Sequence record: NC_015251.1
Direction: 5' to 3' (one strand)
Length of the DNA stretch: 64,000 nt
Shown: one piece after another, positions 1 to 64,000 of the stretch
Layout of the letters: each line of letters begins with the position of its first letter
Numbering within the stretch: position 1 is the first letter of the stretch
The notes under the pieces: generated by a model
Databases searched by the model: none
The model's input: only the letters and a program-made list of their open reading frames with translations
Told to the model about the DNA's origin: nothing
Made by a program: the position numbers and the translations under genes

Positions 1-2
1 AC

Positions 3-1409
3 AGCGTACTGGTCGATATAGACACGATACTTACCAGCCAGAACACCAGCAAACACAGATACAGATGTATCGGTATTCATGGTAGTTGTACCAGCATTAG
101 CTGGGCTGATCAGTTGCTCACTCGAACCAAGGATAACTGCAACGTTACGGGAACAGATTACAAAGTTACCGTTACCACGACCAGTCTGACGACCGATTTC
201 AGCAGCTTCTTTGTCAATCTGGGTTACCATAGATTTGGCACTTTCACCAGCCCAACGAGCACCACGTACATCATTCGGGTCACCGAAGTTGAATACACCG
301 GTAGCACCGCCATGCTTATTGGTCCAACCGGTTTTACCGATTTGAGCAGTAGCGTTAATCCACAGGATCATTTCGCGGTTGATTTCCAGCATGATTTCGT
401 TAGCCAGAATAGAACTCAGTTCGCTATCAGCATCCAGACCGTGAACGTTACGCAGATCTTGCGCCAGTTCGATGGAGTATTGAGCTTTCAGTTGACGAGC
501 TTTGGCTTCAACAACCTGCTTGTCAATACGGAAACTCATTTCGTTCCATGGGTTATCGCTAGAACCGTTAAAGTTTTCTTGCAGTTCTGCCAGAGAGGTA
601 GCCATACCTTCACCGATTTCAACAGCCAGACGGTCACCGATTACTTTCTGATAGCCAGCAGTTTTAACATCGGTAGCAGTACCAGCAACATAAGCAGCGA
701 TAAACTGAACGATCTTAGTACCAGAAGCAGAATAATTATCAACTTCTTCGTCCAGTTGGAAACGAGCCAGATCACCCACGCTATAAGCGGTATCCTTATC
801 GAAAGCTGGGATCAGGGGCTTGGTAGCACCGCGACCAGAGAAGCTTGCGTCAGGACCGTACATCGGATGGAAGGCTTCGCGAGCTTGTGCATCCAGAGCG
901 TCATCACCGTAGATAGCACGGAGAGTAAACACTTGACCGGTAGAACTTACCATCGGCTGAACACCACAGATATCAAAGGCGATCAGGTTAGCAATGGCAC
1001 GGCGAGCCAGACCCATAACAGCAGGACCAACGGTAGTAATGTTACCGGAAGCTTCACCAGAGGCAATCTTCACAGCGTCATAGCCATGGTCACCAACGAT
1101 GTTAGCCTCGGTCAGAACTTCTTGCATTTGGCTTTCATTCAGGGTTTCGCCGTTTGCTTCAGCATTAGATTTAGCTTCATCAAGCAGGGCTTTGGCTTCT
1201 GCGATACGTGCGGTACGACCGGCAACGTCAATCATAGAATCAACTACAGAACGGTCGGTATAAATACCGCCTTCGTTGGTACTGATATCAACCAGTTGGT
1301 TTTCCATCAGACGAGCAACGATATCTTTGCGTTTCAGAGAGGCGATTTCCGGTGCGCCTTCTTTTTCCAGAAGCGGCTTCCACTTAGCAATTAGATTAGC
1401 TTTAGACAT
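3..1409 (-). CDS. gp23: major capsid protein gp23 (5' part; runs off window start)
   Basis: Manual reverse translation from ATG at 1409 gives MSKANLIAKWKPLLEKEGAPEIASLKRKDIVARLMENQ; strong codon bias; position after gp22; not in the ORF track because there is no stop in the window. Confidence 0.95.
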   Translation of the reverse strand, partial: MSKANLIAKWKPLLEKEGAPEIASLKRKDIVARLMENQLVDISTNEGGIYTDRSVVDSMIDVAGRTARIAEAKALLDEAKSNAEANGETLNESQMQEVLTEANIVGDHGYDAVKIASGEASGNITTVGPAVMGLARRAIANLIAFDICGVQPMVSSTGQVFTLRAIYGDDALDAQAREAFHPMYGPDASFSGRGATKPLIPAFDKDTAYSVGDLARFQLDEEVDNYSASGTKIVQFIAAYVAGTATDVKTAGYQKVIGDRLAVEIGEGMATSLAELQENFNGSSDNPWNEMSFRIDKQVVEAKARQLKAQYSIELAQDLRNVHGLDADSELSSILANEIMLEINREMILWINATAQIGKTGWTNKHGGATGVFNFGDPNDVRGARWAGESAKSMVTQIDKEAAEIGRQTGRGNGNFVICSRNVAVILGSSEQLISPANAGTTTMNTDTSVSVFAGVLAGKYRVYIDQYA

Positions 1410-1481
1410 TTTTATTTTTCCTTTTGGATTTTAAGATAAAACTTTCGGAGTGAAGAACCATTTCCTCATCACCTTCAAATA

Positions 1482-1488
1482 TATTTAG
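1482..1488 (-). promoter_or_regulatory. T4-type late promoter (CTAAATA) upstream of gp23
   Basis: Motif recurs upstream of many virion genes; resembles T4 TATAAATA. Confidence 0.7.
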
Positions 1489-1533
1489 GGGTGTAAAAAT
1501 ACTTTATTTTTATGATTACACCCCAAAGCTGGA

Positions 1534-2372
1534 TTACATCCAATTCATAAGATTGGCAACTGATTCGTCAATCTTTTTCTCAGGTTTCTTTTTAGGGTCT
1601 TTCTTATCTTTGGCGTCTTTATCTTCCTTTTTCTCACCCTTATCATCTTCGTCTTCATCCGCCTTAAAATTCAAGCCATCACCGGCTTCATTAATAGGCT
1701 TTGAAGTGGGCTCTACTTTTTGAGCAACCATTTCAACGAGAGATTCTACACGGGTTTTAAATTGGTCAGATTTACCAAAAGAAATACCTTCACTCAGAGA
1801 AAGAACTTGTTCCTGTTGAACAACGGTAAGGTCCTTAATTGCTTCAGCGATAATATTACCGCGCTCTTGTTTCTGTACAGATTCCAGCAGTTCGGAATTT
1901 TTTGTAAGAAGAACATTAATTTCATCGCGAGCTTCAGAAAGTTCGGATTCCATTTCTTCTACAACATTAATAGACTCTTCAGGAATATGGACATTATGAG
2001 AAACAAATGCTTCTTTCAGAGAAGCCAGAAGGGATTCTGCCAATTGAGATTTAATACCGGACTCAATCGCTACTTTATTTTCGTCCATAAACTGTTCAGT
2101 TAGATGTTCGAAATAACTATCGATAGTGCTAGTAAGATCTACAATTTTAGCAGCAGCAGCTTCTTCAATTAGAGCTTCACTTTGAGCGGCAATCTGTTCG
2201 ATGTGAGATTCAGCAAGACGAGCGGATTCAACTTGAACTTTAGATTGGAACACTTCATTAAGAGTTTCTTTAACACTTTCACTCAGTTGAACACCTTCCA
2301 GTGCTTTAGAAAGTGCGTCAGTTTCACGACAATCTTTTTAGATTCGCTGAGTAGTTGGTCTTTAATAGACAT
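1534..2372 (-). CDS. gp22: prohead core/scaffold protein gp22 (1-bp indel near 2325)
   Basis: LAESHI, GIKSQLAESLL and FVSHNVHIPEES motifs; true start ATG 2372 (MSIKDQLLSESKKI) joins the 239-aa ORF frame after a 1-nt shift. Confidence 0.9.
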
Positions 2373-2396
2373 TTGGGTTTTTCCTTATTTTTAAAG

Positions 2397-3122
2397 TTAA
2401 TTCTTTAATGCTTCGATTAAAGCAATAACTGCTTTATCTGAATTATTTAGGGTGCTATTTTCTTGGGTTTTTGACTCATTAACTCGATAAGCATTGGTAT
2501 ATGCATTCGGAGCACTAGGTCCCCAAACAACATCAACCCCAACCGTAAGTTTATAACCCTCTTGAACTTCGTTTAAACCACGGGAGTTCTTTTTGAGTGA
2601 ACCCAATCCGCGAGAAGATACACCGGGAACCCAACCAGCACGTATCAAAGCCGCAACTTTATCACCATGAGCATGATCACCCTCTACAATACGAGCGCGA
2701 CCATATACGTCATTACCTTTCCACCACAGCTTTTCTATTACCAACGCCGATTTTGACGGGTCTGGATATGACCGATCTCCGGGGTGATTTAATTCACCCA
2801 AAGATTGTTTGGATGCAACCTGTTCTTTGATATATTTATCGACCGCCTTTTCCATAATAGCTTTGGGATATATACGCCCATTCCCATTCGGGACTTCAGC
2901 TTGTAGGAAAATTCCTTCAATATAAAGGTTGCCAGTAGATTTATCATCGAACGATTCAACTAAGTATTGTCCTTTATATGGGATATCCGACACACTCTTT
3001 TCTGTTAACGTTTCATTGGGAGTTCTATATTCATTGCTCCAATGTTCAATCAAAAGCATCGGATTTGATTGAACACCGTTATCTCTCCCTTCCCAATTTT
3101 CTACTAGAATATTTTCAAACAT
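2397..3122 (-). CDS. gp21: prohead protease gp21
   Basis: LYIEGIFLQAE, NGRIYP, GELNHP and GVSSRGLGSL motifs. Confidence 0.95.
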   Translation of the reverse strand: MFENILVENWEGRDNGVQSNPMLLIEHWSNEYRTPNETLTEKSVSDIPYKGQYLVESFDDKSTGNLYIEGIFLQAEVPNGNGRIYPKAIMEKAVDKYIKEQVASKQSLGELNHPGDRSYPDPSKSALVIEKLWWKGNDVYGRARIVEGDHAHGDKVAALIRAGWVPGVSSRGLGSLKKNSRGLNEVQEGYKLTVGVDVVWGPSAPNAYTNAYRVNESKTQENSTLNNSDKAVIALIEALKN

Positions 3123-3124
3123 AA

Positions 3125-3595
3125 TTAGAGCCCCATAGCGTCACGCTTGCGCATTGCCTTTTTATATTTTCTACGGGCACGAATTTGAATACTAGGATTA
3201 GCCCGTTTGGTCTTAACTGCATGACGCGCAATTTGACGGCGCTGACTTTTGCTAAGTCCAGTTGTTTGGCTGGCTCTACGTGCTCGCGTAGCTCGGTCGT
3301 GTATCCGAGTTACAGCACCAGCAGCGTTTACACGCTTAACTAGAACCTCATTTAAATCTTCTTGACCTTCAATAATAGATATAATAGCCAAAGCAGAAAT
3401 TGCATTTTGAGCTATCATATTTTCAGCAACGATAATTGCATCGTCTCCAAAAGATTCCATCATCTTTTTGGCTACTGGCGTTTGAGTTTCTACGCATTCG
3501 GAAATTGCTTGCATGAGCATGTCATACTCAAGATCAGATTCAATAACGCGAGAACCTTTTACGCCCCATTTGGAAATAACTAACTCTTTTTCCAT
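3125..3595 (-). CDS. gp68: prohead core protein gp68
   Basis: Basic C-terminus TTGLSKSQRRQIARHAVKTKRANPS; synteny. Confidence 0.9.
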   Translation of the reverse strand: MEKELVISKWGVKGSRVIESDLEYDMLMQAISECVETQTPVAKKMMESFGDDAIIVAENMIAQNAISALAIISIIEGQEDLNEVLVKRVNAAGAVTRIHDRATRARRASQTTGLSKSQRRQIARHAVKTKRANPSIQIRARRKYKKAMRKRDAMGL

Positions 3596-3621
3596 TTTTA
3601 TTTTCCTTGGGTTGTTAAAAA

Positions 3622-3777
3622 TTATTCTTGGTCATCCTCAAACGGGGCAAGAGTCGCCCCAATATGATTCCGCATATCCTGAGTTTTAGCAGCAATGCGA
3701 GAGTACATTTCATTCTCAAAAGCAGACCTAGCCGCAATCAAATCACCATTTTGTGCTGCATTAATAAATTCTTCCAT
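3622..3777 (-). CDS. gp67: prohead core protein gp67 (51 aa, below ORF-track cutoff)
   Basis: MEEFINAAQNGDLIAARSAFENEM resembles T4 gp67 NDLVAARKLFAEAM; synteny; late promoter at 3791-3797. Confidence 0.8.
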   Translation of the reverse strand: MEEFINAAQNGDLIAARSAFENEMYSRIAAKTQDMRNHIGATLAPFEDDQE

Positions 3778-3802
3778 CACTCTATACCTTTATTTAGTGT
3801 AG

Positions 3803-5377
3803 TTAAAAATCTTCAAGTTCATCGGGAGTTGGTTTATAAATAACATCCTTCAACTCTTCATCTATTTTACTTCTTTCTTCTTCGATCTGTTGATCTGTCA
3901 TCTTAAGGATGTTTTTCATTACCGTATCGTGGGAAATATATTTTCCGGTAATCTGGTTCTGAGCCATCATAGATATAATATTGATTCTACGTTCCAATAT
4001 TTCCAAATCCTTCAATTCTTCATAATAGGAATCTTTTGCGTAGACAATACGAATATTTTCTTTTTCCACATCCCATTCTTCTTGGGTCATTACTCCCTTA
4101 AGAATTAGGTTAGTAATTAGTGGGTCATAGAAAATAACATCAAATTGACGCTGCATTCCACGAACAATTTTACTGAATAACAGTTCATCGCGAGTAATAT
4201 CACCGCCAGACGAGAAAGTAACACCACCAGATTCCATAGGGAGACGACTAAGCGGAATTTTCATTGCTTCGAACAATTTACGGTTGAACCAACGAACGTC
4301 ATCCATTTCACCCATAGACTGAGCACCCGGAAGAGTAGATATTTCTGTAGTTGCTTTACCATCACGGCGCATCAACCAAAAATCTTCAGTCATACTTAGG
4401 TTATTTGAGGCAGTTTTAACTTTACCGGTAGAACTATCGTAAACAACTCGGTTTTTGAATCCCTGCATTACTTTGTTTACATGTTCAGTAGCCTTTTTAG
4501 GCTGCATATTACCTACATCAATATAAAATATTCTACGTTCTGGGGCGCGGGTTACACGATATATAACCATCGCATCTTCCAACATCTTCAATTGGTTTGC
4601 TGGTTTAATTGCAGCATGAAGATAACCAATTATAGAACGTCCATCACAAGAAACCTTACCGCTATGTGCGTAAGTCATCGCACTTTTAGGAATGGTTATT
4701 TGGTTGTTATTTGATGTGTTTATATTATTGAAAAGGAAGTTATCAGTACCTGAATACGTGAAATACTCTCTATATCCTTTATAAACCTGAGAACCGTTTT
4801 CGTCTTCTCTAAAGTTTTCTCTATGAAATTGTACCGTTCTTGGATCTAACAATCTAAGCTCAACGATACCTTTCTTTTTATCATTAGGGTCAATCATTTT
4901 ATGGAAGTAAATTCTACTATCTACGTACCATCTACGATATAACCGCTTTCCTTCTTTTTCAAATTTCAAGAGCCGCAATACTTCTTTAAATTCTTCTTGA
5001 ACTAGGTTTTTAACTCTTTCGTTCCATTTTGTGGAATCGAGATTAATAGATACACATTCTTTTTCATCTTCCTGTACTATCGCATCATTGATTATTTCAT
5101 CAATCGCATTATCAACTTCATGATAATTTGTTAGTGAGCGATATTGGTTGATTAATTGACGGGTATTTTGAATTTGGGGGTTTGTCCCGAAAGCATATGC
5201 TTGATACGCTTTATTTGGTGCAGACACATCATTTCTATCTATCGAGTTTGCGCCGTCTGGGTTATCAGGAGCGGCAAAACTATCAATACCTGATGTGAGT
5301 TCTTGCTTTAATTCTTTATCCTCGGATTTTGACCAAGGCTTTAAAAAACTAAGCATATTGAAGTAGCCATTTGCCAT
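3803..5377 (-). CDS. gp20: portal vertex protein gp20
   Basis: EVDNAIDEIINDAIV, YLHAAIKPANQLKMLEDAMVIYRVTRAPERRIFYIDVGN and EDFWLMRRDGK. Confidence 0.97.
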   Translation of the reverse strand: MANGYFNMLSFLKPWSKSEDKELKQELTSGIDSFAAPDNPDGANSIDRNDVSAPNKAYQAYAFGTNPQIQNTRQLINQYRSLTNYHEVDNAIDEIINDAIVQEDEKECVSINLDSTKWNERVKNLVQEEFKEVLRLLKFEKEGKRLYRRWYVDSRIYFHKMIDPNDKKKGIVELRLLDPRTVQFHRENFREDENGSQVYKGYREYFTYSGTDNFLFNNINTSNNNQITIPKSAMTYAHSGKVSCDGRSIIGYLHAAIKPANQLKMLEDAMVIYRVTRAPERRIFYIDVGNMQPKKATEHVNKVMQGFKNRVVYDSSTGKVKTASNNLSMTEDFWLMRRDGKATTEISTLPGAQSMGEMDDVRWFNRKLFEAMKIPLSRLPMESGGVTFSSGGDITRDELLFSKIVRGMQRQFDVIFYDPLITNLILKGVMTQEEWDVEKENIRIVYAKDSYYEELKDLEILERRINIISMMAQNQITGKYISHDTVMKNILKMTDQQIEEERSKIDEELKDVIYKPTPDELEDF

Positions 5378-5433
5378 TATGAGTGTTCCTTAACTTATAT
5401 ACATTATTTAGGGTAGTTAAAAAGTAAAGGAAT

Positions 5434-5453
5434 TGGGGATATATCAATATCCC
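5434..5453. terminator. intrinsic terminator after gp19
   Basis: GGGGATAT-atca-ATATCCCC hairpin. Confidence 0.65.
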
Positions 5454-5466
5454 CACACCCTTTTTA

Positions 5467-5955
5467 TTATTCCCACCAATCCAGAGTTGTTACTACTTCA
5501 AACATTTCAACTTCAGAACCGGTATCCCAATCAAGAGCGAGTTCTGAAATTTGTGAAGGCCACAATCCAAATATGGTATAAGAACGAGTACGATTACCCG
5601 CACGATCTAGCTGGTGAACAGTAGCTTCCTTTTTATAGGTTGCTGGCGCTTCACCGTTAATATTTCGACCAAGTGCTTGAGCTAGGTTTTGCCACTCAAT
5701 AAATTGTTGGCGGGTATTATGCTCTGGGTCATTATATACCGTAATAGTCCAGTCATCGAAAGTTCGGTCACCGGCAAGTTTCATTTTCTTATTTTGGTAA
5801 CCAAGAATAACCGGCTCTACGGTTGCAGCAGGCATAGAAGCCGCTTTAACTTTAAATCTGAGCGAATCCCCCATAAAAGGGATCTCTACTTCGAAAAGGT
5901 TTGGTCTTGCCAAGTCGCCATTTCCGAATGCTCTTGTAACATCTGTTAAATCCAT
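5467..5955 (-). CDS. gp19: tail tube protein gp19
   Basis: DLARPNLFEVEIP, KLAGDRTFDDWTITVYND and WPSQISELALDWD. Confidence 0.97.
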   Translation of the reverse strand: MDLTDVTRAFGNGDLARPNLFEVEIPFMGDSLRFKVKAASMPAATVEPVILGYQNKKMKLAGDRTFDDWTITVYNDPEHNTRQQFIEWQNLAQALGRNINGEAPATYKKEATVHQLDRAGNRTRSYTIFGLWPSQISELALDWDTGSEVEMFEVVTTLDWWE

Positions 5956-6010
5956 CAGAAAATCCTCTTAGAATATGGATTAATGGGGTTGTTACACCCC
6001 ATATATTAGT

Positions 6011-8047
6011 TTATACTGGTGCGCCGACAAGTTCTGCGAAATCAGTACCGGTTCCTACCGCCGAGAAATTCAGGGTAACGAAGTTGATAGAACGTGCTGG
6101 TTTGATCATGATGGTTGCAACAAACTCGTTACGGTCAATGACTGATGGAGTGTTGTTAGTTTCATCACATATAACCAAGAAGTCATAAATTCCGCCAAGA
6201 CTCTTAATAGAATCCAGATAGGAATTAACTTCACTACGGAAAGACGAACGGGTAAACGCATCGTTATTTTCGAACAGTTTGTATTTTGCACTTTCAGAAA
6301 TAGATTTCTTCAACAGGTTAAACAATCTACGAACGTTGATACGGTCAAACGGAGTAGGTGCCAAGCTCATTGTCTTATCACCGTACAGGATAAATCCTTG
6401 ACCGGGGAAGCCCACAACAGCGTTTAGACTATTCTGATAAAGCTCATCACGATGTGACTGACGGGTTTCTATAGCCAACTTACGAACGTTCATGATCTGT
6501 CCACGGTTGAAACCGGCAGGACTCATCCACGGTTGTGATACTGTGTCTGTACGTGCGCACAATCCAGCCAAGTCGGCAGACAGTGGGATCCAACGGTTAG
6601 TATCATTATACTTATCGTATTGATACTTGTAGTTGGCAGCAGCAGAACTATAGGTTGTACCAATATTCATGTTGTTATCAACTACAGCACCGCTATTAGT
6701 TAGACCTTTACGCCATTCAACTACTTTAGCAACCGCAGTCGCAACCGGTAGGTTGATCATATATTCCCGTGGTGGACTAATCCAACCCAAGCAATCCTGA
6801 CGCTCATCACATATTGCAGCTACAGACTTCTGTACGGTAGATGCAGTTTCAGCACCTTCACCAGCACAAGAACCAGCAATGAACAGGTTAACATCTACGT
6901 GCTCACGGTCAGAAAACATATCCCAACCAGTGATCCAATCCCCAGCACTTGCAGAATCGTTACCACTAGTTCCGCCACCGAATGTCAGAATACCAGAGAA
7001 TTCAGCGGGCCAGCTTTCAGAAACACCTTGAACGAATGTAGAATATCCGTTTACAAAGAATTCATCGATATGTATACTAGAACCATATATATCACGGTCT
7101 GATGGTTTAGTTGACAATACACGCGATTCAACGGCAGATCCGCCCATGAATACAATCATTGCAAACTGGTCTTTGGTTTGTGGACCATATTCCAGATAAG
7201 AACTTGGGGTTATATTTCCAAATTTAAGACCGGACGGGAAGGTATCCAAATTAACAGTATTAACTGTAGTTGGTTTTCCATCAACTCCAAATTTGTAATA
7301 ATCCTTATATGCAATAAATGCAACTTGAATATTATCACCCTTATCACCAGCATAACGAGATGCAACAACAGGGATCTTATATTTCTCACACATATCGATA
7401 TATGTGTCACTATTTTGATCTCGTCTTAGTAGAGATTCACGGGCATATTCATCATTTGGTATATAAATATTACTATCCTGTGAAATCCCATTAAGTACAC
7501 CAGTTGCACTTTGACCAGCACCGGGACCGCCCGAAGTAAATTGCATCTGCCAGCCATTTTGAAGATCTGGATAATCATTAAGCTCTTTGGCTTTTGCAAC
7601 GATTTCAGCAGATTTGAAAGTTACAAATTCAACACCACCAGTTGAGTTAACCGCAGTTACTTTACCGGTTGTTACAGTTACGCCATTTTGAAGAATTTTA
7701 ACATCGTCACCAATACGGTAATCTACGCCGGGTGATGTAATGGTAAAATCTACAGTATCAAATAGCGGGCTAGAGTTGCGAGCATTTACACTATCTAGAA
7801 TCCGGACAAGACGAAGGTCATTTCCATAATTCAAGAAGTTGATACCACTGAATACGCTATCAGCGGTTTGGTTATCTGGGCGTCCAAAACGATCTATTAG
7901 ATCTGGTTCGGAAACCACTTGAGATATCTGATATGCAGGCCCCCACTGGAATTTACCAGCTAATGCAGCGCGACCCGTAGAAGAACGCGCAATAGTAACC
8001 TGCATATTCATCTCTTTGGCTTCTACGCCGGGAGAAAGTAATGCCAT
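6011..8047 (-). CDS. gp18: tail sheath protein gp18
   Basis: MALLSPGVEAKE, KFQWGPAYQI, WMSPAGFNRG and FDRINVRRLF. Confidence 0.97.
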   Translation of the reverse strand: MALLSPGVEAKEMNMQVTIARSSTGRAALAGKFQWGPAYQISQVVSEPDLIDRFGRPDNQTADSVFSGINFLNYGNDLRLVRILDSVNARNSSPLFDTVDFTITSPGVDYRIGDDVKILQNGVTVTTGKVTAVNSTGGVEFVTFKSAEIVAKAKELNDYPDLQNGWQMQFTSGGPGAGQSATGVLNGISQDSNIYIPNDEYARESLLRRDQNSDTYIDMCEKYKIPVVASRYAGDKGDNIQVAFIAYKDYYKFGVDGKPTTVNTVNLDTFPSGLKFGNITPSSYLEYGPQTKDQFAMIVFMGGSAVESRVLSTKPSDRDIYGSSIHIDEFFVNGYSTFVQGVSESWPAEFSGILTFGGGTSGNDSASAGDWITGWDMFSDREHVDVNLFIAGSCAGEGAETASTVQKSVAAICDERQDCLGWISPPREYMINLPVATAVAKVVEWRKGLTNSGAVVDNNMNIGTTYSSAAANYKYQYDKYNDTNRWIPLSADLAGLCARTDTVSQPWMSPAGFNRGQIMNVRKLAIETRQSHRDELYQNSLNAVVGFPGQGFILYGDKTMSLAPTPFDRINVRRLFNLLKKSISESAKYKLFENNDAFTRSSFRSEVNSYLDSIKSLGGIYDFLVICDETNNTPSVIDRNEFVATIMIKPARSINFVTLNFSAVGTGTDFAELVGAPV

Positions 8048-8059
8048 TTTATTTTCCTT

Positions 8060-10285
<2,226 letters not shown>

Positions 10286-10296
<11 letters not shown>

Positions 10297-10792
10297 CGTT
10301 CACCTCTTCAGATTCACCCTCAATAATAAGGGATTTAGCCTGTGTCTGAGTTCCTTCCTTCATCATTAATTCTGATGGTGTTCCAACAAAAACAGTAGCA
10401 TTCTCAATATTAATAGAGTCTTCTTTCTTAGTAGGAGTACCAGCTTTTGTTTTCTCAGATGTAATTGCATCCATTTCTTTATGGAGTCTTAATATTTCTT
10501 TGGTGTTTGCTGTCATAGCAGTCATAAGACTAACAAACGCATTTACTTGATTAGGACTCTCTGAATTTTTAGCGTTTTCTAATGCGATAGCAGCCATAGC
10601 CATCATCATTTGTTGTTGCTGGTTTATAGACTTACGGGCAAGGTTATAATCATCAGCAAGGTCTTGAACACGTTCCACTGGATTTGATACTACATCGACC
10701 AAAACTGTGGGTTCGTAAACTACTACGTCCCCACCATCAAATCCGGGTAATCCCGTAGTGTCTAAAAGACTCTTTATATCTAAACCTCTCAT
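10286..10792 (-). CDS. gp16: terminase small subunit gp16
   Basis: SNPVERVQDLADDYNLARKSI, ALENAKNSESP and NIENATVFVGTPSELM. Confidence 0.92.
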
Positions 10793-11613
10793 GGATTATT
10801 CTCTCTTGGTTCTGGTGGATTAGGTTCCACTGGAATAGGTATGCTATGGGACATTGTTTCTATATAAGAACCATCCCAATCTGATTTCAGAACGTCTACC
10901 GGTACTACTTGACTGTCAGCAGATTCAAAATATGAATCATCTGTTGGTAGTTGTTTCATATTACCGTTGAAATCTAGATATGTTGTTCGAATCTCACCTT
11001 TAAGATCTGCAAAATTGGCATATAACCATCCATCCAATTCAAATATCAAAGTCCATTCTAACCGTCTACGTTCCGACCGATCACCTTCCACACTCTCTTC
11101 CATAGCAACTGATTGGAATGTAATCTGAATATCTCTATCAATCGGAGTTGCCTTATCGTACAATTCCGTCATCTTACATACGAAATTAGGCTGAAAGTAA
11201 GGTAATATTTGCTCTACGATTGTAAGCATATCAGTTTCATATCGAGTCATTATAGAAACTTCATACATGAATTTATATGGAACTGGGTTGAAAATCATAT
11301 ATGACTTTCCGCATTTCTTATTAATGTTTCTAACGTTCATAGCGGTTTTCATTTGCCCGTTATAGTTCATATCAACCATATGAACACCGATTCTAGGTAA
11401 TATAGTTTCGCCTCGGGCAATCTCACCATCGCGCATATTATTAAATTCACTATTTATTTTAGTAACAAATCTTTCTTTAGAAGCATAAGTTAAAGGTACT
11501 TTATTGTAATATTTAATACCGTCTCTTTCTCTTTCTACTTGAACGCCACTCAAAAGTTCCATAAGGAGTATTGAATATCGTCTCATCGAACTATTATAAT
11601 TATAACCAAACAT
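10789..11613 (-). CDS. gp15: tail sheath stabilizer/terminator gp15
   Basis: MFGYNYNSSMRRYSIL, KVPLTYASKE, EQILPYFQPNF. Confidence 0.95.
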   Translation of the reverse strand: MFGYNYNSSMRRYSILLMELLSGVQVERERDGIKYYNKVPLTYASKERFVTKINSEFNNMRDGEIARGETILPRIGVHMVDMNYNGQMKTAMNVRNINKKCGKSYMIFNPVPYKFMYEVSIMTRYETDMLTIVEQILPYFQPNFVCKMTELYDKATPIDRDIQITFQSVAMEESVEGDRSERRRLEWTLIFELDGWLYANFADLKGEIRTTYLDFNGNMKQLPTDDSYFESADSQVVPVDVLKSDWDGSYIETMSHSIPIPVEPNPPEPRENNP

Positions 11614-11663
11614 AGGGATCCCCTTTATTGTTATTTAGGGGGATTTAATCCCCCAATCATTTT

Positions 11664-12465
11664 TTAATCAAAACCCCAATCTTTTTGTTTATCTTCACAT
11701 GGATCTTGTGGTTTATATTCAACCCATGGTGTAAATGGTGCAGTTGCTATAGGTAATCCAGTACCAATTATGGTATCAAAATCATCTATAAAATCTTCGG
11801 CTTCATCCGCAATGAAATCGTCTTCTTCATATTCGATTATTGATGTATCAACCCGCTTATCTAGATTTCTAATTGGATCCAATCCAGAATCCATAACAAA
11901 ATCAGAAGGATTAAATTCAGGTTTTGAGTTCTTCACCAGAATAAATAAATTTCTGAGCAGTTATTTTGTATTGTGTTTCCTGACCCATTTGGAAAAATGG
12001 GTTATTAGGTTCAACCCAAGTAACCTCAAAAATGGCATTATTCATAGGGAAATATATAAGATCGCCCTCCCGAGCTTTATCACCATCCGCCTGTCTATTA
12101 AACAACTCTGGGGAAATAGTGAATTGAGCTTCGTCATTAACACTCATACCGAATTTAGAAAAGAATTCCTGACGACCCTCATAACCTTCAAAGCTGTCAA
12201 GATACATTGCGACTCGATATGCCTTGTTGAATTTGGATTGCATATCCTCACCAAATAAAAGGTCTAGCTTTACAAACTCTCTCCGCATATAATAAACTTC
12301 AATACCTTTCATCTGTATAGATTCGGATATCAATTGTCTTGCAAATGCTTGAGAATATCCATATTGATAGTTGTTCATGTGGGGATTTAAAATTTCTTTC
12401 TTGTTTGTGTCGTCTTCGTATCCAGTACCGTTTTCAAGACGAGCAAAAAGATTTTCATTGAACAT
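11664..12465 (-). CDS. gp14: neck protein gp14 (split by an extra base in the T4 run at 11922-11925)
   Basis: LISESIQMKGIEVYYMRRE and GDLIYFPMNN; FIYSGEELK continues as PEFNPSDF in the adjacent 90-aa ORF. Confidence 0.9.
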
Positions 12466-12470
12466 AGTAA

Positions 12471-13391
12471 TTACCCCACAATGATCGCATCAGGACCAGA
12501 TAATGAAAGAAGTTCTTCTCTAAGTTTTTCGATTTCTTCTTTAGCTTCTTGAATTAAACGAACCCCGTCAACGGTTACGCCTCCCGGTAATTGCATACCC
12601 TGATGTTTAGCCAATATACTACCCCATATGTCTTTTACGAATGCAGTAGACATATCTTTAATCCATCGGTTGTCGTATACCTTTTGATCTGGGAAATCAT
12701 TTCTAGCTTCGCCTACAACCCATTCAGGAAGTTTGTTATATGGATTAGCCCATTTTTGTTCTAGGGTTGCATTATCACCAGAACCAATCGGGGTATATGA
12801 CCCAAAATTATTATATGCAAATTCATCAAGATCTACGAAGTTTTGAATATATACTTCAATAACAAGAACGTCACCTTTTTTGAAATTTTTACCAGATATC
12901 TGAAGAATACCCGCCTTGGTATCAAAATCATATTCTGGTAATGGGTTTAGCTGATCTTGTAACAGCTTCTGATATGAACTAAATTGTGCAAAATAACCAA
13001 CACTACCAATATTACCGAATGGGCTTGGTCCGTGATAACAAGAACCACCTGCCCCACTAATGCTCATAATAAATCCGGTGAACCAGTTAAGAGGAACACC
13101 ACCACCTAACAGGGTTGTATTTCCAACTTGAGATCTAAGGATTTTTGTCACGGCGAATATAGGATATTCACTCAAATCTATATATCCCGTTAGAGCTTGT
13201 TCCTCGGTCATTACGATGGTAATGAAGGCTCTATTAAGTGCATCATGATGATAATCTTTATACAGTTCTAGGGCACGGCCTATACTGTCATAAATTTGAG
13301 TTTCCGTTACTTCTACGTTGATTACAGGGGCACCCAACCGGCGCAGAATATTATCTTTCAATTCTCTTGGATTGTTACAGGTATTAAACAT
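12471..13391 (-). CDS. gp13: neck protein gp13
   Basis: NPRELKDNILRRLGAPVINVEVT, YDNRWIKD and KHQGMQLPGGVTVDG. Confidence 0.96.
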   Translation of the reverse strand: MFNTCNNPRELKDNILRRLGAPVINVEVTETQIYDSIGRALELYKDYHHDALNRAFITIVMTEEQALTGYIDLSEYPIFAVTKILRSQVGNTTLLGGGVPLNWFTGFIMSISGAGGSCYHGPSPFGNIGSVGYFAQFSSYQKLLQDQLNPLPEYDFDTKAGILQISGKNFKKGDVLVIEVYIQNFVDLDEFAYNNFGSYTPIGSGDNATLEQKWANPYNKLPEWVVGEARNDFPDQKVYDNRWIKDMSTAFVKDIWGSILAKHQGMQLPGGVTVDGVRLIQEAKEEIEKLREELLSLSGPDAIIVG

Positions 13392-13424
13392 TTTAGGATC
13401 CTTATTGTATTTCCTTTATTTAGA

Positions 13425-13465
13425 GAAAAGCCCCAATGCGTTTTTATTATGCATTGGGGCTTTTT
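13425..13465. terminator. terminator upstream of gp13
   Basis: AAAAGCCCCAATGC...GCATTGGGGCTTTT. Confidence 0.7.
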
Positions 13466-13618
13466 ATTAAGATTTTTTATTCTTTTCGATCTCTTCCTGA
13501 TTTTCAAGTTGTTTTTTTGTTAACATTTCTCCCACGCCTTTAACACTTGTGTCAGGACTTCCAGCCGATTTGTTCTAAAGAACAAAAGTATGCCGGTTTG
13601 CATTTTATAGCCCCCCTT

Positions 13619-15115
13619 TCAAGAAAGTTGTATTCTCGTAGTTCTGGTTGAGACTGTACCATAAGGGTTAATAAACGATGCAAAATAGAATATTGATAAA
13701 TCCGTTTCGGCAGTTATTCCTATAGATAATTGTTTTTGGTTCCTAACAATATTACCTCTAGAGTCGTGCCACTCAACCGAATCATATCTTTCCGCATCAA
13801 CGTCTATAACAACCGTATCACCTATATTTGCAATATATACCATATTAGGTTGAAGGGTTATTTTTGGAGCTACGGTACTCCACCACGTCACATCTCCCTC
13901 AATATCCAACTCAAGTTTTCCGTTGGTTGAGGTTAATTTATTATCGCCATTGTTTGATATATTAAAAAGATAACTAACGTCATCTAGAAATATTTCAAAT
14001 TGTTCAATTCTGATACCAGAACCGTTTTTACCAAACACGGTATTAAGTCCATTATCTAAACTTAAATACGGTTCGGTTATTCTTGCGTATACTTCACCGT
14101 TAACATATAACCTTATGTTATTGGCGAATCCATTATTAACATCAAACCAAACAGATATACCAATACTAATACTACGTGGTATATTATATTTTAGTTTACT
14201 TCGATGATAAATTCCATCCGGTGTTTTTACCCAAAATTCATTTTTAATCAGATCTATACCGATACCAGTAGAGACGTTACCAACGTCCTTAGACGCAATT
14301 GTAAGCTCATCTGCACTATCACTCAATATCAACCCACCAGATATCTTATGGGAGCGGTTAGCGACCATTAGAGGCTGATTAGCAACAAACCCAGCAGCCC
14401 TATTGAATATTATAGATTCGTTGGTAATGGTTTGTGGTGTTGGGTGATAATCAATGACTTTATTTGTAGTTGTTACTTGTGGTGAATCGAATGAGAAGTT
14501 ACCATTGGTATTATACCTAACACCTATACCAAAGTTAAATTGAATAACGCAATCTTGTTTAGCGGTAAATGTAGAATATATGCTAGTTCTTGTATTATTA
14601 ACCAATGGATGATCATCAAACTTTTTGGTAAATGTTAGATAATCTGATGAATCTTCCCCATTATCCATATAGATATCTGCTAATACTCCACTATGGACCA
14701 ATGTTTCATCGTTATTTCTAACCATAACACTTGCCGTATATACCTTATCTTTCTTAAGGGATAGTCTGGTTTGGAAAAATATTCTAGAATCTATTGCTCT
14801 AAAAGTGTATCCTCTGGTATTTTCATTATCTTGATTGAAATACATAGCGAATGCATTGTTTCCAGTGTTAAACGAGTTATTATAAATCGTATAACATGGT
14901 GGAACGTGTCCAATTTTCGTATTATTTGCATACATGTATATATCAGAACCATTCAACATTCTACTATTTGATAATAGGTTTTCTTCCCCAATATCATATG
15001 CTCTATGCCAAGCCCCTTTAGAAAAAACCCAAGGTACAGATCTATGCCAGTTATTATGAAAAATATTAGGTGTGGCGTCATGCGCCACACCCTCCTTATA
15101 AATTTTGGTAGCCAT
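13619..15115 (-). CDS. putative whisker/fibre-associated adhesin (CBM-like + LamG-like + Ig-like)
   Basis: Aromatic N-terminus (WHRSVPWVFSKGAWHR), ENLLSNS start of a beta-sandwich, IRLYVNGE, and C-terminal APKITLQP...SVEW...FINPYGTVST Ig pattern; directly downstream of wac. Confidence 0.55.
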   Translation of the reverse strand: MATKIYKEGVAHDATPNIFHNNWHRSVPWVFSKGAWHRAYDIGEENLLSNSRMLNGSDIYMYANNTKIGHVPPCYTIYNNSFNTGNNAFAMYFNQDNENTRGYTFRAIDSRIFFQTRLSLKKDKVYTASVMVRNNDETLVHSGVLADIYMDNGEDSSDYLTFTKKFDDHPLVNNTRTSIYSTFTAKQDCVIQFNFGIGVRYNTNGNFSFDSPQVTTTNKVIDYHPTPQTITNESIIFNRAAGFVANQPLMVANRSHKISGGLILSDSADELTIASKDVGNVSTGIGIDLIKNEFWVKTPDGIYHRSKLKYNIPRSISIGISVWFDVNNGFANNIRLYVNGEVYARITEPYLSLDNGLNTVFGKNGSGIRIEQFEIFLDDVSYLFNISNNGDNKLTSTNGKLELDIEGDVTWWSTVAPKITLQPNMVYIANIGDTVVIDVDAERYDSVEWHDSRGNIVRNQKQLSIGITAETDLSIFYFASFINPYGTVSTRTTRIQLS

Positions 15116-15126
15116 TAAAATATTCC

Positions 15127-18100
15127 TTAGTTAATGAACTCAAAGAACAAATCCCCTTCTTTCGGTGTAGCTGGTGCATCGGTTGCGAAATCACGGTAGT
15201 AATATGCGCGGGTCCATTCACCATCCTGTCTAACGTATTTATTCCCATCGTCAGGAGCCTCAAATTCATTTTTGGTAAGTATTTCATCACCATTTATGGT
15301 CATTTGAGTTGCGTTTACTCTTATAGGAACTGTAGAATCACCCAGTTGAATAAATTTCTCGATGGTAGGCTGAGAAATACTAAGCATATTAACCGACTGA
15401 CCTGAGATTGTTGTTGATATACCAAACGAGTTATTAGCTCCTACTTCGGTAATCTTCATTTGTGTAACTTTACCAGCAAACTCTAAGAATGTAGTATTGT
15501 CACCAATCTTCATCAACTTATCAACGCCAACAGTTTCAACTTTAGCAACGTCATATGTTCCGATCTTATATGCTTTTGTAGAGTTGATAACAACGTCTTT
15601 ATTGGGGTCCACACCATCATGGATTAGTGTCCATTGCTTCCCTTTCCGCGCATAGAAATTGGTATCGTTCGGCGCATCGTCTGCGTCAGTCCATACCTTA
15701 CTTGCACTACCAACCAAGCCAACATAAAGAGCACCGGTTGAGTAAACAGGAACTACGTTAGTTGCATCACCGATAACAAGAGAAGATGCACCGCGATCAA
15801 TTACACTACCCAGAGCCGTTGATATTTTTCTATTCAAAACAAAATCGTTTACAACACCTTCCAGTTTAACAAAGCCAGATGCCGCGCCGATATGAGTGGT
15901 TACACTTGCAGAATCTACAGATATCGCATTTACAACACCACCATTAGTGGTTGCTCTAATTGCAACGTTGGTTCCAAGTTGGATATCACGACCACCAACT
16001 TCTTGCCATGCACCAACACCATCGTCATTGACTCTTGCATAAGCTTTTCCTGATTGTGGAACTTCTGGAATATTTCCAGACCCACCAGATCCAGATGTAA
16101 TTACTTCCCATTGGTTATTTTTTCTTGCGTAAAAACTTCCATCGGAAGGTGCATCCATTCCTTGATGCCAAACCTTATAAAGAGTTGAAGCCGGTCCTTG
16201 TACATAGAAATCAGTGGATAATACGTTCTGTGCGTCTGCATCACCAAATATTATTTTATTTGAAGATTGAGAAACGACTGTACGTTCTGTATCTATTCCG
16301 ACATTAAACTTAATAGAACCCATGGGATCCAATACAAGTTTGTTGATATTGCTATCTATGGTCATAGTAGTTTGAGCAGAACCAAGAACAAAATCACTAC
16401 CAACCAGTTTTATAAAATCAGCGCCTGCATATCCAATTTTAGAATCTTGGTCTAAAGTAAAACCATTTTCTGGGTTTATGTCAGAAATATAACTGTTATA
16501 GTTACCAACGTGAAGAACTTCATATTCTCCATTACTAGTTAGGTATTTCAATGAAGAGTTATTTTTCCCACTGATAACGAAACTCTTATCCAGTTGACCA
16601 ACTGATACAGTTCTATCGGTAGATCCAAATAATATTTGTCCGAATTTTATAATATCAGAGGTTTGTTCTAGATATACGTTACCAATCAATTCTCCCAAGA
16701 CACGAACTTTAGTTGTTCCGTTATGTCCTATGGTAGGGATGTATTTCCCATCAGACCCAAGAGTGTAAGATAATACGTTAGTATCATCGGCAGCTTTTAT
16801 CTTATTATCTTCACCAAGTAGGAAATCAGTTTTAAATATGTTTCTCCAATCCCATTTAGTGCCGTCATATTCCCGCGCCCATGCAGAACGTGTTACCTGA
16901 TCTGTTGGGTTTGTCGCGTAGCCATTACCGGACTGATATTCTTGAAACATTCCGTCATACATTTCTTTTGAAGAAAGATAAACACCTTTCTTAACAAAAT
17001 CCACATCGGATGGCTTTTTAGAACCTTCCATCTTAACGTATAAACCTGTATTTGGATCCGAAACCGTTTTCTGAAGGTCTGAGATTGCAGTTCTATATTC
17101 AACGTTTACTGTTTCAGTCAGATTACCAACCCTATTATCCAAATCAGTAAAATGACCAGCTTCTCTTATATCAATAGCCCCAACTTTACCTTGCAAACCA
17201 TCAAGTGGACTGGCTCCCAATATAATTTCGTTTGTGGCGACTCGAAGACCCAGATCATTTATTTTCCCCCAAGCGGAAGGATTCAGAGTGGAATCGGCAG
17301 GAGATCCCAATGACCGGTCAATATCATCGATCTTGTTGGCGCTCTGCTTAGTTATATCTGCGATATAATCGATATCTTTCTTATTATTCTTAGAATAATC
17401 TATTAGTGTATCTATATCGATGTATGTCTCTGTTTCAACATCAAGATATTGCAGCGGAAATTCATCTAAACCTGTATGAGTTACTAGATTTTCAACAATC
17501 GGTGTATTAGTTTCTTCAGAGGATTCTAAACTATCGATTCGATTATATATCGTTTCCGGATTACCATTCGAATCACCCAATTCACTTCTTATTTGGTTAA
17601 CTTCTTCCATCAAAGACGCTGGGGTTGAATCGTCCCACCATTTTTCAAGAGCGGTAATTCTAGAGCCTTGGTTAACTAAAGAATTATAATTTCGCTCCAC
17701 TTGACCCTTAACACCATTGGCAGTAACGCCGGGGGCGGGATCCCCATCTATATTAAAATCGGTATAATTACCAATCATTCTTTTAATATGGAGATCGTCT
17801 TCCCTTAGAGTTCTATATCTCATAGAGGGATCGCCAACACCAATATTATCGGATATAGATTTTATCTTGACTTCAGTAACGGTATCAACATCCTTTAGGA
17901 TGGTTATTTCATTACTATGGGTTGTAGTAATGTCTTCTAACGCATCTACACGCTCATATAAATCAAGCCCATCACCCGAGTTTATAATCTCGTCATGTAT
18001 ATTGACTTTAGTTATAATCTCATTAACAGTCTCTAACATAGTATCTTGGTTTTTATCCAAAATATCTACGTTAGTTGATACTTGTACGGATGTTCTATTA

Positions 18101-18252
18101 ATAACACCACTTTTATCACCAACTATAGTTGGGTCTGCACCTACTGAACGTTCCCCATTTTTAACCCAGTCGATTTGTTGCTGACCGGAGCCAGCAACAG
18201 GAACTTCTGTGGTATATTTAAGATCGTCTAATATTGGTTTAATAATTTCCAT
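15127..18252 (-). CDS. wac: fibritin/whisker protein Wac, extended (about 1040 aa) with multiple foldon motifs
   Basis: N-terminus LDDLKYTTEVPVAGSGQQQIDWVKNGE...VINRTSVQVSTNVDILDKN matches T4 Wac; coiled coil; foldon-like APxDGxxYxRxxxxW repeats. Confidence 0.9.
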   Translation of the reverse strand: MEIIKPILDDLKYTTEVPVAGSGQQQIDWVKNGERSVGADPTIVGDKSGVINRTSVQVSTNVDILDKNQDTMLETVNEIITKVNIHDEIINSGDGLDLYERVDALEDITTTHSNEITILKDVDTVTEVKIKSISDNIGVGDPSMRYRTLREDDLHIKRMIGNYTDFNIDGDPAPGVTANGVKGQVERNYNSLVNQGSRITALEKWWDDSTPASLMEEVNQIRSELGDSNGNPETIYNRIDSLESSEETNTPIVENLVTHTGLDEFPLQYLDVETETYIDIDTLIDYSKNNKKDIDYIADITKQSANKIDDIDRSLGSPADSTLNPSAWGKINDLGLRVATNEIILGASPLDGLQGKVGAIDIREAGHFTDLDNRVGNLTETVNVEYRTAISDLQKTVSDPNTGLYVKMEGSKKPSDVDFVKKGVYLSSKEMYDGMFQEYQSGNGYATNPTDQVTRSAWAREYDGTKWDWRNIFKTDFLLGEDNKIKAADDTNVLSYTLGSDGKYIPTIGHNGTTKVRVLGELIGNVYLEQTSDIIKFGQILFGSTDRTVSVGQLDKSFVISGKNNSSLKYLTSNGEYEVLHVGNYNSYISDINPENGFTLDQDSKIGYAGADFIKLVGSDFVLGSAQTTMTIDSNINKLVLDPMGSIKFNVGIDTERTVVSQSSNKIIFGDADAQNVLSTDFYVQGPASTLYKVWHQGMDAPSDGSFYARKNNQWEVITSGSGGSGNIPEVPQSGKAYARVNDDGVGAWQEVGGRDIQLGTNVAIRATTNGGVVNAISVDSASVTTHIGAASGFVKLEGVVNDFVLNRKISTALGSVIDRGASSLVIGDATNVVPVYSTGALYVGLVGSASKVWTDADDAPNDTNFYARKGKQWTLIHDGVDPNKDVVINSTKAYKIGTYDVAKVETVGVDKLMKIGDNTTFLEFAGKVTQMKITEVGANNSFGISTTISGQSVNMLSISQPTIEKFIQLGDSTVPIRVNATQMTINGDEILTKNEFEAPDDGNKYVRQDGEWTRAYYYRDFATDAPATPKEGDLFFEFIN

Positions 18253-18290
18253 CAGGATTCCCTTATTTATATAAATCACTACTTTAGTAT

Positions 18291-19637
18291 TTAGGCTTGC
18301 GCATACACATCCTTATATCCATATACTCTCCACAATCTTGAGTTTTCTGAGGAAGTAAAGAATGTTCTTCCATCTGAACCAAATTTACCCATCCAATATA
18401 TTCCATCGGTTGAAAATACAAAGTAATTCACACGTTGTTGAAGTAGAGTTAATTCGGTTTTATCAAATGATTTTGTCACAAACCCATATTGATCATCTCC
18501 GGACCCTTCAAATATAATACCATCATAATTATCCCAACGATCATTTAATGAAAAGTTTCCGTTGGGTAGACCACCATTATAATTGAATAGTTGAGTAAGA
18601 ACCCGATTTGTCTTTTTAAATAAAGAACCATTGACAATTCTATTATTTATTTGAGTTTGAAGATTCGCATCCGCGCCATCAACATAATCTTTTCTTGTCA
18701 AAGCATTGGGATCTAACGATTGTGCTACGTTACTCCACATACCGTTCGCAGATATAGGAGCAGATATAGCCCCACCGGTAATCTTAGAAAGAAGGTTTGT
18801 TGCACCGTGGGCAGACAAAGCCTTATTGGTTGCCCCTGATTGAACCACGTCTAGAAGCGCTGTAATGCCGTATTGAGACGATGAAGCTATTGGTAGGGTA
18901 GCAGGACTAAGGGCAACATCGGTTGCTGTACGTGCGTTTGCTTGCGCCTGTGTAGCCATCACAACAGTACCGACCCTTGACTGGGTAGCTCTGGTTTCTA
19001 TAAATCCTTTCGGACTAACCGCAACCCCAACATGTAGGGCAGAATTTATAACTGGACTTGGGGATATTTTAACAACCCCATTTGTTGTTTCGGTTGCGGC
19101 GGCGGGGTTAGTGGTGATTGCAAATGTATCGATCATTGCCTTTACTACAAGCGGAGTTGTTACAGTTGTATTATCTGTACCAATTTGTCCAATTGCGGTA
19201 GTGGATAATTTAACCGATCCATTTTTGGTAGTAGTACCTAATGATTTGTTTCTTACAATATCCCATACACCGGCGGTATTCATACCAATAGAAACACTGG
19301 CAGACGCTTCAGCTCGTTCAGCTACGGTCGCGTATCTAACCAAACCCTTTACGGTATCAGATGCATCTGGTCTTATCCATTTAGCCTGTAATGTGGCTGG
19401 GGTTACAGTTGCATCAGTAACCATTCCCGCTAACACTTCAGCCTCGGTTGCTATTCTCAAAATACCCATTTTTGTGGTACTTGCTTTCATACTCTCATAT
19501 GTACCAATAGCATGAGGCTGAATAAGATTTGCCATCTTTTGTACATCAGTTGTATTAGATGGAAAATTAGTAGAGCTAGGATCTAGCTCCACCGATTCCG
19601 CTTTAGAACTGATATGTTGTTCTGTATTGTTTAACAT
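18291..19637 (-). CDS. gp12: short tail fibre gp12
   Basis: MLNNTEQHISSKAESVELDPSSTNFP; repeats GILRIATEAEV, GLVRYATVAE and GVVKIS; divergent C-terminal head domain. Confidence 0.9.
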   Translation of the reverse strand: MLNNTEQHISSKAESVELDPSSTNFPSNTTDVQKMANLIQPHAIGTYESMKASTTKMGILRIATEAEVLAGMVTDATVTPATLQAKWIRPDASDTVKGLVRYATVAERAEASASVSIGMNTAGVWDIVRNKSLGTTTKNGSVKLSTTAIGQIGTDNTTVTTPLVVKAMIDTFAITTNPAAATETTNGVVKISPSPVINSALHVGVAVSPKGFIETRATQSRVGTVVMATQAQANARTATDVALSPATLPIASSSQYGITALLDVVQSGATNKALSAHGATNLLSKITGGAISAPISANGMWSNVAQSLDPNALTRKDYVDGADANLQTQINNRIVNGSLFKKTNRVLTQLFNYNGGLPNGNFSLNDRWDNYDGIIFEGSGDDQYGFVTKSFDKTELTLLQQRVNYFVFSTDGIYWMGKFGSDGRTFFTSSENSRLWRVYGYKDVYAQA

Positions 19638-20604
19638 TTATCCAATCCTTTTCCAGTAATATAATTTTACTACGCTGGTATCATTCGCGGTTTTATCTTC
19701 CGATAAAAACATATTCCAATATCCATACCCATATCTAGCAGGAGATCCGACCGACCAATCCATATTCATACCGTATTGGCTCCATGGCTCTGGGGTATGA
19801 TCTCGCATATCTCGATAAGCAAAAGTTAATTGTATCTGTTCCTAAAGGGACCACATCACGAACATATAGATCATTAGTTTGGAAATCCAATAGCATTTCT
19901 AACGTTGCGTCACGGACCGCAGTTGCACTAGAACCATCGGGAACTGTAACTCTACGCCCAAATATATCAAGAATAGCTACATCACCAGCGTTTGGTGAAC
20001 TAACTAAACCAGAAAAAACAAGGGTATCTAATTGAGGGGAACCGCCGGGGTCGGTATTATCAGTATTAATGATTATACTATTAACATTCAAACGTCCAAC
20101 ATAAGCCGCATCAGATATTGCATTTTGTACGGTAGGAAAATCTACATGTTTTGTAATATCCTGTAGTGTTGCGTTTCCGATATTCCAACAACCGAAAGTG
20201 TATCCATTACGGGTTTGTATAAATTCATGATCCGTGGATTTACGTGATCGAATCTTAGAACCATCACGCGCCCTTGTGGGTTTTCCGCTGGTTCTTCCAT
20301 CAAATACGGTTGCACTGGCTACGTCAGATTCTACCGTTGATGTAACTGCCCCTAGAGGATTCAATTCCTCAATTACTACTTTGTATTTGGTTTTTCCATA
20401 TGCCAAATTGGTAGGTGTTATTTTTAGATTATCAGTTGCAGCCGTTGGGTCGGCTACAACTGTCCAAGATATACCATCATTAGAAGAACTCCATTCATAC
20501 CGAACAGTATATTCCGGCAAATCTGAAGAAGCTAATACACTGAATTGGTAAGCACTTCCCGAGTAGTATGTAACATTACTCGGCTGTTTATAAATATTTA
20601 TCAT
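19638..20604 (-). CDS. gp11: baseplate wedge/tail pin gp11 with N-terminal Ig-like domain (indel at 19821-19824)
   Basis: FPTVQNAISD and PQLDTLVFSGLV; the shifted frame gives RYGYGYWN...KLYYWKRIG* as at the gp11 C-terminus. Confidence 0.8.
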
Positions 20605-22747
20605 ATTCTACCCTTAACCATCTATGGGCTGTAATTGTAGGTTGAACGATTTGGATCGGGTTTACTGTTGCACTTGGTCTAGTCAACACATAATCCTCTC
20701 TGTATTTTTTATATCCCGGTCCTTCTTCGTCTGGGTCATATTGACAACCACCAACTAGAATATCACCATCAGGATCTGATATAAGTGATTTCTCTGTACT
20801 TTTTGTACCGGGGGTATTTTCTGCCAGAATAACAATCTCATTCGATCCTATGGTTCCACCCGCACTGTGGCGAGGATTCCCGTTTAGATCCAAATCATTA
20901 TTATTCAATCCATATAATGGATCGTTCATATTTTGACTATTCCAACCAGCAACTGTCATTCCCTCTGCATATCGAACCCATACACCCATTCCCATATAAG
21001 ATTGTGGGTTATTTGGGTTGTCAGCATTTTCGTAAATGGTCCCGATTGGATGAAACATATCAAACAACATAGAAACCGTACTTACTTTAACACCGATTTG
21101 GTCATTCGGATCTGGAATAACAGTAGTAGGACCGGGTCTGAATGGATCAGAATACATAATCTTTCCAGTTATGTTAACTGGGGATGATGCAATATATCTC
21201 TCATCAGTTTCACCAAGTATTTCATCAAGTTCTAACAAGGACCCTATATCGTTATTAAACCAACGAATGGTAACAACATCTTCATGTTCCAATTCATCAT
21301 TTATAACGATATCTCTCATCATACCCGCAGAATCCGGAACTGGGCTATAATCCACACCAGAAGGAACCCAGACACCACCAGAACCAATACACGATTCCTC
21401 GGTTATTGCATCCGCACCCTCACATATAAAGAATGGGATATCAGCAGAACCAGATTTAACTAATTGACGACCGTTTACCAAAAGTTCCAACGTATTCGGG
21501 TTGAATGTTTCGTTTGGCTGGAATCCGAATTCGGTAATAGTGAATCGATATTTAGATGATAAATCACCAACATAACGTCTACCCGTCTCAGATACATAAT
21601 CTATAGGTGTTAGTTTGTTCGAATATACACGAATAGTCGCAGTTTCGTATGAACTTCTATATGTAGCCAAACCATCAAGGAAAGTCTCTACAATAACCAC
21701 ATCACCAGCTTCACAAGGTTTATCCAAACGTATTGTATAACCATCAAGAGCTGTTATTTTACTAACACCAACTTTTAAAGTAACGTTAGCAGTTCCTTTA
21801 AAAGCGGCTACGATTTCAGGAACTACACCAGTTGAAACGTATTCTTTAGATGATGGTGATTGTTTGAATATGTAATCTTTTCCGTTGAACGTTACCTTTA
21901 AGAAGTTTTGATTCAGGGGAGTTTTATTAAGATCAAAAAGAATATATGATAAGTTTTTAGTATCATCGATATAGAATTTTGTAATCTCAATATTTTCTAC
22001 TTTACCTGTCAAAACAGAACTAGCAACACCTTTAGTATATCCATACTTAGTGTTATCAAGTTTTTTAGGAGTAACTACTATATTGGATTGTGGTGCTGGA
22101 TTAACACCAACGATAGAACCGTAGTTAGATTCCGGACCGTAGTCTGCACCATAATAAAGAATGTTACCGCGCTTATATACGTTCACAGCAGCGGGATTAT
22201 ATCCTGATGGAAATATATCAGAAAAGTCGGTTTGACCTTCAGTAGCAATATATTCCCGTTTTGCTACAGTAGAAACGTCCCCAGATTTAATATCATCAAC
22301 GAACTTACTTGATACGTATTCCCAATTACCAGGAGAGCAATACACAAGCTCTACGTCCATACGGTTTTTATCTAATCTGTGAGTTCCAGATCCACCCTTA
22401 ACCGTGTTAAAACCCGCAGGGATCAACAGGACTGGGTTAGAACCCCATGTACCATTAACATCACGAATACGAACCACGTTACCGTAATCAGCAACGGTCC
22501 CTAGAGGTAGTTCTACTGTGATCCGACCTGTGGTTGTGTTGATAACCCAAGCCTGTCCCATAACCGCCTTTAGAGGCTTAGTATGGTCTGAATATGGCTT
22601 CCATGCACCAGCGGCATGGGGGATATTACCATCCCCCAGATTGTAATATAACTCGTTAAAGTTATCGTTTGTCTTCTGTCCCCCTTTGCGGAGATAATCA
22701 CCAGTTCCGTCATCAACACGGTTACCTATTATAATTTGCTGTTTCAT
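20588..22747 (-). CDS. gp10: baseplate wedge subunit/tail pin gp10
   Basis: MKQQIIIGNRVDDGTGDYLRKGGQKTNDNFNELY, HPIGTIYENA, VQPTITAHRWLRV. Confidence 0.93.
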   Translation of the reverse strand: MKQQIIIGNRVDDGTGDYLRKGGQKTNDNFNELYYNLGDGNIPHAAGAWKPYSDHTKPLKAVMGQAWVINTTTGRITVELPLGTVADYGNVVRIRDVNGTWGSNPVLLIPAGFNTVKGGSGTHRLDKNRMDVELVYCSPGNWEYVSSKFVDDIKSGDVSTVAKREYIATEGQTDFSDIFPSGYNPAAVNVYKRGNILYYGADYGPESNYGSIVGVNPAPQSNIVVTPKKLDNTKYGYTKGVASSVLTGKVENIEITKFYIDDTKNLSYILFDLNKTPLNQNFLKVTFNGKDYIFKQSPSSKEYVSTGVVPEIVAAFKGTANVTLKVGVSKITALDGYTIRLDKPCEAGDVVIVETFLDGLATYRSSYETATIRVYSNKLTPIDYVSETGRRYVGDLSSKYRFTITEFGFQPNETFNPNTLELLVNGRQLVKSGSADIPFFICEGADAITEESCIGSGGVWVPSGVDYSPVPDSAGMMRDIVINDELEHEDVVTIRWFNNDIGSLLELDEILGETDERYIASSPVNITGKIMYSDPFRPGPTTVIPDPNDQIGVKVSTVSMLFDMFHPIGTIYENADNPNNPQSYMGMGVWVRYAEGMTVAGWNSQNMNDPLYGLNNNDLDLNGNPRHSAGGTIGSNEIVILAENTPGTKSTEKSLISDPDGDILVGGCQYDPDEEGPGYKKYREDYVLTRPSATVNPIQIVQPTITAHRWLRVEYDKYL

Positions 22748-22752
22748 CGTTA

Positions 22753-23680
22753 TTATGCCCCCGATTGCATCAATAGATTTAACGTATACATCTATTGCTG
22801 TTTGACTGATATTAGTTACTGTCAAAATAACAGAACTTCCAGTTATACTATAAGTTGCATCAAATAGAAGGTTATCTTCCGGCTTTGATGGAGTTCTTGT
22901 TCGTATACGCGCATATTCAGTTGAATATACATTGGTGTCTGTATTACTGGTATTATTTACCATCAGTAAAGTTTCGCAAGATTCTTGATGTACAGATGCA
23001 CCACGCTGAGTTACAAATAACATATGCTTTACTACGTTATATTGAGCTTTATTGAAAAGAACTACGTTACGTTGAGCACCAGCGGCTATATTAAGAATAT
23101 TGGCAGCGTATGAAGTAGCACTATCACCAAACATAGAATCTAATTTATAATTCCATTTAGAACCGGCTGGACTACCTTCTGTAACCCACAATCTAATTCT
23201 AAAGTTGGTTCTATTGATTACCATTCTGTTACCCAACGATCCGATAGAATCTCCGGTCCCAGTAGTTTTGATAATTACCTCTCTACCGGTTCCAAATCCT
23301 ACGGAACCATCAGTATTGACCAACTCAATACATTCCCCCGCATGACCACTACCAGCAGGAAGGTTTATTGTAATATCACCCGCACCATCTCTTGTAACTG
23401 ATATATCATGCATAGACCCAAAATCTACAGGGTTACCTGATGGCTGTTCTGAACCTGCATAATACGCTCTTGTATGTTTCTGGTAATAACCGGTTCCATG
23501 CAATGTTTGTACTCGGTTTCCAAATCCAGAAGTTTTACCTATTCTATAATCCCCGAACACGTTCCACATACTATTCAGATCTGCGTTTAGTTTTTCACCA
23601 CCATCAAATAGTGTATCACCCGTTCCCTCTTGACCACGTATACCAGTATCGATTAGCTCTTTTGGTTTTTGAATCGACAT
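22753..23680 (-). CDS. gp9: baseplate wedge tail-fibre connector gp9 (appears fused to gp10 in the ORF track)
   Basis: MSIQKPKELIDTG...GTGDTLFDGGEKLN, HGTGYYQKH, STEYARI; removing one G from the G5 run at 22758-22762 restores a TAATAA stop. Confidence 0.88.
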
Positions 23681-23729
23681 TATTTTATCCTCGTTGATAG
23701 ATTACTTTAGTATTTAGGGTTTTGAAATA

Positions 23730-23764
23730 AAAATCCCCAGCCGTTTAAGACTGGGGATTTTTTA
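23730..23764. terminator. terminator between gp8 and gp9
   Basis: AAAATCCCCAG...CTGGGGATTTT. Confidence 0.7.
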
Positions 23765-24745
23765 AAAACTAAACACTACGTTAAATTCTTCGGTTTGATC
23801 TCTCGAACGAATTACCGGTTGTCTATTATCCATGTATATGATATTTCCTGTATGCCTCTCCAATTGAGAAGGTACATAGCTCATTGCAGTTGCTTTTACG
23901 TCCGGATCGCTAGGGTTTGCTTTGGCAAGTAACGGATTATAAATAATCCCCATTTGACGAAAACCGGTATTTCCTATCTTACTAGAAGCAGGAAAATTAT
24001 AACTATCAAAATATGCTCGGAATCTCAAAGTGCTACATCTGATTCTATTCAACAAATTGTAATCATTCGGATACCAAGTTATAACATGCTGATATCCCCA
24101 AGCGGAAGGATCCGCTTTAAGTTCGTCCGGTGTTGGTACAACAATATATTCGTTAGAACAATCGTTAATAGCAACATCTGACGGGATGGTATATAGATAT
24201 TCCCAAATGTACCCATCTTTCATATCAACACCATCAGATTTTCCGACAGGTAATATACTTTCGTGTGATGGAGTCCAATCACCCCCAACTTTCAAACAGT
24301 CTGTTTTATTGATTATAGAAGTGATAGAACATGCCCCATCTTCCGGAACATCAACACATCGATACACAATCCACCCAGAACCAATTTCAGTTCTGTTATA
24401 TGGAGCAGTGTTAGTAACCACGATATCATTGATATGGAAAGTGTATGGATTTGAATATCGTTGATCTCCCCAATCATTACGAGAAACTACAGGACGGATC
24501 ATCTCTTTTTGTATTTTTACCGCCCCCAACATCCTAGCCCACACATCAGAATATCCCTCAGTTGTATCGTCTGGATATGGGGGAGCAAATTTAGGATCAG
24601 ATTCGTTATCTGCCCAAGCTTGATCCCTCCCAAAATACGCATAAAGTGTATTTTTAGTGGGGTCATCCCCCACTAATGCATAGAAGTTAAGCAGGTTTGA
24701 TACCCTAAAATCGCTGGTAACAACCGCTCTATAAATTACTGACAT
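23762..24745 (-). CDS. gp8: baseplate wedge subunit gp8
   Basis: SVIYRAVVTSDFR, PKFAPPYP, WIVYRCVDVP, DGYIWEYLYTIP and RSRDQTEE. Confidence 0.96.
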   Translation of the reverse strand: MSVIYRAVVTSDFRVSNLLNFYALVGDDPTKNTLYAYFGRDQAWADNESDPKFAPPYPDDTTEGYSDVWARMLGAVKIQKEMIRPVVSRNDWGDQRYSNPYTFHINDIVVTNTAPYNRTEIGSGWIVYRCVDVPEDGACSITSIINKTDCLKVGGDWTPSHESILPVGKSDGVDMKDGYIWEYLYTIPSDVAINDCSNEYIVVPTPDELKADPSAWGYQHVITWYPNDYNLLNRIRCSTLRFRAYFDSYNFPASSKIGNTGFRQMGIIYNPLLAKANPSDPDVKATAMSYVPSQLERHTGNIIYMDNRQPVIRSRDQTEEFNVVFSF

Positions 24746-27700
24746 TTTTCACCTACCTTTATTTGTGTCGGCTGTTCTGGAATAACCAAATTACTAACAT
24801 CTCTGGGGTTATTCAGATCGTCTTTAAGTCTCTTAACACTCAATCTTGATAGATCTGTATATCTACTAGAAAAATAACTAAACAAAGGACTACCGTCTAA
24901 ACGTCTCTGAGACGGCGTATAAACGACTCCATCTATTGTCCAATTATCCTCATCGGCGTCATAATCCCTTGGCTCAAAAACGTTCCCAGTGGCTTCATTT
25001 ATCGCATTGTTCCATTCAGTCACACTAAAAGGTGTTTGTGTAAGTTCTTCCTGAACAAGTACACCAGTTGTCGGGTCGAACAATGGCAACGGATCAATAA
25101 ATGAACTGTTTGGATCCTGAACAGTTTTAAACTTTGGAGTCATAGAAGGTAATCCAGAATCCCATCTATAAGCCTTGTTTATTTCTGCAAAGGTTTCTTC
25201 ATGTTTCATAGATACACCACCATTAACAAATACGGTCAATAGAGTTATACCAACGAATCCAAAACCTACTGGATGAACAAAACGAATAACATCATCCTTG
25301 TATCTTGCTGTATTTAGCTCTGACCGGATACGCATAATGTAATATGAACGATTTCGGTTTATGTAATCAAGGTCTGAATATGCGAGTTCTTTACCCTTAA
25401 CCCCCCGAGTAATATTACCCTCAAACGGATTAGATTCAGATTTTATTATTTGACCATCCTCGAACTTACCTATAAGGTTATGAATTGTGATTTTCCATCT
25501 AAGGTTACCATCAACAAATTCACGTTCTATATAAGTTACGTTAGCTCTACCGGTTTTCGTATATATCGTTCTACCAACAAGATCCGGACTGATATTGGGT
25601 GATTTTACCAGTATATCATAGTCAACACCAACTTGTGATTCCGATTTCATATCCACATCAGCATTATATAGCAATTTGAACAAAAACTTATAACTATCTA
25701 TTTTTCCTCTAGAGCTATAAAAAGTAGCCGCATTTGCCTCAAAGAATTTACCACCTTCTCCCCGTTGGTTTGATCTAGAATATATTACGTCCTTCTCATT
25801 TCCGACCAAAGATATACAAAAGAATCTTTCTCTCTTGGATATTACAGTTTTATGAAGTTTTAACAATTTTACCATACATTGAGTCAGAACCCTCTGAAAG
25901 GAATTGCATATAATATTCCCCAAACTTAGTAAAGTTAGAATCGTTAAAGTAATATTCCCGGTCCCATCAATCTCAACATAGGGCTAATATCTGGGTCTAT
26001 CAAACCCGGTTATATCTTTCTCTTCTTCAACTCCCGGACGTTCTTGATTTACCCAATGAAGCCTTGTAGTGCGACATTTTCCGGCTTCCATAATAACAGA
26101 TGCAGTATCACGAACCCGATATGGAAACTCGTAATATCCAAATATTTCACCCCCTAAATCATTTTCTCTATTGTATTTCTTATGTATCAAAATACCATTC
26201 CAATATTTACTAAAGTTTTGGAAGTTTATATTATCTAAGAAGAACGTAACAGATCCAACATCCCACACTTCTTTGTTGATTTGACGTTTTTGGTCTATGG
26301 TGTATTGGTATTTTTCTGATGGAGTAACCAAAACTATTCTATTTTCATGGTTTTTCCAAATACGCTCACCAGTAATCGCCATATAATCAAATCCCGCCTC
26401 GTTGTAATATTTTGCGGGTTCTAATTTAAAGGTTATACCATCAGAGGTTTCCCATTGATACATATATACTTTTTTGTTACTAAGATAAGAATAATCCGAA
26501 CTATATTTAACCGCAGATGATACATCTTCCGGATAACAACTAGGTAGATCCAAATCAACTACGGTATCAGTATATTTGTAATTTGCCGCAGAAACAAACA
26601 GCTTAACCCCATTAATACTCATATCCGAGTATTCATGTTCTATATTAAATCGTTCCTCTTCGGACTCACCAAATACTCTTGTCCACGTTCCACCAGTAGG
26701 TACTGAAGGTTCCACGATTTGACCATTTTCCATGTATAGATCGAAAGTTGCCGGATATGCGAAATCCGCAACAAATCTTGCATATTTAAGTGGGTCAATA
26801 ATTTTATTAACTGGATCTGAATATATATCAGCAATAAATTTAAATGAATCCCGATTCCCAGCAGTAAACAAAAATCCACATCCATTAATGTCCCGTGAGT
26901 TTTCCCTTTGAAAATACGGGGTTTCCCAGCGAGGACTAACTTGCCCAACATGAGTACCATCAGGTAAAAACGTTGCGATACTTCTTACCCAACCATCAAT
27001 ACCATTAGTAAAATCAACATCTCCATCTGTTAAATTCATTTCCCCAAGTCTAAACACTTCCTTTTCATAGGTTTCATCGAATCTATAAACCCCAGAACAC
27101 TCAGATCTAACAACAAGTTTTTTATTCCGTTTGTCGTCATTTATAGATTTAACTTCACCACTAACTAGCGCATAGCAAGTATTGTTAAGTACGTCCATTT
27201 TTTTAATAACAATTCTTGGATTATCTGGGCAAATTTTATATTGAGTAGGATCCCACAATATTTTGCCGTTACTATCAACAGGACCACCACTTAGCTGAAT
27301 CCTACGCATAACACCATTAGCGGCAGCGTATAACCAACGATCTGATACTGTCTGAGATTCAACCTTACGGCGAATATCGTCCGGATACATGGCAAACGAA
27401 CCAAATACCATAGTTGGGAAAGGTATGGATGTATCAATATCCATTTTAACAAAGGTAAGTTCATCATCAGACCAGAAATGAAGATCTGAACTGAATCTAA
27501 CTTCATCCACGTTACGACCATAAAAAGCATAATCATAACCTAACAGGAATGCAGTATTATCATTTTGACTCATAATACTATTACCGGTAGGATATCCTAT
27601 ACGATCAGTAACCGCTTGGTAATAATACCAGTTTTGTCCACCGTCATTCGTTACTTTACTAAAGTTTTGATATTTCTCGAATGCATAGACTACTCTATTG

Positions 27701-28263
27701 TTCGCACCCAAATATATATTGGATAGATTGCTACAAATCTTAGAAACAGAACCAAGAATTTCATGATATTCATCATCTTCAGCTATCTTATCTTCTACGT
27801 TGGAGACGTTAGATATACCCGGATCGTATATGAAATTTTCATTCATAAGACTTGCCTGCATTACATCAGAGTTGAAATTGATATAATTCAATTTGTTCTT
27901 ATAAAGCTTCTTATCTATAAATTCAAACGAAGGGATAAAGTTTGACATAGTAGTTACTTGATAAGCATTCTCTGTAAATGTTTCAATTACTTCACTAGTC
28001 ACCCAATCGGATTGAGTAAGACCCGGATGTGTTGTTGAAATTCGGAGTTTATATTTTGTATCTGGTATTAAAGAAGAACTAAAATATTCAGGGGCGGATA
28101 CCACCCCTAATTGAGTCCAACTGTCATTACCAACTACATCAGAAACCATTGTATATTCAACAATATAATAAAAGTTAGAACCTACATCATCCCATTTCAG
28201 ATGAATAAAGTTTGCGCCTAACATAGCTACGCGCAAACTTGTAATAGTTGGAGCTTTATTCAT
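24736..28263 (-). CDS. gp7: baseplate wedge initiator gp7 (multiple indels clustered at about 25740-26100)
   Basis: MNKAPTITSLRV; YYEFPYRVRD; SYKFLFKLLYN; RFVHPVGFGFVGITLLT; the intervening gp7-like peptide is recoverable only by several frame changes. Confidence 0.9.
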
Positions 28264-28264
28264 T

Positions 28265-30220
28265 TTATATTACCACCGCATTCATTTTAATGTTTGTGTA
28301 TTGTGGTCTGAGATTATTTTCAAAAACAATCAACGTCCCATCGGACGGGAATATGTTAAGAGAAATTGGGGAACTATGAAGTTCAATATAAGCACTTACA
28401 AACTGATCGGAATCTTTATTAAGAACCCCAAGGTCATAGCTTATTTGATCCGTTTCATAGTTAACAGACCCTACTGAATAGTATTTACTTCTCCCATCTA
28501 TAACCTTTCTATCAAAATCACTTCTGGTATATTCGGGAACAGATGTAATATGACCGGCAGAAAATGGACCAACCAACATCAATCCAGTATTCGCGTTACC
28601 GGTTCCTGTTGGGTCTAAAATACCATTTTTCTTAGTTGCTACGTAATGAACATCATATTTTGTAGATGTGTTATGGATATAACTAATCTCTGAGCTATAG
28701 ATAGACCCTTCTGTAAGGTCATTATTAAACCTTATACCATCCATCGGACTAGTATAATAGTTTTCTATCTCACGCACAAGCCCTATTTTTGTTTCAGTAC
28801 CAAGTATAGAAACGTCAGTTGCATCTATACGGCCATTCATCTTAGATGTATAGAAACCAGCGTTGAAAATCTCAACCTCTTCTGTATAATAGCGGTCAAT
28901 TGAGTTCAATACCTGCCCTTGTAACCACTCTTCAGTTTGTGGTAATTGGTTCAATGCGTAAGTTACCTTTATGTCAGACTTGACATACATGTAATTTGGA
29001 CTATGAACTACGGGGGTGATTGTACTAACGTTGTATGGTCTGAGATAGTTCTGTATATCTTCTTTCTGAACGGTAGTTAGATACAACCCATTAGTTGGTT
29101 TAATCGCTATAAAAGCATAACCGGGTTTCTCGGGGTTTGTATAGCACTGGATAGCCTGTGTGATGTTACCGAATCGAGCAGAAACAAACGTCTCATAATC
29201 TGAAGCAGTTACACAACGGCGCTGTGTTTCTCTCATAACAGGACCAAGAGCCCGAATTCTCTCAATATCTTCTGGCTCACCACCACCGATAGATCCGACA
29301 TAGTTTGGATCTTCGATACCTAGCGGGTTGTATGGATTTTCATCAATCGATTCTACAACCAAATTAGGAATGGTATCAACGTAATCAAAACCGCGAGTAC
29401 CGTTAGCAGCGGATCCTTTTGTATTGATATATTCAATTACAATAGTATCACCTACAGACGGACGCATACCACCCACATAATTACTACGCAACATACCATT
29501 AGTATCAACGGATGATTCACCTTCACCAAAATATATTTCAGTGAATGTATCTATGGTTTCTCTCTGGTAAAATACAGAAGAAGTGCCACCAACCCGAACT
29601 ATTGGGTTATTTGTCCAATCCGTCCATTTAGCTCCATTAACATAAACGTTAACATAACGGCGATCTATATTTGGGTCTTGAATAATTATACTAGCGTCTT
29701 TACCAAACGTAATTTGTTGGCGGATAATACGACCTTGAACTAAATTGAGGTCTGTTATATAACGCTTATCGATACCTCTAATAACTTCAACATCTTCCCA
29801 AGTAACGTAATCATAGAACTCAACTTCTTCAATAGAGGCGGTAAACTTGGTTCCTTTAGGAATAGTTATTGAAATCGGGCTACTATCGATTGGGCTGTAA
29901 TATGCTTTGAATCTGATAGTATTAGTTGATGCACTAGTACCAAATGGCATATATCCCATATCTTGAGCTAATTGTACTATAGACGAACGAAGGCGAGCAG
30001 TTTGGTTATACCCTTCAAACAATGCACCATTAGCAAACTGTTGATGATACAACAGCGCATATGACATTGCTTCAAGAAGAACGGTTAAACGGGATCCTTC
30101 GAAATCGTAATCTTTAAATTCATTTTGGTTTTTGAGGAAATCCCTCAATTTTTGTTTGAATCCATCAAAGGTACTTTCTTTAAATACATTTGGGATTTCT
30201 ACTGCATTAATCTTAGCCAT
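28265..30220 (-). CDS. gp6: baseplate wedge subunit gp6
   Basis: FKDYDFEGSRL, TARLRSSIVQLAQD, GGGEPEDIERIR, QRRCVTASDY. Confidence 0.96.
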   Translation of the reverse strand: MAKINAVEIPNVFKESTFDGFKQKLRDFLKNQNEFKDYDFEGSRLTVLLEAMSYALLYHQQFANGALFEGYNQTARLRSSIVQLAQDMGYMPFGTSASTNTIRFKAYYSPIDSSPISITIPKGTKFTASIEEVEFYDYVTWEDVEVIRGIDKRYITDLNLVQGRIIRQQITFGKDASIIIQDPNIDRRYVNVYVNGAKWTDWTNNPIVRVGGTSSVFYQRETIDTFTEIYFGEGESSVDTNGMLRSNYVGGMRPSVGDTIVIEYINTKGSAANGTRGFDYVDTIPNLVVESIDENPYNPLGIEDPNYVGSIGGGEPEDIERIRALGPVMRETQRRCVTASDYETFVSARFGNITQAIQCYTNPEKPGYAFIAIKPTNGLYLTTVQKEDIQNYLRPYNVSTITPVVHSPNYMYVKSDIKVTYALNQLPQTEEWLQGQVLNSIDRYYTEEVEIFNAGFYTSKMNGRIDATDVSILGTETKIGLVREIENYYTSPMDGIRFNNDLTEGSIYSSEISYIHNTSTKYDVHYVATKKNGILDPTGTGNANTGLMLVGPFSAGHITSVPEYTRSDFDRKVIDGRSKYYSVGSVNYETDQISYDLGVLNKDSDQFVSAYIELHSSPISLNIFPSDGTLIVFENNLRPQYTNIKMNAVVI

Positions 30221-30641
30221 CTGAGAGTTCCATTTTAAGTTCTATAACGTGGGCCAAATCGGTAATCAATGAATAATATATAGATACTATATATTCGTTT
30301 CTATCATACATAGGGACAACTTTAACTTGTCTGATTTGGGCTCTGGGTTCGTAATTTCGTATTGCATCATAAATACTACGTTCTACCGCACTAGTAGATG
30401 CATCGTTCATTAATTCAAATAATTGGGCTCCTATATCACAACCGAAATTTGGGTCGAATGGTTTCTCTCCTTTCCTTGTTGCAATAATACCAGCCATTGA
30501 TTGTTGTACAGCACTGACGTTAGTTATCATCAATACGTCATTGGTTTTAATATCTCTTCTGAATAACGAATCGATATCAGAATAATACGTTATTTTTTCG
30601 TTAGATATTATTTTTAACCGGTTACCGAAAAATTTAGACAT
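30213..30641 (-). CDS. gp25: baseplate wedge subunit gp25
   Basis: YSDID, VQQSMAGIIATRKGEKPFDPNFGC, IRNYEPR. Confidence 0.95.
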   Translation of the reverse strand: MSKFFGNRLKIISNEKITYYSDIDSLFRRDIKTNDVLMITNVSAVQQSMAGIIATRKGEKPFDPNFGCDIGAQLFELMNDASTSAVERSIYDAIRNYEPRAQIRQVKVVPMYDRNEYIVSIYYSLITDLAHVIELKMELSDG

Positions 30642-30653
30642 AAGGTTTTCCTC

Positions 30654-30950
30654 TTAAACTACAAATACATTAGTTGAACACTCAACTATAACTTCACCTT
30701 CAGTACAAATATCGGCAAGTTGGGCAACCCGTTTTCCTTCAATAAAAACCTTAGCAGAGCTTGCAATGACTAATCCACTTTTTGGACTAGGGTCATCACC
30801 GGGTTTTATATGTGTTATTACTCGATCATCTTCTCTAACTAATATTTGTCTTCCATTAGCAAAAACCGTTGAAGTAGTCCCTATTACCTGACTTGGTAAC
30901 CACGGACCCGGTCCTATAGTTTTTGCTCCACTCAATACTAATCCAGCCAT
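30654..30950 (-). CDS. gp5.4: PAAR-like baseplate spike tip gp5.4
   Basis: 98 aa; TVFANG, ITH, SAKVFIEGKRVAQLAD; synteny. Confidence 0.85.
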   Translation of the reverse strand: MAGLVLSGAKTIGPGPWLPSQVIGTTSTVFANGRQILVREDDRVITHIKPGDDPSPKSGLVIASSAKVFIEGKRVAQLADICTEGEVIVECSTNVFVV

Positions 30951-31463
30951 TTAAATCTCCAATTTTGGGAACGGGCCAGATGCTTGTACATATGCCCGAA
31001 ATTTAGAAACCCAACCATTAAAAGACCCATAGATAGTCATTGTTTCATTTCGTGTTATCGTATGACGAACAGGAACCGTAGGTACTGTTATGTCATCATA
31101 AATCAACGGTTGGGTGTATGTGATTACACGTACCAACTCGCTAGGCGGGTTAAATGCTACAAGATCGCACGTACTGGCGTTGGGTAAGCTCGCGAATGAG
31201 TTAGTTTGGTGTATTTGTAAACTAACTCGGTACCTATACTTCAAAACCAAATCTACTTTTCCATCAAAATAATCGTTGACTTGTCCGTGAAGTCTGTTAC
31301 CATCTAGGAACAAACCATCAGATGACAGATCTTCGGATGGTACTACTTGAAAACTTACTAGCCTGTCAGTAGGTAGTAAGCTATACGAAAAAATGCTATC
31401 AATCTGGGTTTCGTTGTCATAAACAATCGGTTTCCAGTTTGTAGGTGTTATAATTTGTGCCAT
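30951..31463 (-). CDS. gp5.1-like protein
   Basis: MAQIITP start, LPNASTCDLVAFNPP; position between gp5 and gp5.4. Confidence 0.7.
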   Translation of the reverse strand: MAQIITPTNWKPIVYDNETQIDSIFSYSLLPTDRLVSFQVVPSEDLSSDGLFLDGNRLHGQVNDYFDGKVDLVLKYRYRVSLQIHQTNSFASLPNASTCDLVAFNPPSELVRVITYTQPLIYDDITVPTVPVRHTITRNETMTIYGSFNGWVSKFRAYVQASGPFPKLEI

Positions 31464-31515
31464 TGGGAATTCCTCCTATGGTATTTAGGGCTAGTTATAT
31501 AAAAACGAGGTAATT

Positions 31516-31875
31516 ATGTATTACAAATTTAAAAATGAAGAAACAATTCAAGAATTTAATAAATCTAATATTAACTCAGAAGCTAATCATAAAATATCAA
31601 AAATTATCGGTAACTCAATTTTTAAAGTAAAGAAAATGGATGTTCGGGGTCAAATCGTTGATATAGAAGGAACTAACCTAAATGAAACATTACATCCAAT
31701 TTTTAACGGAGATGAAGTTTCAGAATTCCTAGAAGAGGTAACGTTTTTAGAATCAGAAAAATCAGATAACCACGTTATTAATAGTGTTAAAAATGAATTA
31801 TTGGTTATGCGTCAACGTCTTTTGGATCAAACATTTCGAATTGATGAGCTTTTGAACAAAATGGAGAATATGTAA
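31516..31875 (+). CDS. hypothetical protein (counter-oriented insertion in late cluster)
   Basis: RBS GAGG; 119-aa ORF. Confidence 0.75.
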   Translation: MYYKFKNEETIQEFNKSNINSEANHKISKIIGNSIFKVKKMDVRGQIVDIEGTNLNETLHPIFNGDEVSEFLEEVTFLESEKSDNHVINSVKNELLVMRQRLLDQTFRIDELLNKMENM

Positions 31876-32135
31876 TGAAATTAGTATATATTGGAAGTAA
31901 AGATGATCATCAAGTTAAAAACTTCCGAGTGAGAAGAGAACTGAAAAACTTCATTAAAGAATTTGATAAAGTGGAAGATGAAGATTTGCTGATGGAAGTA
32001 AAAATGAAAGAAACCATCTACTGGGATTACTGTCCTTATGATATGGATATAGGTAATGGAAAACAAACCTTCGTGTGGGGTCTTGAAAAAGAAGCTTTAT
32101 CCGACTATATCAATGAACGGGCACAAGATATTTAA
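31875..32135 (+). CDS. hypothetical protein
   Basis: Coupled by TAATG overlap to the previous ORF. Confidence 0.7.
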   Translation: MKLVYIGSKDDHQVKNFRVRRELKNFIKEFDKVEDEDLLMEVKMKETIYWDYCPYDMDIGNGKQTFVWGLEKEALSDYINERAQDI

Positions 32136-32139
32136 AAAC

Positions 32140-32168
32140 AAAAGGGATCCCAATCGGGATCCCTTTTT
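32140..32168. terminator. bidirectional terminator
   Basis: AAAAGGGATCCC-aatc-GGGATCCCTTTTT between converging genes. Confidence 0.8.
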
Positions 32169-32170
32169 CA

Positions 32171-34012
32171 TTAGTTAATACTAACAGTTGCACCACTAAG
32201 TTCAGTTGTACCCTGAGAAGGAATAAGGCGATTGAGCAGCCTGTGATTTGTAACTACCTGCCACAGTAACATCATAATCACCCAACACGTTTAAAGACAT
32301 ATCGCCTTCAACATTTTGATTACAATTACCTTGAACAGTAGCAGTCAAATTTACTTTCTACTTCACTACCCACATTCCCCCCAACAGACATAGTAACATC
32401 AACGTCTGTGCGCGATTCTAAGCTACCGTTTATAGTTTGGCTTGGCATTCCCCTTGATTGTCTGGTCAACGTCCCCGTGTATCGTCTCAGACACGTTTCC
32501 TTTGACAACCTGAGTTAGATTACCATCCACTTGTTGTAAACAATTACCCATAACGTATACAGTTGCATTACCTTCAACTACAACTTGATAATCCCCTTTG
32601 ACGTTGACCAATTTATTAGCCATATCAATAGTAAAATCATCACCATATACTTTATTTAATTGACGACCATCACCAGAAACCTCTAAAAAAGTTCCAGATG
32701 GATGTTTCAAATGATAACGTTCCGCACCGGGAGTATCGTCAAATTCTTGAACATGACCGCTCTCCGATTCATATACATGATTATATGGATATTGTGCATT
32801 GTAAGAACTTTTAGGTTCTTCAAATAGCAATCCATCATCTCTAGGGACCGGTGGAACTGACGGATCATCAGGGTCTGTTTCTGCTAATGGTGTTGGGGCA
32901 GGAGCCGCAGAAAATGAACGAAGCATAGTTCTTCCCATTCTCATAGGAATCGGCAACTCTGGTTCTTCTTTAACCATAACCCCATAAGATTCTAAGTTTC
33001 CGGTTAATACGATTCTAGCGACTCTATTTGCTCGACCCGGCGTTTGTTTTGCCCATAACGAGTCCAACATACCAAGTTGAGCTTCTTTCCAACGTTCATT
33101 ATACATATGATCTAGCGTAGTTCTAAACTTTGAAAGACCACCCGCACCCATTTGGAAAGCCATATTTTCAAGAGCCATCTGACGAGAACGGTTTACTTTA
33201 ATATATACCTGTCGGATATTTTCAAATCTCAACATATCAGCTCGGGTTTTATTAATATCACTAGAAAATAAAGTTGATACTTCTTCGGCAGTAATAACTC
33301 CATTTACTTGTCTGCCTAATTGCTGAGATAATATTGAGTTGATTCTACCCATATCTCGGGTTTTTTCAAATATTATTAAATGACCAATACCTACAGTTGG
33401 ATATCCAAGATGATCCCAATATACGTCATTTCTAACGCCTTCATCACCTTTAAGCATTTCCTCAATTGTGAAATCTGGATTATCATCAGGTTTAACATCT
33501 GCAATATCTCGGTCATCAGGGGCAACTGCAACCGTTGTATTTTCGTCTTGGGTATAAACCCCAATAGGTTTTCCACCATACGATGGCGGTGATGAACCGT
33601 TTATACTATTACCCTTCTGACCGCCCCCAGCAAGGATATTAACATCATTACCGATATAACGTGGAAACCTACCAAATGGATCACAAAACCCTCTAAGGGT
33701 GTTTGGTTTTTCAGTATAGGAACCGGGAATACTAAACAATATCAATCCGTCCTGACGAAATGCGTCTCTAAACACCCCCATAACCCACGTACCCTCAACT
33801 AGGTTAGTTGGGCTATGACCTATACCGGAAATAGATGCGGAATCCGTAGAAGTGGCGGCATGGAACCATAACAGTTCTTCGGTGGGTATACCTACCATAT
33901 CACTTTTAGATTTTTGGTCAGTATGTATACCAAATACCCTTACTCTATATCTTCCTTGGTGAAGAGGATCGAATCGATCCTCAACTACCCCATAGAAAAA
34001 ATCACTGATCAT
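32171..34012 (-). CDS. gp5: baseplate hub/tail lysozyme gp5 (C-terminal beta-helix broken by indels)
   Basis: GVVEDRFDPLHQGRYRVRVFG (OB-fold); EMLKGDEGVRNDVYWDHLGYPTVGIGHL (T4-type lysozyme); YPYNHVYESESGH; VxGxxxxx repeats continue to TAA at 32171. Confidence 0.95.
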
Positions 34013-35250
34013 TCTTTCTCTCCTTACCACGAATATCAGAATCTGAAATCAGTTCTGCGCTTATGAAATATGTTTCGCGTGTTAATGTGTGTGTCAACGA
34101 ATTTACTAACCAATGACCGGCGTCTTTTGATGTTAGTTCCCCGTTGGTATCACCAGCTATTATATTTACCGATGGTTCCACAAGACAGATCTGTATTACC
34201 GGGAATCTGTATCAGCATACGTTTTGCGTTGAGAGAAGCCCTATTTGTAGTTCTAATTCCAACAGAGTTACCATTAGACCCAATGTTTATATATTTATAC
34301 ATTTGATCTTCGTTGGAAAGAATAACACATGTATTCCGTTCTGGGGTTATTTCACCACCAAACCAAGGCTCTGGGTTTAATTTAGCGATATATCTGCTTA
34401 ACCCATAATAATCTTGGTAACTACTTCTATATGATTTATTTGTTATGCTCATTGTATGAACATCCACACCTAAACCACCAGATCTATATTGTTCTGCAAG
34501 ATTATATCCCTTCACCCTCTGTAGTTTTATTATTTTATTGTACATTGATATATCATGGGTTGCTTCAAATGTAAGATCCACTTTAGGTTCTTCTATCATT
34601 AAAGTGGTTCCACTCTTAAAGTTCACTCCATTTATATCTTCGTAAAAATAAAAATTACTATCCCCTTTAGCATTCGGTTCAGAAGATTGTGAATTCTGAG
34701 CTAAATGATTTATAACAGATAATGGAGTTAGGTTAGGTATTACTATATCCCGATTATATAAAGTTTTTTCTATAAAAATATAATCATCTTTAAATCCTAT
34801 TAAATTAAGCATATCCTTAATTATAGAATGAATTGAAGTATTCAAATAACTTTTACTAACTTTACGATATTCGTTATTCATTTCCTCTTCAGACTGAAAA
34901 TACATTCTAACATATTTCTTTATCTGTGTATTTGGAGAGGTTATATCTTCATATCTCAATATTTTAAACATCTTAGAATATGTTTTTGCTTCTTCACCAT
35001 TTAGATGTACTGACCGAAAACTTATTTGTATCTTTTCATCACCACGGGGGTTTATTGTGTTTATAAGGTTCATGGAATCTACAAAATCCATTGAACCTTT
35101 CAACAACCCTTGGGTGATTCCTTCGGTAATACTAACCGACTTAAATATTTCCGATATATCCAAGCCGGTAGGATCATTACCCTGAACAAAAGCAATTCGG
35201 TCGATAGTAAAGTTTTCATAAGCAACTGAACTACGGCGACTAATTCCCAC
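34002..35250 (-). CDS. baseplate hub protein (gp27-like; indel near 34155)
   Basis: SVSITEGI, RDIVIPNLTP and FYFYEDINGVNF; the shifted frame gives GHWLVNSLTH; lies between gp53 and gp5. Confidence 0.7.
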
Positions 35251-35803
35251 GGATTTTCTCCATCATTCTGGTATATTCATCCATAAAGCGACCAAGATCG
35301 TTTGGATTCAATACGTTAATAGTTCGTCTGGATTCATTCACAGACAATTCATGTTCGATTGCAGTTACCGGAACGAGCGTTCCTACATGTTGGGGATATA
35401 AATGCATAGTATCCCCTATATCATACCAGACTTCTGATTGAATTGGATATTCAGTTAATCTGAAATACATTTCACCTTCATCATCCACATGATAAAGAAC
35501 GGTCCCTTCCTTAGCCTCAAGATTTGCATATTTTCTTAATGTATATTGATGAACTACTTCTTCAGGACATATCCAATCGTAAAAAGGATCGTATATATCA
35601 TTTAACATTAACAGTATCCAATAATATTTGGTGTCCCCATATATATCATAAGATACCTGTTCCGGACGAGGGGAACCAGAAAGAATATATTTTCTAACAA
35701 CGAATCTACTAATTATATCAGCAAAATAATCGCCATGCGGTTTGAATATATTTGCGGTAGGAGCGCCATTATAATTTATTGGTGGAAAGAAATTAAAAAG
35801 CAT
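35240..35803 (-). CDS. gp53: baseplate wedge subunit gp53
   Basis: MLFNFFPPINY, RPEQVSYDIYGDTKYYWILLMLNDIYDPFYDW. Confidence 0.95.
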   Translation of the reverse strand: MLFNFFPPINYNGAPTANIFKPHGDYFADIISRFVVRKYILSGSPRPEQVSYDIYGDTKYYWILLMLNDIYDPFYDWICPEEVVHQYTLRKYANLEAKEGTVLYHVDDEGEMYFRLTEYPIQSEVWYDIGDTMHLYPQHVGTLVPVTAIEHELSVNESRRTINVLNPNDLGRFMDEYTRMMEKIRGN

Positions 35804-36879
35804 TATTTATCACCTTTAGTTGAACCATAAGAACCAAAGAAGAATTCCCCAGTATCAGGAGTACCAAGCCCTTTAGTAAGTTGTTCCCAGTAGTCACGAT
35901 AAACTGGACGCAATTCGGAGACGGTAATCTCAAAGTCGATTGCTATTGAATCCGCAGCGGTAGACGCAAACGTATCATATAATTGATCAGGTGTTTTGTT
36001 TATCCGAATGTTGGTTATACCGGCTGGACCCATAGCAAATTTAGGAGTAAACCTAATCTTATTGGTCCCTTCTTGGTTTACACGTTCTTCAATGAACCAT
36101 AGAGGGGGAACAGCAAGCGATGTATAGCCAGCACCAGCACCCAATTGTGAGTCTGTAGGAATACCAAGATCCTTCATACTAACAGCCCCACGGTTTTCAG
36201 CGGAACTATATATCATGAAAGTTTTGATGATCTGTCCTACTTCTTTAAGTTCTGCCATAGATCTAGGTCTAAACTGAAACATAAAGTTTTGTTGTCTAAC
36301 ACCAGTACCTTTATACATCTGTGCGGAACGGTCACCAAGTATATTTCCGGTTACTTGTGAGTTAAATCTTTGAGTTAATCCACCGGCTTCTACGATTAAT
36401 TTTTGTACTGCTGTTGTTGCGGTCGCAGATAGCGCATTTTTAGCAACGTCCATAAGGTCATCATTTGATTTTCCAGAAGATGCATAGTTCATTAGCAAAT
36501 CTTGCATAAAACCACCATCATTAGAATCGTATGTATGACTTATATTTTCATTCATGTTGGGCATATATAACTGAATTACTGCCAACGTTTCTTCATTGAA
36601 AGAACCTTTTACCGAATTCATAGACCGTTCATTTATATTATTATTGCTCAATCCACCGGTTGTTGGCTTTACTGCATAGAATACAAGATACGATGCATGT
36701 TTATTATCAGAACCTTTCATAGTTAGTGGATATTGCAATGCGGCTATTCCTTTTTGCTTCATATCAACGTTTTCTAAAATTAGCTCTGCTCCCTCGGCTT
36801 TAACACCACCATTACCGTATAAGGGTTTTGATTTTTTTGTGGTATTAGCTTTACTTACTATATTAACCTTCATTGTCAT
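35803..36879 (-). CDS. gp48: baseplate tail-tube cap gp48
   Basis: LQYPL, IQLYMP, MYKGTGVRQQNFMFQFRPRS; synteny. Confidence 0.8.
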   Translation of the reverse strand: MTMKVNIVSKANTTKKSKPLYGNGGVKAEGAELILENVDMKQKGIAALQYPLTMKGSDNKHASYLVFYAVKPTTGGLSNNNINERSMNSVKGSFNEETLAVIQLYMPNMNENISHTYDSNDGGFMQDLLMNYASSGKSNDDLMDVAKNALSATATTAVQKLIVEAGGLTQRFNSQVTGNILGDRSAQMYKGTGVRQQNFMFQFRPRSMAELKEVGQIIKTFMIYSSAENRGAVSMKDLGIPTDSQLGAGAGYTSLAVPPLWFIEERVNQEGTNKIRFTPKFAMGPAGITNIRINKTPDQLYDTFASTAADSIAIDFEITVSELRPVYRDYWEQLTKGLGTPDTGEFFFGSYGSTKGDK

Positions 36880-36899
36880 ATACCTCTGTCATTTATATT

Positions 36900-36922
36900 T
36901 ATTTAGGGCTGGTCCCTAAATA
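36900..36922. promoter_or_regulatory. divergent pair of late promoters (CTAAATA on both strands)
   Basis: TATTTAGGG...CCCTAAATA between gp48 (-) and gp4 (+). Confidence 0.75.
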
Positions 36923-36946
36923 TAAGTAAACAACGGAGGAATTATA

Positions 36947-37417
36947 ATGGCTGGTCATAAAGCCCATAAGGGGCAGTATTTTGTGAAGAACCCAGAAAAA
37001 TATAAAGGGGACCATAGAAAAGTAACCTATAGGAGTTCTTGGGAAAAATACATTATGGAACTTCTAGATAACCATCCCGATGTTAAATATTGGAACAGTG
37101 AAGAATTGGTAATTCCATATTTTTCAAATGCAGATGGAAAGAAAAGACGGTACTTTATGGACATGTATATACAATGGATTGATGGTAGCGTATCGCTTTG
37201 GGAGGTAAAGCCCACACACGAATGTTATCCCCCAGTACCACCAAAAAGAAATACATTGAAAGCTAAAAATGCATACATACATGCTCAATATACTTGGGCA
37301 GTAAATAATGATAAGTGGAAAACCACAGTCGCATTATGTGAAAAGAAGGGATGGAAATTCAATATAATAACTGAAATCGCTCTAAAGAAAATGGGCTTTA
37401 AAGGATTGAAGAAATGA
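36947..37417 (+). CDS. gp4: head completion nuclease gp4
   Basis: KNPEKYKGD, YRSSWE, WNSEELVIPY, RRYFMD, EVKP. Confidence 0.95.
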   Translation: MAGHKAHKGQYFVKNPEKYKGDHRKVTYRSSWEKYIMELLDNHPDVKYWNSEELVIPYFSNADGKKRRYFMDMYIQWIDGSVSLWEVKPTHECYPPVPPKRNTLKAKNAYIHAQYTWAVNNDKWKTTVALCEKKGWKFNIITEIALKKMGFKGLKK

Positions 37418-38073
37418 ACTATCATAAAATATACGATGACCTAATAAATAGGTCATTTAATAGAATCATTCCAAAAGAACAATATAAAGAGAAACATCAT
37501 ATTGTACCAAAATGTATGGGAGGTTCTGACGATAAAAGTAATATAGCAATATTAACACCAGAAGAACATTATCTCGCTCATCAATTGTTAGTTAAGATAT
37601 ACCCAAATGAGGGTAAAATAATTTATGCAGCGAGATGTATGGCAGTTTTATGTAATGACGAACGAAGATCAAATAATAAATTATTTGGTTGGTTGAGAGA
37701 AAAATATTCTAAAGAAACATCAAATAGAATGAAACATCGTAAAATATCTAAAGAAACTTTAGATAAAATGCGTTTGGCTCAACGTAAAAGAGATGTTAAT
37801 GGTGATAAAAATCATTTTTACGGGAAAATACATACACCAGAAGTAAAGGAAAAGATCCGACAATCCAGATTAGGTAAGTCAGGACATATAAACCAAATAA
37901 ATGCAGCAAAAGAATATATGTCTGGTATAGTACATACAGAAAAATGTAGAAAATTGATATCAGAGAAGTTAAAGAGTAACCCAAAGGTTACATGTCCTCA
38001 TTGTGGGAAAGTTGGTGCAAAATCTCCCATGGTTAGACACCATTTTGATAATTGTAAAATGAGGAAATTATAA
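37414..38073 (+). mobile_element. free-standing HNH homing endonuclease (Mob-like, NUMOD3 repeats, C-terminal Zn knuckle)
   Basis: EKHHIVPKCMGGSDDKSN...LTPEEHYLAH; NHFYGKIHT; CPHCGK...HFDNCK. Confidence 0.9.
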
Positions 38074-39068
38074 TGATTTTTGAACTTAATGAAAGAGAAG
38101 AAACCCCCGCAGAGAAACGAAGAAAGCGAGATTGGATCGGTATAGGATCCGATTATATGGCTACTCGAAAGAAATCTGGAATTACTGCTAAAAAGTATGC
38201 AGAAGAAAAAGGATTGAATTACGAAACGTTTAGTCGTGCGATGAGACGACACAGAGAGGATATAAAGAAATATTACTCCCTAACTAATCCTAATAAGACA
38301 AAAGAACAATGGATTGAACTTGGTGTTGATTATCTTACCAAGAAAGAAAAATCTAATATTACTCAGAAAGAGTATATAGAACGAAGTGAACTCAATAAAG
38401 AAACCGCAGAAAGGGCGTTTAGAAGATTCAAGGATGATATTATCATCGCTAAGAGAGTAAAGGATGCCAAATACTCAAATAAGAAACTAACTAGTGGTGA
38501 AAAATATCAAGTTCTGTTACAGGATTTTCGGGGTAAGGTGAGGCAATTTGAGAAAGAACCTCAAAAATCTGAACGGAAATCCATTGAATGGTTTAGTGGG
38601 TTTATAAAGAAAAACGTTAGAGGTCATAAGGTAACTAGACCGGTAGCGGGCAGACTATATACATTCGCATATGATGCAAAACATAAAGCAACCTTGCCAT
38701 ATTGGGATAAATTTCCATTGATTGTATATTTGGGAGAAAGTCGCAAGCATAAAGGTATGCTCATGGGTCTGAACTTGCATTATATACCAGTGAAAGCCCG
38801 TAAAGAATTTATGGAAGAACTTCTTAAATATGCAACAACAGACCGAATTACTAACAGAACGTCCCTAAATATAAATTGGGGAAAGGTTCGAGGAATGAAA
38901 GGTGCAGATCATATGATAAAAGCATATTTGCCTAATCATGTGAGAGGACCGTTTATGGAAGTTAAACCGCAGGATTGGAGTTCTGTTATTAATCTTCCGA
39001 CACAACGGTTTGTTACTGGACCAGAATCTAAGACCTTCAATACTAATAAAGTTTGGAGTTCATACTAA
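38073..39068 (+). CDS. gp2: DNA end protector gp2
   Basis: GRLYTFAYDAKHKATLPYWDKFPLI, GLNLHYIP, IKAYLP. Confidence 0.95.
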   Translation: MIFELNEREETPAEKRRKRDWIGIGSDYMATRKKSGITAKKYAEEKGLNYETFSRAMRRHREDIKKYYSLTNPNKTKEQWIELGVDYLTKKEKSNITQKEYIERSELNKETAERAFRRFKDDIIIAKRVKDAKYSNKKLTSGEKYQVLLQDFRGKVRQFEKEPQKSERKSIEWFSGFIKKNVRGHKVTRPVAGRLYTFAYDAKHKATLPYWDKFPLIVYLGESRKHKGMLMGLNLHYIPVKARKEFMEELLKYATTDRITNRTSLNINWGKVRGMKGADHMIKAYLPNHVRGPFMEVKPQDWSSVINLPTQRFVTGPESKTFNTNKVWSSY

Positions 39069-40015
39069 TGTCACTTATACCACCGATTCCGTCAATTGAT
39101 AGCATGATAAATAGTGTTATCGGTTTTGGCGAAGATACTTTTAATAGTCTACTTGATGATGGGGATTCTAACGAAATCCCCGATTTAACTAGGTTTATGA
39201 GAAAAGTAGAAAATTCAGATCTTGCTAGAGCTAACATGTTTATTGTTAGATTTGGGGATTTTAGTTCCACATTATATAGTGATGGTGTGTTTGACATGGA
39301 TTTACCTATATTTCCAGATACAAACAGTCCGGATGTTAATGGGGGATTATTCTCAGGGAGTTCATATTCTTGGCATAGAATTCAAGATATGGCACTTGGT
39401 GAAGCCCATAAAGTTCTTACCCCTAGCATGAAAAAGATATTTGGTGCTTGGGATCCTTCACTGATACGGATTATACCGGGTGCGGGAGATATACTGGATG
39501 GATTTTTAGGAACCGATTACGATGTGAATAAAGATTTAGCTCTGATGGTTAAAAGTGTTGGGTTGCCTAGTTCTACCCTTGAGACTACAATTAACCGTAT
39601 TGATAAATTACCTAGACACGAAGTAAAGGGTCGGAACTATGGAACTATGACCATGACGTTTTATTGTTCCCCCGGTTATGAGGAACGGTCGTTAATGCTT
39701 ACATGGCAAAATACAATCGTAAACCCGAATAACGGGAGATTTGGTTTTTACCAACAATACGCAAAACCTATAGACGTAATTACTCTTGATCGTCATGGGG
39801 TCAAAAGGTCTACAGTTCACAACACCGGATGTTTTCCTATTGAAGTTGGTGAGGTTCAACTTGATTTTGAGAACAATTCTCAAGTAGCAACATTCACAGT
39901 AACGTTTGCAGTTGCAACAACCGTTCATGTACCTACACAAGGTAAGGAAACTGGTATTGATTCGATTGAATCTATTATAAGAAGAACCACCGGAGTTTTA
40001 AAAGCTATTCGGTAA
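39053..40015 (+). CDS. gp54: baseplate tail-tube initiator gp54
   Basis: DLARANMFIV (gp19 paralogue), LMVKSVGLP, CFPIEVGEVQL. Confidence 0.85.
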   Translation: MEFILMSLIPPIPSIDSMINSVIGFGEDTFNSLLDDGDSNEIPDLTRFMRKVENSDLARANMFIVRFGDFSSTLYSDGVFDMDLPIFPDTNSPDVNGGLFSGSSYSWHRIQDMALGEAHKVLTPSMKKIFGAWDPSLIRIIPGAGDILDGFLGTDYDVNKDLALMVKSVGLPSSTLETTINRIDKLPRHEVKGRNYGTMTMTFYCSPGYEERSLMLTWQNTIVNPNNGRFGFYQQYAKPIDVITLDRHGVKRSTVHNTGCFPIEVGEVQLDFENNSQVATFTVTFAVATTVHVPTQGKETGIDSIESIIRRTTGVLKAIR

Positions 40016-40018
40016 AAA

Positions 40019-40049
40019 TAAAGCCTGTTTCTAACGAAGCAGGCTTTTT
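40019..40049 (+). terminator. terminator after gp54
   Basis: AAAGCCTG...CAGGCTTTTT. Confidence 0.75.
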
Positions 40050-40150
40050 GCTATCTGAATGGGCTTGTAAGCTCACTCAAGACGATTCAACCAACAATCG
40101 TTATGGTTACCCTCTAGAGTTACAAAGGCTCTCATATAAGGTCCTAGAGG

Positions 40151-40353
40151 TTAGTTTCAATTGAAATCAAATTATAAAGTTTCTATTAATATATTATAGG
40201 ACTTTATAATTAGAAATTCTTAAATGAAAATCAATATCATTTGTAAAACCGATATCGGGCTTTGCCCGCGCCAAAGGCGATTCCATCATTCTAACTGTAA
40301 AGTTTCTATTAATATATTATAGAACTTTATAATTTGATTTCAATTGATACTAA
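40151..40353. repeat. nested inverted repeat with twin AT-rich quasi-palindromic cores and a central twin GC hairpin (candidate origin or recombination site)
   Basis: 30-bp outer arms (1 mismatch), 20-bp cores in direct orientation (19/20 identical), 15-bp inner arms (2 mismatches), CGGGC-TTT-GCCCG directly followed by CGCC-AAA-GGCG. Confidence 0.9.
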
Positions 40354-40426
40354 AAAGTCATAGAGTTACTGGGGTATGGTACAATGCCTAGATACATTTA
40401 GACTATTTTAAACAAGAATTTATAAA

Positions 40427-41205
40427 ATGCCACTAAGATTGATAAAAGTGCTCTGCTCGCTGCCATTCAAAAAACAGTACAACAGACTAAATTAACTTTG
40501 TCTGATGGTAGAGAGATTATGATTAGAGCTTTCGTAATGAAAGAAATGAAACTTCTAATGTTAGCAAATGAAGCGGGTGTAGGTATTGAAGAAGCTATTA
40601 TTCAAATAGTTAAAAACTGTGTATTAACTAAAGGTATTGATGTTGAAACACTACCAAGATTCGATCTTGAATCTATATATCTAGCACTATATAAGCTTTC
40701 TAAAGCATCCCCAATAATTCCTGCTATGTTTACATGTGCGAATGAGATTCTGGATGAAGAGGGTAATGTTACCTATGACCAGTATGGAGAAGTCGCGAAG
40801 TGCGGTAATGAGATTAAAGTTAATATCAATTTGAATAGCTCTAGATTAACAGAAGCTCCTGATCGTAGTATAGTTCTTAGTGATGATATAACTATACTAA
40901 TGCGATATCCTAACATTAGCGAAATGGAATATTTTAATGTACAGAAAGAATCTGACTTGTTCAATTTAATCGTTCGCTGTATTGATGAAGTTCATATGGG
41001 GAATAGTATCGTTAGAGCTGGTGTAGACCTTCCATACGAAGATATGGGGGAGATTATGGAATATGTCGATGATAAGGCAATTATTAAACTGAGTAGTTTT
41101 GTTACCGGTATTCTTCTACATATATCAAATATACAAGTACGCTGTAAAAAATGTGGACACGAAGAGATCGTAACTCTTACGGGGGTAGCTAGTTTTTTCG
41201 CTTAA
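40427..41205 (+). CDS. gp26: baseplate hub assembly/tail chaperone gp26 (probable 1-nt deletion just after ATG 40427)
   Basis: IRAFVMKE, two CxxC-like Cys clusters, ILMRYP, C-terminal GVASFF. Confidence 0.85.
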
Positions 41206-41372
41206 CCCTCGTTAATAATACAATATTTGACCACTTTAATACAGTTTATAAGTTACGAAAAGATGGATGGAGTCATTCCGATCTTGAAGAAATGACTCCA
41301 TTCGAATTCGGTATATATGTTCATCTATATTTGAATGAACTAAAAGAAGCGGCGAACGAGGGTAATAAATGA
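41199..41372 (+). CDS. gp51: gp51-like hub assembly peptide; no start codon, reachable by -1 shift from gp26
   Basis: Open frame RLTLVNNTIFDHFNTVYKLRKDGWSHSDLEEMTPFEFGIYVHLYLNELKEAANEGNK* resembles the short gp51 family; stop overlaps the gp29 ATG. Confidence 0.7.
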   Translation, partial: RLTLVNNTIFDHFNTVYKLRKDGWSHSDLEEMTPFEFGIYVHLYLNELKEAANEGNK

Positions 41373-43177
41373 TTAACGATAAGCAATCAAGGGAACTAAC
41401 CGCATCTGTAAATGATGTGGTAGAATCCATGAATATCGTTACGGATTCTATGCTGACCCTAGATGATAAATCTGGGGTTCTAGCCAAAACCACAACGGAT
41501 TTAACCGCAGCCTATGATATTAATTCTGATTCTTCTATACAAGTTGCACAAGAGCAAGAAAAGCTTGCAACTCAATTAAAAAAGAGTAGAAAGAATATAA
41601 AGGCCCGAGATAAATCTGAGGATGGATTTGCCGAGGAAAGACGTAGGTATCTTAGTGATATTCTAAATAGACAACAGCCTTTAGTAGATCATACTTCTCC
41701 TGAATCTCCAAATACGGTTCCTGAAGATACAAGGGAAACGCTAGAAGAATTTATTAAAAGGGAGATTGGAACTAAAGATGAATTCATAGAAGAATTCAAA
41801 AAGGAAAATGGAAAGACTGGAAAATTTATTCGAGACGTTGCTTCAAAGGCAAATATTGTTGGTCGAATGAAAAATTCAGAGACTTCCGCGACTGCTAAAA
41901 TTCTTGGTCATACGATGAGTGCCGGTGTCGGTATGATCACAGGAACCATTAATGATATATTGTCAACTATTCCCGGTTTTCAACAGGTGTCTAATGCTTC
42001 TAAGTTTGTAGGTGGGGCAGTTCTTGACGCACATAACGCACGTAAGGAAAAGAATCTAGATGAAAGGGCATCAAAGGCTTATTCAGAGAAGAAGGCTGAC
42101 GCAGTTTCTAAATTCAAACAAATCCCAACAAACTCAGGATCCCCCGAAGAAAAAGTAAAAGAAGAACGGGAAAACGCTAATAAGAAAAAGGATAGAGACG
42201 AGAATAAACAAGAACGTGATAAAAGTGAAAAACGTTTTGGTGGATTGATGAAATGGCTTAAAGCGTTTCAAATGTCTATGATATTCAGTAAGCTATTAGG
42301 TTTCCTTCTTCCTATTGGTGGAATACTAATGAGTCTTGCCGGTTCTATTCCTGCTTTAATGGCTACTCTTGGTGGATTGGCTGGTGCGATTGGGCTTGCT
42401 ATATCGGGTGCTATGACTAAGTTTTTGGATTTGGCAAAAGGTTTATTTGGTATAAAGAAACCAACAGGAACTCCAAAAACTTCCAGTCCAGATCCTAAAA
42501 AAACAACCAAAACTCCTACATCAACTTCTCCTGATGTGAATGGTAAAAAACAACCTACTCCATCAACAACGCAACCGAAACCTAGTGGTCCTGCTGATAA
42601 GATACCAAAAGATGCAGGTAAAACTTTGGGTAAAGAAGCGGCTAAAGATGTTGCCGGTAAAAAGTTAGGGAGAAAAGGTGCAGAGATTGCAGGTGAAAGT
42701 GTATTTAAGCGGGTTGCTTCTAGTGGTGCTATAAAGGTTGCTGCTAAAGTCGGTCTTAGAATGATTCCATTTGTAGGAACTGCTTTAACCCTGTATGAGA
42801 TCGGTAGTTATTTGGCAGAAAACCCCGATGTAGTTGATAAAGGGAAAGCTATGCTGAGTGAAGGGGCTTCAGCCGTTGGAAACTTCTTTGGTTTCGGTGA
42901 AGCTCAAGCTTCCGAATCTAAAATAGAGCCGGTGATCCGATCTGGTGAAGATAAAGCACAATCGCAGAGAATCGAAGAGAGTAATAAGAAGGTTGAAGAA
43001 TATAGGAAAAAAGTAAATGCGGAAAAAGAAGAAATGGCTTCCCGTAGAATGGGGGCTGAGTATGCGGCTTTGCATAATACTACCTATAACGCTATGAGTT
43101 CCGTTCTTCCTTCTGGATTTGGTCCTTATAATGCAGAACAACCTATTGGTTCATATGGAGTACAACCGTTATCATGA
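41369..43177 (+). CDS. gp29: tape measure protein gp29
   Basis: 602 aa, helical, hydrophobic Gly/Ala segment and Lys/Pro/Thr linker; follows gp26/51; size close to T4 gp29. Confidence 0.75.
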   Translation: MINDKQSRELTASVNDVVESMNIVTDSMLTLDDKSGVLAKTTTDLTAAYDINSDSSIQVAQEQEKLATQLKKSRKNIKARDKSEDGFAEERRRYLSDILNRQQPLVDHTSPESPNTVPEDTRETLEEFIKREIGTKDEFIEEFKKENGKTGKFIRDVASKANIVGRMKNSETSATAKILGHTMSAGVGMITGTINDILSTIPGFQQVSNASKFVGGAVLDAHNARKEKNLDERASKAYSEKKADAVSKFKQIPTNSGSPEEKVKEERENANKKKDRDENKQERDKSEKRFGGLMKWLKAFQMSMIFSKLLGFLLPIGGILMSLAGSIPALMATLGGLAGAIGLAISGAMTKFLDLAKGLFGIKKPTGTPKTSSPDPKKTTKTPTSTSPDVNGKKQPTPSTTQPKPSGPADKIPKDAGKTLGKEAAKDVAGKKLGRKGAEIAGESVFKRVASSGAIKVAAKVGLRMIPFVGTALTLYEIGSYLAENPDVVDKGKAMLSEGASAVGNFFGFGEAQASESKIEPVIRSGEDKAQSQRIEESNKKVEEYRKKVNAEKEEMASRRMGAEYAALHNTTYNAMSSVLPSGFGPYNAEQPIGSYGVQPLS

Positions 43178-43743
43178 TAACCAATCAGTCACACATTACA
43201 AATATGCGTCTGGAAATACCAGACGCAAATGCAACAATTCATTTTGTTAGTGCTGCTCAATCCGTGACCCTTCCATCAATTGAAATGGAATTGTCTCGGG
43301 TTAGTACAAATCAAATGAGTATGGGTATGCTTCCCGGTTCTAAGATAAACTATGAACCTGTGAGAATTCGATTTTTACTTGATGAAGAATTTGAAGCATA
43401 TAAAGAAATATACCAATGGATTATATCAACAACTGATAGTCGGTCATTTAATTCAACCGCACATCTACCGGGTATGCGACCATTATCTATGTCGGTTCAT
43501 ATTTTGGATAACCATAAACGAAAAATTTTAATGACCTTGAAATTGAATAACCCATTTCCATTTTCTATAGACGAAATTGAGATGGGTTATACTGAAGAAG
43601 GAAACCAAGCTTTGTTTGGTATGGTCTCGTTTGGATATTCATCGTTTTCGTTGTTATCCGGCGATGGAGATCGCGGTGTGGAAATCTTACCTAAACAAGA
43701 CTCAGTAGGGACTCCGAACTTTCATCCATTTTCTGGAAAATAG
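43174..43743 (+). CDS. gp3: tail completion/sheath stabilizer gp3
   Basis: QSVTLPSI, LPGSKINYEP, FLLDEEFEAYKEIYQW. Confidence 0.92.
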   Translation: MITNQSHITNMRLEIPDANATIHFVSAAQSVTLPSIEMELSRVSTNQMSMGMLPGSKINYEPVRIRFLLDEEFEAYKEIYQWIISTTDSRSFNSTAHLPGMRPLSMSVHILDNHKRKILMTLKLNNPFPFSIDEIEMGYTEEGNQALFGMVSFGYSSFSLLSGDGDRGVEILPKQDSVGTPNFHPFSGK

Positions 43744-43805
43744 AGTTTGTTCATAACCTCCCTTAACGTGTGTTATAATCAATACATATCAAGGGAGATT
43801 ATGTT

Positions 43806-44543
43806 ATGATATATGCTGTGTCCGGTTTAAAGAGAACCGGAAAGGACACGGTTTCATCTTTCATTAAAGATCTGACCGGAGCTAAACCCTATGCTCTAGC
43901 AGAACCAATCAAACGTTCATTGTTTTATGCTCTGAGTCCACGTTCAAAATTAAATTTGACGTGGGAAGATGTAAATGGTCAGACTGATTATGATAGAGAA
44001 ACTGATTTAGAACTTTCCACATTAGAACTTAGAAACATCCTAAATACTGCTGTGATGTTCTGTAACAGAACTAATAAATTTAACCATGACGAACTTAGTC
44101 AGATTTTTCTAAAGATAAAAAATCTTAGTGCTCTGGATAATATGAAGTTCAAAGATATTATTTGTTGGAGTTTTGCTAACTTCTTTGGAAATAAGAGATT
44201 AGCAAATGACATTGAGAATAAATATCGATGGTCAGTCAGAAGATTGATGCAAGTTTTAGGAACTGACTTAGTTGTTAGTGTTAGACGAGATTACTGGTTA
44301 GAATGTATCCCAGAAACTGATGGAGACATTATAATTACTGATATTCGTCAAACTCACGAAATGCAATATTGTAGAGAAAATAACGCTCATGTTATTTTTG
44401 TTGTAAAAACTGGGATCGTATCTACGGATAGCCACATAACAGAAAAAGGCTTAGAACCTAGTGCTAGTGACACCATCGTTTATAATGATGGAACTCTTGA
44501 AAATCTCAAATCAAAAATTGAATCTATAATTAAAGGAAAATAA
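43806..44543 (+). CDS. gp1: deoxynucleoside monophosphate kinase gp1
   Basis: GLKRTGKDT, ALAEPIKR, RRLMQVLGTD, ITDIRQTHE, HITEKGL. Confidence 0.95.
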   Translation: MIYAVSGLKRTGKDTVSSFIKDLTGAKPYALAEPIKRSLFYALSPRSKLNLTWEDVNGQTDYDRETDLELSTLELRNILNTAVMFCNRTNKFNHDELSQIFLKIKNLSALDNMKFKDIICWSFANFFGNKRLANDIENKYRWSVRRLMQVLGTDLVVSVRRDYWLECIPETDGDIIITDIRQTHEMQYCRENNAHVIFVVKTGIVSTDSHITEKGLEPSASDTIVYNDGTLENLKSKIESIIKGK

Positions 44544-44544
44544 A

Positions 44545-44769
44545 ATGCAAGACCAAGTTAAACAACTTCAAACCACTATTATCGAACTGAAAGCCCGTAT
44601 TTTTGACGTTAGTGAAGAACTGCAACGTAGTACGAGTTTCCATGGTGAACTGTTTGCACATCTAGCAAAACAGCTCGGTCTGGAAGGTGAGAAGGCTACT
44701 CAGTTTGAATCTTTTGTAGAAGCTATTGAAGTTCTGAAGCAAAATCAAGTTGAAGTTGTTGCCGAATAA
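44545..44769 (+). CDS. gp57A: tail fibre chaperone gp57A
   Basis: VKQLQTTIIELKARIFD; follows gp1. Confidence 0.8.
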   Translation: MQDQVKQLQTTIIELKARIFDVSEELQRSTSFHGELFAHLAKQLGLEGEKATQFESFVEAIEVLKQNQVEVVAE

Positions 44770-44888
44770 TGTTATAAGGGGGTTGCTTAACGGCAATCCC
44801 CTTTTATTTTAAGAAATGTGTTGATTTTGGTATTAGGTATTGATATGATAACCACGTTCCCTAAATACAGCTTTACAAGGAAATAAAA

Positions 44889-45903
44889 ATGTCTAAAACC
44901 TTCTCCGAACTGTTTGGGTCTGTATCTCAAGCCGTTGCTATGAAAACCTTGGGATTGTCCTCTAGATTTACTGAGGAAGATCTTAAGGCTGCTTACCGTA
45001 AAGCTGCAAAAGAAAACCATCCGGATCGTGGTGGTTCTACAGAAAAAATGCAAAATATCAATACTGCATATGAAGCCCTTAAGGGTAAATCTGGTGCAGA
45101 TCAAGAAATGTCATTTCAAGATAGACAGGCTAAGAGTAAAGAAGAAAAGCAAGTTATTTTGAACTTTGTTACTCATATGTTTGATAAGTTTTTCGACACT
45201 CAGGCTTATCTAGCTTACTTTGAAAAGATGGCAGGGAAGAAATTCCGGTTTGAGCGACATATCAAATCTCCGTCTATCGGAAATTTTGTAGCGGTTGATT
45301 ATAAGTTTACATCAGAAGATAATACCGTATTCTTTGATATGACTGCCATGGCTACTATATTCATTACTAAAGCTCTTGGAGCTGGGTTTGATAAGCCTGA
45401 ACTTAGTGATATGGGCGTAACCACTGAGGTTATGATTGACCGTAAGAAAGTTAAAATGACCCAGACAAATTACAATCGTTCTGAAACTGAAAAGTTCATG
45501 AAAGATCCGAAAGTTCTGTTTCCAGAAACAAAACTGAAAAAGGCTTTTGCAAGTGACAAAAAAGTAAACCCTTTGAAGAAGGCAGATTACGGTTCTGTTT
45601 GTCAAGAAAGAACTTGGCGGTAGAAATCTGGGTGGCGATGATTATGCTATTGACTTAGGTAATGGTTCCGTTTTATACTTCAGTCGTATGACTTGGATGA
45701 GGAAAGGATTGTGGAACGTTTCCGGTCGCACTGCTGACAAACAGCGTTGGTCTGTTACTGCATCGATTTATGAGATTGAGACTCATGAAAATATGGATGT
45801 TATGGCGAATCTTGTAAAAGATCTTAAAACTCACAATTCTGAATCTGTAGACCAGATTGAGACTCGTGTCAAGAAAAATCTTCTAAACGTAAAAACCTTC
45901 TAA
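44889..45903 (+). CDS. J-domain (DnaJ-like) protein; split by an indel near 45590
   Basis: LGL...DLKAAYRKAAKENHPDRGG...MQNINTAYEAL (HPD motif); the frame continues KELGGRNLGGDDY into the 45688-45903 ORF. Confidence 0.85.
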
Positions 45904-45906
45904 ATA

Positions 45907-45941
45907 AAAAGTTTACAAATGGGTTATATTCGTGAGATAAT
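45907..45941 (+). promoter_or_regulatory. T4 early-type sigma70 promoter
   Basis: AAAAGTTTACA-N15-TGaGATAAT; same architecture at 49510-49544 and 50104-50138. Confidence 0.75.
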
Positions 45942-45956
45942 AACCCTATCAAAGAA

Positions 45957-46041
45957 GCTTGTGTGGTGGAACTGGTATACACATTAGACTTAAAATCTAA
46001 CGCCTTCGGGATTGGGGGTTCGAATCCCCCCACAAGCACCA
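45957..46041 (+). tRNA. tRNA-Leu(UAA)
   Basis: Cloverleaf GCTTGTG/CACAAGC, loop CT-TAA-AA, long variable arm, CCA. Confidence 0.95.
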
Positions 46042-46066
46042 AATTTAAAAACAATAGGAAAATATA

Positions 46067-46285
46067 ATGTCTCAGTTTGTTGTAACTCTAGTGGATCCTT
46101 CTCAATTTAACGACATTGAGCGTATGGTTGTTGATACTTCCTTTATCAAAGGACTCTCCGAACGAAAGGGTCTGGCTTATATTACAGTAGAAACTAAAAC
46201 CTCTAGTTATAAGACAATTGCCGTACATGAATCATTTGATCATATTTCGAATATTATGATTCAAACCAGTCGCGGTTACCTGTAA
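46067..46285 (+). CDS. hypothetical protein
   Basis: RBS AGGA; 72 aa. Confidence 0.75.
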   Translation: MSQFVVTLVDPSQFNDIERMVVDTSFIKGLSERKGLAYITVETKTSSYKTIAVHESFDHISNIMIQTSRGYL

Positions 46286-46349
46286 TTTTTAAACGTGTTT
46301 CATCCCCTATCAAATTTTGGTAGGGGATTTTTATTACCAAGAGGTTAAT

Positions 46350-46493
46350 ATGAAAGTTGTTATGAAATCCGGTCAAAATATTGAAGTTAAAGAAGTTATT
46401 TCTATGGCTAATAACCAATCGCTTTTGGTAACCGATACATATGCGGTATGGGTATATGATAATGAAATCAAAGATGTTTTTGTAGGTGATTAA
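46350..46493 (+). CDS. hypothetical protein (47 aa)
   Basis: RBS GAGG; MKVVMKSGQNIEVKEVISM...; stop adjoins next ATG. Confidence 0.65.
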   Translation: MKVVMKSGQNIEVKEVISMANNQSLLVTDTYAVWVYDNEIKDVFVGD

Positions 46494-46494
46494 T

Positions 46495-47691
46495 ATGGAT
46501 TGGGTTGGTATGCCTGCATTTAAGCAGGAAAAACAAAAAGAATATCACCTAATAACTGCAATAGAAATCGTTGATATGTTTTCTGATAAATCACCACAGA
46601 AAATCCTAATTCGTTTTGATAATGATGTAGATCTTAAATTATTTTCTGATAGATTGGGTGTTCCTTTATCCAAATCAGATAAAGAGATTTATTTTGATGA
46701 CATACATACTTTATCTATCCAGACGGATCAACCATTGACCGATAGAACAAAATCTATCTGGTTTCCTCAACTAGTTAGAGGTATTAATGCTGATAAAAGA
46801 TGGTTTGGTGATGATAAGAAAAATCGATATCCTATCTATATTGTTTCGAAAGGTCGTTATAAAAATGGCTTGACATGGAAAGCCTTGGATAGGGTAGGTG
46901 CCGATTATTATGTAGTATGTGAAAACCATGAATTAGAAAATTATTCTGAAGTTGTAGGTGTTCAACGTTGTTTGGTTCTTCCTCAACATTATCTAGATGA
47001 ATATGATACTTGTGATGATCTAGGTAATACAAGAAGTAAGGGACCGGGAGCGGCACGTAATTTTTGTATAGACCATTCAAAAGAACTTGGGTTTAAACGT
47101 CATTGGGTAATGGATGATAATTTGGATGATTTTCATCGCCTGCATAATAATATGAAGTTGCCGGTTAGGACACCTGCATGTTTTAGAGCAGCCGAGGATT
47201 TTGTTGATAGGTTTGACAACGTTCCCGTTAGTGGGTTAAACTACTATTCATTCTGTAAGTCTACAGATAAGGTAAATCCATACACTAAGAATACCCGAAT
47301 TTATTCTTGTCTTTTGATTGAGAATGATAGTGGTTATCGATGGAGAGGACGATATAACGAAGATACCGATCTAAGTTTGAGAGTTCTAAAGGATGGATTG
47401 TGTACTATTCAATTTAACGCATTCTTGTGTGGAAAAGTTACAACTCAAAGAATGCGGGGCGGAAACAGTAAAGAGTTTTATGACGAAGAGGGTACAATGC
47501 CAAAATCAAAAATGATTGAGGACCTACACCCTGACGTTGCCAAAGTAGTTTGGAAATTTAATAGATGGCATCACCATGTTGACTATACAGCTTATAAGAA
47601 TCTTAAATTGAATCTTATAAATCCGGATCAAAAATATAATGAAGTTGATGATTACGGTATGTATATGATTGATGGTATTAAAACAAAATAG
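46495..47691 (+). CDS. GT-A fold glycosyltransferase, TAGT/GREB1-like (putative DNA base hypermodification)
   Basis: YPIYIVSKGR, GPGAARNF, WVMDDN (DxD-like), NTRIYSCLLI, RWRGRYNEDTDLSLRVLKDG, QRMRGGN; fused N-terminal WVGMPAFKQE...TKSIWFP domain. Confidence 0.75.
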   Translation: MDWVGMPAFKQEKQKEYHLITAIEIVDMFSDKSPQKILIRFDNDVDLKLFSDRLGVPLSKSDKEIYFDDIHTLSIQTDQPLTDRTKSIWFPQLVRGINADKRWFGDDKKNRYPIYIVSKGRYKNGLTWKALDRVGADYYVVCENHELENYSEVVGVQRCLVLPQHYLDEYDTCDDLGNTRSKGPGAARNFCIDHSKELGFKRHWVMDDNLDDFHRLHNNMKLPVRTPACFRAAEDFVDRFDNVPVSGLNYYSFCKSTDKVNPYTKNTRIYSCLLIENDSGYRWRGRYNEDTDLSLRVLKDGLCTIQFNAFLCGKVTTQRMRGGNSKEFYDEEGTMPKSKMIEDLHPDVAKVVWKFNRWHHHVDYTAYKNLKLNLINPDQKYNEVDDYGMYMIDGIKTK

Positions 47692-47702
47692 GATACTTAA
47701 AA

Positions 47703-48125
47703 ATGAAAGTTAAGCTAGGTGTATATAATTCTCGAATTTCTGATAAGATGATTAAAAATAGGAATGGAACCATTTTTGTTATTGATCCGAGTGCATTGGA
47801 AAAATACAAACAAACTCTTCCTACAGAGATCAATTACGGTCAACAAATCGATCTTGATGAAATTCGGTCAACCCCAAAACCGGTAGGTCGTATTGATGAA
47901 ATTGAATATGATATCGAAAATGACCTAGTTCATGTTTACGCCAATATCACGAAATATTATAGTGAAATTTGGAATGAACAGCGTGGATTTACTTCATTCT
48001 CTGCTAGGTTGATCGGAAATCTTAGTAAAAAGAATTTTGATAGTGTTTTTGTTACAACTGATGTAATTACATGGGATGTTGAGAATTTCAAAACCGGTTT
48101 GGAGACGGAAGATGGGAAGCTTTAA
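47703..48125 (+). CDS. hypothetical protein, possible degenerate prohead-protease fold
   Basis: NRNGTIF, ALEKY, VHVYANI and SFSARLIG parallel the gp21 motif order. Confidence 0.6.
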   Translation: MKVKLGVYNSRISDKMIKNRNGTIFVIDPSALEKYKQTLPTEINYGQQIDLDEIRSTPKPVGRIDEIEYDIENDLVHVYANITKYYSEIWNEQRGFTSFSARLIGNLSKKNFDSVFVTTDVITWDVENFKTGLETEDGKL

Positions 48126-49137
48126 TACTATTTGTTCGGTAAGTCGCCAGATTGTTGAATGTGGGGATAAGGTAGTATTGTTGGCTATGGCAAATGGCGC
48201 TTGTATTAGCGCCATCCCATTAAACGCCGTATACGATGATTACGGAGACTTCGATGTAGCAAATGACCTTGGCTATGAATGTTTGTTCAAAAACGTTTCT
48301 ATGCACAACGAAGGCGTTACACATGATAATCTGATGTGTTGTTTGGGTTTAAACTCAGATAAACGGTGGACTGTTCCAAATCTATTTTCTACCACAAAAC
48401 GGTCTGAAATTACTTTGTCTGTCATAAAATCTTCGGTATATGATCTAGTTGCAGAATATGGATCCAGAAAATGGAACTACAAGAAAGAGTATAATTTAGA
48501 TCTTAGTTCCCGTTGGGAAAATCGTACTCCCGAATCTACAGCTAAAAATATAAAAAGGTTGGAACTTCAAATTGAAGAATATAAAAAGATGGATGAAGAA
48601 GACTTTTTAATCAATCATATGTATATGATGATTGATAATTTGAAGATGGGTAACGTTCGCCACCACGAACTATATTCACTTAGTCAGTATGGCGATATGA
48701 TCGATCATTATGCACACCATGATGATTCAACCAAAGCTATATTCGATAATATTGATATTTTTTCCAAATTAGAGGATTTCTTTATTGGTATTTCTGCTCT
48801 GGATATTACCCTTGTTCCTCAAGAATATGGTCGCCAGACAGTAAATCAATTCGAACGAGTTAAGATTTTGACTGATATCCAAATTGCTGGATTCAATCAA
48901 ACGGAAAAAATTCAGTTGACACCAATTGAATGGGATGTTAAAGTACCTTCAAATATAGTTGAAGAGTATACCAAACCTAACTGGTCTAATGAAATTGATC
49001 TTATTCGTATTGGAAATTCTCTTGAAATTACGGACTCGAAATATAATGAGTTTAAACAATACAAATACCCAAATGTTTTCTTGAGTGAAGAATTGGTATG
49101 GCCTAACGGTAATTTTGTTGAAAGTGATATGATATGA
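48112..49137 (+). CDS. hypothetical protein
   Basis: Long ORF starting MGSFNTICSVSRQIV. Confidence 0.8.
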   Translation: MGSFNTICSVSRQIVECGDKVVLLAMANGACISAIPLNAVYDDYGDFDVANDLGYECLFKNVSMHNEGVTHDNLMCCLGLNSDKRWTVPNLFSTTKRSEITLSVIKSSVYDLVAEYGSRKWNYKKEYNLDLSSRWENRTPESTAKNIKRLELQIEEYKKMDEEDFLINHMYMMIDNLKMGNVRHHELYSLSQYGDMIDHYAHHDDSTKAIFDNIDIFSKLEDFFIGISALDITLVPQEYGRQTVNQFERVKILTDIQIAGFNQTEKIQLTPIEWDVKVPSNIVEEYTKPNWSNEIDLIRIGNSLEITDSKYNEFKQYKYPNVFLSEELVWPNGNFVESDMI

Positions 49138-49511
49138 CACATGACTCATTTGTATATACTGTTTATAGTCCATGTTTTTGTATTGATGCAAAAACAAATA
49201 TACCGGTTTGGGGTTATCCTAAAGAAGGGGAACCGCCAATTAACATAATTCATCTAGAGAATCAAAGAGTTTATTTTGATGAGTCGATCCGTATTGATCT
49301 GCACGGTCTTGTAACTGCGGTACTTATGTTTATTAGAGAACGAACCCCAGAAGCAACACATCTTTATATGTACAATATAAATGTGGAACATCAATATGTT
49401 GAATATACTTTCATCAATAAAGAAAAGAAGTTGCGCCTAGCAAGGAGTAATATTCATAATAAAAATACACCTTTTGTTGAAAGTGAATGGTTGACCCCTA
49501 ATGAAAATTAA
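49134..49511 (+). CDS. hypothetical protein
   Basis: ATGA overlap with the previous ORF. Confidence 0.75.
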   Translation: MTHDSFVYTVYSPCFCIDAKTNIPVWGYPKEGEPPINIIHLENQRVYFDESIRIDLHGLVTAVLMFIRERTPEATHLYMYNINVEHQYVEYTFINKEKKLRLARSNIHNKNTPFVESEWLTPNEN

Positions 49512-49544
49512 AAGTTTACAAACCACATTTTGATATGTTATCAT
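49510..49544 (+). promoter_or_regulatory. early-type promoter driving CCA-ended ncRNA
   Basis: AAAAGTTTACA-N15-TGtTATCAT. Confidence 0.75.
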
Positions 49545-49551
49545 TGTTTTA

Positions 49552-49690
49552 GATACGAAAAGGTCGAGCGCGATGCGGTAAGGAAGCAAAGCGGTTACAT
49601 CCTTAATACTGAACCGATTAAGTTACGGCGGATGGACTGGGCTTTGGTAAACGGGGAAGCATAGACCCGAGCACCTGAGTAGTATCACCA
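49552..49690 (+). ncRNA. 139-nt CCA-ended structured RNA (T4 species-1/RNA C-like candidate)
   Basis: 5' GATAC pairs with 3' GTATC followed by ACCA; starts about 7 nt after the -10 box; GC-richer than its surroundings; no ORF. Confidence 0.65.
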
Positions 49691-49708
49691 AATTATGGGA
49701 GTTTATTT

Positions 49709-50104
49709 ATGACACGTAATGAGAAATATAAATTAGGAGTTTCTAAATTTATCAAGAAAGGTTTAACATTGATACAATCTAGTATCATGTATAAACAGAC
49801 AGATCCTGAATGGGAAGAAAAAGACGAAATTTATTGCTACCTAAATAAGGATGATAAAGAGATTTACATTATTAAACGTCTTGGGTCGTGTTGTGGTCCT
49901 TGGCTTAGTGTAAGTTGTCGAATTCTTCGTAGAAAAGGTTATGCGGAATTCAATTTTGATGATACAATAGAAGCTGATTATATGGGTGGTAAACGAACTG
50001 CATATCGTGTGATGTTTACATCCGAACCGGAAGTAGTGTATAATGAAAACTTCCCGTTCTACAAATCGAATCTAATTCAGATTTATGAAAAACTAACCAA
50101 ATAA
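49709..50104 (+). CDS. hypothetical protein
   Basis: RBS GGGAG; 131 aa. Confidence 0.75.
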   Translation: MTRNEKYKLGVSKFIKKGLTLIQSSIMYKQTDPEWEEKDEIYCYLNKDDKEIYIIKRLGSCCGPWLSVSCRILRRKGYAEFNFDDTIEADYMGGKRTAYRVMFTSEPEVVYNENFPFYKSNLIQIYEKLTK

Positions 50105-50138
50105 AAAGTTTACACATCATTGAATATTGTGATATGAT
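50104..50138 (+). promoter_or_regulatory. early-type promoter for tRNA array
   Basis: AAAAAGTTTACA-N15-TGaTATGAT. Confidence 0.75.
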
Positions 50139-50202
50139 GGTTATATCGATGAGTCATCGAACAAACAGTTTTGTGATGTACATCTAGAATGTTTAAACTT
50201 GT

Positions 50203-50279
50203 GCGCTGTTAGCTCAGTTGGATAGAGCAACGTTCTTCTAAAGCGTGGGTCGCTGGTTCGAATCCAGCACGGCGCACCA
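50203..50279 (+). tRNA. tRNA-Arg(UCU)
   Basis: GCGCTGT/ACGGCGC, loop CT-TCT-AA, CCA. Confidence 0.95.
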
Positions 50280-50285
50280 AAATTC

Positions 50286-50369
50286 GGGGATGTGGTGAAA
50301 TTGGCAGACACACCAGATTTAGGTTCTGGCGCTTATAGCGTGACGGTTCGAGTCCGTCCATCCCCACCA
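50286..50369 (+). tRNA. tRNA-Leu(UAG)
   Basis: GGGGATG/CATCCCC, loop TT-TAG-GT, CCA. Confidence 0.95.
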
Positions 50370-50385
50370 GATTTAAGGGATAACT

Positions 50386-50454
50386 ATGAAAATCCTCAAA
50401 ATGAAGAAATACCCTTACACATGTAGATTGTGTGGTTGGGATTATGAAAATTGA
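50386..50454 (+). CDS. Cys-containing micro-ORF A (22 aa)
   Basis: MKILKMKKYPYTCRLCGWDYEN*; RBS AAGGGA; paralogue at 51913. Confidence 0.6.
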   Translation: MKILKMKKYPYTCRLCGWDYEN

Positions 50455-50477
50455 AGTTTGTGAATAAAAAGCTTTAT

Positions 50478-50553
50478 GCGGGTGTAGCTCAGTTGGTAGA
50501 GCTTCTGATTTCCAATCAGAATGTCGCGTGTTCGAGTCACGTTACCCGCTCCA
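50478..50553 (+). tRNA. tRNA-Gly(UCC)
   Basis: GCGGGTG/TACCCGC, loop TT-TCC-AA, CCA. Confidence 0.95.
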
Positions 50554-50555
50554 AA

Positions 50556-50630
50556 TTTGTATGTAACTCAATTGGTTAGAGCACGGGACACAAATCCCGT
50601 AGGATGTTGGTTCGAGTCCAATCATACAAA
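50556..50630 (+). pseudogene. tRNA-like element with 6-nt anticodon loop and no encoded CCA
   Basis: TTTGTATG/CATACAAA stem, normal D and T arms, CGGGA-CACAAA-TCCCG. Confidence 0.7.
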
Positions 50631-50641
50631 AATTTCAAGAT

Positions 50642-50719
50642 GGCCCCCATAGCTCAGTTGGTTAGAGCGTCCGACTCATAATCGGGTGGTCACTGGTTCG
50701 AGTCCAGTTGGGGCCACCA
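50642..50719 (+). tRNA. tRNA-Ile2(CAU, lysidine type)
   Basis: GGCCCC(C)A/TGGGGCC acceptor and CT-CAT-AA loop like enterobacterial ileX; one extra C is probably an error. Confidence 0.85.
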
Positions 50720-50740
50720 AATTTTGATGAGAACTATATT

Positions 50741-50935
50741 ATGTCTGGTATAAAATCCATAATTGAAAATTGGTCAGTTGGTGATGGTATAATCCACTGG
50801 AAGAATGGACGTCATAGTTTAGTAGTCTTTGGGTTTGCTCCAAATGGAGAACCTGCATTTAAGTTTAAAGGTAAGAATAAACTTACGTCAGTAAGACAGA
50901 TTGAAAAATCAATAGTGATGGCACATATTCTATAG
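50741..50935 (+). CDS. hypothetical protein
   Basis: MSGIKSIIENWSVGDG...; 64 aa. Confidence 0.65.
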   Translation: MSGIKSIIENWSVGDGIIHWKNGRHSLVVFGFAPNGEPAFKFKGKNKLTSVRQIEKSIVMAHIL

Positions 50936-51177
50936 TCGTAAGCTCTCACGAATTTAATGGTCGTTGACCTTACGATAACAATAAAGCGGGTATGAGTCCC
51001 CTAGCTTTTAAAATTATAAAAGGGATGTTGATGCGCGTATGTAGCCGGGTTATAATGACCGAGATTCATGAAGGGTAAAAGACTACCCTAAATATTAGTG
51101 TAAGAAGAGTATTTTGGGGTTATCGCAATTAAATTGTTATAATTTTTCGGAATACCAGTTACACTAATAAATATTAT

Positions 51178-51253
51178 TGCGAGTTGGAGAAGTGGTCATC
51201 TCGACAGGCTCATTACCTGTAGGTCGGTTGTTCGAATCAACCACTCGCAACCA
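51178..51253 (+). tRNA. tRNA-Met(CAU), fMet-like
   Basis: TGCGAGT/ACTCGCA-A-CCA, loop CT-CAT-TA. Confidence 0.9.
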
Positions 51254-51259
51254 AATTAA

Positions 51260-51335
51260 GGGCGTGTAGTTCCAGCGGTAGAACGATGGACTGTTAATCC
51301 ATGTGTCGGGGGTTCGAATCCCTCCACGCCCGCCA
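51260..51335 (+). tRNA. tRNA-Asn(GUU)
   Basis: GGGCGTG/CACGCCC, loop CT-GTT-AA, CCA. Confidence 0.95.
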
Positions 51336-51337
51336 AT

Positions 51338-51456
51338 TTTGTGTATAGTTTAATCGGTTAGAACATGGTGTGGATCGACTCCACCTTTGCTGAATAGCGA
51401 AATAAATAACTGGCTTTAGTCGCCGGATGGTGCGGGTTCGAATCCCGTTACACAAA
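51338..51456 (+). ncRNA. 119-nt tRNA-like RNA with expanded multi-hairpin anticodon region
   Basis: TTTGTGTA/TACACAAA acceptor, canonical D arm and GCGGG-TTCGAAT-CCCGT T arm; TGGTG/CGCCG stem encloses an insert of about 50 nt. Confidence 0.7.
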
Positions 51457-51464
51457 AAAGTTTA

Positions 51465-51558
51465 GGAAGGTCAACCCGACGGTAGGCGACGGGAGCGGTC
51501 TTGAAAACCGCCGAGGCGTAACAGCGCCTTGTGAGTTCGATCCTCACATCTTCCGCCA
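51465..51558 (+). tRNA. tRNA-Ser(UGA)
   Basis: GGAAGGT/ATCTTCC, loop CT-TGA-AA, long variable arm, GCCA. Confidence 0.92.
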
Positions 51559-51567
51559 AGTTTTAAT

Positions 51568-51643
51568 GCATCGTTAGCTCAGCAGGTAGAGCATGGGACT
51601 TTTAATCTCAGGGTCGCTGGTTCGAATCCAGCACGATGTACCA
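51568..51643 (+). tRNA. tRNA-Lys(UUU)
   Basis: GCATCGT/ACGATGT, loop CT-TTT-AA, CCA. Confidence 0.95.
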
Positions 51644-51649
51644 GTTTTA

Positions 51650-51733
51650 GGATGCATAGGCAAATGGTTAAGCCAGCGGTCTGTAAAACCGTAGCCTTCG
51701 GGCTTCTTGGTTCGAATCCAAGTGTATCCACCA
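51650..51733 (+). tRNA. tRNA-Tyr(GUA)
   Basis: GGATGCA/TGTATCC, loop CT-GTA-AA, CCA. Confidence 0.95.
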
Positions 51734-51739
51734 AATAAT

Positions 51740-51814
51740 AGGTCTATGGTGTAGTGGTAACATGCCGGATTCCAAATCCGTGCGTCTGGGGTTCAAGTCC
51801 TCATGGGCCTGCCA
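51740..51814 (+). tRNA. tRNA-Trp(CCA)
   Basis: AGGTCTA/TGGGCCT, loop TT-CCA-AA, GCCA. Confidence 0.9.
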
Positions 51815-51819
51815 AGTTT

Positions 51820-51896
51820 GGGGGATTAGCTCAGTTGGAATGAGCGACTGGTTTGCAACCAGTAGGTCATCGGTTCGACCCCGATATCCTCCACCA
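51820..51896 (+). tRNA. tRNA-Ala(UGC)
   Basis: GGGGGAT/ATCCTCC with G3:U70, loop TT-TGC-AA, CCA. Confidence 0.95.
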
Positions 51897-51912
51897 ATTT
51901 TAATGAGCTTTT

Positions 51913-52008
51913 ATGAAAATAATCAAGGTAAGAAAGTATCCATATACATGCAACGTTTGTGGTAACGACTATGACGACTGTTATTGTGGATTCTTGTTAA
52001 GTGTGTAA
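51913..52008 (+). CDS. Cys-rich micro-ORF B (31 aa)
   Basis: MKIIKVRKYPYTCNVCGNDYDDCYCGFLLSV*; CxxC...CxC. Confidence 0.6.
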   Translation: MKIIKVRKYPYTCNVCGNDYDDCYCGFLLSV

Positions 52009-52014
52009 ATAGAT

Positions 52015-52313
52015 TATAATTAGGTTATGGGCTCTAGATTCCTAGTCAGTTTCGCACCCTATAATCGCAACGCTGGTTCGAATGTAGATGTTTTGACCGA
52101 CTATAAACTACAGCCAGCAACGTATAAAAATCAGGATAAGTCCTGTAAAATCCTCGGTTGTTTCTAAGTCCCTCTCTGGTTCGTGAGTAATCAGGCGATA
52201 CTAATTATATAAACGGGGTAAATAATTTAAGCGAGATTAGGGTTGCAAACCGAAATCGTAAGTCGTCTTGTACATACCCACTCAAAGAAGGTATGAGTTT
52301 ACAAGGTGCGCCA
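52015..52313 (+). ncRNA. candidate multi-stem ncRNA with interrupted T-arm motif, ending GCCA
   Basis: 9-bp long-range stem 52015-23/52201-09 and several hairpins; no credible ORF. Confidence 0.5.
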
Positions 52314-52339
52314 GTTTTCAGTCTGGTTAAAACTGTTAT

Positions 52340-52417
52340 CCGTGTGTAGGCTAGGCAGGTCAAGTCGTCTGTTTTGGGACCAGAAGATCGAAGGTTCGAA
52401 TCCTTCCACACGGACCA
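52340..52417 (+). tRNA. tRNA-Pro(UGG)
   Basis: CCGTGTG/CACACGG, loop TT-TGG-GA, CCA. Confidence 0.93.
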
Positions 52418-52423
52418 ATTTTT

Positions 52424-52715
52424 ATGAGGAAAAATGATATGTGGCGATCTGTTGAAGTTACTGTTAAAAAGTTTGAAGAATCTCATCTCCGAAAATTGAC
52501 AAAATCGCGTATTAAGGCATTCAAAGCATCCTTGTCTCCGCGAAGTTGGTATGCGATTTACAGATGTTTGTTGTGAATCACGATGCGAAAGTATTGAAAA
52601 AGATCGCCAAACAGAAGCATATGAAATTTATATTCATAATATGGCTAATATCAACGCCATTTATGCCGAGAAATCAACAGACCTTTCCAATGGTTGCACC
52701 AACTGGTCAAATTAG
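52424..52715 (+). CDS. hypothetical protein (apparently frameshifted near 52540)
   Basis: Two abutting protein-like frames (MWRSVEVTVKKFEE... and GMRFTDVCCESRCES...). Confidence 0.35.
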
Positions 52716-52988
52716 CACAAAGAACGGGATAACGGCGTATATCCCCGGAAGAAGCCAGCCATAGAGAATCTGGATATCCTATAAAGTGCTTGTAATTTAT
52801 AGGCGGGATTGGTAGTATAAAGACGATATGGTAACTACCCATTGACTAGCAGTGTGAAACTAGAGGTTACTGTCCTTAACCAAACTACGAACAGATGGAC
52901 AAAATGGTTGATTTCCCTTCCTCTTAGTGATAGCGTATCAACCAAATTAGGATATAATCACAATCTACGGACCCTGATTATATTCCGA
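52716..52988 (+). ncRNA. candidate ornate ncRNA (string of about 7 hairpins)
   Basis: GGGATA/TATCCC, CCTATAAA/TTTATAGG, GGTAGT/ACTACC, TGTCC/GGACA, TGGTTGAT/ATCAACCA, GGATATAATCA/TGATTATATTCC. Confidence 0.5.
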
Positions 52989-52990
52989 CT

Positions 52991-53066
52991 GCCGAATTAG
53001 CTCATCTGGTAGAGCACAGCCTTTGTAACGCTGGGGTGGTCCGTTCGAGTCGGACATTCGGCACCA
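52991..53066 (+). tRNA. tRNA-Thr(UGU)
   Basis: GCCGAAT/ATTCGGC, loop TT-TGT-AA, CCA. Confidence 0.95.
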
Positions 53067-53078
53067 AATTAATTAAAT

Positions 53079-53154
53079 AGTGGATTAGCTCAGTAGGTAG
53101 AGCACTCGACCGATAATCGAGAGCGCATTGGTTCAACCCCAATATCCACTACCA
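53079..53154 (+). tRNA. tRNA-Ile(GAU)
   Basis: AGTGGAT/ATCCACT, loop CC-GAT-AA, CCA. Confidence 0.93.
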
Positions 53155-53160
53155 ATTCTA

Positions 53161-53248
53161 GGAGAAGTGGATGAGCGGCTTAAATCGCTCCCCTGCTAAG
53201 GGAGTAAACCGGAAGGTTTCGAGAGTTCGAATCTCTCCTTCTCCGCCA
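53161..53248 (+). tRNA. tRNA-Ser(GCU)
   Basis: GGAGAAG/CTTCTCC, loop CT-GCT-AA, long variable arm, GCCA. Confidence 0.95.
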
Positions 53249-53255
53249 AATATTT

Positions 53256-53331
53256 GAGGATGTAGTATAGTGGTCAATATCCCTGCCTGTCACGTAGGAG
53301 ATCGCGGGTTCGAGTCCCGTCATCCTCGCCA
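53256..53331 (+). tRNA. tRNA-Asp(GUC)
   Basis: GAGGATG/CATCCTC, loop CT-GTC-AC, GCCA. Confidence 0.95.
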
Positions 53332-53336
53332 ATTTG

Positions 53337-53736
53337 GATTCCCGTCAATAGTCCGGTCTATGGGAATCAACGCTTTAAGTAGCCCACCGGTATTTGTAAA
53401 GAGTGACTGTATCTAGTGGAAACATTAGACAAGGCTTAGATTCCCTTTCTCAGGGCCTAAGCGTAAAGTAACGAGCAAGACCTTCTTGTAGGCTTAACCC
53501 ATTGGGGTGTTTGAGGTTTACATGTGTGGGCTCGGATAGCCAATGCTATTAAGTCTGGTGATGGTGCGACCGGATCAATTTTTGGAACCACAATAAACAA
53601 GTATGTGCCTTGGTGGTTCGACCTGCTTTGCAGCCGTACATGAAGCTAAAGTTTTTGGATTTCTAAATAAGAGTATGGGACTCTGGAAATCGACACATTA
53701 ATTTGTATCCCGTTAAACTAAAAACTGTGAGGTTGT
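53337..53736 (+). ncRNA. candidate ornate ncRNA of about 400 nt with nested domains
   Basis: GATTCCC/GGGAATC; AGCCCAC/GTGGGCT enclosing a GAAA-tetraloop hairpin and GCTTAG/CTAAGC; GAACCAC/GTGGTTC; GCAGCC/GGTTGT enclosing AGTTTTTGG/CTAAAAACT. Confidence 0.55.
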
Positions 53737-53738
53737 AT

Positions 53739-54063
53739 ATGTCGCCGCTAAACGCAAGCCGTTAGGACGTAAAAGTAAAAAATAGTATTTTCATAAATGG
53801 TTATCCTAATGATGGTGTTCCTGTATTATGTAACGTGTTTTATCAATATGAAACTAATGGAGGTCCGTTAGACATAATGATAGAAACCCCTGTATAATTC
53901 CGGATATATTATTGATTGGTATTCTTTCATAAAAGATGCATTAAACATTGGATGGAAGAAAGAGACTATAATTAAGAAAATAAAGTATGCATTCGATGAT
54001 GTTGAAATACAAAATTCGGATGATATATTAAAAAGAGTTATCCAGTATATAGAAAGCCTATAA
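53739..54063 (+). CDS. hypothetical protein (frameshifted)
   Basis: RBS GAGGT + ATG; protein-like frames ending IDWYSFIKDALNIGWKKE...QYIESL*. Confidence 0.4.
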
Positions 54064-54074
54064 AGGAAAATGGT

Positions 54075-54323
54075 ATGGGTAAAACTGTTCGCCGTAAAAA
54101 TGAAAAATATCTCCACGAATTGTACGATAGTATTGATGTGACCCGCGATTTGGGAGATTATTACAATAAAAGTCCGGATAGTGGTGTTAAGGATCGATAT
54201 AATGTATTGTCCCGACAGCGGGATCGTAAGCTGAAGCATGACATTCTACATGGTGACCATGATGTTTTTGTTGATGATGATTACGAAAAGAAACGTTCAA
54301 ATTCAGGTTATCAATACAGTTAA
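54075..54323 (+). CDS. hypothetical protein
   Basis: RBS AAGGA; 82 aa. Confidence 0.7.
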   Translation: MGKTVRRKNEKYLHELYDSIDVTRDLGDYYNKSPDSGVKDRYNVLSRQRDRKLKHDILHGDHDVFVDDDYEKKRSNSGYQYS

Positions 54324-54371
54324 GGATATTCTATGTACAGAGAAGAAAACGAAGGCTGGTTTTAAGTGTAA

Positions 54372-54598
54372 GGGGTAATTAATATACCCCAGCGGCGTCA
54401 AACTATGTAGTCAATGGTGTGGTGACACCATACATAGTCACTAGACGAAAAGAGGGCGTATAACCTCGCATACGCTTCCCGTTATTAGAGGGTAGTGTGA
54501 CCTACTACAACACGAAAGGTTGTCTCTCAACTTCACCTAGAGGGGCGCATTACAACGGGGACTCTATCTTGCTTTGACTGGCTTGATATAGTCCCCGT
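54372..54598 (+). ncRNA. candidate structured RNA
   Basis: GGGGTA/TACCCC; ACTATGTA/TACATAGT enclosing TGGTGT/ACACCA; GCGTAT/ATACGC; GAAA-capped hairpin; ACGGGGACT/AGTCCCCGT. Confidence 0.45.
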
Positions 54599-54624
54599 TT
54601 CCTTTGGTATAATGGAGTTTTATA

Positions 54625-54828
54625 ATGATTACTTCTTTACTATTAATTTATATTATTTTTATCTTTGTGTTTATGGCGGCATATGGATTAATTGATTACC
54701 GAGAGTCAGAACAAAAACGATATCCTGATATAAATGAAATATTTGACTACTTCTTGGCTGGTTGTATGTGGCCTATAAGTATTGCTATCTGTGTAATTTA
54801 TAAAGTGTCAGAAGGTAGCTCTAAATAA
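54625..54828 (+). CDS. small membrane protein
   Basis: Two hydrophobic segments, including WPISIA. Confidence 0.7.
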   Translation: MITSLLLIYIIFIFVFMAAYGLIDYRESEQKRYPDINEIFDYFLAGCMWPISIAICVIYKVSEGSSK

Positions 54829-54906
54829 CAGTATATGTATAACCGATGACGAGAACGAACCTCCCACCAACGATCAAGACGGATTCGGTTCTACTGATTC
54901 TTATTA

Positions 54907-55152
54907 ATGCATGATTTTACAATACAAAATGATGAGGTTTATCCCGTGGCAATGATGCACGAAAAGAAACATGCCCGTGAGGGTAGAGGTTCCGCTAATG
55001 GTGGAAATGAAAAATGGTATAACTCCCCACTTTGGGAAAAAGTGGAAGCCAAGCAAGTATCATTGGATGCAACTCCTGATGATCTGCTAAAAGAGAAAGA
55101 AAATGAAGACCTTAGAGCAAAACAGCGCCGTATGTTTGCAATGGCTTATTAA
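54907..55152 (+). CDS. hypothetical protein
   Basis: 81-aa ORF. Confidence 0.65.
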   Translation: MHDFTIQNDEVYPVAMMHEKKHAREGRGSANGGNEKWYNSPLWEKVEAKQVSLDATPDDLLKEKENEDLRAKQRRMFAMAY

Positions 55153-55174
55153 CAACTAAAAAGGTAAAACAGAT

Positions 55175-55729
55175 ATGATAGTATCGCCAAACAGTTTCTT
55201 TAGAGACGAATATGTTAGTATGATAAATAAAAAGTTGAAACTTTTTAAAAGTTCCGATTACGTTAGTAGAATGAGACTTCAACTAGCCCCACATTCTTTT
55301 CAATCTGAGTTTGCAACCATATGTTTAGATATGGGTAGACAAACCGGTAAAACGTCTGCGGCTTTGATGTTACTTGAGCAACATAGTGATGCACTTTATA
55401 TTGTTCATAATAGCGCCGCGATGAGATCTATTGTTTGTTTTGCTCCGCATTTGAAAAATCAAGTATTGTCAATTAGTGATTTTGTCAATAGGTTCTATTC
55501 TCGCGGAACATATAACCATGTAGTTTTAGGTAGTAGAATAGAAAAATATAGTTTGATCATTCTTGATGAACCATATTTTACGTGTACGAATGGACAAAGA
55601 CAATATACAAATAAACCAAACTGTTCTTATTTCGAAAGTATAGACGGTGAGAGTGTGAAAACTTATGACCTTGTAAGTTTTGCAGCATTTAAAATGGATT
55701 CATTAATAGTTAAGTTGGGAATGCAATGA
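55175..55729 (+). CDS. small P-loop NTPase, terminase-ATPase/SF2-like
   Basis: Walker A MGRQTGKT and Walker B IILDE. Confidence 0.7.
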   Translation: MIVSPNSFFRDEYVSMINKKLKLFKSSDYVSRMRLQLAPHSFQSEFATICLDMGRQTGKTSAALMLLEQHSDALYIVHNSAAMRSIVCFAPHLKNQVLSISDFVNRFYSRGTYNHVVLGSRIEKYSLIILDEPYFTCTNGQRQYTNKPNCSYFESIDGESVKTYDLVSFAAFKMDSLIVKLGMQ

Positions 55730-56127
55730 AAATAGCTTATAAATATGATATTAAACGTATATCAGATCGGGTTTCTCAATTTGTTACTGTTGGTTTAAAA
55801 ACCGTAGCTAAGATCCATTATCTTCATTTGGTAACAAGTAACTATGCGTTGCATATGGCACTTGATGAATTTTATAAAGAGTTCCCAGATGATTATCTGG
55901 ATGGGGTTGCTGAGAGTGCGTTAGCCAACGATATAACGTTATCCTATGTACCCTTCGAAGTGTCCGGAGAAGACGCGCTAGAGGTCTTACAGAAGCTATA
56001 TGATACCGGTATTGAACTGGTTTCTATACTGGAAGGTAAACCTGAATTTAAAGGTACTCTAAACGCAGTTGAGGACTCACTTGAATTTATTAAGAAAGTG
56101 ATCTACAAGGTAAAACGATTCAATTAA
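55726..56127 (+). CDS. Dps/ferritin-like four-helix protein
   Basis: IHYLHLVTSNYALHMALDEFY...YLDGVAE; C-terminal KVIYKVKR. Confidence 0.7.
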   Translation: MKIAYKYDIKRISDRVSQFVTVGLKTVAKIHYLHLVTSNYALHMALDEFYKEFPDDYLDGVAESALANDITLSYVPFEVSGEDALEVLQKLYDTGIELVSILEGKPEFKGTLNAVEDSLEFIKKVIYKVKRFN

Positions 56128-56204
56128 AAAATAATCCCTCGTCTATTGACGGGGGATTTTTATTTGTGTATAGTAAAGAAATTATAAGAATAAGGAATAA
56201 AAAT

Positions 56205-56456
56205 ATGTACGATGTACAACGTGTGATTGATATTTGTAAAGATTCGTATGAATTTGTTGAAGTTGTTGATATGGGGTCGTATACAAAGATAAAAACTTAT
56301 TACAGCAAGGCTTGTTTCATTGACGAACCCTGTGTAATGGAATGTGAATATGTAATTGGGGTTTTGAATAGTGGTATTGTAGTTACTCCATTTAAAGACA
56401 AAAAAAGTATGGTTTTCAAAACCGTTGAGGAATTTTCTTATTGGGTAGATGCCTAA
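56205..56456 (+). CDS. hypothetical protein
   Basis: RBS AAGGA; MYDVQRVIDIC... Confidence 0.7.
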   Translation: MYDVQRVIDICKDSYEFVEVVDMGSYTKIKTYYSKACFIDEPCVMECEYVIGVLNSGIVVTPFKDKKSMVFKTVEEFSYWVDA

Positions 56457-56488
56457 ATATCAAGGTAATAACCTAAAAGGAAAATAAA

Positions 56489-57337
56489 ATGAAAAAGTTT
56501 AGTGAATTTATAAAGTTGGAAGAAAAATTGATGGTATTTGGTAAGAAAGCATACCCTAAATTTGGAAACGTTCTTATTCTCGCAGGCGGTGCAGGTAGCG
56601 GTAAGGGCTTTGTAACATCTAAATTAGTAGGTATTGAAGGTATTATTCTTGATGTGGATCGCGTTAAAGAACTGGCTATGGCATCTACAAAACTTTCTGC
56701 TCGTATCAAGAGAGAAACCGGTCATGATATTTCTCAGTTCGACCTAAAGAAACCGGAGAATGTATCTACGCTCCATAATCTACTTGCGTCTGAATATAAG
56801 ACTACCAAGAAAATGGATAAGCGGGTGTTTGATGGGGTTCTTGCCGCACCAGAAGGACGTAAACCCAATATTATATTTGACGTTACCTTGAAAGATATGG
56901 GTAAAATGGCTCAAATAGCAAAACAAGTTCGAGATCTTGGATATGAAAAGGAAAACGTTCATATTGTATGGGTTATGAACAAGGTTGATGTTGCTATCGA
57001 TCAGAATAATAAGCGTAGTCGTACAGTCCCTCTTGAAATTCTAGTATCTACCCATGAGGGGGCAGCAATGACCTTCAAAAACCTAATGGCGATGGGTGAA
57101 GGTGCTAAGAACTATGCGGATGGAGATTGGTATATCGCGTTTAACCAAGTTGGGGTTGACTCAGAACTTGCCAAGTCTGGTAACGGTGGTAGTTATATCA
57201 AAGAAGCCAACTATATTAGAGTAAAACAACAAGGCAAAGCTCCAATGAAAGCAACTGAATTAGATAAAGCTATTGTTGGTAAGATTGCCGATTATATTCC
57301 AAATCCGGAAACTTGGGCTATGATAATGAAGAAATAA
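56489..57337 (+). CDS. P-loop kinase (zeta-toxin/AAA_33-like) with capsid-targeting N-terminus
   Basis: MKKFSEFIKLEE; Walker A AGGAGSGKG; IIFDVT; VAIDQNNKRSRTVP; late promoter at 56453. Confidence 0.8.
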   Translation: MKKFSEFIKLEEKLMVFGKKAYPKFGNVLILAGGAGSGKGFVTSKLVGIEGIILDVDRVKELAMASTKLSARIKRETGHDISQFDLKKPENVSTLHNLLASEYKTTKKMDKRVFDGVLAAPEGRKPNIIFDVTLKDMGKMAQIAKQVRDLGYEKENVHIVWVMNKVDVAIDQNNKRSRTVPLEILVSTHEGAAMTFKNLMAMGEGAKNYADGDWYIAFNQVGVDSELAKSGNGGSYIKEANYIRVKQQGKAPMKATELDKAIVGKIADYIPNPETWAMIMKK

Positions 57338-57381
57338 TTTTCCCTAAATACCAATGAACATAAAATAAGAGGAAAATTAAA

Positions 57382-58176
57382 ATGGCTTATGTTTATATTG
57401 TAAAAGGTAAGTCCACTACTTTGACTTCTACTGTCACGGGTGGTACTGCCGAAGGATATTCTTTCGTATGGAAGAAAGATTCTTCTGTTATTTCCGGAAC
57501 TGGGAAAACTAAAACACTTAGTAACTTCACAGATGCGGATGCTGGGGTTTATACGGTTACAGCTTCTAAAGATGCAGAAGCTGACGTAGTTGATACATTC
57601 GAGCTTGGGTGTGTTGAACATGTTCCTGCTATTACAACTCCAACTCCTGTAGTTAATAAGGTTGAAGGTGATTCAGTTACATTCACAGTAACTAAAGGTA
57701 CTATTAAATTTACTCCAACCACTACAGATCCTTCAGTCACCAGTCTATATGATGTTTCTACACAATGGAAACGGGGTTCTGATGATATCCCTAGCGCAAC
57801 TTCTACGGTTTATACAAAAGTAGTTGATCTTGCTGATGATGGAATTACTTTTAGTGTGGTTCAGTCTTTCCTTAAAGAAACCGTAAGTCAATCAACAACT
57901 CCGTTTGATGTTGGTATACTGAATGTTTCTGAAGTGGTTCCGCTTGTTGCAGAATGGGCGGTTGTTCCATTGACATATCGGAACGCTTCATTTACTTGGA
58001 TTGGATATTGGGTAATAGATGAAATTAAATCTAAATCTGATTGGTTTGATGATTACTCTACCATGAAATACAAAAGTGAAGTAGAAACAATTGTTAAGGC
58101 ATTTAATGACTATGGTGAGGTTTTCCTTTTGGAAAGTCGAAATGGTCGCCTGTTGAAAGTTAGTGATTTGAAATAA
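57382..58176 (+). CDS. hoc: Hoc-like head outer capsid protein 1 (Ig-like domains)
   Basis: SFVWKKD...DADAGVYTV Ig pattern; C-terminal PLTYRNASFTWIGYWVIDEI...ESRNG as in T4 Hoc; late promoter at 57344. Confidence 0.85.
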   Translation: MAYVYIVKGKSTTLTSTVTGGTAEGYSFVWKKDSSVISGTGKTKTLSNFTDADAGVYTVTASKDAEADVVDTFELGCVEHVPAITTPTPVVNKVEGDSVTFTVTKGTIKFTPTTTDPSVTSLYDVSTQWKRGSDDIPSATSTVYTKVVDLADDGITFSVVQSFLKETVSQSTTPFDVGILNVSEVVPLVAEWAVVPLTYRNASFTWIGYWVIDEIKSKSDWFDDYSTMKYKSEVETIVKAFNDYGEVFLLESRNGRLLKVSDLK

Positions 58177-58179
58177 TAT

Positions 58180-58203
58180 TAGGCTCCTTCGGGAGCCTTT
58201 TTT
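58180..58203 (+). terminator. terminator with UUCG loop
   Basis: AGGCTCC-TTCG-GGAGCCTTTT. Confidence 0.85.
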
Positions 58204-58234
58204 GATCCTAAATATAATTTTAGGAGATAACAAA

Positions 58235-58663
58235 ATGAAATATGAAAAAAGTCGCGGGATATCCCGCGATAAAATGCCACAAATAACGGTTGCGAATGTT
58301 CCAGTTTTCTTAGAGTTTATGTTAAAGAAAGGTGTTACCTATAGAAAAGAAAGGGTAGCGGTTAAATCTCTTCTTCCTACTCAATCTGAGTATAATGAGG
58401 ATAAAGTTAAAAATATGGTATCTGCTCCGGATTCTGTTCTGTGTGCTCCGATCATAACTTCTGATGATGATTATATTTTAGACGGGCATCATAGATATAG
58501 TGCTGTATTGGCTCAAAATCCAAATAAGCTGATGGAAATTTATAGAGTAGACATTCCTATTGATGATCTGTTACAATATGCATATGCGTTTCCTCTTACA
58601 TTTTATAAAGGCATAAATGAATGTAAGATTGGATTTAGTAAATTTATGAAATTAAAAGGATAA
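58235..58663 (+). CDS. ParB/sulfiredoxin-like domain protein
   Basis: SLLPTQSEY...KV, PIITSDDDYILDGHHRYSA; late promoter at 58208. Confidence 0.8.
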   Translation: MKYEKSRGISRDKMPQITVANVPVFLEFMLKKGVTYRKERVAVKSLLPTQSEYNEDKVKNMVSAPDSVLCAPIITSDDDYILDGHHRYSAVLAQNPNKLMEIYRVDIPIDDLLQYAYAFPLTFYKGINECKIGFSKFMKLKG

Positions 58664-58671
58664 TAAAAGAA

Positions 58672-59247
58672 ATGTCATCATTACATTTTCATCACTCTGC
58701 TATGAACTCCGGAAAAAGTACACACCTATTACAAGTTGCTTATAATTATGAAGAACGTGGTATGAATGTTCTGGTTATAAAGCCAAACATTGACACCCGA
58801 GATGGAGATTTTGTTAAAGCTAGAATTGGGCTATCAAGACCCGCCGTAATGTTCTCGAAAGACGAAAATCTGATAGATCTATTCCTAAGTTATAGTATTG
58901 GTTCAAAAAGAGATTGTATTCTTGTTGATGAAGCTCAATTCATGACAATAGAACAAGTAAAACAGTTGGCTAAAATTGTTGATGATTATGATGTTCCTGT
59001 CATGTGTTATGGTCTTATGTCAGATTCCAATGGTAATATGTTTGATGCGTCCCGTCAGTTGGTTGTAATGGCTGAACAGCTCGTTGAGCACAAAACTATA
59101 TGTTGGTGTGGATCTAAAGCTTCAATGAATATGCGTATTAATGAAGGTGGTGAGAAAATTCTAGGAGATCAGGTTTGTATCGGTGGAAATGATAAATTTA
59201 TTTCAGTATGTCGTAAACATTGGGTGAGTGGGAAACCACACCCTTAA
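58672..59247 (+). CDS. tk: thymidine kinase
   Basis: SAMNSGKST, ILVDEAQF, VPVMCYGL, KTICWCG, SVCRKH. Confidence 0.97.
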   Translation: MSSLHFHHSAMNSGKSTHLLQVAYNYEERGMNVLVIKPNIDTRDGDFVKARIGLSRPAVMFSKDENLIDLFLSYSIGSKRDCILVDEAQFMTIEQVKQLAKIVDDYDVPVMCYGLMSDSNGNMFDASRQLVVMAEQLVEHKTICWCGSKASMNMRINEGGEKILGDQVCIGGNDKFISVCRKHWVSGKPHP

Positions 59248-59250
59248 AAC

Positions 59251-59283
59251 AAAAGGGATCCCCAATTGGGATCCCTTTTTTTT
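59251..59283. terminator. bidirectional terminator
   Basis: AAAAGGGATCCC-caatt-GGGATCCCTTTTT. Confidence 0.8.
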
Positions 59284-60103
59284 ACGTAAGGTCTGCTCTA
59301 CCAAGAATTCTACCGTTTCTCGATTCCATTACTGTGAAGTTTGGATAGGTTTCAAAACCTTCTGCCAATAATGAAACTAAACATGGATATTTAAATCTTG
59401 GGTTTGTTGGATCGGATATCCAGTTAAATCCTTCATTCTTTGCTTTTAGAATTTCATCAGTTACCCAATAACCAACCCAAGTAAATCCGGCACTTCTATA
59501 ATGTAATGGAACAATATAGTAAGATCTACAGGATTCTGGTTCGATTTCATCAAACAGTCTTATATTGAATGTTTCGGTTTTCGGTATATATGCTCCGAGC
59601 TTAGTGGCAGTAACCACATAATTATATTCTCCATAATCCGAATCTGAAACTATTTTATTCAATGTATTTTCTGTGCTAATGGTATTACCATTTCGAATCC
59701 AATTGTAGCTAAGTGTACTTCTATTCCTAGAAACTAATATACTTGGTGTTAGAGTTAAATTAGCACCTTCTTCCACATGTATATCTACACTGGAAAGTAT
59801 TGATATATCAATTTCTCTGGGAATTACACCCACCTCAAAATTTATCTCATTTGATAATATATATGATGTACTACCTTCTTTGGTATAAATTAGTCTAGCA
59901 TAATATACCCCAGCGGCTGGATAATCTATATCATAAAGATCAAATGAATTGGGGCTCTCTTGTGGTAATTGGGGCATTAACGCCCCAGATTTATACCATT
60001 CAATACCAACAAGAATTCCCCCAACCGGTAATACCATTGAGTCGATAACGAAACTTACATTGTCACCAACTAATGCATAGTCTGGACCATTTATAAGAAT
60101 CAT
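59282..60103 (-). CDS. hoc: Hoc-like head outer capsid protein 2 (Ig-like domains)
   Basis: IEWYK...AAGVYY and YNWIRNG...DYGEYNY Ig patterns; C-terminal PLHYRSAGFTWVGYWVTDEI...ESRNG. Confidence 0.85.
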   Translation of the reverse strand: MILINGPDYALVGDNVSFVIDSMVLPVGGILVGIEWYKSGALMPQLPQESPNSFDLYDIDYPAAGVYYARLIYTKEGSTSYILSNEINFEVGVIPREIDISILSSVDIHVEEGANLTLTPSILVSRNRSTLSYNWIRNGNTISTENTLNKIVSDSDYGEYNYVVTATKLGAYIPKTETFNIRLFDEIEPESCRSYYIVPLHYRSAGFTWVGYWVTDEILKAKNEGFNWISDPTNPRFKYPCLVSLLAEGFETYPNFTVMESRNGRILGRADLT

Positions 60104-61164
60104 TGTGTTAAGTCCCTATGATTCAATTTAACTATTTCTGCTCTAACTACGTGGTTTGAACTTGTAGTATTTTCTCCAGAAACTGTTAAAAACACTTTAT
60201 ACCATTTATTGGTTGTTTGGTTATAAAAAGAACTACTATGTAATTCCATACTTCCACCATAAACACCATTATCTATTTCTGTATTTATTGTAGTTGCTAC
60301 CCAACCGGATTGATACCAAGAACGAATTCCGTTTGCACCACTTTGTATTGTATATTTTATATCATAAATTGCAGGAATTGTGGGATCTGTCAATTTAACA
60401 TTAAGGCTACTAGTGTTTCCAGTTCTTCTATTTAAAACTATAGTAAGACCTGAATCTCCAATTGGAAATGAATATGTTCCATTTAACGCAGGAGTTTGGA
60501 TTGTTCCCGAATAACTCCAATATGTTTGGGGTAGATATGGCAATAGTTTATTAAGGAGATTTCTTAGGTCTGTATCAGTAAGGGAATCCACATCAAATAC
60601 ACCAGACACTCCTTGTATTCCTTGGTCACCTTTATCTCCCTTGTCGCCCTGTATTCCTTGTATCCCTTGTATTCCTTGGTCACCTTTATCTCCCTTGTCG
60701 CCTTTATCACCTTTTGCCCCAACTGCCGACATTAATGCCCAATACACAGTATCTGTCGGTAATATTCCAGTTGATGATGTTATACAAAAATATGTAGCTC
60801 CTTCATAGGAAACTGCATCGTCATCAATGTATGCTACCAGCGGGTCATATATCCCTTTCCAGTTTAATCCAGATGGTCCAATAGGTCCTATATCCCCTTT
60901 ATCTCCCTTGTCGCCTTTATCTCCCTTCTCTCCCGGAACACCATCGAGCATTTCTTGGGTTATTCCTAAAATACCTCTAGCTTCCTCTGCGGTGTTTGAC
61001 TTAATTATAGATTTACCATAATCCGGAGAAGTTAATTTATCGGTGTCTAATGGGCTGGTAGATTTTAGTATAGAATCAAATTGAATTTTTGTTTCATCCA
61101 TTTCAACAAGATTCACCCCCTTAAAATCCCCACGACCATTATGACCAAATAACGGATCTGTCAT
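60100..61164 (-). CDS. collagen-like repeat protein with CBM5/12-like insert (putative head or fibre decoration)
   Basis: Two (Gly-X-Y)n blocks (GDK/GIQ) flank WKGIYDP...DAVSYEGATY...W; translationally coupled to Hoc2. Confidence 0.75.
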   Translation of the reverse strand: MTDPLFGHNGRGDFKGVNLVEMDETKIQFDSILKSTSPLDTDKLTSPDYGKSIIKSNTAEEARGILGITQEMLDGVPGEKGDKGDKGDKGDIGPIGPSGLNWKGIYDPLVAYIDDDAVSYEGATYFCITSSTGILPTDTVYWALMSAVGAKGDKGDKGDKGDQGIQGIQGIQGDKGDKGDQGIQGVSGVFDVDSLTDTDLRNLLNKLLPYLPQTYWSYSGTIQTPALNGTYSFPIGDSGLTIVLNRRTGNTSSLNVKLTDPTIPAIYDIKYTIQSGANGIRSWYQSGWVATTINTEIDNGVYGGSMELHSSSFYNQTTNKWYKVFLTVSGENTTSSNHVVRAEIVKLNHRDLTQ

Positions 61165-61185
61165 TTTATTTTTCCTTCTTTGTAG

Positions 61186-61214
61186 TTGACTTCAACAAAA
61201 CCTTATGTTAACCT
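61186..61214 (+). promoter_or_regulatory. sigma70-type promoter
   Basis: TTGACT-17-TAACCT with an extended TG. Confidence 0.55.
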
Positions 61215-61264
61215 ATAGCCAAAATAAAGTTTGAAATCATCATTTATATTTACGGGAGTTAAAA

Positions 61265-61636
61265 ATGAGTAAATTGCCTGAGTTTGTAAGTTTCAATAAA
61301 TCTGTTAAAATAGATGATATGACATTAATGTTACCAGTTAACACCCATAAATTTGATAAATTTGCGGTAACTATTAACGATAATGGATTGGTTGAATTGT
61401 GGCCTGAATCTTGTGTAGATGTGGGTATTTCTTACAACGAAAATATTGGATTTCATGTAAGTGCTAATCCAGATCATTATAGTTGGGATAGTGAAATTAT
61501 GGTTGGTCATATGTACGAAGATGATCCGGCTTCTGCCACATACCTTAATTGTATGTGGCAGTTTAAAAGAGAGGGTAGTTCAATTAAATTTATTTCAAAA
61601 GAATGCTTTACTTCTTACTCTGGTCGTGTAAAATAG
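61265..61636 (+). CDS. hypothetical protein
   Basis: RBS GGGAG; 123 aa. Confidence 0.75.
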   Translation: MSKLPEFVSFNKSVKIDDMTLMLPVNTHKFDKFAVTINDNGLVELWPESCVDVGISYNENIGFHVSANPDHYSWDSEIMVGHMYEDDPASATYLNCMWQFKREGSSIKFISKECFTSYSGRVK

Positions 61637-61662
61637 GTTTTAGACATTAAGGGAGAGACGAC

Positions 61663-62001
61663 ATGAAAACCATCCATTGTAAGCCTGAGTTTGTGGAATT
61701 CTATCACGGTTCGTGTACTCTCGGCCTTAAAGGAAATATGTTGCTTCCTCCTGAAATGACTGATACTATTTCTGAGAAGGGTAGAAAGAAGAATCTAGAT
61801 CGGGTATTCTTCACCAAGGATAAAGGTCTTGCTAAGGTATACGCAAGGCGGGCGGCTCGGTCTATTGGTGGGGAACCTACTTTGTTTCGAGTTGTTGCGC
61901 CGGTAGATACCGTGTTTATGTCAGAAACTCCGGGGGCGACTGTGTATCATGCCGCATGGGCATTCGTTGAAGAAATGCCTTTTGGTAAATTGAGCGACTA
62001 A
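61663..62001 (+). CDS. ADP-ribosyltransferase-like protein (Arr/ART fold)
   Basis: FYHGS, LLPP, VFFTKDKGLAKVYA: H-G-S/T...F-T...A-x-x-Y-A pattern. Confidence 0.65.
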   Translation: MKTIHCKPEFVEFYHGSCTLGLKGNMLLPPEMTDTISEKGRKKNLDRVFFTKDKGLAKVYARRAARSIGGEPTLFRVVAPVDTVFMSETPGATVYHAAWAFVEEMPFGKLSD

Positions 62002-62011
62002 GGAAATTATT

Positions 62012-62386
62012 ATGAATTTTAAACTTGACGACTCTAATCTTGTTATCAATCACCTTTTTCTCAACCAATCTCAAGAAATCCTAGAGAAAATCCGAGAAAC
62101 CCGTAGTAAAGATGTAATTGATGAACCATTTAAACTTACCATCATGATCAATGGTGTTGAGATTGAACATGTAGATTCATATGAAAACTTTATGAAATAT
62201 CAATATGAAGTTATGGAAAACCGACTTAAACAGGAATATAACGTTGATGCGTTTGATATGCGGGTGAGGGATGCTGCGGAAAAGATCATCAAGGATAAGT
62301 TTGGTGATTTGATGGACAAGATGTATGATTTTGAACGTTCTGTTGATTTTGGAAACTCTGTAATAGAAACCGAATGGGGTATGTAA
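62012..62386 (+). CDS. hypothetical protein
   Basis: RBS AAGGA; 124 aa. Confidence 0.75.
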   Translation: MNFKLDDSNLVINHLFLNQSQEILEKIRETRSKDVIDEPFKLTIMINGVEIEHVDSYENFMKYQYEVMENRLKQEYNVDAFDMRVRDAAEKIIKDKFGDLMDKMYDFERSVDFGNSVIETEWGM

Positions 62387-62387
62387 T

Positions 62388-62636
62388 ATGAAACTTGATT
62401 CTGGATTTTTCGAAAAAGTAAAGTACACAAACCGTTATGATGTTAAACATTTTCGTACATTTGATAATGAAGTGTTGTACGTTTGGGAAAAACATTCTAC
62501 CAATGAAGATCCGGTAATTGAGTTGGTTATGGTTGATGATGAAGTCTTTATGACCGGTAGATATTTTGACCAATACGATTATGATGATTTTATCTATAAT
62601 ATAGAAAAAGATTGCATTCCTGACCCATTCTGGTAA
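62388..62636 (+). CDS. hypothetical protein
   Basis: 82 aa, operonic. Confidence 0.7.
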   Translation: MKLDSGFFEKVKYTNRYDVKHFRTFDNEVLYVWEKHSTNEDPVIELVMVDDEVFMTGRYFDQYDYDDFIYNIEKDCIPDPFW

Positions 62637-62673
62637 TATCTATCACGTAGACAACAAAACAGAGGAAGTAATC

Positions 62674-63237
62674 ATGAAAGTAGGCTCAATGGTTCAGATC
62701 AACGTAAATAACTTTACTGGTGAAAATGACCACGAAAATCCGTTTGGTATTGTCGGTGAGGTTATCGATCATAGTCCTGAAATCTGGACAAAAGTTGAAT
62801 GGCCTAATGGTGTCATAAGTTATTACGATGAGGATGAACTGATTTGTCTTGACTATCAGGAAGAAACCAAAATTCCAACAGTTGTTCAACCAGAAACCGG
62901 ATTTAATCCAGTGTTTGTTGCTCGCGTCATTGCAAAAATTGACGAATATCATAAAACCTATCTGGTAGAACATCCACATGATTGGGATTGTTGTGGATTT
63001 GCTTCTGTATCCATTGAGTTTGGTCGCAAACGTAAGATGAAGGAACAGGTTCAAGCTCTTGGTTTTAATATCGCTTATAAAAGTGGAACCGATTCAATTA
63101 TGGATCCCACGTTTCGAATTCCCTCTTGTGGTCATCAGTCGTTGACTTACAAGGAAGAAATCACCAAGATTATTTGTGAAGAAATTAACAATGTAGTTGG
63201 TGAAAAAATTGCCCGTGTATCATCTTATATGGATTAA
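62674..63237 (+). CDS. hypothetical protein
   Basis: RBS GAGG; 187 aa with WDCCGFA. Confidence 0.75.
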   Translation: MKVGSMVQINVNNFTGENDHENPFGIVGEVIDHSPEIWTKVEWPNGVISYYDEDELICLDYQEETKIPTVVQPETGFNPVFVARVIAKIDEYHKTYLVEHPHDWDCCGFASVSIEFGRKRKMKEQVQALGFNIAYKSGTDSIMDPTFRIPSCGHQSLTYKEEITKIICEEINNVVGEKIARVSSYMD

Positions 63238-63252
63238 AATGAGGAAAAATAA

Positions 63253-63834
63253 ATGAAAGTAGGTGTTTTTGTTTTTAAGAGTCCGTATTTCGTGGATAAA
63301 TTTATTAAGTCTGCGGAAAACCGAGATTTTATTTTGAATGTGTATATGAACCATGAAGCTGACGGTTCAATCGAACTACACGCTTCAACTACCGCGCTAA
63401 GGTATGCAGATCGAGATGGATACCTTAGTCGATTTATTGTAAATGGTGTAGAGAAGATTGACGAAATCAATTCAATTGATGTTTCTGATTTTGGTGAATA
63501 TTTCGAATGGGTCCGTGATTATGACGTGGAAGACCCAGAAGAAGATACCCCGATTGATGAAGATGTATTGTATTCTGCCATCATGAAGGATCTTTACGTT
63601 CCAGAACCGCAAAAAGAACCAGAAGATGATTTTACAAAAGATCTGTATGGTATGAGTATGTCTGGGGAATTGAAACTGACTGGGCTTCCTAAACCCGTTG
63701 AGCATATCAAAATTGATAATATTGAGATTCTTGATTTGGTATCAAATGTAATGGAAGGTGTTTCCAAATACGAAATGACTATTTCCAAAGACTCGGAAGG
63801 TAAACAATGTTTTCAACTGAAAATCGAATGGTAG
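63253..63834 (+). CDS. hypothetical protein
   Basis: RBS GAGG; 193 aa, acidic middle. Confidence 0.75.
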   Translation: MKVGVFVFKSPYFVDKFIKSAENRDFILNVYMNHEADGSIELHASTTALRYADRDGYLSRFIVNGVEKIDEINSIDVSDFGEYFEWVRDYDVEDPEEDTPIDEDVLYSAIMKDLYVPEPQKEPEDDFTKDLYGMSMSGELKLTGLPKPVEHIKIDNIEILDLVSNVMEGVSKYEMTISKDSEGKQCFQLKIEW

Positions 63835-64000
63835 TAGAAGGGCGGTATCAATTCCGCTCATTAGAATCTCGTCATGCATATAGAAATAGTTGTGAAAGCA
63901 ACCGTTTCAATTATGAGCTGATGAAAGATGGATTTCGTGTATTTCATACTGACGAAGATGATAACGTTATTGCGATCTGTTCCATTGATGATGTTCTTGG
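63828..64000 (+). CDS. hypothetical protein, partial (runs off window end)
   Basis: ATG overlaps the previous stop; MVVEGRYQFRSLESRHAY... stays open to the window end. Confidence 0.6.
   Translation, partial: MVVEGRYQFRSLESRHAYRNSCESNRFNYELMKDGFRVFHTDEDDNVIAICSIDDVL

Follow-up and report, generated by a model that had tools for sequence, protein, structure and literature searches.

The tRNA array of phage 65 and the interval behind it

The window analysed here is a stretch of 64,000 nucleotides from sequence record NC_015251.1. A blastn search identified it as Aeromonas phage 65 (GU459069; Straboviridae, Emmerichvirinae, Ishigurovirus), with window positions equal to record positions minus 62000. 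ARAGORN finds 18 tRNA genes, all on the + strand, 17 of them in 50203-53331 and one apart at 45957-46041. Every tRNA of the array has an encoded CCA, followed by an AATTT-like spacer. Most neighbouring tRNAs are separated by 5-12 nt, with no element like the block B described below between them. The array ends with tRNA-Asp, where the encoded CCA is followed by the A/U-rich spacer ATTTGG. From tRNA-Asp to 65p136 (window 54075) the GenBank entry of phage 65 carries no annotation; the near-identical phage 65.2 has two small hypothetical proteins annotated in this interval, including a 39-aa ORF at 53524-53643.

A sequence-only reading of the window had proposed that 53337-53736 is one structured RNA of about 400 nt. 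The region does lie directly 3' of tRNA-Asp, and it has no protein gene: its ORFs are all <=48 aa and none is conserved. Core motifs of tmRNA, RNase P and introns had not been seen in it, in agreement with ARAGORN, which reports tRNAs only, and with Rfam. The Rfam search suggested as a check (cmscan) gave no match in 53332-53760 even at E<=10. Direct reading of the sequence also confirmed the presence of all the complementary segments on which the proposal was built:

53381-87 / 53526-32: AGCCCAC / GTGGGCT
53414-53429, + strand: small hairpin CTAGTG-GAAA-CATTAG, a lineage-specific linker where relatives have the ~170-nt module M
53434-39 / 53457-62: GCTTAG / CTAAGC, which is helix P1 of block B
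53585-91 / 53613-19: GAACCAC / GTGGTTC, in block C
53630-35 / 53731-36: GCAGCC / GGTTGT
53650-58 / 53718-26: AGTTTTTGG / CTAAAAACT
53658-63 / 53686-91: GATTTC / GAAATC, in block E
53663-69: CTAAATA, inside block E

We mapped the interval by blastn against nine relatives (avDM6, CC2, P19, AS-yj, AS-szw, Assk, ZPAH1, Aswh_1 and AP1), which divides it as follows:

53256-53331, + strand: tRNA-Asp(GUC), last of the 18 array tRNAs (ARAGORN; 65.1 bits with the Rfam tRNA model)
53333-53400, + strand: block A, hairpin A1 followed by the conserved motif ACGCUUUAAGUAGCC; fold z = -0.68
53431-53582, + strand: block B, structured RNA with its core at 53434-53575; 171 bits with covariance model R1
53583-53650, + strand: block C, hairpin GAACCAC 53585-91 / GUGGUUC 53613-19 and a tail; fold z = 0.04
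53651-53714, + strand: block E, extended hairpin GAUUUC 53658-63 / GAAAUC 53686-91 with inner AGAGU/ACUCU; fold z = 0.06
53715-53765, + strand: translation-initiation region of the next gene, with GAGG 53729-32, ATG 53739 and an 8-codon mini-ORF to TAG 53763-65

Block B is present in all nine relatives at 87-93% identity (blastn). Block A lies behind tRNA-Asp in phage 65 and avDM6, and behind tRNA-Thr in Ceceduovirus. Its hairpin A1 (GAUUCCC 53338-44 / GGGAAUC 53363-69) shows one compensatory change between genera (C-G to U-A) in the alignment; ZPAH1 and Aswh_1 keep only the motif ACGCUUUAAGUAGCC, after a different hairpin. Between A and B, Ceceduovirus and ZPAH1 have the conserved module M (~170 nt), which is absent from phage 65, and the phage 65 hairpin CUAGUG-GAAA-CAUUAG (53414-53429) is replaced by CUAG-UGRAAG-CUAG in Ceceduovirus. 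CC2 and Assk carry a further insert of ~135 nt between M and B, in which P1 of block B is partly duplicated. In phage 65, block A is probably what remains, at the 5' side, of a larger A+M unit that has lost its M core; this unit would be intact in CC2-like phages and ZPAH1.

The 3' side of the interval is equally variable in make-up. A complete tRNA-Trp gene splits block B from block C in CC2, P19 and AP1. Phage 65 and Ceceduovirus have block C; avDM6 and an avDM6-like environmental contig lack it. Copies of the direct repeat TTTTTGGA (53578-85 and 53652-59) border the deleted segment; the avDM6-like contig, which comes from a public run, skips 53578-53653 (74 nt) between the two copies and also lacks 52415-52708. 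Block E occurs in the phage 65, 65.2 and avDM6 lineage only and is missing in all Ceceduovirus phages compared. The stretch 53715-53765 is nearly invariant between two genera in the alignment, and the mini-ORF starting at ATG 53739 is conserved; the open frame of a phrog_22967 protein (PHROG match, E = 3.6e-41) overlaps it in a different frame. Two homopolymer differences lie further downstream, at 53777 and 53887. Judged by sequence comparison, 53333-53760 is thus not one RNA, since a tRNA gene splits its domains and the domains are deleted one by one. Independently inherited blocks make up this tail end of the tRNA transcription unit of phage 65. In the explanation that we favour, A, C and E count as structured spacers or remnants that are lineage-specific.

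Thermodynamic folding is weak for the interval and for each block. The whole interval has a minimum free energy of -123 kcal/mol, compared with -114 +/- 5.5 kcal/mol for shuffled sequences (z = -1.69; 6 of 100 shuffles as good), and the sub-blocks folded singly give z-scores from -1.0 to +0.06. With z-scores this weak, the listed pairings are by themselves not beyond chance, and we did not count folding as evidence. Among the listed helices, GCTTAG/CTAAGC is the only one backed by covariation. AGCCCAC/GTGGGCT overlaps and competes with the covarying helix P2 of block B, and its partner is altered in ZPAH1 and Aswh_1. This pairing is without counterpart in the seven full-length block B homologues outside Emmerichvirinae. 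Those genera also lack block A. An environmental variant has G53526 changed with no change listed at the proposed partner C53387, its 21 further differences being unlisted. The 3' arm of GCAGCC/GGTTGT (53731-36) overlaps the Shine-Dalgarno sequence GAGG of ATG 53739, and avDM6 has lost the 5' arm. As for the remaining hairpins, GAACCAC/GTGGTTC of block C is invariant in sequence across relatives and the helices of block E are confined to one lineage. CTAAATA and the GCTTTA of block A were considered as promoters or late promoters and rejected; neither the spacings nor the -10 elements fit, and the sites lack conservation.

Structure, strand and distribution of block B

The secondary structure of block B was derived with RNAalifold from an independent MAFFT alignment of 16 block B sequences. 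In phage 65 it comprises the following elements:

53434-39 / 53457-62, + strand: P1, with a tetraloop-capped tip 53443-46 / 53452-55
53472-76 / 53530-34, + strand: P2, CGAGC / GCUCG
53487-95 / 53514-22, + strand: P3, with a tip 53497-500 / 53505-08
53535-40 / 53545-50, + strand: P4
53553-59 / 53569-75, + strand: P5, with the conserved loop GAUGGUGCG at 53560-68
Conserved single strands: GAUU past the 5' arm of P1, and CGUAAAGUAA at 53462-71

The consensus has 31 pairs in six helices, and 16 of the 31 pairs show compensatory changes, at least two in every helix; P2, for example, covaries as CGAG/CUCG versus AGGG/CCCU. Across the alignment 99.2% of cells are paired; in slid controls, with the 3' partners shifted by 1-3 columns, this falls to 22-47%, and the number of pairs with double changes drops from 16 to 0-3. 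The P1 tip is closed by GNRA-type loops (GUAA, AUAA) in one clade and by UUCG in the other. Most compensatory changes divide two clades only, which leaves few independent events per pair, and the covariation argument is therefore carried by its breadth (16 different pairs) together with the slid controls. Folded alone, block B has a z-score of -1.0. Its 5' and 3' ends are unpaired with each other, and it contains no tRNA-like module.

Sequence conservation extends to unpaired positions. Conserved in the family are GAUU/GACU in P1, CGU(A/U)AAGUAA after P1 and the P5 loop AUGGUGCG; about 20 unpaired nucleotides, in AUGGUGCG and CGUAAAGUAA, are invariant across four genera. All 16 sequences have invariant G-U pairs; these would be C-A on the other strand, which places the RNA on the + strand together with the tRNAs. 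Block B of phage 65 has at least two stops in each of the six frames, no frame is open in all family members, and the clades differ by indels of 1 nt and 4 nt. The phage 65.2 ORF at 53524-53643 was rejected as a gene, as it spans the B/C junction and is split by tRNA-Trp or deleted in relatives, and so was an ORF beginning MCLGG at 53603, which relatives split or truncate. Covariation and the lack of a conserved protein frame had been named as deciding the case for a structured RNA. On both counts block B stands, covarying strongly and having stops in all frames, whereas the long-range pairings that would join the blocks are effectively without covariation. The proposal of an unannotated structured non-coding RNA downstream of the tRNAs thus holds, but not its GOLLD/ROOL-type size of about 400 nt: the covarying unit measures ~145 nt (53431-53582).

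Covariance model R1, built from ten Emmerichvirinae copies of block B, gives full-length matches of 70-88 bits in seven phages and two environmental contigs. Four of the phages, 44RR2.8t, AhFM11, AS4 and B614, are Biquartavirus or near relatives, and the other three, phage 25, IME13 and Aes012, are Tulanevirus. With these matches, the range of block B covers at least four genera of Aeromonas T4-like phages: Ishigurovirus, Ceceduovirus, Biquartavirus and Tulanevirus. In AS4, AhFM11 and B614 it is the sole occupant of the 152-nt gap between tRNA-Thr and tRNA-Trp, beginning 7 nt past the CCA of tRNA-Thr and stopping a few nucleotides before tRNA-Trp. 44RR2.8t and phage 25 have a small hydrophobic ORF upstream of block B and tRNA-Trp downstream, and phage 65 has no tRNA on its 3' side.

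An exact-pattern scan of IMG/VR returned known isolates and one new contig only. Seven pattern matches in GTDB genomes were discarded as chance, as the hairpin alone matches, and a scan of JGI metagenomes gave 18 matches of which 2 are real. Three environmental contigs carry block B in full or in part, and one of them keeps the order tRNA-Thr/B/tRNA-Trp. Within these three collections the family looks confined to Aeromonas T4-like phages. The R1 search did not find block B in the tRNA array of a T5-like Aeromonas phage; a 16-bit match in the window at 13066-13191 (- strand) was taken as noise. We found no description of block B in the searchable literature, which does not prove that there is none.

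Other structured blocks and known tRNA-cluster RNAs

Block B is not the only structured non-tRNA element of the array, which also contains:

52711-52905, + strand: module X, a structured non-coding block of ~190 nt, outside 53337-53736

Module X is 85-91% identical among relatives (blastn), in which it lies directly behind tRNA-Pro; in phage 65 an insert of 292 nt separates the two. RNAalifold gives module X 47 pairs, six of them with compensatory changes. Its covariance model, R2, scores 198-243 bits in Emmerichvirinae and finds no match outside this subfamily. Module M has a wider range. A core of ~95 nt is 90-98% identical to sequences in the T5-like Aeromonas phages AhSzw-1, Akh-2 and AhP_Mru1, where it lies between tRNA-Glu and tRNA-Ile. 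Like block B, it is there a conserved non-tRNA block between tRNA genes, but of a different sequence family. The occurrence of the M core in both T4-like and T5-like phages implies transfer of such blocks among unrelated phages that share a host genus, and structured non-tRNA blocks appear, from these comparisons, to be a regular and mobile component of the arrays. Against JS98-like coliphages the M core gives a match with E = 0.05, located in an intergenic spacer that is unrelated.

That phage tRNA clusters encode extra small stable RNAs, species 1 and 2 of T4, has been known since the 1970s. The T4 genes rnaC (species 1, 139 nt) and rnaD (species 2, 119 nt) resemble block B in size, in being on the tRNA strand and in their location in a tRNA cluster; rnaD and rnaC follow tRNA-Arg on the same strand, with gaps of 1 and 6 nt. 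They are transcribed from the tRNA region and classed as late RNAs, RNAC has been probed on Northern blots, and both are still without known function (PMC3014915, PMC9697503). Block B shares with such RNAs the tRNA strand, a position within a few nucleotides of tRNAs (in AhFM11, AS4 and B614), the lack of coding and a conserved structure.

The two are not recognisably related in sequence. With filters off, R1 gives 0 bits against rnaC and 1.6 bits against rnaD, the latter over the rnaD/tRNA-Arg junction. A blastn search with rnaC and rnaD returned 806 enterobacterial phage records and no Aeromonas phage. Block B lacks both the tRNA-like T arm (GGGUUCGAAUCCC) and the terminal stem of T4 rnaC; an arm of the GTTCGAATC type is absent from its consensus structure. 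By analogy, block B is best read as an RNA of the same kind as T4 species 1 and 2 that would form a separate, new family. Rfam includes neither rnaC nor rnaD, and its silence is therefore uninformative for small RNAs of tRNA clusters.

We also compared the interval with other structured RNAs. GOLLD and ROOL are several hundred nucleotides long (roughly 600-800) and form single conserved units, in contrast to block B, whose conserved unit of ~145 nt lies in a 400-nt mosaic. They are phage- or prophage-associated and sometimes located near tRNA genes (PMC12286853). A cmscan of 49800-54300 against Rfam at E<=10 gave no GOLLD, ROOL or other match in 53332-53760, and the longer versions of the interval in ZPAH1, CC2 and Aswh_1 have no Rfam large-RNA match either. 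For the window and the longer relatives together, Rfam at gathering thresholds and at E<=10 returned tRNAs and noise only, and neither ARAGORN nor the Rfam tRNA model finds a tRNA, or a weak tRNA match, within 53332-53760. RtT-type RNAs, which are freed from transcripts of bacterial tRNA operons (E. coli tyrT), and the Y RNA-like YrlA are, as block B would be, non-tRNA by-products or partners of tRNA transcription units. RtT has no match in 49800-54300 (Rfam, E<=10). YrlA, which has the tRNA-like module that block B lacks, gives matches of 18-22 bits (gathering threshold, 69) that overlap or abut true array tRNAs, with none in 53332-53760.

Expression and possible role of block B

We consider it probable that block B is a discrete small non-coding RNA gene of ~145 nt in a mosaic interval, and that its product is co-transcribed with the tRNAs, released from their transcript and active in trans as a stable RNA. 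Block B would be transcribed on the tRNA strand within a polycistronic array transcript, given that consensus promoters precede the first tRNA and that no terminator was found within the array. Promoter-like sites lie at 50015-50044 and 50109-50138 (11/12 and 10/12 matches), ahead of the tRNA run that starts at 50203, and the only + strand terminator-like site up to 54249 (50486-50503) is inside the tRNA-Gly gene. By analogy with T4 species 1 and 2, host tRNA-processing enzymes may free block B from this transcript. In most relatives a tRNA adjoins the 3' side of block B, and RNase P would cleave at the 5' end of this tRNA; RNase E or exonucleases would act on the A/U-rich spacers behind each encoded CCA. 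In phage 65 the 3' end must arise otherwise because no tRNA follows; the P5 hairpin is followed there by CAAUUUUU, which is not conserved.

Its compact fold may allow block B to persist as a stable RNA. Action in trans would proceed through the conserved single-stranded motifs, namely the AUGGUGCG loop and the CGUAAAGUAA linker, as conserved loops suggest a specific partner rather than a mere spacer. A weak hint of expression comes from a wastewater RNA-seq run of depth 4-6 that is flagged 'probably DNA', in which contigs cover 52707-52905 (module X) and 53361-53580 (blocks A and B, 3 differences). The same run has no contig on 53649-54400, about 750 nt of the coding neighbour, which at this depth could be chance.

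The P5 loop UGGUGCG is complementary to tRNA 3' ends, CGCACCA in tRNA-Arg and GCACCA in tRNA-Thr and tRNA-Leu. The complementarity occurs at chance frequency in the window, and in phage 25 the neighbouring tRNA-Thr does not preserve it. A speculative extension, to which we attach little credence, is that X, A/M and B form a toolkit of trans-acting RNAs directed at the host tRNA or translation machinery, with the AUGGUGCG loop of block B capturing tRNA 3' termini ending in GCACCA, or a protein that recognises them. If so, block B could act as a decoy that diverts tRNA-targeting defences of the host, or could regulate CCA-end metabolism, and the T4-type 'species' RNAs, a 50-year-old puzzle, would have a first functional handle.

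A role in cis is unlikely. Block B and the other blocks might be spacers that fold the tRNA precursor, guide or insulate RNase P and RNase E, or protect tRNA ends, with no function in trans. Every block is indeed located between or right behind tRNA genes on the tRNA strand, block B comes within a few nucleotides of tRNA-Thr and tRNA-Trp in three phages, and different structured blocks (X, A, M and B) occupy equivalent inter-tRNA sites. However, a simple spacer needs no ~20 invariant unpaired nucleotides across four genera, and most tRNAs of the array manage with 5-12 nt and no such element. The sequence of block B is moreover kept whether its neighbours are tRNA-Thr and tRNA-Trp, a small ORF and tRNA-Trp (44RR2.8t, phage 25) or no 3' tRNA at all (phage 65). 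We find it doubtful, too, that B is one domain of a composite RNA of ~400-460 nt, consisting of A, M and B, intact in Ceceduovirus and ZPAH1 and with its M core deleted in phage 65 and avDM6. The A motif, M and B follow one another in this order in Ceceduovirus, ZPAH1 and Aswh_1, uninterrupted by a tRNA; ACGCUUUAAGUAGCC still precedes M where another hairpin has taken the place of A1; and the deletion junction in phage 65 falls exactly at the start of M. Yet Biquartavirus and Tulanevirus have B by itself, T5-like Aeromonas phages have the M core with neither A nor B, ~135 nt are inserted between M and B in CC2 and Assk, and no covarying pairing was found that joins A or M to B.

The single ornate RNA of the sequence-only reading, ~400 nt long (53337-53736), with nested long-range helices and forming a new class akin to GOLLD and ROOL, is very improbable. 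Complementary segments, the lack of conserved ORFs and the setting in a phage tRNA region speak for it. Against it are the modest fold z-score, the clash of AGCCCAC/GTGGGCT with P2 and the loss of its partner in ZPAH1 and Aswh_1, the placement of the GGTTGT arm within a ribosome-binding site and the lack of any large-RNA match at E<=10. The relatives also speak against it, as blocks are gained and lost separately in them and tRNA-Trp stands between B and C. We give almost no weight to the idea that the feature acts as DNA (as a target of recombination or of a homing endonuclease, or as a signal for replication or packaging) or encodes a micro-protein, as the 39-aa ORF of 65.2 would. Homing-endonuclease genes do adjoin the arrays in P19, Aes012 and IME13, but substitutions in block B keep pairing, including G-U wobbles that are valid on one strand only. 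A hypothetical protein is annotated at this place in 65.2, but block B has stops in all frames and indels that are not multiples of three, and the annotated ORF crosses a junction that is interrupted or lost in relatives.

Block B adds to the niche of the T4 species RNAs an unrelated family that occurs in several genera and is divergent enough to define its secondary structure, and its invariant unpaired motifs point to a specific partner. Members of the family would be tractable targets for deletion in Aeromonas phages. Taken together, block B and modules X and M suggest that the inter-tRNA "spacers" of large phage arrays are often structured RNA genes. Such genes are now left unannotated or mis-annotated as small hypothetical proteins, and recognising them would be useful for the annotation of these genomes.

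tRNA genes and gaps in the array

The window has 17 standard tRNA genes, every one with an encoded CCA end and, immediately after it, a spacer rich in A and T (AATTT, ATTTT, AGTTT or a similar sequence). Such regular punctuation fits a shared signal for endonucleolytic processing. The count leaves out one odd tRNA-like gene, listed here with two gaps in the array.

50556-50631 (+): unannotated tRNA-like gene, 45.5 bits with the Rfam tRNA model
51336-51464 (+): gap without annotated gene
51897-52339 (+): gap of 443 nt without annotated gene

The anticodon stem of the tRNA-like gene closes a loop of 6 nt (CACAAA), and for this reason ARAGORN cannot assign its anticodon. In AhSzw-1, a T5-like phage of Aeromonas, a comparably odd tRNA adjoins tRNA-Met (locus L017, 844-917). 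The shorter gap has a weak tRNA-like match at 51388-51455 (17 bits), and the equivalent of the 443-nt gap in avDM6 contains a degenerate tRNA-like call. Both gaps may contain more non-tRNA RNAs or decayed tRNAs.

Module X and the segment preceding it

The array has a second conserved structured non-coding block, module X.

52416-52707: 292-nt segment between tRNA-Pro and module X in phage 65, bearing the small ORFs 65p134 and 65p135
52711-52905 (+): module X, ~190 nt

Module X is predicted to form 47 pairs, six of them compensatory, and GenBank's 65p135 (52564-52764) extends into it. Matches were found within Emmerichvirinae and none outside this subfamily. tRNA-Pro lies directly 5' of module X in relatives: the 292-nt segment is missing from avDM6, ZPAH1, Ceceduovirus and one avDM6-like environmental contig. 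The segment appears to have been inserted into phage 65 recently.

The downstream gene

53739-54062 (+): phrog_22967 gene, function unknown

In the phage 65 record this gene is disrupted by two additional homopolymer bases, one in an A run at ~53777 and one in a C run at ~53887. Neither is present in 65.2, avDM6, P19, AS-yj or two environmental contigs, and both are probably sequencing errors. Protein-like conservation among relatives goes back to ~53745, which is ~45 codons 5' of where their starts are annotated; the frame of this extension lacks a canonical start codon. An almost invariant SD and ATG (53739) begin an 8-codon mini-ORF, terminated by TAG, in a frame different from the conserved phrog_22967 frame. 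Frameshifting or reinitiation is possible.

Elements 5' of block B

In 44RR2.8t and phage 25 (L019, 6733-6917; L022, 920-1105), an ORF of ~61 codons for a hydrophobic peptide lies within the tRNA array, flanked by tRNA-Thr and block B, the covariation-supported RNA.

Module M is a conserved non-coding block of ~170 nt, listed here together with its match in a T5-like Aeromonas phage.

L004, 1290-1461: module M
L006, 1282-1454: module M
L009, 1252-1418: module M
L017 (AhSzw-1), 2010-2095: core of module M

In Ceceduovirus and ZPAH1 it separates block A, which in phage 65 follows tRNA-Asp, from block B; phage 65 lacks the module. A core of ~95 nt recurs with 90-98% identity in T5-like Aeromonas phages (AhSzw-1, AhP_Mru1, Akh-2), again within tRNA arrays, and phages of Klebsiella, Vibrio, Acinetobacter and Shewanella give weaker matches. 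This distribution suggests that RNA modules are exchanged between unrelated phages.
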